The notes: a model not told the origin generated them from the sequence alone. Counted from the first letter of the stretch, positions 1 to 48,944 are shown. The stretch is DNA of 48,944 nt from Planctomycetes bacterium GWC2_45_44 (GCA_001824555.1 MHXU01000100.1:1-48944), one strand, 5' to 3'. A program made the numbers and translations.

Positions 1-69
1 GAACCAGACTATGCCCACTATGCACAGAACAGTACCCGCCAGCATTCCTGTTTTTATATCATTGCGCAT
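1..69 (-). CDS. hypothetical membrane protein, N-terminal fragment running off the window
   Basis: ATG at 67-69 (minus) opens MRNDIKTGMLAGTVLCIVGIVWF..., which is hydrophobic. The frame stays open to the window edge, downstream of the secDF hairpin. Confidence 0.3.
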   Translation of the reverse strand, partial: MRNDIKTGMLAGTVLCIVGIVWF

Positions 70-93
70 TGTTCTACTTAACCGCCGCGTACT

Positions 94-121
94 AAAGCCC
101 CGCCAAATTGCTTGACGGGGC
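94..121 (-). terminator. possible intrinsic terminator after secDF
   Basis: Minus strand reads gccccgtca-agcaatt-tggcggggc: a 9-bp stem with one G.U pair and a 7-nt loop, followed by only TTT. It resembles the ttagcccc...ggggtt repeat family. Confidence 0.4.
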
Positions 122-134
122 ATCAACAGTAAAT

Positions 135-3100
135 TTACTTATTGCTCTCTGTCATTGATTTCTTTTTCCAGAGCAGCAGTACCGGCGCCGCGATTGCTAT
201 CGACGAATATGTACCGATAAAAATACCAAACATCAACGCGAAAGAAAATCCGCGAGTAGCGTTACTGCCCCAGACATACAGTATAAGAACCGCAAAGAAT
301 GTTGTAAAAGAGGTAATTATCGTTCTCGACAAAGTCTGGTTTATACTATCGTTGATAATCTTCGGCGTAATCGTTGCCAATCTGCCCTTGTTTTCGCGAA
401 TACGGTCGAACACAACGATTGTATCGTTCATCGAATAACCGATAATCGTCAGAAACGCCGCTATCATCGCAAGGTCGATTTTAAAATCGCCTATGAGCAT
501 CTTCTGCCCCCAGGACGTATCAGCCACATAAGTACAGCCGACTACAACGCCGATGGTAACCACAATATCGTGGAAAAGCGGAACAAGCGAAGCGATACCA
601 AACCGCAGCGTTCCGAATCGCAGCCAAACATAAATGCACATCGCAATCAGCGACAGCACAGTAGCAACCATAGCACGCGCTTTGGCTTCCTGGCCGATTG
701 ACGGCGCAACCTGCGTTACTCTTGGCAGCGAGCTTTGCAGCGATGCGGCCTCGGTTATCTTTTTGGTCTCATTATTTACAAACTGCGTCCATTCATCATC
801 GCTAAACTGACGAAAACCGGCTTCCGGCTCTGCGCTGTAATATACAAATTTCGTACTCGGCTCATCTTTGGCGGTTTCAGCCTGCCCCGCGACTGTCGAG
901 GCGGCCTGCCCATTTGCCAGAAGATACTCATACCATACAATATCTTCCATATCCGGCTTAAACCGTATATCGTCGAACCGCTGCTTCATTTGTGCCGTTG
1001 TACAGGCCTTATCGACGGTAAATTCAATCTTTATACCGCCGAGGAAATTAGCCAGTTCAGGATAACTGTCAACCATCGCATCGTCTATTTTGCCGCTCGA
1101 AACTATCTGCGGATGCAAATTATCAAGCATCTCCAGCTTATTGGCGAACGCTTCCTTAACTGCCCGACTGACAATCTCATCGACTGTCGGCGGTACGATT
1201 GAGGCGACTTCGCCGAAAGCCTTGGTCAAAATCCTGCTAACAATCGGCGTATTCGTCTGGCTCGTTGTTATGACAAATTTCTGCGGGTCAGCCGAATCCT
1301 GTGATACCGCCAAATTAGTGAGTCTGCCGCGAAGGGTTTCCTGTACCGTGTTGATTGTGTCTGTTACGCCCTGAACGGTTTGGCTCTGCCCTGCCTTAAA
1401 CACCACTGCCGCCGTGGTTTTGTTCGTCTCTGTAGTTGTAATTTCATATTGCAGTTTGGCTTCTTTGTCGCCGACGCTATAAACTCTGGCTGCCGCTATA
1501 GGTTTGTTGCCGAGCTGCTCGCCTTTCTGCTGTATTATCTTTTCGACATCGGCTCTTTCTAAAGGACTGTCAGCCTTGAGATTTATCTGCAAACTTGTGC
1601 CGCCGGTAAATTCGATATCATACTTGCTGTTTTTGGTGTCATCTCTATTGACGAACACAAACACGCTTGCCGCCATAAATATCACCGAGATTGTCAGCAG
1701 AACGGGCCTCATACCCATCCAGTTGATATTCGGCACTTTAATAACTCGCAGCATTGTGAGTTTGTCGATAATCACGCCGTTATTAAGCATAACGTGGAAA
1801 ATTATGCGGGATACAAAAACCGCCGTGAACATACACGACACGATACCGAGCATCGTCGTTATCGCAAAACCTCTGATTTCTTCCGACGCGACCATATACA
1901 GAATCACCATCGGAATAAACGTCGTTAAGTTTGAGTCTAAAATTGTAACAACAGCTCTGTTGTAGCCGTTGGATATTGCTGTCCGAAGACCTGCTCCCTT
2001 ATCAAGCTCTTCTCTTATACGCTCAAAAATCAAAATGTTCGCGTCATCGCTCATACCGATTGTCAGTACGATACCCGCAATGCCCGCCATCGTGAACGTC
2101 GCGCGGGTAAGAGCCATAACCGCCAGAACGAAAAAGATATTCAACGCCAGCGATATAGCCGCAATCAAACCGGCGATTCTGTAATAAACTATAAGGAATG
2201 CCGCGACCGCAAGCAGCGACAGATAGCCCGCTTTAATGCCTTCGTCGCGATTATCCGCTCCGAGGCTCGGCCCGATTGTCTTTTCTGAAACAGGAGGGTC
2301 TATCAATCTTGCCGGCAGAGAGCCTGCGTTGAGCTTGTCAACCATATCCATCTGCTCGGTCTGCGTAAAGTCGCCTTCGATTACGCCGCTGCTGCGAATC
2401 GCGCTGCGGATATTCGGAGACGATATCGCCACGCCGTCAAGGATAATGCACAAAGGCCTCTGGAGATTGTTTCTTGTTACATCATAGAACAGCGATGCGC
2501 CGACCTCATCAAAGCCGAACGCGATTGCACGTTTGCCGAGCTGGTCGGATGTCGTTCCTGCCTTTTGCAGCTTCCACGGCTTTTTGCCGGTGTTGCGGGT
2601 CAGACACTCGCCTTTCTGATTGCTCGCCAGAACATAATACTTATCCGCGAACGAGCCGGTAATAATCTGATTCCTTTCGTTCGCCTGCCAGGCGCCGTCT
2701 TCATAGTTTTCTATCAGCAGCCATACATATTTGGTGTCTGATGACAGCTTCGGTCCCTTAGTCTTGAGCGACTCGGCATAACCGGCCATTTCTTCCTTAT
2801 TCGTCCTGCCATCGTCTAACTTCGGCAGAATACGAAACTCAAGAACGCCAGCTCCCTTGAGCATTCTCTTGACATCTTCAGGCCCGTCAATCCTGCCTCT
2901 CACCGAACGGTAATTCTTAAATACCGCTGTCAGCTTGTCTATCTTTTCCGCTCTCGATGGGAATGTCGCCTTGAATTGCTCCAGCATCTCGGCTCGCTTA
3001 ACGGATTTATCAGGCATTTCAAGCACTTCGACTATCGCCTCAACGCTAAGATTGAAATTCCCAAGTTTAAGCTCCGCCTGCTTGTACATCGCGTTGATGC

Positions 3101-3857
3101 CGGTCTGCGGCGCGGTCATTTCATTAACCACCTGCGCCCACTGCTTATAATCCTGTATATATTGCTCAATCTGCGAGCTAAGCTGTTTTTTGGAAATTGC
3201 CGAATTTGCGTCCGCGACAAGTGTTTCAATCTGCTTTGCCTGTGCGTTGGGGTCAAGATTCGCCGCACCGGCAAGCGACTCCGCGCTCACCCCCGCCTTG
3301 CCGACAGCCAAAGCTATCGTATCAAGCGACGATTTCAGAGCGTCTCTTTTTGCCTGTGCAGTTTTTCTTGCGTCATAAGCCGCCGCAAGACCAGCCAGAA
3401 TCTCTCTCCTGTCGTTGCTGTCGCCGGCCATCACGGCAAAAACCTTATCTCTCTCGCCCGGCTCTTTTGCCAGAGTTCTTTTTATTGTCGCCAGATTGAC
3501 ATTGTCTTTGGAAATGTCGCTAATCGCCTCATCATAAGCCCGTCTTCTGGCCTGTGTATCCGCGCTTGCAAGAGGAACCTGAATCTCAAGCCGGGTATCC
3601 CCCTGCGGACGCATTATAATGTTCTGCACGTTGCCGGGGTCAATTCGTTTGAGAAGTATAGGCGAAAGTTTCTGCGCAAGATTATCCATCTCGCCGCCTT
3701 CCAAACCTGTCGTGTCAATTTCGTAAATAAGACTCGTACCGCCGGCCAAATCAATACCGGGCTTTAAAGTCTCCTGCGGCGGATACAGCTCAAACGCCGC
3801 AAACAAAACCAAAACAACAACCGCAATCAATCCGAAACGTACAACATTTCTATCCAT
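135..3857 (-). CDS. secDF: fused protein translocase subunit SecDF (1240 aa)
   Basis: SecD-type N-terminus (TM then GIDLAGGTSLIYEID). A second SecF-type start (DIEFTGGTSLQINL) lies mid-protein. Two 6-TM RND-like blocks are present. Lies downstream of yajC and tgt as in the classical operon. Confidence 0.9.
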   Translation of the reverse strand: MDRNVVRFGLIAVVVLVLFAAFELYPPQETLKPGIDLAGGTSLIYEIDTTGLEGGEMDNLAQKLSPILLKRIDPGNVQNIIMRPQGDTRLEIQVPLASADTQARRRAYDEAISDISKDNVNLATIKRTLAKEPGERDKVFAVMAGDSNDRREILAGLAAAYDARKTAQAKRDALKSSLDTIALAVGKAGVSAESLAGAANLDPNAQAKQIETLVADANSAISKKQLSSQIEQYIQDYKQWAQVVNEMTAPQTGINAMYKQAELKLGNFNLSVEAIVEVLEMPDKSVKRAEMLEQFKATFPSRAEKIDKLTAVFKNYRSVRGRIDGPEDVKRMLKGAGVLEFRILPKLDDGRTNKEEMAGYAESLKTKGPKLSSDTKYVWLLIENYEDGAWQANERNQIITGSFADKYYVLASNQKGECLTRNTGKKPWKLQKAGTTSDQLGKRAIAFGFDEVGASLFYDVTRNNLQRPLCIILDGVAISSPNIRSAIRSSGVIEGDFTQTEQMDMVDKLNAGSLPARLIDPPVSEKTIGPSLGADNRDEGIKAGYLSLLAVAAFLIVYYRIAGLIAAISLALNIFFVLAVMALTRATFTMAGIAGIVLTIGMSDDANILIFERIREELDKGAGLRTAISNGYNRAVVTILDSNLTTFIPMVILYMVASEEIRGFAITTMLGIVSCMFTAVFVSRIIFHVMLNNGVIIDKLTMLRVIKVPNINWMGMRPVLLTISVIFMAASVFVFVNRDDTKNSKYDIEFTGGTSLQINLKADSPLERADVEKIIQQKGEQLGNKPIAAARVYSVGDKEAKLQYEITTTETNKTTAAVVFKAGQSQTVQGVTDTINTVQETLRGRLTNLAVSQDSADPQKFVITTSQTNTPIVSRILTKAFGEVASIVPPTVDEIVSRAVKEAFANKLEMLDNLHPQIVSSGKIDDAMVDSYPELANFLGGIKIEFTVDKACTTAQMKQRFDDIRFKPDMEDIVWYEYLLANGQAASTVAGQAETAKDEPSTKFVYYSAEPEAGFRQFSDDEWTQFVNNETKKITEAASLQSSLPRVTQVAPSIGQEAKARAMVATVLSLIAMCIYVWLRFGTLRFGIASLVPLFHDIVVTIGVVVGCTYVADTSWGQKMLIGDFKIDLAMIAAFLTIIGYSMNDTIVVFDRIRENKGRLATITPKIINDSINQTLSRTIITSFTTFFAVLILYVWGSNATRGFSFALMFGIFIGTYSSIAIAAPVLLLWKKKSMTESNK

Positions 3858-3910
3858 ATCAATTCCCTGAAAAAATTACCTCCGCCGAAGGCGGCTCAAA
3901 TTTCTACTTT

Positions 3911-3937
3911 CTACTGACTATTGGCTACTGGCTATTA
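3911..3937 (+). repeat. 27-bp dispersed repeat, copy 1 (ctactgactattggctactggctatta)
   Basis: 26/27 identical to the reverse complement of 30231-30257. Confidence 0.85.
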
Positions 3938-3939
3938 CT

Positions 3940-4353
3940 TTACTTCTGCTCAATTACCCTGCTCACCGCTGACGGCAGAACGCGAAGCTTTGTATTATTC
4001 GCCTCGTCAATCTTAAGAACAACTTCCGTCTCGCTTACTTCAAGAACTGTGCCGAGTATCCCGCCGATGGTTTGAACTCGGTCGTTTTTCTTCAGAGCCA
4101 TTATCATTTGTTTTTGCTGCTGTTGTTTCTTGCGGGGGCCTCTGAACATTATGAAGTACATAACTACAAAAATCAAACCGATGAAAATAAACTGCTGCCA
4201 CTGTGCTTTTGGATTTTTCACAACAGGTTTTGCAGCCCCGTTCGGGTCTGTCTGTATAGTTGTGCCTGTTGTCTGCTGACTTTCCGCGGAAATATCATCA
4301 GCCGTAATTACCTCCGGTACATTTGCTTCTGCCAAAATTCCTAAAACTTCCAT
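3940..4353 (-). CDS. yajC: preprotein translocase subunit YajC
   Basis: Single TM followed by KKNDRVQTIGGILGTVLEVSETEVVLKID, the typical YajC core. Sits between tgt and secDF. Confidence 0.85.
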   Translation of the reverse strand: MEVLGILAEANVPEVITADDISAESQQTTGTTIQTDPNGAAKPVVKNPKAQWQQFIFIGLIFVVMYFIMFRGPRKKQQQQKQMIMALKKNDRVQTIGGILGTVLEVSETEVVLKIDEANNTKLRVLPSAVSRVIEQK

Positions 4354-4390
4354 TCATAATCCTTTCTTTAGTTTCTTATAACTTATGCTC

Positions 4391-5518
4391 TTATGCACTT
4401 ATTTCTTTCCGGGCATAAGCCGGGCTTTCCAAAGCCTGCTCTGCCCAGCTATTGAACGTGTCATTCTCTATATTTTGCCGTATTTTGTCCATTAAATTAT
4501 GATAAAAAACTATATTATGCAGCGCGAGCATAATCGGGCCGAGCATTTCGCCGGTATTAAAAAAGTGTCGAATCGCCGATTTACTGAATGTTTTGCAGCA
4601 AACACACCCGCAATTCGCGTCAACAGGCGTAAAATCGTCAGCAAAAGCCGCATTTCTCAACCTGATAGCCCCTTTTTCGGTAAAAGCAAGGGCGTTTCTG
4701 CCATTCCGCGTCGGCATAACGCAGTCAAACATATCAATTCCCGCCTGTACCGCCTGGATAATATCCGCAGGCGTTCCAACTCCCATCAAATATCTCGGCT
4801 TATCCACCGGCAGCAGCGGCGCAGCAAAACGGACAGTTTTGAGCATACCTTCCGTCCCCTCGCCAACACTTAATCCACCCAAAGCATAACCGGGGAAACC
4901 TATTTTTATCAATTCTTTTGCACAAGTTTTACGCAAATTCTCGTCAGTTTGCCCCTGAACAATGCCGAAAAGGAGCTGTTTTTCATTGGAATGTGAGTTT
5001 TTGCAGATTTTTGCCCACTTTATTGTGCGTTCGACAGCCTTTTCCTGCTCCTTTTGCGGCGCATCAAAAGCAGGACACTGATCAAAACACATAATAATGT
5101 CAGCGCCGAGCCGATTTTGAATATTCGTCGCAATCGCAGCGTCGAGTTTGATTTTCGCCCCATCATAAGGACTGGCGAACTCCGTACCGTCATCGGTTAT
5201 GGAATTTATGGAACTTAGCGAAAAAATCTGAAACCCGCCGCTGTCGGTAAGAATAGGCCTGTTCCACGCCATAAGTTTGTGCAATCCCCCTGCCTTTTCA
5301 ACAATTTCAACACCGGGGCGAAGGAGCATATGAAATGTATTTGCTAAAATTATCTGGCTGCCCGCCTCGACTAACTGCGCCGGCAAAATTCCCTTTACCG
5401 CGCCTTTCGTCCCAACAGGCATAAAGACAGGAGTTTTGATTGTACCGTGTGCAGTCCGCAGCAATCCCGTTCGCGCATTGCTTTGTGAATCTGTTTTGGT
5501 TATTTCAAAAATACTCAT
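4391..5518 (-). CDS. tgt: queuine tRNA-ribosyltransferase
   Basis: LTDSGGFQ catalytic region, Zn site CGCVCC...H, 375 aa, conserved tgt-yajC-secDF order. Confidence 0.95.
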   Translation of the reverse strand: MSIFEITKTDSQSNARTGLLRTAHGTIKTPVFMPVGTKGAVKGILPAQLVEAGSQIILANTFHMLLRPGVEIVEKAGGLHKLMAWNRPILTDSGGFQIFSLSSINSITDDGTEFASPYDGAKIKLDAAIATNIQNRLGADIIMCFDQCPAFDAPQKEQEKAVERTIKWAKICKNSHSNEKQLLFGIVQGQTDENLRKTCAKELIKIGFPGYALGGLSVGEGTEGMLKTVRFAAPLLPVDKPRYLMGVGTPADIIQAVQAGIDMFDCVMPTRNGRNALAFTEKGAIRLRNAAFADDFTPVDANCGCVCCKTFSKSAIRHFFNTGEMLGPIMLALHNIVFYHNLMDKIRQNIENDTFNSWAEQALESPAYARKEISA

Positions 5519-5616
5519 TTTGGCGGAACTATAAGCCGAAAAAGAAGTTTTTACAATGGAATTCGGTATTGCGTTTCAATTATTCCCCGGCAATGATACT
5601 TGCAATAGTAATAAAA

Positions 5617-5651
5617 AAATCCGTGAAATCCGCGTAATCTGCGGTTAGAAT
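5617..5651 (+). promoter_or_regulatory. 35-nt dispersed promoter-like motif, copy A (aaatccgtgaaatccgcgtaatctgcggttagaat)
   Basis: One of three near-identical plus-strand copies (also 13488-13523 and 30461-30496). GTGAAA, a 17-nt spacer, then TAGAAT, ending 9 nt before the ATG at 5660. Confidence 0.35.
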
Positions 5652-5659
5652 CGCCCGCT

Positions 5660-7507
5660 ATGGAACAAAACACAAAATTATCCCGGCTATTATCGAAGCA
5701 GGTTGTCATCGGCGACGGCGCGATGGGGACAATGCTCTACTCAAAGGGTGTGTTCGTAAATACCTGTTTTGACGAACTTAATATCACCAGGCCTGGCCTG
5801 ATAAAGGACATCCACGAGCAGTATGTCTCTGCCGGTGCGGACTTTATAGAAACCAACACCTTCGGCGCAAACGAATACAAATTGGCCAAATTCGGCCTGT
5901 TCGATAAGGTTGAGCAAATAAACGCTTCAGCGGTTAAAATTGCCAAAGAGGCGGCAGGCGGAAACGCCCTTGTTGCTGGCGCCATTGGGCCGCTCGGTAT
6001 TGAAGGCTCGGCCAAACTCTCCGAAAAGCAGATTATTGAGATATTCGAGAGGCAAATTAAGTCGCTGGCTGACGCGGGGGCGGATTTTCTGCTGTTTGAG
6101 ACGTTCGGCAATCTTGCTGAACTGCTTTTGGCCGTCAGAGCGGCCGGCTCGGTTTGCGGACTTGAAATTGTTGCACAGTTGTCTGTGAACGAAAATAAAG
6201 AAACACTTTTCGGCGACCGACTTGATGAGGCGATTATTGAACTTTGCCGGTGCAGTCACGTTGCAGCGGCAGGTCTGAATTGCCTGCTCGGACCGGCGGC
6301 GATGCTCGATTGCCTCGATGTTCTGAAAACGGTCGCGACAAAGCCGATTTCCATTCAGCCAAACGCGGGCTTGCCGCAGACCGTTGACGGCAGAACGCTC
6401 TATATGTCAACGCCGGAGTATATGGCCGAGTACGCAAAGAGATTTTATCAGCGCGGCGCAAGAATCATCGGCGGCTGCTGCGGCTCAACGCCCGAACATA
6501 TCAGGCAAATCGCCCAGGCCGTAAAATCAATCGACAAATCTGAACGCCCCCCTGCTATCGAAATTAGACAGGTTGAAAAAGCCGTTCGGCAAATTCCTGT
6601 TGAATTGAAGGATAAATCGCAGTTCGGCGCAAAACTTGCCGCCGGGCAAAAAATAATTACGATTGAAATTTCGCCGCCGAAGGGTGCGGATTTGTCGGGG
6701 CTTATCGAAAAGGTAAATCTGTGCAAACAGGCGGGCGTTGATGCGGTGAATATCCCCGATGGGCCGCGTGCAAGTTCGCGAATCAGCGCAATGATAACCG
6801 CAATAAAACTCCAGCAGGCGTGCGGAATAGAGACGCTTTTGCATTTTTGCTGTCGGGATAGAAATATAATCGCTATGCAGTCGGACCTGCTGGGCATACA
6901 TACAATCGGTCTGCGGAATGTTTTAATTATCACAGGCGACCCGCCGAAGTTAGGCGAATATCCGAACGCGACCGGCGTATTCGACCTCGATTCGACAGCG
7001 TTGACAAAAGTCGTCAGCGATTTAAATTGCGGGCTCGATATTGCGGGCAATGGTTTTACGCCAAAGACTGCATTAGTCGTCGGGGTCGGCGCAAATCCCG
7101 TCGCGGCGGAAATGAAAAGAGAACTTGAGCGGTTCAAAAAGAAAATTGCCGCAGGTGCCGAGTTCGCGATAACCCAGCCGGTCTTTGACAGCAGGAGTTT
7201 GTTTGATTTTCTTGACGCGGCGGATTGCAGGATACCTGTAATTGCAGGGATATGGCCTTTTACGAGTTTTAAGAACGCAGAATTTATGGCCAACGAAGTG
7301 CCGGGCGTTGTCGTGCCGAAAAATATCCTCGATAGAATGGCGACAGCCAAAGACCAGCTCCAGAGCAAAAAACTCGGCGTGCAAATCGCCAAAGAACTTA
7401 TGGAGCAGATAAAAGACCGGGTAGCGGGTTTCGCGATAAGCGCACCATTCGGGAATGTTAAAATGGCTCTTGCCGCTGCGGATAAATTTGATATTCAGCT
7501 TGGCTGA
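5660..7507 (+). CDS. bifunctional homocysteine S-methyltransferase / 5,10-methylenetetrahydrofolate reductase (YitJ-like)
   Basis: The N-terminal ~290 aa is a Hcy-binding domain (GDGAMGT..., IIGGCCGSTPEHI Zn-Cys pair). The C-terminal ~300 aa is MTHFR-like (FAITQPVFD). Confidence 0.85.
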   Translation: MEQNTKLSRLLSKQVVIGDGAMGTMLYSKGVFVNTCFDELNITRPGLIKDIHEQYVSAGADFIETNTFGANEYKLAKFGLFDKVEQINASAVKIAKEAAGGNALVAGAIGPLGIEGSAKLSEKQIIEIFERQIKSLADAGADFLLFETFGNLAELLLAVRAAGSVCGLEIVAQLSVNENKETLFGDRLDEAIIELCRCSHVAAAGLNCLLGPAAMLDCLDVLKTVATKPISIQPNAGLPQTVDGRTLYMSTPEYMAEYAKRFYQRGARIIGGCCGSTPEHIRQIAQAVKSIDKSERPPAIEIRQVEKAVRQIPVELKDKSQFGAKLAAGQKIITIEISPPKGADLSGLIEKVNLCKQAGVDAVNIPDGPRASSRISAMITAIKLQQACGIETLLHFCCRDRNIIAMQSDLLGIHTIGLRNVLIITGDPPKLGEYPNATGVFDLDSTALTKVVSDLNCGLDIAGNGFTPKTALVVGVGANPVAAEMKRELERFKKKIAAGAEFAITQPVFDSRSLFDFLDAADCRIPVIAGIWPFTSFKNAEFMANEVPGVVVPKNILDRMATAKDQLQSKKLGVQIAKELMEQIKDRVAGFAISAPFGNVKMALAAADKFDIQLG

Positions 7508-7520
7508 TTCTACTCAATTT

Positions 7521-7637
7521 CGTAATACTTTAGCTAAGTGCCAAATACAACTTGTCATTCCCGCGAAAGCGGGAATCCAGTTTTGTAGGGTGGGCTTTAG
7601 CCCACGCTGTTTTTTCTACATTCGGCTAAAGTATTAC
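7521..7637. mobile_element. MITE-like unit carrying two hairpin modules
   Basis: 13-bp terminal inverted repeat gtaatactttagc (7522-7534) / gctaaagtattac (7625-7637). Flanked by the direct repeat tactcaattt (7511-7520 and 7635-7644), whose right copy overlaps the right TIR by 3 nt. The interior holds the gtcattcccgcg-gaaa-gcgggaatc and gtagggtgggc-ttta-gcccacgc modules. Confidence 0.45.
7554..7611. terminator. two GC-rich stem-loops between convergent genes (likely bidirectional terminators)
   Basis: tcccgc-gaaa-gcggga (within 7554-7578) and gtgggc-ttta-gcccac (within 7584-7611), followed by ttttt. Lies between the stop of the plus-strand MTHFR fusion and the stop of minus-strand greA. Confidence 0.5.
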
Positions 7638-8116
7638 TCAATTTGCGATTTAGCGATATCAATCACTTCAAATTGAAATTCGCCGCGAGGGTTCTTTACT
7701 AACGCCTTTTCTCCCATCGCGAGCCCATGAATAGCGTCTCCGACCGGCGAATGAATCGAAATGCTTCCCGTATCAATATCAGCATCGTGAGGCCCCAGCA
7801 ATTGATAGGTTACTTTCTCCTGGGTATTCAGATTCAGCAAAGTTACGATGGTGCCGAACACGGCTTTATCGCATTGAACTTTCGTGCAATCCACTTTATC
7901 TGACCGGTTTATTTGCGCCCTCAATTCCCCCAGCCGCCCTTCGATAAAGCCTAACTGCTGGCGACCGTAAATATACTCGCCATTTTCCCTTAAATCGCCC
8001 TGCTCACGAGCTTCACTGACTCTTTTCCTGACTTCAACCGCTTCTTTCTCGAGCTGGAGCAGTTCCTCCTTAAGTTTATTAAAACCCGTTAGCGATATTG
8101 GCACAAGATCAAACAT
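7634..8116 (-). CDS. greA: transcription elongation factor GreA
   Basis: 160 aa. N-terminal coiled coil with an acidic tip (REQGDLRENGEY) and a C-terminal FKBP-like domain. Confidence 0.9.
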   Translation of the reverse strand: MFDLVPISLTGFNKLKEELLQLEKEAVEVRKRVSEAREQGDLRENGEYIYGRQQLGFIEGRLGELRAQINRSDKVDCTKVQCDKAVFGTIVTLLNLNTQEKVTYQLLGPHDADIDTGSISIHSPVGDAIHGLAMGEKALVKNPRGEFQFEVIDIAKSQIE

Positions 8117-8905
8117 CCTGATACATCTCCATATATAATCGGTTATAGTTAGCCCCCAGCTTTATGCTGGGGGTTGCTTCGTGTCGATTCCCGCGACCGC
8201 TGTCATTGCGAGGAGGCCGAAAGGCCGACGCGGCAATCTCGTTTTGTAGGGTGGGCTTCAGCCCACGCGGTTATATCTGCATTCTCTTTTCATCAGACAA
8301 AATACCAAATATGCCTAAAGTATTCAAGCTCTTTCCCCGCAAAATCCTGTTGCACCCCTCCGCAAATACCAGCGTCTGCCATTTTAAAACCTGCGATTTC
8401 AAATTCCATTCATCTGCCCTGAAAGGGCATAACATATCAGCCCAGGGCAACGCCCTGGGTTAAAAAACAGTAAAAAATCCTAAGCCCTGAAAGGGCGTAA
8501 TAATCAATGTAGGTTTGTGGTTCAGTTCAGTAGGGTGGACAGATTTTCTGTCCACGTGGTTTTGCTTAGCCCCCGCACTTGCCTGTCCGTCCGAAGACTT
8601 GGCGAAGGCGGATGGCGGGGGTTGTTTTAAATTTCAAATCTCGATTCTCGTTTCTCTATTCCGTGCTTAGCCCCGCCAATACCTTGGCGGGGTCATCAGA
8701 GCCACAAGCGTAAGCGCGCGGTCATAAAAAATTGTAGGGTGGGCTCTTTTGTCGCGTCGTAGCTGTTAGCGAAGACGGAAGCCCACGCGGTTTTGTTTCA
8801 TTCTCCCTCATCAGAGCCGCAAGCGTAAGCGAGCGGTCATTTAATATCTCATCGCCATCGGCGATTCCACAATTATTCATTATTCATTATTAATTATTCA
8901 CTGTT
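8117..8905. repeat. array of at least 12 GC-rich hairpin modules in an 873-bp gene-free gap
   Basis: Modules at 8149-8175, 8202-8240, 8245-8272, 8416-8428, 8441-8459, 8484-8496, 8530-8562, 8566-8623 (nested), 8667-8693, 8733-8792 (nested) and 8845-8872. The same families recur at 7554-7611, 13569-13583, 26221-26528 and 27134-27643. Confidence 0.85.
8302..8370 (+). repeat. 69-bp dispersed repeat, copy 1
   Basis: About 83% identical by hand alignment to 13595-13664 in the same orientation. Both copies lie shortly downstream of a gcccacgcggtt half-module. Confidence 0.75.
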
Positions 8906-8989
8906 TCTTCACCGCCGTCTGTAAATTTATTTCCGTTGTCTTTGAAAAAATTGAAAATAGAAATGCTTTTTCAACTGCCCAAACGGCCA

Positions 8990-9988
8990 CTATTTATTCC
9001 TTTTTTTTAGTTGTTTCTTATAGAATTCGTCATAGTCATTTGGCTGACGAGGGTAATAAGGTATTTCATTCAGCGAGTTAACGGTAATATAAAGGTCTTT
9101 ATATTTACGTTCAATTGAATCGAATGTAAATATCTGAGGCAACTGTTCTAAATATTTATCTATTGTTCCAAATTGATCTATCGGTATGAAATCAATCTTA
9201 TTCTGAAGATCTTTAAATACGATGGCTTGGAGAAAGTTAATATGCGTGCCGTTACAAGATTTAATTATCTTTCTTTTAAGTTCTTGTGAAGTATTTATGC
9301 CAAATATAATAGAAGAAATACAATTTAGTGACAATGGGAAAAGATATAGACCATCCCTGTCGCGATATGATGTCCTTTGTGCAGGAGGTTTATAGGTATC
9401 GCACTCGGTAAGCTGCCGAATAATTCTGTATTCTCTTTCGTATCTCCAATGCAGGGTCTTTCTTAGAAAAATGGCATCCCTGATTTTATGGAATGGGATA
9501 CTATTTCCTCCTTGATATAGCCTGTCCATATTAATCATATAGTCTCTGACATATTTGACTTTGTGTGCTCTGAGATTAACCCCTTCTATTAATTGTAATG
9601 TTGGCTTTGATTTGTCAGGTATGTTGAATTCTATGAGAATGCCATTGTGTCCATTTGCGTAATGACACCACATTTCAAAAGAATATGGATTGTCCGTAAG
9701 AGAGAGCATTCCAAAGTTGTTTATTCTTTGTTCTATCAAATTTAGACGTTCCCAATCGTGTATACTTGGGAATGTAATCTCATTGTATTTAAACCGTTTG
9801 AAGTTATCACCTTCTGGATCGAACCTAATAGCAGGATTGAACTCTAAAGGGTCGTTTAGTGCAGCAGGCTGTGTAAACCGTATTTTGTGATTCAGAAAGA
9901 TATCATCTATTATTTTAGGAGAATCTGATACGTATTTAAATAGTGTCCTTAGTTGTTCAATTTTCTTTTTTTCTGTACCCATCAACAC
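8990..9988 (-). CDS. DUF2971-family protein
   Basis: The motif string FTQPAALNDPLEF ... MWCHYANGHNGILIEF ... KTLHWRYEREYRI matches my recollection of the DUF2971 consensus. The gene is AT-rich; one sampled 60-nt line gave about 32% GC. Confidence 0.65.
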   Translation of the reverse strand: MLMGTEKKKIEQLRTLFKYVSDSPKIIDDIFLNHKIRFTQPAALNDPLEFNPAIRFDPEGDNFKRFKYNEITFPSIHDWERLNLIEQRINNFGMLSLTDNPYSFEMWCHYANGHNGILIEFNIPDKSKPTLQLIEGVNLRAHKVKYVRDYMINMDRLYQGGNSIPFHKIRDAIFLRKTLHWRYEREYRIIRQLTECDTYKPPAQRTSYRDRDGLYLFPLSLNCISSIIFGINTSQELKRKIIKSCNGTHINFLQAIVFKDLQNKIDFIPIDQFGTIDKYLEQLPQIFTFDSIERKYKDLYITVNSLNEIPYYPRQPNDYDEFYKKQLKKRNK

Positions 9989-10276
9989 TAATCCATATGA
10001 TATATCGTGGTATTATCAACTCTATTTGATATTAGTTTCGTTTCTTAATAGTATTATTTCAAATACCTGATAAATTACATATAGAAAAATTAAAGATTCA
10101 AAGGAAAAGGGTAAAAGTTAAAAGTGAAAAAAGTGTAGTTGGTTCGGGAACACCTACTTATTAATCAAGTTAAACAATTTATTTGCCAGTTCCGTGTCTA
10201 AGGTTTTTAAGATTTTGTATTGTTCGAGGGCTGAACCTATTTTTCTCATCCTCCCGATTATCGAGCATTCGGTTAT

Positions 10277-11923
10277 TCAATCACTAGCAAATCTGAGACT
10301 GTCTGCGGCCTTTTTAAATTTTAACTCAGATCTAAATAGTGTTTTCGCCGGGCCATACCCTTGAACCATATAAATTTTAGAACCATGTTTAAGGATTTTC
10401 GATAATTGAACCATTTCTGTGGTTTTCGAGGGATTTAATAATGGTATCCGATACCAACCATCTAAATCTTTTTCCACCCCCGCCAATTCTCTTTCAACTT
10501 CCACAGCCGTCTTATTCGGATAAAGAACACTTACATCGAAGATACCGAGGGAATGCCCCGCTTTGTTACTAAATATAACAATCAAACCTGTTTTAGGATT
10601 GTTTGTTTTATAAACATCCATATCCGTAGGTGGCCTTATTTGTAATCCTAATACTTTATCCTCCCAAGGTTCTTCTTTCAGTTGTGGTGCCAGTGGTATT
10701 AGATTGAAAGAGGCCACAAATTTATCAAATGAATAATCTGGTACTACGGTATTAGGATAAACCATTGTTAGCGACACAGAATCACCATCAACGATAAAAA
10801 CAATCCCTTTATGTAATATATCAACACCTTCAAAGACATCAATATATTCATAATTTCTTGCATTGAAACCACGAAAAACAAGTTGGTTGTTTGTGATAAC
10901 CCTACTATTTTCTGAAATCAACAGTCTGCCCGCTAAATGGCTATCCAAAAAAATCTTTTGAGATTCAGCACTTAAGAGTTTTTTGTCCAAATAGTTTAGA
11001 AAGACATTATATGACACCAACCCGTCGCTCGAGTTTGCTTGATAGTTCATAGTAGTTTGAATATCGCCCGTTACTTTGGTCAATGTAGGTTGCGAGGGGA
11101 ATGTAACGGAAAATCCGTTTTTATCCGATGTGTATTTAGTTGGAGCATTATCTATCCTCTCAGCGAATTCCTTGATTACATCATCTTTTGATATTGCTCT
11201 GAGTTCCCGGGCAATTTCAGATGCTATCTGGCTTGTATCAACATTTGCATCTATTGTCAACGAAGCGTATGATTCAGATAAGGCTGTTTTGGCGGTTTCT
11301 TTTAGGGCAATGATTTTGTCGCTGGGAATCGCAAAATTGAGATTCTGGCCTTTTGTTACGATAAGGGTAGCAATGCCTATCACCTCACCTTTGCTGTTGA
11401 TAACCGGACTTCCGCTTGAGCCGGGCGAAATCGGAACGGTTATCTGGAGTATTTTGCCAAAAGCCGGAATATCTCGAACTGCCGATACGATACCGCTCGA
11501 TACGGTTGATTCAAGGCCGAGGGGATTACCTATAACAAAAATATCCTCACCTTCAGAAGGTACATTCACGCTAAGGTTCAAGAATGTTACATTGGCATCC
11601 GGCAGGTTCACGACGAGTTTGACAATATCGGCCTCGGTGTCTTTGGCAACAATACCCTGCACCGGATATTCATTGCCTGTCGAGGTTTTAACAGTCGCCG
11701 AATAAGCGCCTTCGATAACGTGATAGTTCGTGATAAGCCTGCCTTTATTATCTATGAAGAATCCGCTTCCCTGACCGATTGGCTTGTTGTCCTTATCGAA
11801 AGTCGAAATAAGAACGACGCTGGGCTTAACTTTTTTTACTAAATCTACAAGTTTTTCATCAGCCTTTGCGACAGTCGAACCAACCGCAATTATACAGACC
11901 AATATGAGAGTTAGTTTCCTCAT
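10277..11923 (-). CDS. secreted trypsin-like (S1C) serine protease with an unassigned ~330-aa C-terminal region
   Basis: Signal peptide MRKLTLILVCIIAVGSTVAKA. Catalytic triad contexts TNYHVI, EADIVKL and GSSGSPV. No PDZ-like segment recognisable after aa ~215. Confidence 0.8.
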   Translation of the reverse strand: MRKLTLILVCIIAVGSTVAKADEKLVDLVKKVKPSVVLISTFDKDNKPIGQGSGFFIDNKGRLITNYHVIEGAYSATVKTSTGNEYPVQGIVAKDTEADIVKLVVNLPDANVTFLNLSVNVPSEGEDIFVIGNPLGLESTVSSGIVSAVRDIPAFGKILQITVPISPGSSGSPVINSKGEVIGIATLIVTKGQNLNFAIPSDKIIALKETAKTALSESYASLTIDANVDTSQIASEIARELRAISKDDVIKEFAERIDNAPTKYTSDKNGFSVTFPSQPTLTKVTGDIQTTMNYQANSSDGLVSYNVFLNYLDKKLLSAESQKIFLDSHLAGRLLISENSRVITNNQLVFRGFNARNYEYIDVFEGVDILHKGIVFIVDGDSVSLTMVYPNTVVPDYSFDKFVASFNLIPLAPQLKEEPWEDKVLGLQIRPPTDMDVYKTNNPKTGLIVIFSNKAGHSLGIFDVSVLYPNKTAVEVERELAGVEKDLDGWYRIPLLNPSKTTEMVQLSKILKHGSKIYMVQGYGPAKTLFRSELKFKKAADSLRFASD

Positions 11924-12002
11924 TTATTCTGCCTTTCAAAACCTCAATTTTTATCAGGTACAAGTATATTCTGCGGCATATGAATAATCAATAAAAAACA
12001 TT

Positions 12003-13388
12003 CTCAAACTTAGGGGTTTTCCTGTAATGACAGACGCAGCAAATCTTTATACCGCCAAAAACAGGTATTTACCGCTTCCGTCAGGCCCGCTTTCAAACGA
12101 TACAAAATAAATTCCGGCTTATCCGGCAGCGGTTGGCTAAGGTAAACTAATCTATCACAGATACTCGGAGCTGTTTCGACAAGCCAGCCTAAATATGTCA
12201 TCACCAGTACCGCCAGCAATACCAGCCGGCAAATCGCATTCCAGCTAAACGTTCTTATTTTTTCAAGGTTCACCTGATTTTTCAGGAAGCGAATCGCCTC
12301 TTCACATTCCCACCTGCGTATATAGAGACGCAATACTTTTTCGGCATCATCAAAATCCTCCACAGCCAAATTCGTCAGCAGCATCATCGGCTTATCCACG
12401 CCGGGGAGTCTGGAAACAACCATTGTCAATTCTTCCTCCCGTTCGGGCAGACGAACTTTTGTCCAGCCTATCTGTGTTATACGAATTGTCGGTTTGCCGC
12501 GACGTTTGACAAGTTTATGAAAACGATGCGGCGATGGAACCTGCTCGGCGAGTGAATCTGCACGAATGACTGTTTGCCCGGAACCCTCGTAAACCACCGT
12601 CAAATTCCTGTTTCCTACAAGTCTGGCAACAAAGCGAAAGTGATTATCCAGCCAGTCGTCAAACATAACCCGGCTGTCAAACCCTCTGTCGATTACCAGT
12701 ACACCGTGGTTGCCTGTAAGCTCAAAAATCTTATGGATGGCATTAAGAACTATGGGGTTTTGTCCGGGGCTGCAGGGTTCTTCATGGCTGAACGGTTCCA
12801 GCAATAACGGAACAGGATTTTTTCGGCTAAGCGATGCGTACAATTCAACTAACCAATAACCATTGACCAACTGGCCGCTGCTGCCATCGCGAACCGTAGC
12901 TATATAATCCATCTTCTTTGCCAGCGGCTTGGCAATGTCTGAAAGGTCGAGAATTATCGGCGTATCATCCTTAATAAATGGCAGCCATGTATGCGGCAGT
13001 TCAGCCTTAATTTTATTGTCGAAGCTGCTGTTCTTTACAAGGTGAGCTTCGAGTCTGTCTAACCGTGAGAGGAATTTTGTCCGCTGGTTGGGCAGATGCC
13101 TTGCCATCTGACAGACGATGGGCTTGCCGCAGCGAATAAGACCTATGAGGCTGTCTCGAATGAACTTTTTGTCCGGCAGTGGTAAATTGTTTGTGATTTT
13201 TTTGAGAAAGTCGTTTAGGTTTGACGATATAGATTCCATTAAAGCAACGCGTTTAAGCATAACGCACCTCCTTGTGTAATAAGGGTTTACAAAATTGGTT
13301 TCTATCCCCTTATATCGTCAAACACGAGGAGTGCGCTTTGAGTGAAATACCCCCTTAAAAAACTTCCTAAAAAAGCCCTAAGTTTGAG
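12003..13388 (-). mobile_element. intact IS4-family insertion sequence (1386 bp)
   Basis: Terminal inverted repeats ctcaaacttaggg (12003-12015) / ccctaagtttgag (13376-13388), extending imperfectly to ~22 bp. 8-bp direct repeat aaaacatt at 11995-12002 and 13389-13396. Single DDE transposase ORF inside. Confidence 0.85.
12010..13260 (-). CDS. IS4-family DDE transposase
   Basis: VLVIDRGFD (first D) and an exact Y-x2-R-x3-E-x6-K signature (YIRRWECEEAIRFLK). The stop codon lies inside the left IR. Confidence 0.85.
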   Translation of the reverse strand: MLKRVALMESISSNLNDFLKKITNNLPLPDKKFIRDSLIGLIRCGKPIVCQMARHLPNQRTKFLSRLDRLEAHLVKNSSFDNKIKAELPHTWLPFIKDDTPIILDLSDIAKPLAKKMDYIATVRDGSSGQLVNGYWLVELYASLSRKNPVPLLLEPFSHEEPCSPGQNPIVLNAIHKIFELTGNHGVLVIDRGFDSRVMFDDWLDNHFRFVARLVGNRNLTVVYEGSGQTVIRADSLAEQVPSPHRFHKLVKRRGKPTIRITQIGWTKVRLPEREEELTMVVSRLPGVDKPMMLLTNLAVEDFDDAEKVLRLYIRRWECEEAIRFLKNQVNLEKIRTFSWNAICRLVLLAVLVMTYLGWLVETAPSICDRLVYLSQPLPDKPEFILYRLKAGLTEAVNTCFWRYKDLLRLSLQENP

Positions 13389-13487
13389 AAAACATTTGCG
13401 TAATTCCGCGTTAATCCGTGTCTAAAAAATCTTCGTGCCTTTGTGCCTTTTTTACAAAACCGCATCAAAATTGATTAAAAACAACAA

Positions 13488-13523
13488 AAATTCCGTGAAA
13501 TCCGCGCAATCCGCGGTTATACT
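13488..13523 (+). promoter_or_regulatory. 35-nt promoter-like motif, copy B (aaattccgtgaaatccgcgcaatccgcggttatact)
   Basis: GTGAAA, 17-nt spacer, TATACT. Contains the tandem aatccgcg-c-aatccgcg. Lies 266 nt upstream of the comEC ATG. Confidence 0.35.
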
Positions 13524-13594
13524 AATCTCTGTGATCTCTGCCTGCCCGACATAGCTTTAGCGGCGGCGGAAGCCCACGCGGTTAAGATTCAAAG

Positions 13595-13664
13595 ATTACC
13601 AAATATACCTGAAATACTCAAGCCCTTTCCTCACAAAATCCCATTGCACACATCCGCAAATACC
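13595..13664 (+). repeat. 69-bp dispersed repeat, copy 2
   Basis: See 8302-8370. Confidence 0.75.
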
Positions 13665-13788
13665 GCTATCATATAGTTAGTACTACTACGCTATTTGTGC
13701 TTTTGTTAATTGATACAAGCGTATTTCGTTGTTTTTTTCGCTTCACGCTTCACGAACAACGAAACACGAAGCCCTCTGTGGCTATTCT

Positions 13789-16272
13789 ATGGACGAAATT
13801 CGTAAAAAAATCGAGGAGTTTCAAAACCAGCTTACGCCCTGGCCGAGCAGGCTCAAACAATCGCTACTCTCCTGCCCTGCCGTTTTGCCCGCTACCGCTC
13901 CTATAATCGGCGTTATCCTGCAATTTTATTTTAATTTCCCGCCGATTGTCTGGGCAATTATTTTTGTCATTTGCTTTATCTCATACTTTTTACTCATAAA
14001 AAACGCCAATCTGATTTTCATTTCCGTTCTCTTATGCTTCGCCTGTCTCGGCGGATTTAGACTTTTATATTTCGCTCGCCCTGCCCAAAATGACATTCGC
14101 ACAATCGCTATAGAAAACTTCACTTTCGCCCGCATAAAAGCCAAAGTCATTTCGCAGCCTGTTGTCGTAAAAGCCGACGAACGCTGGTATTTCTCTAAAT
14201 ACGCTCAAAACCTGCCATACACATCATTTTACGCAAAGGTATATTCCGCCAAAACCGCCGCGGGCTGGACAAACGCCACAGGCACAATAAAATTTTACAT
14301 CTCCGAAGACACAAACTGCGTAAAAATCGGCGACAGCTTTGAAACATTCTGCAAGCTCCAGAAATTCCAATCCGCCGACAACCCCGGCCAATTCGATACT
14401 GCCGAATATATGAGACGAAACAACGTTTATCTTTCCGCCTCCATCAAATCCGCAAACGCAATTACAATTATAGACTCCCCACACTCCCCAAAAATCGCGA
14501 CAATCAGCATAAAACAAAAACTGCAAAAATTAGCGTCCTGCGCAATCATTGACGATTCACAGGATAACGACTCGACATCTTTGATTAAAGCGATGCTGCT
14601 CGGCAGCAGAACCAAAATAACGCCAAAACTCTATAACGCCTTTATAAGCACAGGATTGGTACATTTAGTCGCCCTTTCAGGTTTTAATGTCGGCATTCTG
14701 GCCGCTCTTGCGTGGTGGCTCGCCAAGAGACTTGGCCTCCTGCATATAGGCCGGGCAATCGTCTGCATTACAGCGGTAATAGTATTTCTCTTAGTCGTAC
14801 CCGCCCAGCCCTCTACGCTGCGAGCGGGAATTATGGCTGCTGTTTTCTGCACAAGCTATATGTTCAATGTTCGCACAAATCCGAAAAACAGCTTAGCGAT
14901 TTCTGCGATTGTTCTTTTACTCATAAAACCAACGGATATTTTTGACGCGGGCTTTCAATTATCTTTTGCCGCGACTGCCGGCATAATTTTATTTTATACA
15001 CCGTTTTTAAATTTTATTATGCTGCCGTTTGAAAATTTAAAAAATCCTTTTCTTTACAAATTTTTAAAAATTATTCTCGCCGCATTCTCAACCGGCTGTA
15101 CCGCATGGCTGGCAGCTGCGCCGGTAATTGCCTGGCATTTTTATCGAATTCAACTACTTGCGCCTTTCTGGGCTGTTCCCGCTGGTTTTCTCGTTGCGAT
15201 AATTTTAGTACTCGGCACATTTCAAATTCTGCTCGCTTTTATTTTGCCGACAATTTCAACAGGTCTGCTCTGCTTTTTAACTTTTTTAGCTGACATTTTT
15301 TCAGATTTTGTAATGGCCTGCGCCAAAATTCCATTCTCGCAAATTTTAATCGGCAAACCTCGGCTTGCGATAATTTTGGCGATTTGCCTGCTGATTTTTT
15401 TGTGGAAATTGCTCAATTTCAGACGATTTTTCGTTAATTTCATCTATTTTTTCGTGATTTTCTTGCTATTTTTTGCGATTTTTTGCGAAAATTTGACAAA
15501 ATTTGACAAAAACTTGCGCGTTTGGCTGCTTTCAGTCGGACACGGCCAAGCCGCTATCCTCCATATTAATGGAAAAACAACGCTCATTGACGCAGGCTCA
15601 ATAAGCCAAAACAACATCGGCGGCAATATCGTAAATCCATTTTTAAATTATTTCGCCATAAATAAAATAGAGTCAGCATTCATAAGTCACGATGACATAG
15701 ACCATTACAACGGTTTGCCGGAAATAATAACCAGCCATAAATGCCAAAATATCTACACAGCCGACCAATTCATTCAAAAAATTAATAACTCTCCTGCCGC
15801 AATGGACTTAAAACGCTTTTTATCTAACCAAAAACTCACTTTGCAGCTGGCACCGAAGAAACAATTTATTGGCGGAGCGGAGATTACTTTGCTTTGGCCT
15901 AACGAGTTGTCAAATATGGAGTTAGGTTCTGATAACGAGGCATCGTTAGTCATTTTGGTCGAGTATGCGGGCAGAAAAATTCTGTTCTGCTCCGACATCC
16001 CTGCTGATATACAGAAAGAGCTGATGAATTTATATCCTGACCTGGATATTGATATAATGCTCACACCGCACCACGGCTCACAACGTACTACGGATAATGA
16101 CTTTATAACGTTTTTCAGGCCGGAATATTTGATTACGAGCTGTGCGGAATTTCGCTTTGCCGGCTTGAGCGAGCGGATAAAAAACTTTGAAAACAGTTTT
16201 TATACCTGTAAAGACGGCGCAATTTTTGTGAAAATAACGCCCAACGGCAAAATAAAAATCAACAAGAAATAG
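13789..16272 (+). CDS. comEC: DNA internalization-related competence protein ComEC/Rec2
   Basis: Polytopic competence domain (GLVHLVALSGFNVG) plus a C-terminal metallo-beta-lactamase domain (ISHDDIDHYNG, TPHHGS). I prefer the ATG at 13789 (MDEIRK) over the track start 13729, which lies in repeat DNA. Confidence 0.85.
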   Translation: MDEIRKKIEEFQNQLTPWPSRLKQSLLSCPAVLPATAPIIGVILQFYFNFPPIVWAIIFVICFISYFLLIKNANLIFISVLLCFACLGGFRLLYFARPAQNDIRTIAIENFTFARIKAKVISQPVVVKADERWYFSKYAQNLPYTSFYAKVYSAKTAAGWTNATGTIKFYISEDTNCVKIGDSFETFCKLQKFQSADNPGQFDTAEYMRRNNVYLSASIKSANAITIIDSPHSPKIATISIKQKLQKLASCAIIDDSQDNDSTSLIKAMLLGSRTKITPKLYNAFISTGLVHLVALSGFNVGILAALAWWLAKRLGLLHIGRAIVCITAVIVFLLVVPAQPSTLRAGIMAAVFCTSYMFNVRTNPKNSLAISAIVLLLIKPTDIFDAGFQLSFAATAGIILFYTPFLNFIMLPFENLKNPFLYKFLKIILAAFSTGCTAWLAAAPVIAWHFYRIQLLAPFWAVPAGFLVAIILVLGTFQILLAFILPTISTGLLCFLTFLADIFSDFVMACAKIPFSQILIGKPRLAIILAICLLIFLWKLLNFRRFFVNFIYFFVIFLLFFAIFCENLTKFDKNLRVWLLSVGHGQAAILHINGKTTLIDAGSISQNNIGGNIVNPFLNYFAINKIESAFISHDDIDHYNGLPEIITSHKCQNIYTADQFIQKINNSPAAMDLKRFLSNQKLTLQLAPKKQFIGGAEITLLWPNELSNMELGSDNEASLVILVEYAGRKILFCSDIPADIQKELMNLYPDLDIDIMLTPHHGSQRTTDNDFITFFRPEYLITSCAEFRFAGLSERIKNFENSFYTCKDGAIFVKITPNGKIKINKK

Positions 16273-16366
16273 GGTCTCTAACACGAAAAATAATTGCCGA
16301 GCGGTTATTGTATGTTGTGGATTTCTCTGTACAATATGCAAGTTATGATTTTTAGGGAATGCGAGT

Positions 16367-16771
16367 ATGGAAGCAAACTGGCAGGATGTCTTATCGCTTG
16401 CGATTTCAGCGGTTCTCGGCAGTATAATAGGTTATGAACGGCATATTCACGACAAGCCGGCCGGGCTGCGCACCAACGCGCTGATTTGCCTCGGCTCCTG
16501 CGTTTTTACGATTATTTCGACAAGTTTGCCGGGTTCGGACACGGGCAGAATAGCGGCGCAAATCGTTACCGGCATTGGCTTTCTGGGCGCAGGTGCCATA
16601 ATTCAAAGCGGCGGAAGCGTCCACGGCCTGACCACCGCTGCAGGGGTTTGGATTGTCGCGGCTATCGGTATGGCCTGCGGAGCAAAAATGTATTTTATAG
16701 CTCTAATCGCTACCGCTGTAACGTTAGCTATCCTGATTTTACTGCCGCCGATTGAAAAAAAAGTTCGATAA
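16367..16771 (+). CDS. mgtC: MgtC/SapB-family membrane protein, short form (134 aa)
   Basis: GYERHIHDKPAGLRTNALICLGSCVF and GIGFLGAG motifs. The protein consists only of the membrane domain, with no C-terminal soluble domain. Confidence 0.8.
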   Translation: MEANWQDVLSLAISAVLGSIIGYERHIHDKPAGLRTNALICLGSCVFTIISTSLPGSDTGRIAAQIVTGIGFLGAGAIIQSGGSVHGLTTAAGVWIVAAIGMACGAKMYFIALIATAVTLAILILLPPIEKKVR

Positions 16772-16944
16772 TAAGTAAAAAACGCGGTTTTGCGTCCTGT
16801 CGGCGGAAAAATCATTTCGGATATTTTTTCATTATTTACCCCCTGTTTTGTCGATTAACTTTTATATTGACTTATCCGGTGTTCGGCATAAGCTATGGCC
16901 TTTATAATTTTTTATAAGAAGTATGCTTCAGGTGGAATCGGCTA

Positions 16945-17169
16945 TTGGAAACGCCCGGCGACCAAAAGAATCGGCAACTGCCCTCCAAACTGCTTGGGGC
17001 GGGATTTGAGTTCGGCGGCGTGATTGCCGTGTTTTGTTATATCGGCTATAAATTAGACGAAGCCCGGCATACGAGTTTTCCTTATTTTCTGCTGGGCGGA
17101 TTTTTTTTGAGTTTTACCGGTATGCTGTATCTGCTGTTCAAAGAGACACGGGATGCGCGAAAGAAATAA
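16945..17169 (+). CDS. AtpZ/AtpI-like small membrane protein of the F-ATPase operon
   Basis: TTG start, two TM segments, GAGFEFGGVIAVFCYIGYKLD. Sits immediately 5' of atpB. Confidence 0.6.
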   Translation: METPGDQKNRQLPSKLLGAGFEFGGVIAVFCYIGYKLDEARHTSFPYFLLGGFFLSFTGMLYLLFKETRDARKK

Positions 17170-17182
17170 AAATCACAGGTAA

Positions 17183-18025
17183 GTGAATTTTTTTAGAAGA
17201 CAGGAAGTCTTGAGTTTTTTAAATTCATATAATAGCGTTCTATGCGAGTTTAATCCGCTTAAGCCGGTTTTGTCGGTGCCGCTGTTCGAGTTTTCCATCG
17301 GCGGCCACCGGATAATCGTCAGCAATCATATGTTTTCGATAACTCTGGCAATGGTACTGCTGCTGGCGTTGTTTCTGCTGTCAGCAAGACGAAAAACCGG
17401 ACTCATACCCAAAGGTTTTCAAAATCTTATCGAGCTGATTTGTGTGTATTTGCGCGACCAGATGGCCAGGCCGATTTTGGGCGAGAACACAGACAAATTT
17501 ATAGGGTTTATCTGGACGCTGTTTTTCTTTATATTAAGTCTGAATCTGCTCGGTATGATACCTACCGAAATGATTATACACCTGACGACCGGCAAAGAAA
17601 ACCATTTCGGTGGCCCCGCCACGGCTAATATCTGGATTACGGGCAGCTTAGCTATGATTTCTTTTTTTGTGATTCACGCGGCGGGCATAAAACAGCAGGG
17701 ATTGCGGCATTATATAGTAAATTTCGCACCCAAAGTGCCGTTACTTATGATACTTCCCATATATGCGCTTGAAATTATAAGCGCGTTTGTAAGACCTGTC
17801 GCGCTGGCTATACGTCTTTTTGCCAATATTTTTGCCGGCCACGCGCTGATAGCAACGCTTTTGGGACTGATAATTATTTTTAAAAATTACGGCGTGGCTG
17901 CCGCTTCAATAACGGTAATAGTGCTAATGTCTTTTCTCGAAATTTTTGTAGCGTTTTTGCAGGCGTATATTTTTGCGTTTCTAACGACTTTATTCGTGAG
18001 TTTCTCGGTATCGCCTGAACATTAA
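17183..18025 (+). CDS. atpB: F0F1 ATP synthase subunit a
   Basis: LAIRLFANIFAGH conserved-Arg helix. GTG start taken from the track; the exact start is uncertain. Confidence 0.9.
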   Translation: MNFFRRQEVLSFLNSYNSVLCEFNPLKPVLSVPLFEFSIGGHRIIVSNHMFSITLAMVLLLALFLLSARRKTGLIPKGFQNLIELICVYLRDQMARPILGENTDKFIGFIWTLFFFILSLNLLGMIPTEMIIHLTTGKENHFGGPATANIWITGSLAMISFFVIHAAGIKQQGLRHYIVNFAPKVPLLMILPIYALEIISAFVRPVALAIRLFANIFAGHALIATLLGLIIIFKNYGVAAASITVIVLMSFLEIFVAFLQAYIFAFLTTLFVSFSVSPEH

Positions 18026-18065
18026 ATAAAAATTTAGTAAATTTTATTTTTGGAGATTTGATTTT

Positions 18066-18335
18066 ATGGAAGGTTTAACAGGTATGACACTGGCGTTGGC
18101 AGGCGGCACAAACGGCATGGCAATTCTTGGAGCGGCAATCGGCTGCGGTATGATTATTATCGGCGCGGGTTTCGGCATCGGCATAATCGGCGGCAAGGCT
18201 CTGGAATCGCAGGCAAGACAGCCGGAGAACAGCGGACGACTGTTTTCAACGATGATTATCGCGGCAGCGTTAATCGAAGGCGTTACGTTTTTCGCGTTGT
18301 TAGTCTGCTTTCTGGCAGTTTTCTGGTCAAAATAA
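18066..18335 (+). CDS. atpE: F0F1 ATP synthase subunit c
   Basis: Gly-rich helical hairpin, polar loop RQPE, carboxylate in AALIEGVTFF. Confidence 0.9.
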   Translation: MEGLTGMTLALAGGTNGMAILGAAIGCGMIIIGAGFGIGIIGGKALESQARQPENSGRLFSTMIIAAALIEGVTFFALLVCFLAVFWSK

Positions 18336-18348
18336 AAGAGTCCTAATT

Positions 18349-18933
18349 ATGAACAAAAAAATAACGGCAGGCCTAACAATCCTTTTTGCCGCGGCGGTGG
18401 CGTTTGGTTCGGAAGAATCATCGGGCGCAGCCGGGCAGCAGAGCATTTTTGACGGCTCAATGGCAGAGGCTATATGGGCGGTAATCGCGTTTTTAGTTTT
18501 GCTGATTGTCCTGGGCAAAATAGCGTGGAAGCCATTGCTGAAAACTCTCCAGGCGAGAGAGGATACGATAAGACAGCAGTTGGCCGCGGCTGAAACCGCC
18601 CGGCTGAAGGCTGAAAAGCTGTTCAACGAGTACAAACAGCAGGGAATAGAACTTATCGAGAAAGCGGTAAGCCGAGCAACGCAGATAGAAAAAGACAGCA
18701 TAGAAAAGGCCGGCAGGGAAGCCATAATAATGAAGGAACACGCCATAGTCGAGATTAACGCGGCTAAGGACGCAGCCTCACAGCAATTATGGCAGCAGGT
18801 CGGCGATATGGTTCTTGCGCTCGGTCAGGAAGTAATCGGCCGGTCGATTACGACAGACGACAACAAAAGGCTTATCGGCGAAGCGACCGCGAAACTTCGT
18901 TCGGAAAAATCAACAGTGGAATCGTCGCAATGA
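18349..18933 (+). CDS. atpF: F0F1 ATP synthase subunit b
   Basis: N-terminal TM followed by a long charged helix. Operon position. Confidence 0.85.
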   Translation: MNKKITAGLTILFAAAVAFGSEESSGAAGQQSIFDGSMAEAIWAVIAFLVLLIVLGKIAWKPLLKTLQAREDTIRQQLAAAETARLKAEKLFNEYKQQGIELIEKAVSRATQIEKDSIEKAGREAIIMKEHAIVEINAAKDAASQQLWQQVGDMVLALGQEVIGRSITTDDNKRLIGEATAKLRSEKSTVESSQ

Positions 18934-19493
18934 GTATGTCCGACACATCCAGTCGAATAGCAGATGTCTATTCTCAAACGCTTTTTGAACTTGCCGTCGA
19001 GCAGGAGGCAATTGAAGCGGTTAAGGACAGTATGGACGCAATCGACGAGCTGCTCAAGTCCGATGAATCTTTTATGGGCTTTATGACATCGCCTTATTTT
19101 ACATCGGAACAAAAACTCGCGCTTGCGGAGAGAATTTTCGCCGGCAGGCTCGATGAATTAACGCTTAATTTTCTGTCGGCGGCGATAGCGCATCACAGGG
19201 CAGAGTTTTTGCCGAATATTATAGCTGAATACGGCAGGCTGTACCGCAGGCATCATAAATATCTCGATGTTCGCGTAACGGTTTCGCAGCCGATGGAGTG
19301 GGACGCGATAGAAGCCCTTAAAATCGCAATCATTAAACTGTCGTCCGGCGGCAGAATAACATTAGAAACAGAAGTGAACCCGTCAATAATCGGCGGAGTG
19401 ATTATCCGCTGCAACGATACAGTTATCGACAATTCCGTCAAGAAACGGCTGCGTTCTGCCGTTGAGACAATAATGTCAGGAAAAAGTCTATGA
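18930..19493 (+). CDS. atpH: F0F1 ATP synthase subunit delta (OSCP)
   Basis: ATGA overlap with the atpF stop. [22 protein letters not shown]... and [22 protein letters not shown] at the C-terminus. The track ORF start 18789 is an upstream over-extension. Confidence 0.85.
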
Positions 19494-21001
19494 AACTCGA
19501 TATAACCGAAATAGGCAGCATTCTAAAAGAAGAAATCAGCAAATATAAAAACAAGCTCGATATATCCAGCGTCGGCAGAGTAGTTGAAATCGGCGACGGC
19601 ATTGCGCGAATTTACGGACTGCAATGCGCGATGGCGGGCGAAATGCTGCTGTTTGAAAACGACATTCGAGGCGAGGTGTTCAACCTTGAGGAAGGCTCGA
19701 TAGGAGCTGTTATCTACGGCGACTACACGAAAGTCAAAGAAGGCTCGGACGTTCGGGCGACCGGCAAACTGCTGTCGATTCCCGTCGGATACGAACTTTT
19801 AGGCAGAACCGTTAATCCACTTTGCGAGCCGTTGGACGGCGGAGCGGCGATAAAGACCGTTATGAGCAGATTAGTGGAATTCGACGCTCCTGGCATAGCG
19901 CAGCGTCAGCCTGTAAAAAAACCGCTGCAAACCGGAATCAAAAGCATAGACGCGATGATACCTATCGGACGCGGACAGCGAGAATTGATAATCGGCGACC
20001 GCAAGACCGGCAAAACCGCCATAGCGATAGACACAATTATAAACCAGCGGGACAAAAACGTGGTCTGCATTTATGTAGCCATCGGGCAGAAGGAATCTAC
20101 GGTAGCCGAGGTAGTTGAAATACTGCGAAAAAACGGAGCGATGGAATATACGACTGTTATCGTCGCATCGGCGGCCAACAGCGCATCTATGCAGTATATC
20201 GCGCCTTATTCGGGGTGCGCTCTTGCGGAGTATTTTATGTACGAACATCACCGCGACGTACTTTGTATTTATGACGATTTGAGCAAGCACGCGGTAGCGT
20301 ATCGCCAGTTGAGTCTGCTTCTTCGCAGGCCGCCTGGCAGAGAGGCTTATCCGGGCGATATTTTTTATCTGCACAGCAGATTGTTAGAAAGAAGCGCGAA
20401 TCTGTCCGACAAACTCGGAGGCGGCTCGATTACCGCCCTGCCGATTGTCGAAACGCTCGAGGAGCAGGTCTCGGCATATATTCCAACCAACGTGATTTCA
20501 ATCACGGACGGACAGATATATCTTAAGCGAGATTTGTTTTTGTCCGGCATAAGGCCTGCGGTCGATGTCGGCACAAGCGTGAGCAGAGTCGGCGGCGACG
20601 CGCAGACTGCGGCGATGAAAAAAGTCGCGGCCAAATTGAGGCTCGACCTGGCATCGTATAACGAACTGCTGAATTTCGCCCGGCTCGGCACGGAACTGGA
20701 TTCTGCATCGCAGGCGAAGCTCGACCGCGGCAGCAGAATGGTTGAATTGCTCAAGCAGCCGCAGTTTTCGCCGGTAAGCGTCGGCGAAGAAGTAATTACT
20801 ATTTTGGTGGGCTTAAGCGGGCTTTTGGACGATGTTCCGGTCGCGTCGGTGGCGAAACTTGTAGCGTCGTTTATGAGCAGATTGGCCGGCGAACACCGCG
20901 AGTATATCGACGAAATAAACAATACTCAAAAATTGACAGACGAACTTTCAGACAAAATAATGGATGCGGCGAAGGAATTTAAAGAATTGAATAAAAGCTG
21001 A
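19490..21001 (+). CDS. atpA: F0F1 ATP synthase subunit alpha
   Basis: Walker A GDRKTGKT, 503 aa, ATGA overlap with atpH. Confidence 0.97.
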
Positions 21002-21170
21002 AAACTTAAAATTTAAAGTGTAAAACCAAAATTCAAAACTTTAAATTGCTCACATCGCATAGTTTCGCCAGTGTGCTGAATAATTTTGGGTTTTAAGCTG
21101 TGGTTTTGAGCTTTCAGTTTTAGCTTTTAAGTTAGCATTGTTGCTATTTTGAATTACAGGTAAAAAAATA
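21002..21170. repeat. 170-bp A/T-word repeat insert splitting atpA from atpG
   Basis: aaaacttaaaatttaaagtgtaaaaccaaaattcaaaac on the left and gttttgagctttcagttttagcttttaagtt on the right form an imperfect long inverted repeat. Same word style as 10090-10136, 26537-26562 and 27229-27283. Confidence 0.6.
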
Positions 21171-23488
<2,318 letters not shown>

Positions 23489-23492
23489 TACT

Positions 23493-23933
23493 ATGGCAGA
23501 AACACATAATATTTTCAGATGCGTGATTGTTTCGCCGGCGGGCAAACTGCTCGACTGCCGAGCGAGTTCGGTCGTGTTCACCGCTCGCGACGGCAGTATG
23601 GGCGTTTTGCATAATCATACGCCGATGCTGTGCGAGCTGGGAACGGGATTTATGGAAATCACCGCCGAGCCGGAAAACGGGAATGCGAATGGCAACGGCA
23701 GCGGCCATAAGAAAGCCCTCATTGCCGGCGGATTCGCCCTGGTTAGCTCAAATTTAGTGAACATCATAGCCGACGACGCTGTCTGCGTTTGGAATACAAG
23801 CAGGGAAAAAATCGAACTGCTTTTGGAAAAATCGAAAAAAATAATCGACACCGCCGGTCTTACCTCGCATCAGAAATGGCTTGAGAATAAAAAAATGACG
23901 CTTCTGAAAGAAATGCTGGCAACTGCAAAGTAG
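23493..23933 (+). CDS. atpC: F0F1 ATP synthase subunit epsilon
   Basis: The ATG at 23493 (MAETHNIFRCVIVSP...) fits the epsilon beta-sandwich. The track start 23445 overlaps atpD. Confidence 0.85.
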   Translation: MAETHNIFRCVIVSPAGKLLDCRASSVVFTARDGSMGVLHNHTPMLCELGTGFMEITAEPENGNANGNGSGHKKALIAGGFALVSSNLVNIIADDAVCVWNTSREKIELLLEKSKKIIDTAGLTSHQKWLENKKMTLLKEMLATAK

Positions 23934-24094
23934 CGACAAGGCACTATACACCCTCCAAAAAACCGCATTTATTGCCCCACAAATAAGCAAAGACACAATT
24001 TTTTATAGCCGGCGGCATAAAATCTGTAATAATATCGCCTGTCAGTCCGACTAATACTGTAAAGAGACGGCCGTTTTTTGGAGTTTGGTAAAAA

Positions 24095-24595
24095 TTGATA
24101 GACTGGAATGCTATTCTTGGCGAACACAGCCGGGCTGTATGGAATACGGCCTATCGACTGCTCGGCAACGATGCGGACGCTTCGGACTGCTTTCAGGAAG
24201 CCTTTGCCGGTGCGCTTGCGTTCTCTAAAAAACAGAATATAAAAAACTTCAGAGCATTACTGTTAAGGCTGACTACCTGCAGAGCGATGGACGTTCTGCG
24301 TCAGAGGCGCAGAAAAATAACGCCGATATCGTTTGAACGGATGCCGGACGCGGAGATACAGACAACGGACAATCCCGTGTCGTCCGCTCAAAACAAAGAG
24401 CTTGCAGAATCGCTGCTCGACGGCTTTTCCAAACTTGAGCCTGTGGAAGCGGAAATATTCTGCCTGAAGCACCTTGATAATTTGAGCATCGCGGAAATCG
24501 CGCAGGCGGTCGGGCTGAAAGAAAATCATATAGGCGTGATTATTCACAGGGCAAAAAATAAACTGAAAGCATTATTGCAAAACACTCAAATATAA
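24095..24595 (+). CDS. ECF-type RNA polymerase sigma factor
   Basis: Region 2 (AYRLLGNDADASDCFQEAF) and region 4 HTH (LSIAEIAQAVGLKENHIGVIIHRAKNKL). TTG start. Confidence 0.85.
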   Translation: MIDWNAILGEHSRAVWNTAYRLLGNDADASDCFQEAFAGALAFSKKQNIKNFRALLLRLTTCRAMDVLRQRRRKITPISFERMPDAEIQTTDNPVSSAQNKELAESLLDGFSKLEPVEAEIFCLKHLDNLSIAEIAQAVGLKENHIGVIIHRAKNKLKALLQNTQI

Positions 24596-24612
24596 TCAGG
24601 ACGCGGATTAAA

Positions 24613-25389
24613 ATGGAAAATAATGATAACGACATTCTGAATCGGGCTGTGGATGAATTAAAAAATCGCACGGTTAATCGCGATGTACCCGATGACGTTC
24701 TTAAAAAGACCGCCTCGCTGCTGAAAGCCTCGCAAACACAGGAAACTTCTATGTTTAGGCGGCTTTTTCAGCCATCGCTGGCGGCTGCAATAGTTTTAAT
24801 AGCGGCATCGGCGGCGATATATTTTGTTCTGGAAAAATTCGATGCAGGCTCTGTCGCCTGGGCGGAAGTTAAAAATTGCCTCCAGCAAATAAACTTTGCC
24901 CACTGTTACAGCGCCCAGGAGAGCGATACCGAAGCGTGGTATATCGACGGCGTAATTTATTTCAGAGATAACGACAGAATTACAAAAGACGACGGCAAGG
25001 CGAAATTTACTTACGACCTTTCGGGCAATCTTCTGCACGAGAAAGCCTCTGATATAGGCGATACGATTATCCACGAAGGCACGGCTCTTTTCGACATTGT
25101 AACACAGGGAGTATTTGAATACGACAGCAACGATATTCTCCGCAAAGCTCCTGTTTATGTAAGCGAAGACCTGCTGATATATAAATTCGATGCGCCAAAA
25201 TCAATGCGGGACTGGGCAAGCGGCCTGACAATAACCGCTGGACGACAATCAAAACTTCCGGTTTATATAAAAATTGCCTCTAAAAATCCATCTCGGCGTG
25301 CGGATATTTATATCTTCGACTACGAGCCGCAGGAACTGCCGGACGCGATAAAACAGATTTCAGCAAAACAGCCGGAGAACATCAAATAA
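24613..25389 (+). CDS. single-pass membrane protein, putative cognate anti-sigma factor
   Basis: Starts 18 nt after the sigma gene. Short cytoplasmic N-terminus, one TM (AAAIVLIAASAAIYFVL) and a ~180-aa external domain. No HxxxCxxC zinc motif seen. Confidence 0.4.
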   Translation: MENNDNDILNRAVDELKNRTVNRDVPDDVLKKTASLLKASQTQETSMFRRLFQPSLAAAIVLIAASAAIYFVLEKFDAGSVAWAEVKNCLQQINFAHCYSAQESDTEAWYIDGVIYFRDNDRITKDDGKAKFTYDLSGNLLHEKASDIGDTIIHEGTALFDIVTQGVFEYDSNDILRKAPVYVSEDLLIYKFDAPKSMRDWASGLTITAGRQSKLPVYIKIASKNPSRRADIYIFDYEPQELPDAIKQISAKQPENIK

Positions 25390-25421
25390 CAAACGATTAG
25401 CCAATTTTATATGGAGATACT

Positions 25422-26198
25422 ATGCGCACAGACAATACGAAAAACGCCTTCACGCTTGTTGAACTTTTGGTGGTAATTTCAATTATCGCGCTTCTGCTTG
25501 GAATACTTCTGCCGACGCTGGGAGCGGCCAGAGGGGTGGCACAGCGAACAATCTGCGCGTTTAATATTCGCAACTGCTCGGCAGCGTTCAGTCTTTACGC
25601 GCACGATTACAATGGCTTTCTTCCGCTTGGAAATATCTGGGGCAGGGAGGATAAACCCGAAGGCTGGCTGGATATAAATTATGATACCGCCGTGACAATA
25701 CACACTAAATACGGAATTGAAGAAATCAGCGCGATGTGTACATCGTGGTATTTTGAGAAGGATAAGTATTTTCAGGAACCGCCATCTGCGAACGACGGCA
25801 ACTTCAAACTTGGCGGTATGCGAATCGGATACATATATTACGGCAGACGCTTCGACCAGGCAGGCGATACCTACAGCCCGATGCTGCCGGATGGCTCCGT
25901 TTATAAATCTCCGCGTAAATTAGAAAACTGCACAAAAAATTCGGTAACATCGCAAACTTTGTTCACCTGTTCTCACTGGGACAGCACAAGCGCAGGCGGA
26001 GCGTGGGGCGCAAAATTTCCGCATACAGGCAGCGGCAGAGGCGTGTATTATCAAGCTGGCGTAAAAGAATTTAATCCGCGTCCAAAAGGCCTTGTAACGG
26101 GATATACCGATTGCTCGGCTGAATGGGTCAAATGGAAAAATCTCAAATGGTTCCAGCAGGCCGGCAGCATCAGAATTTACTACAGCCCAAGAATGTAG
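25422..26198 (+). CDS. prepilin-type N-terminal cleavage/methylation domain protein (DUF1559-like)
   Basis: AFTLVELLVVISIIALLLGILLP methylation motif near the N-terminus. Confidence 0.8.
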   Translation: MRTDNTKNAFTLVELLVVISIIALLLGILLPTLGAARGVAQRTICAFNIRNCSAAFSLYAHDYNGFLPLGNIWGREDKPEGWLDINYDTAVTIHTKYGIEEISAMCTSWYFEKDKYFQEPPSANDGNFKLGGMRIGYIYYGRRFDQAGDTYSPMLPDGSVYKSPRKLENCTKNSVTSQTLFTCSHWDSTSAGGAWGAKFPHTGSGRGVYYQAGVKEFNPRPKGLVTGYTDCSAEWVKWKNLKWFQQAGSIRIYYSPRM

Positions 26199-26562
26199 GA
26201 GACCTCTAAAAACACACCTTGTCATTCTGAACGTAGTGAAGAATCTTCTTCTGTCATTGCGAGGCCGCTTCAGCCGTGGCAATCTTGTTTAGTTGTAGGG
26301 TGGGCTCGCCTGCCCTGAGCTTGTCGAAGGGTCAGCCCACGCTGTTTTTTTGTCATTCCCGCGCAGGCGGGAATCTATCCCTTTATTCTGCCCTGTGCGA
26401 AAACTGTCATTTCGACAACAACAGAGCCGCGACAGTAATGGAGCGGTCAATTAAAATCATATCGGCGACCTGTCTTGTCGTAGTTTTAACGAAGATAGAA
26501 GCACAGCGAAGACCCAAGGCGATTCCACAATTTTGATATTTAATCTTTGATTTTTGATTTTA
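26199..26562. repeat. hairpin-module array
   Basis: Modules at 26221-26245, 26253-26285, 26294-26346 (nested), 26352-26375, 26406-26452 and 26453-26528 (nested), then A/T words at 26537-26562. Confidence 0.85.
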
Positions 26563-27069
26563 TTATGCAAACGCCGCGATTAGGAAAACAATCCAGATAA
26601 TAACGCCCACGATAAATTTTGCGCCAGTTCCGAGTAATTGGCCAACGCCTGCTCCGGTTGCGGTTTTCAGAGATTGGTTAAGTTCCTTGCCTGACCTTTT
26701 TTCGACTATTAACGCCGCCCCGCCTGCGCCGAGGGCCGCTCCGAGAAGCGTGCCGAAAATGGGGATTGGGATTATTACCGTTCCTGCGATTGCGCCGATT
26801 ATCGCGCCGCCGATTGCCGCAAACATTGCTTTTTTGCCGCCGCCTGCCGCTTTTGCTCCGCCTGCGCCGGAGACAAACTCAATAATTTCGCCGATAATCG
26901 CAAGAACGATTGCCGCGATTATGGTATAGACGCCGAATACGCCCTTTTGCCAAATGGCAAAGAAAACAACCGTAATAATCATCAGCCAATTGCCTGGCAG
27001 AATAAAAAAATTCAGCCCAAGCCAAACGGCATTGACGATTGTAAGCAGTGTAAGCCAGAAATAAATCAT
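26563..27069 (-). CDS. DUF456-like small integral membrane protein
   Basis: 168 aa, four hydrophobic Gly/Ala-rich segments, LPGNWLM near the N-terminus. Family assignment is from memory only. Confidence 0.5.
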   Translation of the reverse strand: MIYFWLTLLTIVNAVWLGLNFFILPGNWLMIITVVFFAIWQKGVFGVYTIIAAIVLAIIGEIIEFVSGAGGAKAAGGGKKAMFAAIGGAIIGAIAGTVIIPIPIFGTLLGAALGAGGAALIVEKRSGKELNQSLKTATGAGVGQLLGTGAKFIVGVIIWIVFLIAAFA

Positions 27070-27777
27070 AAGTTCATTCTAAACGCTTTTGCTCGCCCTC
27101 TCAATAACTAAATCAGACATATATATTCAGCGCTTAGCCCTGCCATCTTGTATGGCAGGGTTCATAAAATCTCATCGCCGTAGGCGATTCCTTTGTCATT
27201 GCGAGCGCAGCGCGGCAATCTCACTGTAAAATCAAACATCAAATATAAAAAATAAAAATGACATATTAAAAATCAAAAATACCCACCCCTCTGCTTAACT
27301 GGCGGCCACTGTCATTCCCGCGACCTGTCACGGCGTAGCGTAGCGAAGACGGAAGGCGGGAATCCACACTTTTCTCACTTTCCCACCTTTCATACTTTTC
27401 ACACCTTTTTTTGTCATTTCGACAACAACAGAGCCGCGACAGCTTGTCCCGCCATAGCCTTTGGCGACGGCGGATGATGGAGCGGTAATTTTTAGGTTAG
27501 CCCCACCATCACTATGGTGGGGTTCTTAAAATCTCATCGGCCGCCTGTCTCGGCGACCTGTCTTGTCGTAGTTGGTTTCTGCGTAGCCTTGTGCGAAGCA
27601 GAATAACGAAGACATAAGCGCAGACGAAGACGGATTCGGCGGGTTTTTGCCTTATATCCTTACGTCCTTTTACTGATAACTGCTTTTCTGCCACAGAGAA
27701 CACAGAGTTCACAGAGAAAACAAAACCATCAAGGCCGTTCACACTGTTTAATGAACAGACCCAACGCGAATGTTTTT
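27070..27777. repeat. hairpin-module array flanking the FRG/MTase cassette
   Basis: Modules at 27134-27162, 27164-27192, 27195-27222, 27311-27365 (nested), 27413-27490 (nested), 27497-27524 and 27527-27643 (multiply nested), plus a cacagag x3 array at 27691-27721. Confidence 0.85.
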
Positions 27778-28587
27778 TTAACAGCACTGCTGCCCCTGTT
27801 TATTTCTGATGTTAAAGCCTACGATGTCAGCACCAGGATAGTCGAGACTCTTTGAATGGATATTCATAGTGCGCAATCGATTGAGAATTTCCTGCTTCCA
27901 TGAAGCAGGTACAATGATGCTCCCATATTGCCCTTCGCCAAGGCAATCTGCAATCAATTCGCTATGTTCAGCTCCAAGGCGACCCGCAACAGTAAAGAAT
28001 CCTTGCTGCATTTTAATCCTATTAAATGGTACTACGCAATGGAGTTTTGTAATCCATGCGGGACCATCGTTGTTGAAAGCAGTGTCATTCAGGTTGACCT
28101 CGTCATTTGAGGCGGTGTACTGCTTGAGTCCGTAGCCGTGCCATCTGCGACCGACCTTATGCTCAAACGCGTTTTGGTCAAACCACCGGACGGCACCATC
28201 CTTGTCGTGTTCGTAGATCGAAGCGAAATAGAGCGCAACCCATCGTGAATGAGTCCAGTCCAGCAATCGCGTGGGGGTACCATAGTGCTGGAGAATCGGG
28301 AGTGCCTTGATACGATCTTGGGGCATTGGCCCCTGCAAATACCCTTTCTCGGTGCTATCGCAGAACTCTTCGGCGAGGCGACAGAACTTGACGATTATGG
28401 CGGCTTCTTCGGCAAGACGGGCTTCATAGGCCATATCACGGGGAAGTATCCGGTCCAATGAAGAAAGGAGAGGCCGTGAGATGTCCGGCTGGCCTCGATA
28501 TGCAACAAGTTCATCCGGTTTGGCGTGTATCACGAACGACTGCCACAGGTCATCGACAGTAGCAAATCTCTTGTCTTGCCAAGCCAT
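27778..28587 (-). CDS. FRG-domain protein
   Basis: VAYRGQPD (the FRG-type motif) and LQHYGTPTRLLDWTHS, both typical of the FRG domain. Lies 19 nt downstream of the MTase gene on the same strand. Confidence 0.7.
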   Translation of the reverse strand: MAWQDKRFATVDDLWQSFVIHAKPDELVAYRGQPDISRPLLSSLDRILPRDMAYEARLAEEAAIIVKFCRLAEEFCDSTEKGYLQGPMPQDRIKALPILQHYGTPTRLLDWTHSRWVALYFASIYEHDKDGAVRWFDQNAFEHKVGRRWHGYGLKQYTASNDEVNLNDTAFNNDGPAWITKLHCVVPFNRIKMQQGFFTVAGRLGAEHSELIADCLGEGQYGSIIVPASWKQEILNRLRTMNIHSKSLDYPGADIVGFNIRNKQGQQCC

Positions 28588-28606
28588 TTGGGATCTCTCA
28601 TTAAAT

Positions 28607-30130
28607 TTATGCCAGTTTGTAAGCGATTTGTTCTTCCAATATATCTTTCACCGTCAGCGCGATAATGCTCTTGCCGGTCTTTTTGAAAAACGCCTGTATC
28701 TCGCTCATCGCGTCAGATGAGAAATCAAACGAAACAAAAAATCCCTTCTGCCGGTCTTCGCGCATCATCACCGCCTCGAAAGAATCTATATCAGGCCTGC
28801 CTGCCCTGTCCTTCTGCTTGACCTGGATAGGATACCAAACATCCATAAATTCCAATTCGCCTTCCGTCTTCTTCGGCGTTGCCGACACAGGGTAAATCCT
28901 GCCGTCAATCCCCATATCGCCCACCTGCGCCTTATTCGGCCTGCCCCCAAGCGCGATAACCGCCCAGTTCTCAAATTCAAACGGCGGCAATTCCCGCAAT
29001 TTCTTTTCACTCCACGGCAAATCTCGAACCACAAACCCGCGACCAATCCGCCAGAGCTTGTCATCTTCTTTCACACCGCAAACATCGCGCATCCGTTTCG
29101 CCATCACACGGCACGCCGTCGGCGAAACATCAATCCCAATCCACTGCCGCCCCAAATTTTCAGCGGCAACCAACGCCGTCCCGCATCCGCAAAACGCATC
29201 TAATACAATATCATTCTTGTTGCTTGAAGAATTAATAATGCGTTCAAGTAGGGGAATTGGTTTTTGTGTTGGGTAGCCGAGTGATTCCATTGCTTGGCTA
29301 TTCACAGGGGGAATATCATCCCAAGAATCTTGAAGGGGAACGCCCTTCATTTCATCTAGATACTGAATTAGTCGTGGCATACCTGTCTTTGTAAATGTGA
29401 TTCTACCTTTTGCTATTAATTCGTCAACACCCTCTTGTGCCCAACTCCAATGGCGACCAACCGGTGGCTTGATAATTCCTTTATCACCAAATTTGCGGGC
29501 TGGACCTTCTCCAGGAGCACTACAAGAAACCAATTGATATGCACGACCATCCTTATCCACACTAGAGTAATGCGATTTGATATAACTTTCGGCATGTGGA
29601 ACGAACTGTTGATTCCATATATAAGGCTTGCCTGCAACATAATAGAAAATGACATCATGAACACAACCGTACTTTTTCGGATCATTGTGTGAAAAGTGAC
29701 GACGCCAAACAATTTCATTTTGAAACTGGTTTTCTCCAAAAATCTGGTCGAGCATAATTTTGACATAGTGCGATGCGTGCCAGTCGCAATGATAGTAGAA
29801 CGAACCGGTTTTCTTTAAAACGCGGTGGAGTTCTTCGCAGCGTGGCCGCATAAATTCGATATATGCTTTTGTCGATGCGTGCCGGTCATCGAATGAGCGT
29901 TTTTCCTTTGTCTCACCCCAGAATACTTCATAATTGCGGTTGGAATTAAATGGTGGGTCGATATAAATAAGGTCAACGCAGTTTTCGGGGAGTTTCTGTA
30001 ATTGTTCAAGATTATCGCCGCAGTATATTACCCGCGTATCCACCAATGCCGATGGCCTGCCTTGAGTCGTGCCGATGGGCTTACCTGCCAGTGCTGACTT
30101 TACTGAATCTGCCGCTGTTTTTTTAGCCAT
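28607..30130 (-). CDS. beta-class N6/N4 DNA methyltransferase fused to a C-terminal Mrr-like PD-(D/E)xK domain
   Basis: Motif IV DPPF (aa 58-61, nt 29948-29959) precedes motif I FCGCG (aa 313-317). C-terminal aa ~380-490 reads FEFENW...GDMGIDG...IQVKQK...GFFVS..FSSDA, the Mrr_cat pattern. Confidence 0.9.
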   Translation of the reverse strand: MAKKTAADSVKSALAGKPIGTTQGRPSALVDTRVIYCGDNLEQLQKLPENCVDLIYIDPPFNSNRNYEVFWGETKEKRSFDDRHASTKAYIEFMRPRCEELHRVLKKTGSFYYHCDWHASHYVKIMLDQIFGENQFQNEIVWRRHFSHNDPKKYGCVHDVIFYYVAGKPYIWNQQFVPHAESYIKSHYSSVDKDGRAYQLVSCSAPGEGPARKFGDKGIIKPPVGRHWSWAQEGVDELIAKGRITFTKTGMPRLIQYLDEMKGVPLQDSWDDIPPVNSQAMESLGYPTQKPIPLLERIINSSSNKNDIVLDAFCGCGTALVAAENLGRQWIGIDVSPTACRVMAKRMRDVCGVKEDDKLWRIGRGFVVRDLPWSEKKLRELPPFEFENWAVIALGGRPNKAQVGDMGIDGRIYPVSATPKKTEGELEFMDVWYPIQVKQKDRAGRPDIDSFEAVMMREDRQKGFFVSFDFSSDAMSEIQAFFKKTGKSIIALTVKDILEEQIAYKLA

Positions 30131-30230
30131 TTTTCCTCACATAAAATATATAAGATTTTACCCCAATAGTATCCATTAAAACTCCTTTTTTGTCAACAAG
30201 TTCAGTTATCAGCGAAATCAGCGTCAAAAA

Positions 30231-30257
30231 TAATAGCCAGTAGCCAATAATCAGTAG
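30231..30257 (-). repeat. 27-bp dispersed repeat, copy 2 (inverted)
   Basis: taatagccagtagccaataatcagtag is the reverse complement of 3911-3937 with one mismatch. Confidence 0.85.
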
Positions 30258-30460
30258 TCAAATTCTTCGTGTCCTTCGTGGTAAAAATCCGCGAAATGCT
30301 ACTCTGCGAAGTAGCGACTTCGCTACGAAGCACGAGTCAGCGTCTAAAAAAATATATCTCTTTTTTCTCTGTGTCTCTGTGGTGAAAAAAATATTCCAGA
30401 ATTATTTCATCCTGAAAAAAACTTGCAAAAACACCCTCAAAACCGCATCAAAACTCGCAA

Positions 30461-30496
30461 AAATCCGTGAAAATCCGCTCAATCCGCGGTTAAAAC
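30461..30496 (+). promoter_or_regulatory. 35-nt promoter-like motif, copy C (aaatccgtgaaaatccgctcaatccgcggttaaaac)
   Basis: Third copy, same orientation, 269 nt upstream of the alsD ATG. Confidence 0.3.
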
Positions 30497-30764
30497 CGTC
30501 AAAAAGTCGCAAAAACTTTTCATTTTTTGCAAAAAACTTGCGCCTCTTTAATATCCAGAATCGTTTTTTATGCCCCAAACCCCCGTTTTCCCTCAATTTC
30601 GTGGAAAAAAACTTCGAAAAAATGCGCAAGTTTTCCAAAAACGATTTTTTTAATCTTCAATTTCTTTAATTTTCCGCAACACTTTAGCCGACTGTCGAAT
30701 ACGACTTCATTATTGCTTTATACTCAAAATTCACATAAACTTACCGCTTCTTTTGGAGAAAATT

Positions 30765-31529
30765 ATGAGAAAATTATTCATAATTCTGGCGTTGGTGTTT
30801 TTTGCCGGGTGTCTGCCTGCGGGAAGAAATCAGATTACCCAGACATCGACCATTGATGCCCTGCTGGCCGGAGTTTATGACGGCGATATGACCTGCGGCC
30901 AATTGCTGAAATATGGCGACTTCGGTATCGGAACATTCGACCGGCTCGACGGCGAAATGCTCGTTTATCAGGGCAGGGTATATCAAATTAAATCCGATGG
31001 CAAAGTATATCTGCCCGCTGCGGCGACTAGAACGCCATTCGCGGCAGTTTGCGATTTTAAATCCGATATGGAATTTTCACTCAAATCCACGGACTATAAA
31101 GCCGTTCAGGCGAGCATTGACGAAAAAGTTCCAAATCAAAATCTATTTGCCGCGGTTGAAATTGTGGGAAAATTCAAACATATCAAAGTTCGCAGCGTAC
31201 CTGCCCAAAACAAACCTTATCCGCCATTGGCGCAGGCGGCGGAAAAGCAATCCATATTTGAAATGAACGATGTCTCCGGCGTAATCGTCGGATTTAGAAC
31301 GCCTCAATTTGTCAAAGGTGTGAATGTGCCGGGCTGTCATTTTCATTTTTTGAGCGACGACAGAACACAGGGCGGCCACATTCTTGATTTTGAACTTATA
31401 GAAGGCTCGTGCAAAGTTGATTTGTGCAATAAATTTCTGCTGCTCCTGCCGGAAAATGATTCGCTGAAAGATATTGACCTGTCACAGGATAAATCAGCCG
31501 AGCTGCATAAAGTTGAACAGGACAACTGA
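30765..31529 (+). CDS. alsD: alpha-acetolactate decarboxylase with a lipoprotein-type signal peptide
   Basis: STIDALLAGVYDG...YGDFGIGTFDRLDGEM and the Zn-His cluster HFHFLSDDRTQGGH. The ATG at 30765, preceded by ggaga, gives MRKLFIILALVFFAGC (lipobox). The track TTG start 30753 is less likely. Confidence 0.88.
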   Translation: MRKLFIILALVFFAGCLPAGRNQITQTSTIDALLAGVYDGDMTCGQLLKYGDFGIGTFDRLDGEMLVYQGRVYQIKSDGKVYLPAAATRTPFAAVCDFKSDMEFSLKSTDYKAVQASIDEKVPNQNLFAAVEIVGKFKHIKVRSVPAQNKPYPPLAQAAEKQSIFEMNDVSGVIVGFRTPQFVKGVNVPGCHFHFLSDDRTQGGHILDFELIEGSCKVDLCNKFLLLLPENDSLKDIDLSQDKSAELHKVEQDN

Positions 31530-31566
31530 CGAACTGTTCCCGCTGGGGTGTTTTTACAAGTTAAGA

Positions 31567-31610
31567 CTACGAAAACGTAGCATAAATCACACACAACTAC
31601 GTTTTTGTAG
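31567..31610. promoter_or_regulatory. pair of TAC-N6-GTA palindromes (candidate enhancer sites)
   Basis: ctacgaaaacgtag (31567-31580) and ctacgtttttgtag (31597-31610), centres 30 bp apart, 90-135 bp upstream of the sigma54 element at 31702. Confidence 0.45.
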
Positions 31611-31701
31611 CAAAACCCCATACTACTACCTGCTTGCATTACTTAATATAACTATTTACAATTACAGGACTTGAGTTTTAATTTTCTCTTTAAAAATTTA
31701 C

Positions 31702-31717
31702 TGGCACAATTGTTGCT
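31702..31717 (+). promoter_or_regulatory. sigma54 -24/-12 promoter (porin-amt-glnK)
   Basis: TGGCAC-aattg-TTGCT, an exact TGGCAC-N5-TTGC match, 57 nt before the ATG at 31774. Confidence 0.75.
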
Positions 31718-31773
31718 TAATAACGAGCATCGTTTTTTTAGTATTTTACTGTTTTTTTACCGGAGTCAACGGA

Positions 31774-32577
31774 ATGAAAAAATTTATAGCTATGACAGCG
31801 GCGTGTTATCTAATGGCCGGATGTGTACCTGTATTTGCCGGAGATGATTTTGCATTCAATCTCACCTCGGACTTTTACAGCAAGTATGTCTGGCGAGGGC
31901 AATTACTGAATGACGACCCTGTTTTTCAGCCCGGTATTTCGGTCGGCTATAAGGGGTTCACGTTCGGGGTATGGGGCAACGCAGACCTGACCAATTATAC
32001 CGGCAACAGCGGCGAGTTCACCGAATTTGATTATACATTGAGCTACAGCGGGAAATTTAATCCCGATGGAAAGCTCGGCTATACGCTCGGCGTTGTACAT
32101 TATCAGTTTCCAAGTTCATTCTTAGACACCACGGAAATATTCTGGGGACTGACTTATGATACTTTCTTAAGCCCATCTATTACATTGTATCACGATATAG
32201 ACGAGGCCGGCGGAGCGACTTATGCGAGCTTCGGAATATCGCACACGATAGAAAATATTATTAAGGTGAGCGAAAAAACTTCCGCCAATCTGGTACTTGG
32301 CGCAACTTTAGGCTGGGGCAGCAGCGAATACAACGAGTGGTACTGGGCAAACGCCAATGATTCCGATAAATCTGTAACAAGGTCGGCATTCAACGATTTG
32401 GCTCTCAAAGCTTCACTGCCATTCGCTTTGGCCAACGGCTGGTCGATTACGCCGAGCATCAGCTATGTGATATTAGTCGACGGCAGAATCCGCGACGCTG
32501 ACACTTATGCCAAAAGCGGCAAAACAAACGGAAGTAATTACTTCGTCGCGGGCGTGAGCATAGGAAAAAGTTTCTAA
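31774..32577 (+). CDS. outer-membrane beta-barrel protein, TorF-family putative porin
   Basis: Signal peptide. YSKYVWRGQLLNDDPVFQPGISVGYKGFTFGVWGN resembles the TorF/Gcw_chp N-terminal signature. Alternating beta-strand pattern with a terminal F. Confidence 0.6.
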   Translation: MKKFIAMTAACYLMAGCVPVFAGDDFAFNLTSDFYSKYVWRGQLLNDDPVFQPGISVGYKGFTFGVWGNADLTNYTGNSGEFTEFDYTLSYSGKFNPDGKLGYTLGVVHYQFPSSFLDTTEIFWGLTYDTFLSPSITLYHDIDEAGGATYASFGISHTIENIIKVSEKTSANLVLGATLGWGSSEYNEWYWANANDSDKSVTRSAFNDLALKASLPFALANGWSITPSISYVILVDGRIRDADTYAKSGKTNGSNYFVAGVSIGKSF

Positions 32578-32624
32578 AAAACACAATAACTAATTTTGAT
32601 TCTAAAGTTTAGGAAAGGAAAAAA

Positions 32625-33920
32625 ATGGATAACAAAGTAATCGTCGATACGATGTGGGTTTTGCTAACCGCTTTTCTGGTGTTCTTTATGAACCTCGGTT
32701 TCGCGGCGGTCGAATCCGGTTTTTCGCGTGCCAAGAACTGCGTGAACATTATGTCCAAAAATTTTGTAGTATTCGCTGTTTCGTCAATTGGATTTCTGCT
32801 GGTTGGGTGGGGTCTTATGTTCGGCGATGGCAACGGGTTTGTCGGCCTGAAGGGGTTATTCTTCCTCGGCGGAGCGGATAACTCCCCTGCTGTCGGAGAA
32901 GCTTATAAAGGCGTTTATTCGGCACTTTCGTGGACGGGCGTGCCGCTGACGGCAAAATTCTTTTTTCAATTAGTATTCTGCGGAACGGCAGCGACAATCG
33001 TATCGGGAGCTGTCGCTGAACGAATAAAATATATTTCATTCATTGTATTTTCTTTTGCTATGGCAATGTTCATTTATCCAATCGTCGGGCATTGGGTATG
33101 GGGCGGCGGCTGGCTGGCAAAGATGGGAATGTTCGATTTCGCAGGCTCGACCGTCGTGCATAGCATCGGCGGATGGGCGGCATTGGCAGGCATTATAGTA
33201 CTCGGCCCGCGAATCGGAAAATTCGACCACGGCCACATCAAAGCTATCCCCGGCCACAACCTGTCGCTGGCGACTATCGGAACTTTCGTACTGTGGTTCG
33301 GGTGGTTCGGATTCAACCCCGGCTCGACTATGGCGGCTGACCCTGTCGCAATCAGCCATGTCGCTGTTACGACAAACACCGCGGCGGCGGCGGCGATTAT
33401 GAGCGCAACACTGCTATCCTGGCTGCTGATTGGAAAACCCGATTTGGGAATGACGCTGAACGGATGTTTGGCAGGATTGGTGGCTATTACCGCTCCCTGC
33501 GCATTCGTGAGCATCGGCAGTTCTCTGCTGATAGGAGCGATAGCGGGCATACTCGTTGTGCTTGCGGTAATGATGTTTGACAGGCTGAAATTAGATGACC
33601 CGGTCGGCGCTTTGTCCGTTCACTTAGTCAATGGCGTATTCGGAACTATATGCGTGGGCCTGTTTGCCCAGGATAAAATCACCGGCACGGCAACCGGCAA
33701 CGGATTGTTCTTCGGCGGCGGAATTACACTGCTAAAGGCTCAATTAACCGCTGTGGTTTCGGTTGGACTGTTCGTATTCGTCGTATCGATAATAATCTGG
33801 TCTATAATAAAGGCTGTAATCGGCGTGCGCGTTTCGCGAGAAGAAGAACTGCGAGGCCTTGACATCGGCGAACACGGCAACGAGGCGTACGCAGGCTTCC
33901 AGGTCTTTACAACGGAATAA
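32625..33920 (+). CDS. amt: ammonium transporter (no signal peptide)
   Basis: DFAGSTVVHSIGGWAALAG, FGWFGFNPGS, LSVHLVNGVFG (twin-His context). Confidence 0.95.
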   Translation: MDNKVIVDTMWVLLTAFLVFFMNLGFAAVESGFSRAKNCVNIMSKNFVVFAVSSIGFLLVGWGLMFGDGNGFVGLKGLFFLGGADNSPAVGEAYKGVYSALSWTGVPLTAKFFFQLVFCGTAATIVSGAVAERIKYISFIVFSFAMAMFIYPIVGHWVWGGGWLAKMGMFDFAGSTVVHSIGGWAALAGIIVLGPRIGKFDHGHIKAIPGHNLSLATIGTFVLWFGWFGFNPGSTMAADPVAISHVAVTTNTAAAAAIMSATLLSWLLIGKPDLGMTLNGCLAGLVAITAPCAFVSIGSSLLIGAIAGILVVLAVMMFDRLKLDDPVGALSVHLVNGVFGTICVGLFAQDKITGTATGNGLFFGGGITLLKAQLTAVVSVGLFVFVVSIIIWSIIKAVIGVRVSREEELRGLDIGEHGNEAYAGFQVFTTE

Positions 33921-33963
33921 CACCGTAGGCAATAAAACGAAACTAAAATTAGGAGTATAAAAT

Positions 33964-34305
33964 ATGAAACTGATAATAGCTTACATTCAACCGCACAAAT
34001 TAAACGATGTGAAAAAGAGCCTGTACAAGGCCGAGGTTTATAAAATGTCCGTAACTAACTCGTTAGGCTGCGGACAGCAAAAGGGCTACCACGAATCGTA
34101 TCGAGGCGTGAGTATCGAAGTGAATCTGCTGAAAAAAGTCAGACTTGAAATAGCCGTCAATGAAGATTTTGTGGAAAAAACCATTAATGCTGTCATTGAA
34201 GGCGCAAGGACGGGGCAAATCGGCGACGGCAAAATCTTTGTTCTCGACCTGCCGGAGTGCATAAGAATTCGCACAGGCGAACGAGGCGGCGAAGCGATAG
34301 GATAA
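33964..34305 (+). CDS. glnK: P-II nitrogen regulatory protein
   Basis: 113 aa. T-loop [15 protein letters not shown]-loop [11 protein letters not shown], directly after amt. Confidence 0.9.
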
Positions 34306-34364
34306 AACCGACAGAATGACAATCGTTCGTACAAGACACCACTTCCAGTAAGTGCCTTGGCAAT

Positions 34365-34390
34365 AGGGAGTTCACAAAAGTGAGCTCCCT
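34365..34390 (+). terminator. possible weak terminator/stem-loop after glnK-1
   Basis: agggagttcac-aaaa-gtgagctccct (10 of 11 bp pair) followed by tattgtgt. The T-tract is poor. Confidence 0.3.
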
Positions 34391-34426
34391 TATTGTGTAC
34401 AATAATGTAGATTTTAAACTGTTTAA

Positions 34427-34449
34427 CCACAAAAACGTATTTTTTGTGG
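34427..34449. promoter_or_regulatory. palindrome ccacaaaaa-cgtat-tttttgtgg (candidate enhancer site)
   Basis: 9-bp arms containing cacaaaaacgta. Lies 71-93 bp upstream of the sigma54 element at 34520. Confidence 0.4.
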
Positions 34450-34519
34450 CTTCCGGCAAACATCTCCCCCCTGTCTGTAACAACCTGCAAATCAATGAGT
34501 TATACACAGTTAAAGACTT

Positions 34520-34535
34520 TGGCATAGTTATTGCG
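34520..34535 (+). promoter_or_regulatory. sigma54 -24/-12 promoter (amt-2/glnK-2)
   Basis: TGGCAT-agtta-TTGCG, 83 nt before the ATG at 34618. Confidence 0.7.
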
Positions 34536-34617
34536 AAACATACCTGCACGAACGTAATGCAAAACTTTTATTTTTGCGTTTTCATTTTTAATCTGTTTTT
34601 TACGGAAGTGGTGTCAA

Positions 34618-35937
34618 ATGAAAGTTTCACGTTTAGTTGCTTTATGCTGCGTACTGGTTTTGTCATCGGCTGGTCTTTGTTTTGCTGCGCAGTCTCCACC
34701 TGCACCAAAAATCGACAGCGGCGATACCGCCTGGGTCTTAATGTCCGCAGCGCTTGTTATGCTGATGACTCCGGGGCTGGCATTTTTCTACGGCGGACTT
34801 GTAAGGCGCAAAAACTACTTGAGTGTTTTAATGCAGTGTTTTATCGTTCTTGCGGCATTAAGTATTCAATGGGTATTGTTAGGATACAGCCTGTCGTTTG
34901 CACCGGGGACGAGCTGGATTGGCGGCCTTCAATGGATAGGCCTTAAAGGCGTCGGCTTTGAACCATACCCATCCTATAGCGCGACAATTCCGCATCAGGC
35001 CTTTATGATTTTTCAGGCAATGTTCGCAGTCATCACGCCTGCGCTTATCATCGGCGCATTTGCGGAGCGAATGAAATTCTCGGCATTTCTGATTTTTACA
35101 ATTTTATGGGCGACCTTCGTGTATGACCCTGTCGCGCACTGGATATGGGGCGTTGGCGGCTGGCTGCGAGAAATGGGAGCTATGGACTTTGCCGGCGGAG
35201 CCGTTGTTCATATTAACGCAGGTATCGCTGCATTAGTCGCCGCTGTTATGATAGGCAAACGCAAATGTTTCGACAAACACTCCGTTCCGCCGCACTCGCT
35301 GCCTTTCAGCGTACTCGGCGCCGGATTGCTTTGGTTCGGCTGGTTTGGTTTTAACGCAGGCAGCGCGCTCGGCGCAAACGCTCTGGCCGTCAACGCTTTT
35401 GTGGTTACGCATACCGCGGGCGCAGCAGCAGCCTTAACCTGGGCAATAATAGACTGGAAATTCAACGGCGCTCCGACAATGCTCGGCACAATTTCAGGGG
35501 CAATCGCAGGGCTGGCAACAATAACGCCGGCGGCGGGATATGTTGGCATCATCAGCGCAATCTTCATTGGCGTGGTTGCGAGCATCCTCTGTTTCGCGGC
35601 CGTGAGCTTTTTAAAACATAAATTTCGCTATGATGATTCGCTCGATGCCTTCGGCATACACGGCATAGGCGGTATCTGGGGAACTTTGGCAACAGGCCTA
35701 TTCGCGTCAAAAGCAATAAATCCTGCCGGTGCGAATGGTTTGTTGTTTGGAAACCCAAAACAGTTCCTGATACAATTGATAACAGTAGCTGTTACGGCAG
35801 GGTATGCGCTAATCGCAACATATATACTTTACAAAATTGTTGACTGGGCAGTAGGTATTCGCGTCAATGAAGATGATGAGGCAATAGGGCTTGACCTCAC
35901 ACAACACAACGAACACGCCTATACTATATTAGACTAA
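34618..35937 (+). CDS. amt: ammonium transporter with cleavable signal peptide (AmtB-like)
   Basis: Signal peptide MKVSRLVALCCVLVLSSAGLCFA, then DSGDTAWVLMSAALVMLMTPGLAFFYGG and DFAGGAVVHINAGIAALV. Confidence 0.95.
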   Translation: MKVSRLVALCCVLVLSSAGLCFAAQSPPAPKIDSGDTAWVLMSAALVMLMTPGLAFFYGGLVRRKNYLSVLMQCFIVLAALSIQWVLLGYSLSFAPGTSWIGGLQWIGLKGVGFEPYPSYSATIPHQAFMIFQAMFAVITPALIIGAFAERMKFSAFLIFTILWATFVYDPVAHWIWGVGGWLREMGAMDFAGGAVVHINAGIAALVAAVMIGKRKCFDKHSVPPHSLPFSVLGAGLLWFGWFGFNAGSALGANALAVNAFVVTHTAGAAAALTWAIIDWKFNGAPTMLGTISGAIAGLATITPAAGYVGIISAIFIGVVASILCFAAVSFLKHKFRYDDSLDAFGIHGIGGIWGTLATGLFASKAINPAGANGLLFGNPKQFLIQLITVAVTAGYALIATYILYKIVDWAVGIRVNEDDEAIGLDLTQHNEHAYTILD

Positions 35938-35950
35938 AAGGAAACCTGAT

Positions 35951-36292
35951 ATGAAACTTGTAACGGCAATAATCAAACCGCACCACTTAGAACAGGTCAA
36001 GGAAGAGTTGTACAAGGCGGAAGTAAATCTTATCACTGTCAGCGAAGTTCTCGGCCACGGCAGACAAAAAGGCGTTACCGAAGTCTATCGAGGCTTTAAG
36101 GAGACGGGCAATCTTTTGCGAAAAATCCGAATAGAAATCGCCGTCAACGACAATTTTGTCGAACCTACGATAAAAGCCATAATCAAGGGGGCAAAAACAG
36201 GCAAAACCGGAGACGGAAAGATATTCGTTGTTGACTTGGCCGAGTGCGTCAGAATAAGAACCGAAGAACGCGGCGGCGAGGCGATAGGGTAA
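35951..36292 (+). CDS. glnK: P-II nitrogen regulatory protein, second copy
   Basis: 113 aa. T-loop GHGRQKGVTEVYRG, TGKTGDGKIFV. Confidence 0.9.
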   Translation: MKLVTAIIKPHHLEQVKEELYKAEVNLITVSEVLGHGRQKGVTEVYRGFKETGNLLRKIRIEIAVNDNFVEPTIKAIIKGAKTGKTGDGKIFVVDLAECVRIRTEERGGEAIG

Positions 36293-36311
36293 GTCGCAGG
36301 ACGCAGGACAA

Positions 36312-36367
36312 TTTTGTAATAACTACAAAAATGTATATTTATTTACAAAAACATACAAAATTGTAGC
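36312..36367. promoter_or_regulatory. cluster of TACA/TGTA palindromes (candidate enhancer sites)
   Basis: ttttgta-ataac-tacaaaa (36312-36330), ctacaaaaatgta (36323-36335), ttacaaaaacata (36343-36355) and tacaaaattgta (36354-36365). All lie 85-140 bp upstream of the sigma54 element at 36453. Confidence 0.4.
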
Positions 36368-36452
36368 AGAATGATTTTTGTCTTGATTTTGTATTTTTTT
36401 GTAATACCTTTTAGTTCAATGTGATATAAAAAAAACGCACCAGAAAATCGAC

Positions 36453-36468
36453 TGGCATAATTATTGCT
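36453..36468 (+). promoter_or_regulatory. sigma54 -24/-12 promoter (glnN)
   Basis: TGGCAT-aatta-TTGCT, 74 nt before the ATG at 36542. Confidence 0.72.
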
Positions 36469-36541
36469 AATCTTTTATACAGGCTTACGCGGCCGCAGCG
36501 ACAGGCCTGGCCAAAATAGGGTAATTAACGGAGTATAAAAA

Positions 36542-38647
36542 ATGAGTGAATGTTGTGAGTCCATAGTATCATTGTTCGGTACGAATGTTTTTAACGATGT
36601 AACAATGAGAGAACGGCTGCCAAAGAACGTCTATAAGGAATTTAAAAAGACGATGGCGGAAGCTCGATTTCTCGATTCGGCGCTGGCTGATGTCGTAGCC
36701 AACGCTATGAAAGACTGGGCGATTGAAAAGGGCGCGACGCACTTTTGCCACTGGTTTCAGCCGATGACAGGTCTGACCGCTGAAAAGCACGATTCATTTA
36801 TATCGCCCACCGCCGAGGGCAGGACGATAATGGAATTCAGCGGCAAGGAACTGACGCAGGGCGAGCCTGACGCTTCGAGTTTTCCATCGGGCGGATTGCG
36901 GGCGACTTTCGAGGCAAGGGGCTATACCGCATGGGACTGCACGAGTCCTGCGTTTATTAAAGAAACCGGCAAAAACATTACGCTTTATATTCCCTGCGCA
37001 TTCTGTTCGTACACCGCGGAAGCTTTGGATAAGAAAACCCCCCTGCTCAAGTCGATGGACGCTTTAAATGTGCAGGCGACGAGAGTTCTTAAGGCTCTGG
37101 GCGGCACTTCAAAAAGCGTAGCGGCAACATTGGGGCCGGAACAGGAATACTTTCTGATTGACAAAAAGCTGGCGGAAAAACGGCTTGATATTATGCTCAC
37201 GGGCAGAACGCTGTTCGGAGCATCTTCGCCAAGGGGTCAGGAGATGAGCGACCATTATTTCGGCGCTCTGCACGAAAGAGTAGCCTCTTATATGCACGAC
37301 TTGAATGTCGAGTTGTGGAAGCTCGGCGTAGCGGCCAAAACGCAGCATAACGAAGTATCGCCAGCACAATATGAGCTTGCTCCGGTGTTCGCGACCGTCA
37401 ACGTGGCGACAGACCACAATCAGCTCGTTATGGAAACGATGCAGAAGGTGGCATTGAGACATAATATGGTATGCCTGCTGAACGAAAAACCGTTCTCCGG
37501 CGTGAATGGTTCGGGCAAACATAACAACTGGAGCATGGTAACCGACGACGGGGTAAATCTGCTCGAGCCGGGCAGTACACCTCATGACAATATGGTGTTT
37601 TTGGTAATGCTCTGCGCGGTAATGCGTGCGGTTGACAAATACTCAAAACTGCTCCGCGCAAGCGTAGCGACGGCGGGCAACGACCATCGCCTCGGGGCGC
37701 ACGAGGCTCCTCCGGCGATTGTGTCGATATTCCTGGGCGACCAGCTTATGGACATTATAGAGCAATTAGCATCAGGCGGAGCGAAGTCGTCAAAAGCAGG
37801 CGGACAATTAAAGCTCGGCGTTTCCACGCTGCCGCAACTGCCGAAAGACAGCACCGACAGGAACAGAACGTCTCCTTTCGCGTTCACAGGAAACAAATTT
37901 GAATTCCGTATGGTCGGCTCAAGTCAGTCAACGGCAGGCCCGATGTTCGTGCTGAACACAATCGTCGCCGATACGCTGAAAGAAATCGCCGACGAACTCG
38001 AAAAATCCACAAACGTCAAGACCAGCGTGCAGAAGATTCTGCAAAAAATCGCAAAAGACCACAAAAAGATTGTGTTCAACGGCGACAATTATACCGAAGA
38101 ATGGGCAAAGGAAGCGGCAAAACGCGGTCTGCCGAATATCAAGTCAACCGTTGAATCTATCGAAACAATTACGGATGCCGAGAACGTCGAACTTTTCAAA
38201 ACTCACAAAGTTTTGACAAAGGCGGAGTTGAAAGCAAGAGCCGAAATCCTGCTCGACGCTTACAGTATGACTATCAATATCGAAGCAAGGACAGCGGTGA
38301 GCATCGCTCAAAGGCAGATTATCCCGGCGGCGATTGAGTATTCGGGAATTTTGGCTAAAACAATTAAGAACATCGGCAAGGCCGGCGTGGAGAGCGGCTC
38401 ACAGAAAAATATGCTCGAAAAAGTATGCGGACTGATTGACTCACTAAGCAACGCGACCGAATGTCTGAAAAATGCGGCTTGTCAGGCAAATAGCATTGAC
38501 AACACGGCGAAAAAAGCGGAAAATTACCGCGATGTCGTCAAGCCGGCGATGGCACTCGTGCGAAAAGCGGCTGATGAACTGGAAACGATGGTTGACGCAA
38601 AGATTTGGCCGCTGCCGACTTATGCGGAGTTGCTGTTTGTCAAATAA
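36542..38647 (+). CDS. glnN: glutamine synthetase type III
   Basis: 701 aa. GSIII-style N-terminus ([23 protein letters not shown]) and catalytic-region [10 protein letters not shown]. Confidence 0.9.
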
Positions 38648-38678
38648 ACTATCAGAAAAGCGTAAAATTTGTTCAAAT

Positions 38679-38712
38679 AATGGCCGATTTTCTTCAAAAT
38701 CGGCCATTTTGT
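38679..38712 (+). terminator. rho-independent terminator after glnN
   Basis: aatggccgatttt-cttc-aaaatcggccatt, a perfect 13-bp stem running into a T tract. Confidence 0.75.
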
Positions 38713-38740
38713 AATCATATATTGCTGTTTTAGGGTAAAA

Positions 38741-41700
38741 ATGACAAAAGTTTTAACAGATTCTGGACTGTACGAAGTACGCAGAGAACACGATGCCTGC
38801 GGGATAGGCGCTGTTGTCAATATCTCCGGCAGAGTTGACCACTCTATTCTCGAATACGGCAAAGAAATTCTGCTGAACCTCCATCATCGCGGAGCGGCAG
38901 GCGCAGATGAAATCACAGGCGACGGCGCGGGAATTTTATTTCAGATTCCGCACGAGTTTTTTTTTGCCCAAAGCAAAAATCTCAAAATTGAACTCCCGCC
39001 GCAGGGCAAATATGCAGTAGCGCAGATATTTTCTCCAAAAGACAACGAACTTCATCAGAAATGTTTAAACATACTCGAACAGGCAGTTGAACTGCACGGA
39101 TTAAAAATTATCGGCGTTCGCGACGTGCCTGTCAAACCGGATTGTCTCGGCAAAATCGCTCTCGAAGCCGAGCCGCACATTTGCCAGCTCTTTATCGACA
39201 GTTGCGGAACAAAGCCGGACGAATTTGAAACTAAACTTTTCCTCGCACGCAAACGCACCGAAAAATTGGCGTTGGAAACATTCGGCGACGCGGCGAACGA
39301 TTTTTATATCTGTTCGATGAGCGGCAGGACAATCTGCTACAAGGGAATGTTTATGGCATGGCAGTTGTTCGCGTATTATCCCGACCTTGCCGATGAGACG
39401 ATGAAAAGCGCATTGGCAACGGTTCATCAGCGGTACAGCACGAATACATTTCCGAACTGGCGGCTTGCCCAGCCATTCCGCTGCATAGCTCACAACGGCG
39501 AAATCAACACGCTCATCGGCAATAAAAACAGTATGCAGAAACGCGAAAGTAAAATGGCCTGCGAAAAATTCGGCCAATATATGGCCGATTGTCTGCCGAC
39601 TCTTTTGCCGGGCGGGAGCGATTCGTCATATTTTGATAACGTTCTTGAACTGCTCGTTCAGGCGGGCAGGTCGATGCCGCACGCAATGATGATGATGATT
39701 CCCGAGGCGTTCGGCCAGAAGTATCACATCAGCGCGGACAAACGCGCGTTCTATGAATATCACGCTTCGATTATGGAGCCGTGGGACGGCCCGGCAGCGA
39801 TGGTCTTTACCAATGGTAGAATTATCGGCGGCACACTCGACCGAAACGGCCTGCGTCCGTGCAGGTATATCATTACGACAGACGGCCTTGCGATTCTGGC
39901 AAGCGAGGCAGGCGTAGTTGAATTTCCGCCCGAAAAAATTCAAAAGAAAGGCCGGCTTCAGCCAGGCAATATGTTTCTCGTCGATACCGTCGAGGGCAGA
40001 ATCGTTACCGACAACGAAGTCAAAAGCACAATCTCAAGACAGAAACCATACCGCCGCTGGCTGGAAGAAAATCGCATAGAACTTCGCGGCCTTTTCGACA
40101 GCCCGAAATTAATACACACCGATTCGGAAACAATTTTCCAGAGACTAAGAACATTCGGCTACACTCGCGAAGAATTAAAAATGGTTCTCCTGCCTATGGG
40201 TCTCAACGGTCAGGAGGCTGTCGGCTCGATGGGCAACGATGCCGCTCTTGCGGTTTTGAGCAATCAGTCCAAACTGCTGTTTAACTACTTTAAACAGTCG
40301 TTCGCACAGGTTACCAATCCGCCGATTGACCCTCTTCGCGAGGGATTAGTGATGAGCCTTATGGCTTTCACCGGCAAAAGGCCGAACGTCCTCGATGAAA
40401 CGCCGGAGCATTGCAGACAGTTGAAACTGCCTCATCCGATACTCACAAATGAAGACATTGAAAGGCTGCGCTCGGTAAAGCGCGACAATTTTAAGGTGGT
40501 TACAATTTCGGCTCTGTTCGATGCCGAGACAAACGACCCTGCTGGTTCACTTCGATTCGGCATTGACAGACTCGTCAACGACGCCAAAGCAGCGGTTAAA
40601 GCCGGCGCCTGTCTTTTGGTAATCAGCGACCGGCACGTTTCAAAAAGTATGGCTGCGATTCCTTCGCTACTGGCGACAGCGGCGGTTCATAACGCCCTGA
40701 TGAAAGCAGGTCTGCGAGCCGGCGCGGGCATTATCATTGAAAGCGGCGAACCGAGAGAAGTAATGCACTTCTGCCTGCTGTGCGGATACGGCGCAAACGC
40801 GGTCAATCCGTATTTGGCGTTCGAGTGTCTCGACGAACTGCAAAGAACCGGCGAACTGCCCGCAAAAATGGAGCCGGTTCAGATTGCCGATAATTTTATC
40901 GCCGCGATAAAAAAAGGCATTCTCAAAACAATGAGCAAAATGGGCATCTCGACATTGAGAAGCTACCACTCGGCGGGATTGTTCGAGGCAATCGGCCTTA
41001 ACAGTGAATTTATAAATGAATTTTTCACCGATACCAGCTCGCGAATACAGGGGGCAGGCCTTGAAGAAATAGCGAAAGAAACGCTGCTGCGTCATAACGC
41101 GGGCTTTGAGCCGAGAAAGAGCTCACAGCTTGAACTCGATTTCGGCGGCGATTATCACTATCGCAATCAGGGCGAAACGCACTTATGGAATCCGACGACG
41201 ATTGCCTGTCTTCAGCACGCAGTCAGAAACAGCGACCAGAAGGCTTATGACGAATATGCTAATGCCGTCAATGTGCAGGATAAAAAGCTCTGCACGCTTC
41301 GCGGACTTTTTGAATTTAAAAATGTCCCTGCCGAGCCGATTTCTATTGATGATGTCGAGCCGGCGGCGGAAATTGTAAAACGCTTCGTAACAGGCGCAAT
41401 GAGCCACGGCTCAATCAGCAAAGAGGCTCACGAATGCCTTGCGATGGCGATGAACAAAATCGGCGGTATGAGCAACACCGGCGAAGGCGGCGAAGACGAA
41501 GCACGATATATCGAAGTCGAAGGCCGGCCATCGAAAAACTGCGCAATTAAGCAAATCGCAAGCGGACGATTCGGCGTAACGATAAATTATCTTTCACACG
41601 CGAAGGAATTACAAATTAAAATGGCGCAGGGCGCAAAGCCCGGCGAAGGCGGCCAGCTCCCCGGCCACAAAGTTACCGAAGAAATCGCCAAACTGCGTCA

Positions 41701-43303
41701 TTCAACGCCCGGCGTAACGCTTATCTCTCCCCCGCCTCATCACGATATTTATTCTATCGAGGACTTGGCGCAACTGATATACGACCTTAAATGCAGCAAT
41801 CCAGGCGTAAAAGTTTCCGTAAAACTCGTCGCCGAGGTCGGTGTCGGCACGATTGCCGCAGGCGTGGCAAAGGGAAACGCCGATGAAGTTCTCATCAGCG
41901 GACACGACGGCGGAACAGGCGCAAGCCCATTAAGCTCGATTAAACATACGGGCATTCCGTGGGAACTCGGTCTTGCCGAGACGCAGCAGGTTTTGGTCGC
42001 GAACAATTTAAGGGACCGAATCGCAGTTCAGACCGACGGCCAGTTAAAAACCGGCAGAGACATCGTAATCGCCGCCCTGCTTGGCGCGGAGAGATTCGGA
42101 TTCGGCACAGCCGCTTTAGTTACGCTTGGCTGCACACTGCTTAGAAAATGCCACGAAGGGGCCTGTACTTTCGGCATCGCGACACAAGACCCTGAACTTC
42201 GCACAAGATTCGCGGGCAAGCCGGAGTACATCGAAAGGTTTATGTTCTTTGTTGCCGAGGAAGCCCGTAAAATTATGGCTCGGCTCGGTTTCAAAAAGTT
42301 TGATGATATGATTGGCAGAGTCGATATGCTCTGCACAAAAAGCGCGATTGAAAATTACAAAGCCAAAGGGCTTGATTTCTCGGCGATTTTCGCCCAGCCC
42401 GACGTTTCGGACGGCAGAGCGATTAGAAAAATCCATTCGCAGCCGAACAAGCTCGAAGACCATTTGGACTGGAAGATTCTGGAAAATATAAAATTCGCAA
42501 TCGACTGCGGACAAAAGGCGAAATTCTCGACACCGATTCGCAACATCAATCGAGCGGTCGGCGTTATTGTGAGCAATTACATCGCGAAAAAATACGGCTC
42601 GGCAGGACTGCCGGACGGCACAATCGAACTGGAATTCGCAGGCTCGGCAGGCCAGAGCTTCGGAGCGTTTTTATCGCCCGGAATCACAATGACGCTCGTC
42701 GGCCAGAGCAACGACTATCTGGGTAAAGGCCTTTCAGGCGGCAGAATAATCGTAAAAACGCCCGAAGGTTCATCGTTCATCGCCAGCGAAAATATCATCG
42801 CCGGCAACACGCTGCTATACGGCGCGACAAAAGGCGAAATATTTATAAATGGTATGGCAGGCGAAAGATTCGCCGTGCGGAACAGCGGAGTAACCGCAGT
42901 CGTCGAAGGCCTCGGCGACCACGGCTGCGAATATATGACCGGCGGAACGGTCGTCGTACTCGGAAAAACTGGATGCAATTTCGCAGCAGGTATGAGCGGC
43001 GGAATCGCTTACGTCCTCGATGAAATGCAGTTATTCGATACGCTCTGCAACCTCGATATGGTCGAACTCGAAAGTATAAAATCCGATGAAGACAAAAAAC
43101 TTCTCAAAGAACTTATCGAAAGACATTACAATTGGACGGCAAGCAGACAGGCTGAAAGAATTTTAAACTCCTGGAACGATATGCTCGGCAAATTCGTAAA
43201 AGTTGTTCCGATTGATTACAGAAAGTCGCTCGAAAAAATGAGAGCGGCTGAACAGCGGCATACAGAGACAACTCCGGCGACTGAAGAGGTATTCTATGGG
43301 TGA
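38741..43303 (+). CDS. gltB: glutamate synthase large subunit
   Basis: 1520 aa. Ntn amidotransferase Cys (HDACGIG), FMN/3Fe-4S central domains, C-terminal GXGXG beta-helix (GDHGCEYMTGG). Confidence 0.97.
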   Translation: MTKVLTDSGLYEVRREHDACGIGAVVNISGRVDHSILEYGKEILLNLHHRGAAGADEITGDGAGILFQIPHEFFFAQSKNLKIELPPQGKYAVAQIFSPKDNELHQKCLNILEQAVELHGLKIIGVRDVPVKPDCLGKIALEAEPHICQLFIDSCGTKPDEFETKLFLARKRTEKLALETFGDAANDFYICSMSGRTICYKGMFMAWQLFAYYPDLADETMKSALATVHQRYSTNTFPNWRLAQPFRCIAHNGEINTLIGNKNSMQKRESKMACEKFGQYMADCLPTLLPGGSDSSYFDNVLELLVQAGRSMPHAMMMMIPEAFGQKYHISADKRAFYEYHASIMEPWDGPAAMVFTNGRIIGGTLDRNGLRPCRYIITTDGLAILASEAGVVEFPPEKIQKKGRLQPGNMFLVDTVEGRIVTDNEVKSTISRQKPYRRWLEENRIELRGLFDSPKLIHTDSETIFQRLRTFGYTREELKMVLLPMGLNGQEAVGSMGNDAALAVLSNQSKLLFNYFKQSFAQVTNPPIDPLREGLVMSLMAFTGKRPNVLDETPEHCRQLKLPHPILTNEDIERLRSVKRDNFKVVTISALFDAETNDPAGSLRFGIDRLVNDAKAAVKAGACLLVISDRHVSKSMAAIPSLLATAAVHNALMKAGLRAGAGIIIESGEPREVMHFCLLCGYGANAVNPYLAFECLDELQRTGELPAKMEPVQIADNFIAAIKKGILKTMSKMGISTLRSYHSAGLFEAIGLNSEFINEFFTDTSSRIQGAGLEEIAKETLLRHNAGFEPRKSSQLELDFGGDYHYRNQGETHLWNPTTIACLQHAVRNSDQKAYDEYANAVNVQDKKLCTLRGLFEFKNVPAEPISIDDVEPAAEIVKRFVTGAMSHGSISKEAHECLAMAMNKIGGMSNTGEGGEDEARYIEVEGRPSKNCAIKQIASGRFGVTINYLSHAKELQIKMAQGAKPGEGGQLPGHKVTEEIAKLRHSTPGVTLISPPPHHDIYSIEDLAQLIYDLKCSNPGVKVSVKLVAEVGVGTIAAGVAKGNADEVLISGHDGGTGASPLSSIKHTGIPWELGLAETQQVLVANNLRDRIAVQTDGQLKTGRDIVIAALLGAERFGFGTAALVTLGCTLLRKCHEGACTFGIATQDPELRTRFAGKPEYIERFMFFVAEEARKIMARLGFKKFDDMIGRVDMLCTKSAIENYKAKGLDFSAIFAQPDVSDGRAIRKIHSQPNKLEDHLDWKILENIKFAIDCGQKAKFSTPIRNINRAVGVIVSNYIAKKYGSAGLPDGTIELEFAGSAGQSFGAFLSPGITMTLVGQSNDYLGKGLSGGRIIVKTPEGSSFIASENIIAGNTLLYGATKGEIFINGMAGERFAVRNSGVTAVVEGLGDHGCEYMTGGTVVVLGKTGCNFAAGMSGGIAYVLDEMQLFDTLCNLDMVELESIKSDEDKKLLKELIERHYNWTASRQAERILNSWNDMLGKFVKVVPIDYRKSLEKMRAAEQRHTETTPATEEVFYG

Positions 43304-44720
43304 GATAAAAGGTTTTTTAAACTATAAACGCAAAAAAACCGGATATAGGCCGATTGAGCAGCGAATCTGCGATTTCAAAGAGGTCGAGCTTGTCCTTACG
43401 CCTGACGATATTATCAAACAGGCCGCTCGATGTATTGACTGCGGAGTGCCGTTCTGCCACGGCGCGGGCTGTCCGCTGGGCAACAACATCCCGGAATTCA
43501 ACGATATGATTTATAAAGGCCGATGGCAAAAGGCCTGCGAGGTTCTTCACTCGACGAATAATTTCCCTGAAATTACAGGCCGAATCTGCCCCGCTCCCTG
43601 CGAAACTTCCTGTACGCTGGCGATAAACGATGAGCCTGTCTTCATCAGGCACATTGAATTTCAAATTGTCGAACGAGGTTTTGCCGAGGGCTGGATAAAG
43701 CCTGTTATTGCAGCGGAAAAAACCGGCAAAAGGGTCGCCGTCATCGGTTCCGGCCCGGCCGGTCTTGCCGCCGCTCAACAGCTTGCTCGAGCCGGACACA
43801 GCGTCGTCGTTTTTGAAAAAGACGCGAAGGTCGGCGGACTTTTGCGGTACGGCATACCTGATTTCAAACTTGATAAATCCGTCATCGACCGCAGAATCGC
43901 CCAGATGCTCGCCGAGGGCGTTGAATTTCAGACAGGCGTGGAAGTCGGCAAAGACATCTCCGCTCACTACCTCAATAAAATGTTCGATTGCATTTGCATT
44001 GCGATGGGCGCGGGCGTTCCGCGAGATTTGGCCGTGGCGGGCAGAGGCTACGAAAATGTTATCTTTGCGTGGGATTATTTGTCGCAGCAAAACAAACTCT
44101 GCTGCGGCGAACAACTTGAGGGCAGGGCAATTTCCGCAAAAAACAAATCCGTCGTCGTCATCGGCGGCGGAGACACCGGAAGCGACTGCATCGGAACTGC
44201 AAAAAGGCAAGGCGCAAAGCAGATTTACCAGCTCGAAATCCTGCCAAAACCGCCGGAAACAAGGCCACTCGACACGCCCTGGCCTATGTGGCCAAGAACT
44301 ATGCGGACATCGTCATCACACGAAGAAGGCTGTGAAAGAATGTGGAGCGTAAAAACCACAAAACTCTCCGGCACAGAGACAACCGTCAGCGAACTGCAGG
44401 GCTGTCAGGTCGAATGGCTCAAAACTCTCAAAGGCTGGGACATAAAAGAAAAAGACGGTTCGGAATTTACTATTAAGACCGACCTTGTTATACTGGCGAT
44501 GGGTTTTTTGCACGTTCAGTATGACGGGCTGGTAAAAGACCTGAATCTGAAGCTCGACGGACAGGGCAATATCGCGGCGAAAAATTTTCAGACCAGCAGG
44601 CCGGATGTTTTCGTCGCCGGCGATTCGACGCTCGGCGCTTCGCTTGTCGTAAAGGCAATCGACACCGGCAGAAAAGCAGCAGAACAGATAAATAACTGGT
44701 TATTAGGGCATAAAGCATAA
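43296..44720 (+). CDS. gltD: glutamate synthase small subunit (NAD(P)H)
   Basis: Fe-S Cys clusters (CIDCGVPFCH, CPAPCETSC), dinucleotide fold VAVIGSGPAGLAAA, 8-nt overlap with gltB. Confidence 0.95.
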   Translation: MGEIKGFLNYKRKKTGYRPIEQRICDFKEVELVLTPDDIIKQAARCIDCGVPFCHGAGCPLGNNIPEFNDMIYKGRWQKACEVLHSTNNFPEITGRICPAPCETSCTLAINDEPVFIRHIEFQIVERGFAEGWIKPVIAAEKTGKRVAVIGSGPAGLAAAQQLARAGHSVVVFEKDAKVGGLLRYGIPDFKLDKSVIDRRIAQMLAEGVEFQTGVEVGKDISAHYLNKMFDCICIAMGAGVPRDLAVAGRGYENVIFAWDYLSQQNKLCCGEQLEGRAISAKNKSVVVIGGGDTGSDCIGTAKRQGAKQIYQLEILPKPPETRPLDTPWPMWPRTMRTSSSHEEGCERMWSVKTTKLSGTETTVSELQGCQVEWLKTLKGWDIKEKDGSEFTIKTDLVILAMGFLHVQYDGLVKDLNLKLDGQGNIAAKNFQTSRPDVFVAGDSTLGASLVVKAIDTGRKAAEQINNWLLGHKA

Positions 44721-44721
44721 A

Positions 44722-46344
44722 TTGAAAATTGGTTTAGCACAAATAAATACCACTGTCGGAGACTTTGCAGCCAATTGCGATAAAATCCGGCAAATGTACG
44801 CACGCGCAAAACAGGCAGACGTTGATTTGCTTGTTTTTCCCGAATTATGTATTTGCGGTTATCCGCCGGAGGATTTACTTCTAAAGAAATCATTCCTCGC
44901 CGCCAACAAAAAAGCCGTTGAACAAATCGCCGCCGATTGTCCTGACATCGCCATAATTTTAGGTTTTGCTGAAGATGGCCAGCCCCTGCCGTATAACTCA
45001 CTTGCGGTTCTTGAGAATGGTAAAATCACAAAAATTTACAGCAAGGGGCTTTTACCGAACTACGGTGTTTTTGATGAGAAAAGATACTTTCAGCCGGGCA
45101 TCTCTCCGGTAGTAGTGAAAATAAAAGGCATTTCGATTGTCTGCACAATTTGCGAAGATATATGGGATGCCGACTGGCTGAAAAATTTCCTCACCGGCGT
45201 TGCCGAAAGAGATTTAATCGTAAATATCTCCGCATCGCCTTTCCACGCGGGCAAAATTAAAGAGAAACTCCTCGTAATCCACGACACCGCAAAAGCTCTG
45301 GGCTGCCCTGTGGCGTATTGCAATCTTGTCGGCGGTCAGGACGAACTGGTCTTTGACGGCAGGAGTATGATTATCGAATGCAGCGGAAAACTCGCCGCCT
45401 GCGCAAAGAGTTTCGATGAAGATTTGCTCGTCGCCGATGTTCACAAAGGCCAGAAAATCACATCCGTCTCAACGGAGTTGAGCGTTGATTATGCCGAAGA
45501 AGTTTATAACGCGCTGACGCTTGGCACGCGCGATTACGTCCGCAAAAACGGCTTCAAAAAAGTCCTCATAGGTTTAAGCGGCGGAATAGATTCCGCTCTG
45601 ACTGCCGCCATTGCCGCACAGGCTCTCGGCAGTGAAAACGTCATCGGAATCACAATGCCCACAAGATTCAACTGTGCTGAAACAATAACAGACGCTGAAA
45701 AATGCGCTAAAAATCTCGATATGGAATTTCACAATATCCCCATCGAGCAGATTTTGCGAAATTTTAACGACGAACTTACCAAAACCAAAGGCTGGAACGC
45801 TCAAGGCCTTGCTTACGAAAATCTTCAGGCTCGAATACGCGGCACAATTATGATGTCATTGAGTAATCAGTTCGGCTATATGGTACTGACCACCGGCAAT
45901 AAAAGTGAAACTGCCGTCGGCTATTCGACGCTCTATGGCGACACAGCGGGCGGCTTTGCCGTCATTAAAGATGTTCCGAAAACGCTTGTTTATCAGTTAT
46001 GCGACTACATAAATAAACGCTTCGGCAAAGAGATAATTCCGCAAAGCGTAATCGAGCGAGTGCCGACCGCCGAATTACGCCCCGGCCAGAAGGACAGCGA
46101 TTCACTGCCGCCCTACGACCTGCTCGATGCGATTTTGAAAGAGTATATTGAAGAAGAAAAATCTCTGCATGAACTTATCGCGCAGGGATTCAATGCTGAA
46201 ACCGCGACAAAAGTTATTAAAATGGTTGACCGCAATGAATACAAACGCCGGCAATGTCCGCCGGGGGTAAAAATTACGCCAAAGGCGTTCGGAAGGGACA
46301 GAAGAATGCCGATTACAAATCTTTATCGACAAAATAAATCATAA
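44722..46344 (+). CDS. nadE: glutamine-dependent NAD+ synthetase
   Basis: N-terminal CN-hydrolase domain (FPELCICGY, CEDIW) plus the C-terminal SGGIDS PP-loop. TTG start 1 nt after the gltD stop. Confidence 0.92.
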   Translation: MKIGLAQINTTVGDFAANCDKIRQMYARAKQADVDLLVFPELCICGYPPEDLLLKKSFLAANKKAVEQIAADCPDIAIILGFAEDGQPLPYNSLAVLENGKITKIYSKGLLPNYGVFDEKRYFQPGISPVVVKIKGISIVCTICEDIWDADWLKNFLTGVAERDLIVNISASPFHAGKIKEKLLVIHDTAKALGCPVAYCNLVGGQDELVFDGRSMIIECSGKLAACAKSFDEDLLVADVHKGQKITSVSTELSVDYAEEVYNALTLGTRDYVRKNGFKKVLIGLSGGIDSALTAAIAAQALGSENVIGITMPTRFNCAETITDAEKCAKNLDMEFHNIPIEQILRNFNDELTKTKGWNAQGLAYENLQARIRGTIMMSLSNQFGYMVLTTGNKSETAVGYSTLYGDTAGGFAVIKDVPKTLVYQLCDYINKRFGKEIIPQSVIERVPTAELRPGQKDSDSLPPYDLLDAILKEYIEEEKSLHELIAQGFNAETATKVIKMVDRNEYKRRQCPPGVKITPKAFGRDRRMPITNLYRQNKS

Positions 46345-46363
46345 AACACGGACGAAGTAAAAA

Positions 46364-48944
46364 ATGCCAAAACGAACAGACATCAAAAAAATTATGCTCA
46401 TAGGTTCAGGCCCGATTGTAATCGGTCAGGGCTGCGAATTCGACTATTCCGGCGCACAGGCCTGCAAAGCCCTCAAAAACGAAGGCTACGAAGTAATCCT
46501 GGTCAACAGCAACCCTGCCACAATTATGACCGACCCGGAACTTGCCGACCGAACATACATCGAACCGATTACGCCCGAAATGGTCGAAAAAATTATTATA
46601 GCCGAAAGACCCGATTGCATTTTGCCGACGCTCGGCGGACAAACCGGCCTCAATACCGCTGTCGCCCTTGCCGAAAGCGGCGTATTGGAAAAATACGGCG
46701 TAAAACTCATCGGAGCTAATTTAGAGACTATCAAAAAAGCGGAAGAACGCGACCGCTTCAAAAAAATTATTCAGGATATCGGCCTTGAAGTCCCGAAAAG
46801 CGGCTACGCGCACACCTGGCCTGAAGCGCAGAAAATTATCGAAGAAATAGGTTTCCCCGCAATCATTCGCGCTTCATACACACTCGGCGGAACGGGCGGC
46901 AACATCGCTTACAACGCCGAAGAATACAAGGAATTTATACACTGGGGTTTGGGCTTGAGTCCGACCAGTCAGGTGCTTATCGAAGAATCGGTGCTCGGCT
47001 GGAAAGAATACGAGCTTGAGGTAATGCGAGACAGAAAAGACAACGTCGTCATCGTCTGCTCAATCGAAAATCTCGACCCAATGGGCATTCACACCGGCGA
47101 CAGTATTACAGTCGCCCCCGCTCAAACCCTCACCGATAAAGAATACCAGACGATGCGCGATGCCTCGCTCAAAATCATCCGCGCTATCGGCGTTGAGACC
47201 GGCGGCTCGAATATCCAGTTCTCCGTCAACCCCGAAAACGGCAAAATGTACGTCATCGAAATGAACCCGCGCGTCTCGCGAAGTTCGGCGCTCGCATCAA
47301 AAGCGACCGGCTTTCCAATCGCCAAAATCGCTTCTCTTTTAGCCGTCGGATATACGCTCGACGAAATCACAAACGATATTACAAAGAAAACACCTGCCTG
47401 TTTTGAACCGACAATCGACTATTGCGTAGTCAAGTGGCCGCGATTTACTTTTGAAAAATTCCCAGCCACAAACCCGGAACTCACCGTCCAGATGAAAAGC
47501 GTCGGCGAAGCTATGGCAATCGGCAGAACTTTCAAAGAAGCCTTCCAAAAAGCCATTCGCTCGCTTGAAATCGACCGCCATTCTTTAGACAGCAAACACA
47601 TTAACGCATCCATCAGCAATGATGAGCTTAAACAGATTTTACGAAAAACTCGCTGGGACAGGCTCTGGTATATCGCAGAAGCGATGAGAAGAAAGTTTTC
47701 TATTAAAGAAATTTTCGACCTTACAAAAATCGACCCCTGGTTTCTCGAAAACATAAAACAAATTGTCTCCTTTGAGAGCAAATTGAGCATCAAAAATCTC
47801 AAACAGGCAAAAAAACTCGGCTTCAGCGATAAATATATCGCTTCAAAATTGAACACAACCGAACCCGAACTGCGAAAGCAGCGATTGGCAGCCGGCATTT
47901 CGGCGGTCTATAAAATGGTCGATACCTGCGGTGCCGAATTTGAGGCAAACACGCCATATCTCTACTCAACTTATGAAGACCAGTGCGAATCAAATCCGAC
48001 AACTCGTAAAAAAGTTATCATTCTCGGCGGCGGCCCCAACCGAATCGGCCAGGGCATTGAATTTGATTACTGCTGCTGCCACGCCGCGTTCGCACTGAAA
48101 GAAATCGGCATTGAATCAATAATGGTCAACTGCAACCCTGAAACCGTCAGCACAGATTACGACACTTCCGACAGGTTATATTTTGAGCCGCTCACCTTTG
48201 AAGATGTGATGAACATCGTTGATATCGAAAAACCCGACGGCGTTATCGTCCAGTTTGGCGGACAAACGCCGCTCAAACTGGCCAACGCGCTGGCCGCGGC
48301 AGGCGTGAAAATCATTGGCACAAGCCCCGAAAGCATCAACGCCGCAGAAGACAGAAAGCTGTTCAATAAAATCGTTGAAAAGCTTAAACTCAATCAGCCG
48401 CCAAGCGGAACAGCGATGAATTATGAGCAAACACTCAAAATCGCCAAAAAGCTCGGCTACCCCCTGCTCATCAGGCCTTCGTTCGTTCTCGGCGGACGAG
48501 CTATGCAAATCGTCTATGACGAAAGTGAATTGCGAACCTGCGTCGAAAACGCTCTGGCCGTTTCCGAAGAACACCCGATATTGATTGATAAATTTCTCGA
48601 CGATGCCGCCGAGCTGGACGTTGACGCAATCAGCGACGGCAAAACCGTTGTCATCGGCGGAATTATGGAACACGTCGAAGAAGCGGGTATCCACTCCGGC
48701 GACAGCGCCTGCTGCCTGCCGCCATTTTCATTAAGCCCCGTTCTGATTGAAGAAATCAAACGCCAGACAAAACTCCTCGCTCTTGAATTAAAAGTAAAAG
48801 GACTGATGAACGTCCAGTTCGCCGTGAAGGACGACAAAATTTATATTCTCGAAGTAAATCCCCGCGCTTCAAGAACCGTGCCATTCGTCAGCAAAGCAAT
48901 CGGCGTTCCGCTTGCGAAACTTGCCGCAAAAGTTATGGCAGGCA
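46364..48944 (+). CDS. carB: carbamoyl-phosphate synthase large subunit, 5' ~860 codons (open at window end, not in the ORF track)
   Basis: The ATG at 46364 gives [37 protein letters not shown]... The second ATP-grasp half begins near 48010 ([22 protein letters not shown]). No stop before 48944. Confidence 0.95.

Follow-up and report, generated by a model that had tools for sequence, protein, structure and literature searches.

Two genes that lie on the minus strand of the window (the whole stretch of DNA analysed, 48,944 nt) encode a DNA methyltransferase with a nuclease-like tail and a small protein with an FRG domain, and their close association raises the question of whether they constitute one defence system or two that travel together. 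A first-pass annotation made from the sequence had favoured a single, undescribed protect-and-kill pair in what could be a former mobile cassette, with the FRG protein as its effector or sensor.

The locus and the site it occupies

The features are as follows, with coordinates counted from the first letter of the window.

26563-27069, minus strand: DUF456 gene, neighbour
27117..30398, no strand: the insertion as a whole, that is, the segment lacking from the empty L207 site (blastn of the window against L205 and L207)
27692..27716, plus strand: left array, CACAGAG three times at 9-nt spacing, 62 nt downstream of the FRG stop codon
about 27718-30157, no strand: cargo exchanged relative to the closest relative, L205 (blastn; the boundary at 30158 from reading the sequences)
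27778..28587, minus strand: FRG gene, a 269-aa stand-alone protein, PADLOC PDC-S15 (open reading frame; Pfam FRG; PADLOC)
28588..28606, minus strand: spacer of 19 nt from the methylase stop to the FRG start, atttaatgagagatcccaa
28607..30130, minus strand: methyltransferase-nuclease gene, 507 aa (open reading frame; Pfam N6_N4_Mtase and Mrr_cat; PADLOC MTase_II)
28610..29050, minus strand: Mrr-type PD-(D/E)xK tail, aa 361-507 (Mrr_cat, invariant residues)
29102..29977, minus strand: methyltransferase domain, aa 52-343 (Pfam N6_N4_Mtase, PF01555, E 2.7e-49)
29345..29704, minus strand: variable middle segment, aa 143-262, presumed target-recognition domain (identity contrast among relatives)
30168..30196, minus strand: promoter-like site TTGACA-17-GATACT, 38 nt upstream of the methylase start (consensus match only)
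30367..30381, minus strand: right array, CACAGAG twice, 16 nt inside the right edge of the insertion as set by L207
30753-31529, plus strand: acetolactate decarboxylase gene, neighbour

The earlier description of two operon-like genes holds. The spacer between them is conserved in L198 and of equal length in L085, and the promoter-like site, running from 30196 to 30168 within sequence common to the window and L205, together with the lack of a terminator between the methylase and FRG genes makes it likely that the two form one operon. It is likewise correct that no Res/HsdR helicase-nuclease, HsdS specificity subunit or controller gene adjoins the pair, and with neither Res/HsdR nor HsdS adjacent the locus does not have the layout of a classical Type I or Type III restriction-modification system; the flanking genes are of the housekeeping kind, with no defence island around them.

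L207 has nothing inserted between the DUF456 and acetolactate decarboxylase genes, and L205, L209/L210 and L212/213 have different cargo there, a presence/absence polymorphism at a fixed position. As the segment is lacking from L207, the roughly 3.2 kb in the window is, on these alignments, an insertion at a variable site in a Sedimentisphaerales-like genome. The other cargo found at this site is not defence-like, comprising a beta-helix protein and a beta-lactamase-family gene, and that of L205 has no match in Pfam or PADLOC.

A methyltransferase with a nuclease-like tail

Within the 507-aa protein, methylase motif IV (DPPF, aa 58-61) precedes motif I (FCGCGT, aa 313-318), an order that places the enzyme in the beta class, and both the match to the Pfam model and the position of the recognition domain between the two motifs are those of a beta-class N6/N4 methyltransferase. 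The DPPF motif points to N6-adenine as the base that is probably methylated. The PADLOC model MTase_II matches the protein with an E value of 4.8e-76, and the sequence matches of the methyltransferase in the PDB are CcrM, M.MboIIA, M.RsrI and EcoP15I Mod. Type III Mod subunits and the CcrM/YhdJ-type enzymes thus share class and motif order with the window methylase and are its best PDB and NCBIfam sequence matches, but Type III Mod has a Res subunit, which the window methylase lacks, and the C-terminal domain of CcrM is unlike that of the window protein, whose tail alone finds no match by sequence in the PDB.

The annotation had credited the methyltransferase with its own C-terminal PD-(D/E)xK module, and this part of it is borne out at the level of sequence. 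The Pfam model Mrr_cat aligns with aa 381-480 at a marginal 21.4 bits against a cut-off of 21 (23.4 bits on the L199 copy), and the acidic and lysine residues that accompany the match, E385, D405, D409 and Q436-V437-K438, are invariant in homologues of 51-100% identity. The AlphaFold model of the tail is poor (pLDDT 63, from a shallow alignment), and a Foldseek search with it gave only sub-significant matches, the best being the N-terminal domain of Rpb5 (E 0.02-0.08), with EcoT38I and FokI at E 0.75, so that structural support for a nuclease tail is weak. The Rpb5 N-terminal domain is classed among the PD-(D/E)xK folds. With Mrr and other Type IV restriction endonucleases the tail has in common a D...QxK-type catalytic motif as well as the marginal Mrr_cat match, but Mrr enzymes cleave DNA that is modified and are not known as methylase fusions, and the fusion in the window implies a target logic other than theirs. 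The NucS_C protein upstream of FRG in L203 was considered as a relative of the tail and set aside, as BLASTP shows no similarity.

Between the window methylase and those of L085 and L199 the middle segment is only 26-32% identical, whereas the flanking segments are 77-90% identical; against P0086 the same segment (aa 143-262) is 95% identical. Such a pattern suggests a modular recognition domain that can be swapped between close relatives, as is typical of specificity-changing restriction-modification enzymes. The family itself is large, with more than 7,992 homologues at E<1e-10, and very highly conserved in sequence across phyla; among the best 120 of these homologues most share 70-91% identity, at a length of about 500 aa. 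Nineteen lie on IMG/VR viral contigs, and members also occur in actinophage genomes, where they are annotated simply as DNA methyltransferase. No recurring neighbour family was found beside the homologues: the closest relative, P0086 (91% identity), has other genes downstream and no FRG, and the genes downstream of the methylase homologues in L165 and L167 have no match in Pfam or PADLOC. A solitary and widespread fusion with a swappable recognition domain has the look expected of a single-chain restriction-modification enzyme, and we infer that the methylase-Mrr protein is self-contained in this sense. The argument that the FRG protein must be the effector for want of an endonuclease accordingly fails, since the methylase has an invariant Mrr-type nuclease site of its own and is widespread alone.

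MmeI, Eco57I and BpuSI are single-chain restriction-modification enzymes of Type IIC/IIG. The window protein resembles them in that a single chain unites methylase, PD-(D/E)xK nuclease and recognition domain, and in having relatives that differ in the specificity domain, but their nuclease is N-terminal and their methylase of the gamma class, whereas in the window a C-terminal Mrr-type nuclease, whose cleavage is only predicted, follows a beta-class methylase. The protein may work like the Type IIG/IIC enzymes while standing outside their characterised lineages. Abundant and apparently uncharacterised, the methylase-Mrr family is highly conserved except in its swappable recognition domain, and a true beta-class single-chain restriction enzyme would extend the architectures known so far.

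The FRG protein and its association with the methylase

The second protein contains the motifs VAYRGQ and LQHYGTPTRLLDWT, matches Pfam FRG (PF08867) over aa 28-129 (E 1.2e-16, 61.8 bits against a cut-off of 25), has an N-terminal (F/Y)RG motif whose R31 and G32 do not vary among 28 homologues, and is matched over its full length (aa 7-263, E 2.7e-27) by PDLC04938, the PADLOC model of PDC-S15. The PADLOC search proposed earlier has thus returned a defence-type match for both genes. PDC-S15 is a candidate single-gene phage-defence family, and its FRG domain, (F/Y)RG motif and stand-alone length of ~270 aa are all present in the window protein; the difference is that in a small clade the FRG gene is, in all likelihood, co-transcribed with a methylase-nuclease. 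The PDC-S15 family itself has only candidate status, and a search of the literature found no phenotype published for it. The FRG family counts 20,610 representatives, most of them stand-alone proteins 260-300 aa long, and it is of some interest that a family of such size, about 20,000 representative clusters, is without a function established by experiment.

The literature does offer a placement. PMC9503650, citing Burroughs and Aravind (2020), describes FRG as an ART-superfamily member that may act as an NADase effector in prokaryotic immunity, and a second report (bioRxiv 10.1101/2024.07.30.605764) also puts it in the ART superfamily, as a possible NAD+-consuming anti-viral effector. The initial view of an FRG-domain protein of no assigned activity is therefore right about the domain but not about the assignment, and with FRG listed as PDC-S15 and discussed in these sources the module can hardly be called undescribed.

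The search for a nuclease-like or NADase-like fold came back empty: the AlphaFold model of the FRG protein is good (pLDDT 82.7, pTM 0.82), and Foldseek searches of the PDB and BFVD with it gave nothing at E<0.1. The ART entries 1aer, 2hw2 and 9iaf appear at E 2-4 only, with Exotoxin A and Arr among the noise, and a PDB profile search and a Pfam scan of 28 FRG members (E up to 10) gave nothing beyond FRG. For lack of a significant structural match, the ART assignment is one taken entirely from the literature. The invariant residues of the protein are R31 in the first strand, T106/T112 and Q194, and the second strand is conserved and rich in Thr. An invariant Arg and a Thr-rich strand agree with the ART-superfamily NADase/ART effectors (RES toxins and the Frg clade of Aravind and co-workers) among which FRG has been grouped, but Q194, on a putative mapping, would be an invariant Gln where the catalytic Glu of the ART triad (R-S-E or H-Y-E) is expected.

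How firmly the two genes are linked can be judged from other genomes. Among ~150 distant FRG loci, none adjoins this methylase. The 13 close FRG loci divide into three with the intact pair, six with methylase scars or replacements and four with no trace, the same 19-nt junction length recurring in three contexts (the window, L085 and L198/L199). Scars lie upstream of FRG in L005, L006, L086, L201, L203 and L008; in the last of these PDC-M03A/B takes the place of the methylase interior and PDC-S14 follows FRG, and elsewhere the interior has been replaced by a NucS-like gene. At most other close loci the neighbours are housekeeping genes. The FRG reading frame is intact in 13/13, and dN/dS values of 0.12-0.32 between pairs of methylase-less loci indicate purifying selection. 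Read from these remnants, the methylase-FRG pair is ancestral in a small Phycisphaerae clade, and the methylase has been repeatedly deleted or replaced.

The conserved linkage that would mark an obligate two-gene system of methylase plus effector, and that a neighbourhood survey was to reveal, is thus not found, and the notion of a protect-and-kill pair finds no support: at least six loci keep an intact FRG beside a scarred or replaced methylase, and the recognition domains of the linked methylases diverge as described above. Loss of the methylase in cis is no proof of its absence in trans, as at least one genome, DATKZT01, which has the FRG-plus-scar locus L006, carries an intact methylase paralogue elsewhere (L169). 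The natural series of intact pairs, pairs with scars and loci with a replaced methylase supplies ready-made controls for the question whether FRG acts alone.

Competing readings of the cassette and its repeats

The reading that we prefer, at a probability of about 0.58, is that of a horizontally acquired insertion with two stacked, co-transcribed defence modules that work independently. The middle domain of the methylase-nuclease would select the site on the DNA, host DNA would be marked by the methylase and the tail would cut DNA left unmarked, while the FRG protein would be an infection-triggered effector, consuming NAD+ or ADP-ribosylating a target, that stops phage growth; the two were inherited as a pair within the small Phycisphaerae clade. 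The pairing is old without being obligatory, and on this reading FRG does not need the methylase. The enzymatic activities and the defence role of both proteins are predictions here, and the conserved junction and co-transcription leave room for functional coupling. If correct, the reading adds little that is conceptually new, namely one more single-chain restriction-modification candidate and one more FRG/PDC-S15 gene.

A coupled system, in which the methylase-nuclease marks or senses DNA and FRG responds downstream as effector or sensor to a trigger such as unmethylated DNA or cleavage products, would account for the shared strand, the short spacer with no terminator and its persistence in three genomic contexts, and it draws further on the scars, which trace almost every close FRG gene back to a methylase-FRG pair, on a tail next to FRG that is 83-90% identical among FRG-linked methylases and so more conserved than the recognition domain, and on the trans copy in DATKZT01. 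We nevertheless consider it unlikely, given that at least six loci have lost or exchanged the methylase, with breakpoints that vary, and still keep an intact FRG under purifying selection, that the recognition domain differs among the FRG-linked methylases, that neither P0086 nor any of the ~150 distant FRG loci shows the partnership, and that the methylase already has a nuclease. Less probable still is the view that there is no defence module at all, the methylase being an orphan or phage-derived epigenetic enzyme with a tail that only binds DNA, and FRG a passenger with a non-defence role or none. The viral and actinophage relatives, the very high conservation across phyla, the housekeeping flanks, the cargo of non-defence type found at the same site and the candidate status of PDC-S15 would all suit it, but invariant nuclease residues are unexpected in a DNA-binding relic, a hypervariable recognition domain fits diversifying restriction specificity, and FRG is both under purifying selection and found among other defence candidates in L008.

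The repeats around the cassette had been taken as its brackets. Dense repeats do lie beside it, but the same short families also fill long intergenic spacers at 5602, 7569-8870, 13455-13664 and 26334-26485. CACAGAG occurs eight times in the window against 2.3 copies expected by chance. Its arrays are inverted on the two sides, and the pair of genes is an insertion; that the arrays mark the borders of the cassette does not follow, since L085 has the same cassette with no arrays, L198 has one downstream only, and the left array is flank shared with L205 (window 27670-27717 against L205 6417-6464, 89.6%), where the cargo is unrelated. From this comparison the arrays are not conserved cassette ends.

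That they nonetheless serve as working ends or recombination sites of a cassette exchange that moved both genes in is very unlikely, even though inverted arrays bracket variable cargo in both the window and L205 and are missing from the empty L207 site, the cargo in L165, L198, L201 and L205 is followed, 47-620 nt downstream, by a three-unit array that ends in GGC(A/T)AA, and L207 has a neighbouring 275-nt segment in inverted orientation. The site in L209/L210 and L212 has different cargo but no arrays, the left array lies outside the exchanged segment, DNA homology between copies of the cassette stops at the ends of the coding sequences, and similar word arrays (ATCCGTG, ATCAGCG, CTTCGTG) are common in intergenic DNA. 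Nor are the arrays terminal inverted repeats in the usual sense, which would recur at every copy in company with a recombinase; no recombinase gene was found within the insertion or nearby. As ends of the insertion sequence in the window they were also rejected, its 20-nt terminal repeats (12001-12020 and 13371-13390) being unrelated.

A broader version would make the inverted CTCTGTG/CACAGAG arrays the recombination or insertion sites of a Sedimentisphaerales hot spot of cassette exchange, with the 5' and 3' ends of the methylase gene, which are conserved, as further anchors, a role suggested by the replacement of the methylase interior by PDC-M03 and a NucS-like gene elsewhere. Unlikely as we hold this to be, it would describe an integron-like system with no recognisable integrase that shuffles small cargos, the methylase-nuclease and FRG here and an unrelated 229-aa gene in a sister genome. 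A second reading, independent of any hot spot and likewise unlikely, would make FRG a methylation-aware effector coupled to the methylase-nuclease. A third, degenerate array is present at 13527.

The gene pair and the site it occupies

Two minus-strand genes lying close together, noted in the first-pass annotation, are confirmed as ORFs separated by 19 nt:

28607-30130, minus strand, methylase-Mrr gene, ORF of 507 aa
27778-28587, minus strand, FRG gene, ORF of 269 aa

As a promoter-like sequence (TTGACA-17-GATACT) lies 38 nt upstream of the methylase gene, and a search for a terminator-like site between the two genes found none, their co-transcription is plausible on sequence grounds. The window belongs to a Sedimentisphaerales-like (Phycisphaerae) metagenome-assembled genome, and the same two proteins are encoded on contig DNRR01000016.1 of assembly GCA_003499905.1. 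The surroundings are housekeeping in character. The DUF456 side also carries an ATP synthase operon, an ECF sigma factor and a pilin-like protein; the acetolactate decarboxylase side also has two Amt/PII pairs and glutamine synthetase.

Comparison with loci on other contigs (here given L numbers) shows that the methylase-FRG segment is an insertion. In L207 the gap between DUF456 and acetolactate decarboxylase is only 455 nt, and window positions 27117-30398 are entirely absent. The closest relative of the window, L205 (96.7% nucleotide identity in the flank), carries two unrelated ORFs at the same site, neither with a family match, and the spacer occurs in five states across related genomes. 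The unrelated cargo in L205, L209/L210 and L212/L213 means that the site is a general variable spot and not one reserved for defence genes.

Variable spacer between DUF456 and acetolactate decarboxylase
Window, 27070-30752: methylase and FRG genes
L205, 5867-8000: ORFs of 229 and 99 aa
L207, 7546-8000: segment absent
L209, 2-3777 (also L210): 213-aa ORF and a large beta-helix protein
L212, 5655-7000 (also L213): beta-lactamase-family gene

L207 also differs in a 275-nt A-rich non-coding segment of this spacer (window 30399-30673; L207 7601-7875; 85% identity), which runs in the opposite orientation to its counterparts in the window and L205; some assemblies call a 96-aa gene there.

A methylase with a nuclease tail

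The methylase matches Pfam N6_N4_Mtase over aa 52-343 (E 2.7e-49), and is a Type II methyltransferase according to PADLOC (E 4.8e-76). In the order typical of the beta class, motif IV (DPPF) comes before motif I (FCGCGT), and the DPPF motif suggests that N6-adenine is the modified base. The match of the C-terminal 147 residues to Pfam Mrr_cat is marginal (21.4 bits, cut-off 21), and homologues as low as 51% in identity all retain E385, D405, D409 and Q436-V437-K438, consistent with an intact Mrr-type D...QxK site. The earlier description of a beta-class methylase with its own C-terminal nuclease module holds. AlphaFold modelled the tail, taken by itself, poorly (pLDDT 63); Foldseek searches with it gave the Rpb5 N-terminal domain as the best match (E 0.02-0.08) and EcoT38I and FokI only at E 0.75, pointing weakly to a restriction-type nuclease fold for the predicted tail.

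Members number more than 7,992 at E<1e-10, which makes this a very large family; most of the best 120 homologues share 70-91% identity and have lengths near 500 aa. Nineteen close relatives were found on IMG/VR viral contigs, and remoter ones from actinophages and rhizobial plasmids are annotated as plain DNA methyltransferases. No recurring neighbour family was found beside the genes of the homologues. The middle of the protein (aa 143-262) falls to 26-32% identity where the flanking segments retain 77-90%, and reads as a modular segment, swappable between relatives. In beta-class enzymes the target-recognition domain sits at the corresponding position. A solitary gene whose product combines a swappable recognition domain with a catalytic core and a nuclease that are both conserved is what would be expected of a single-chain restriction-modification enzyme. 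In the known enzymes of this kind the nuclease is N-terminal and the methylase gamma-class, whereas the window protein has a C-terminal Mrr-type tail and is beta-class; because of this different architecture, it is predicted to act like the single-chain enzymes while standing outside their lineages.

The FRG protein and its association with the methylase

The FRG protein matches Pfam FRG over aa 28-129 (E 1.2e-16), and the models of the PADLOC candidate defence family PDC-S15 cover its full length (aa 7-263, E 2.7e-27). A profile search returned 20,610 representative clusters, nearly all of stand-alone proteins of 260-300 aa. FRG had been regarded as a family without assigned activity; the literature already places it in the ART superfamily. 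PMC9503650, citing Burroughs and Aravind 2020, treats it as a member that may act as an NADase effector in prokaryotic immunity, and bioRxiv 10.1101/2024.07.30.605764 counts it among ART-like families. AlphaFold gave a good model (pLDDT 82.7, pTM 0.82); Foldseek searches of PDB and BFVD with it gave no significant match and so did not confirm the ART fold. The invariant residues are R31, G32, T106, R107, D110, W111, T112, R190 and Q194, with Y250 and D254 near the C-terminus, and a Gln stands where the catalytic Glu would be expected.

The survey of gene neighbourhoods took in 160 loci with genes for FRG relatives, drawn from collections of genomes and metagenomes, plus further contigs with close relatives. 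None of the approximately 150 distant loci (25-37% identity) had a relative of the window methylase adjacent, and among the close loci the methylase is often reduced, replaced or missing, so that a general linkage of FRG genes to this methylase is not borne out.

State of the methylase gene at close FRG loci
Window, L085, L198/199: intact pair with the 19-nt junction preserved in all three, each in a different chromosomal context
L005: scar, last 66 nt only
L006: scar, last 82 nt only
L086: scar, last 25 nt only
L201: scar, 5'-terminal 90 nt fused to the final 30 nt
L203, 2691-4801: interior replaced, a 307-aa NucS_C-domain gene lying between the initial 190 nt and the final 60 nt
L008, 3960-7652: interior replaced by both PDC-M03 genes, followed by FRG and PDC-S14
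L007, L009, L087, L200: no trace

Taken together, the intact, scarred and replaced loci indicate that the pair is ancestral in this small clade and that the methylase has been lost or replaced several times, with differing breakpoints. L203, where the NucS_C-like gene lies directly upstream of FRG, and L008 suggest that the methylase gene ends act as recombination anchors. The L008 segment is a small defence island of candidate families: PDC-M03A is a HipA_C-like protein (PADLOC E 2e-38), PDC-M03B a HIRAN-like protein (E 2e-23) and PDC-S14 a GIY-YIG and RAMA protein. Close methylase homologues at L165 (5634-7016, 91%) and L167 (6698-8889, 73%) are followed by same-strand ORFs of 200-244 aa without a match in Pfam or PADLOC, which could be other cargo at the position that FRG holds in the window.

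The pair had been proposed to be a protect-and-kill system, in which methylation restrains FRG. Several observations argue against this: the FRG ORF is intact in all 13 close loci, those that have lost the methylase included, with dN/dS of 0.12-0.32 between pairs of methylase-less loci; the recognition domains differ among the three intact pairs; and the closest relative of the window methylase (P0086, 91% identity) has other genes downstream and no FRG. A caveat comes from genome DATKZT01, which holds both L006 and, on another contig, an intact methylase paralogue (L169), so that protection in trans may occur. The pair most likely represents two separable, predicted defence-type modules that arrived together, a single-chain methylase-nuclease and an FRG/PDC-S15 gene. 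The first-pass annotation was therefore sound in observation and supported in part only in interpretation; nor is the module undescribed, as both families are already catalogued, with predicted functions.

Repeats, an insertion sequence and a probable acquired island

The pair had further been described as a mobile cassette bracketed by repeats. The insertion stands, given its absence from L207, and the inverted CACAGAG arrays (27692-27716, plus strand, three units; 30367-30381, minus strand, two units) are real; a role for them as cassette ends is unlikely. In L205 inverted arrays bracket different cargo, and L165, L198 and L201 have a three-unit array downstream of the cargo. Against such a role, the left array forms part of the sequence that the window shares with L205 and that lies outside the exchanged segment; arrays were sought and not found in L085, which has the same cassette, or in L209/210 and L212; the insertion holds no recombinase gene; and similar-word arrays and other cassette-flanking repeats are also present in further intergenic spacers within the window. 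Homology among cassette copies ends at the coding ends. The arrays are read as lineage-specific dispersed intergenic repeats that populate the variable spacer by chance, and may have a role in recombination.

Short dispersed intergenic repeat families, some with identical copies, flank the DUF456 gene on either side and reappear in distant spacers (26405-26435 = 27412-27442; 26462-26485 = 27550-27573; 3911-3941 inverted relative to 30227-30257; further sites at 5602, 13474 and 30447). Many consist of 8-9-nt words in tandem (NTCNGYG), with a run of A at the end. Two ORFs wholly inside the repeat-rich spacer, of 91 aa (27512-27787, minus strand), in which the CACAGAG array translates as SVNSVFSV, and of 96 aa (30379-30669, plus strand), are probably spurious gene calls.

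Elsewhere in the window, a complete-looking insertion sequence adjoins a stretch of low GC (8990-11923; 0.34 against about 0.47 elsewhere), which is probably another acquired island:

8990-9988, minus strand, DUF2971 protein, low-GC stretch
10277-11923, minus strand, trypsin-like peptidase, 548 aa, low-GC stretch
12001-13390, insertion sequence
12001-12020 and 13371-13390, its 20-nt inverted repeats, 95% complementary
12010-13260, minus strand, its DDE_Tnp_1 transposase, 416 aa
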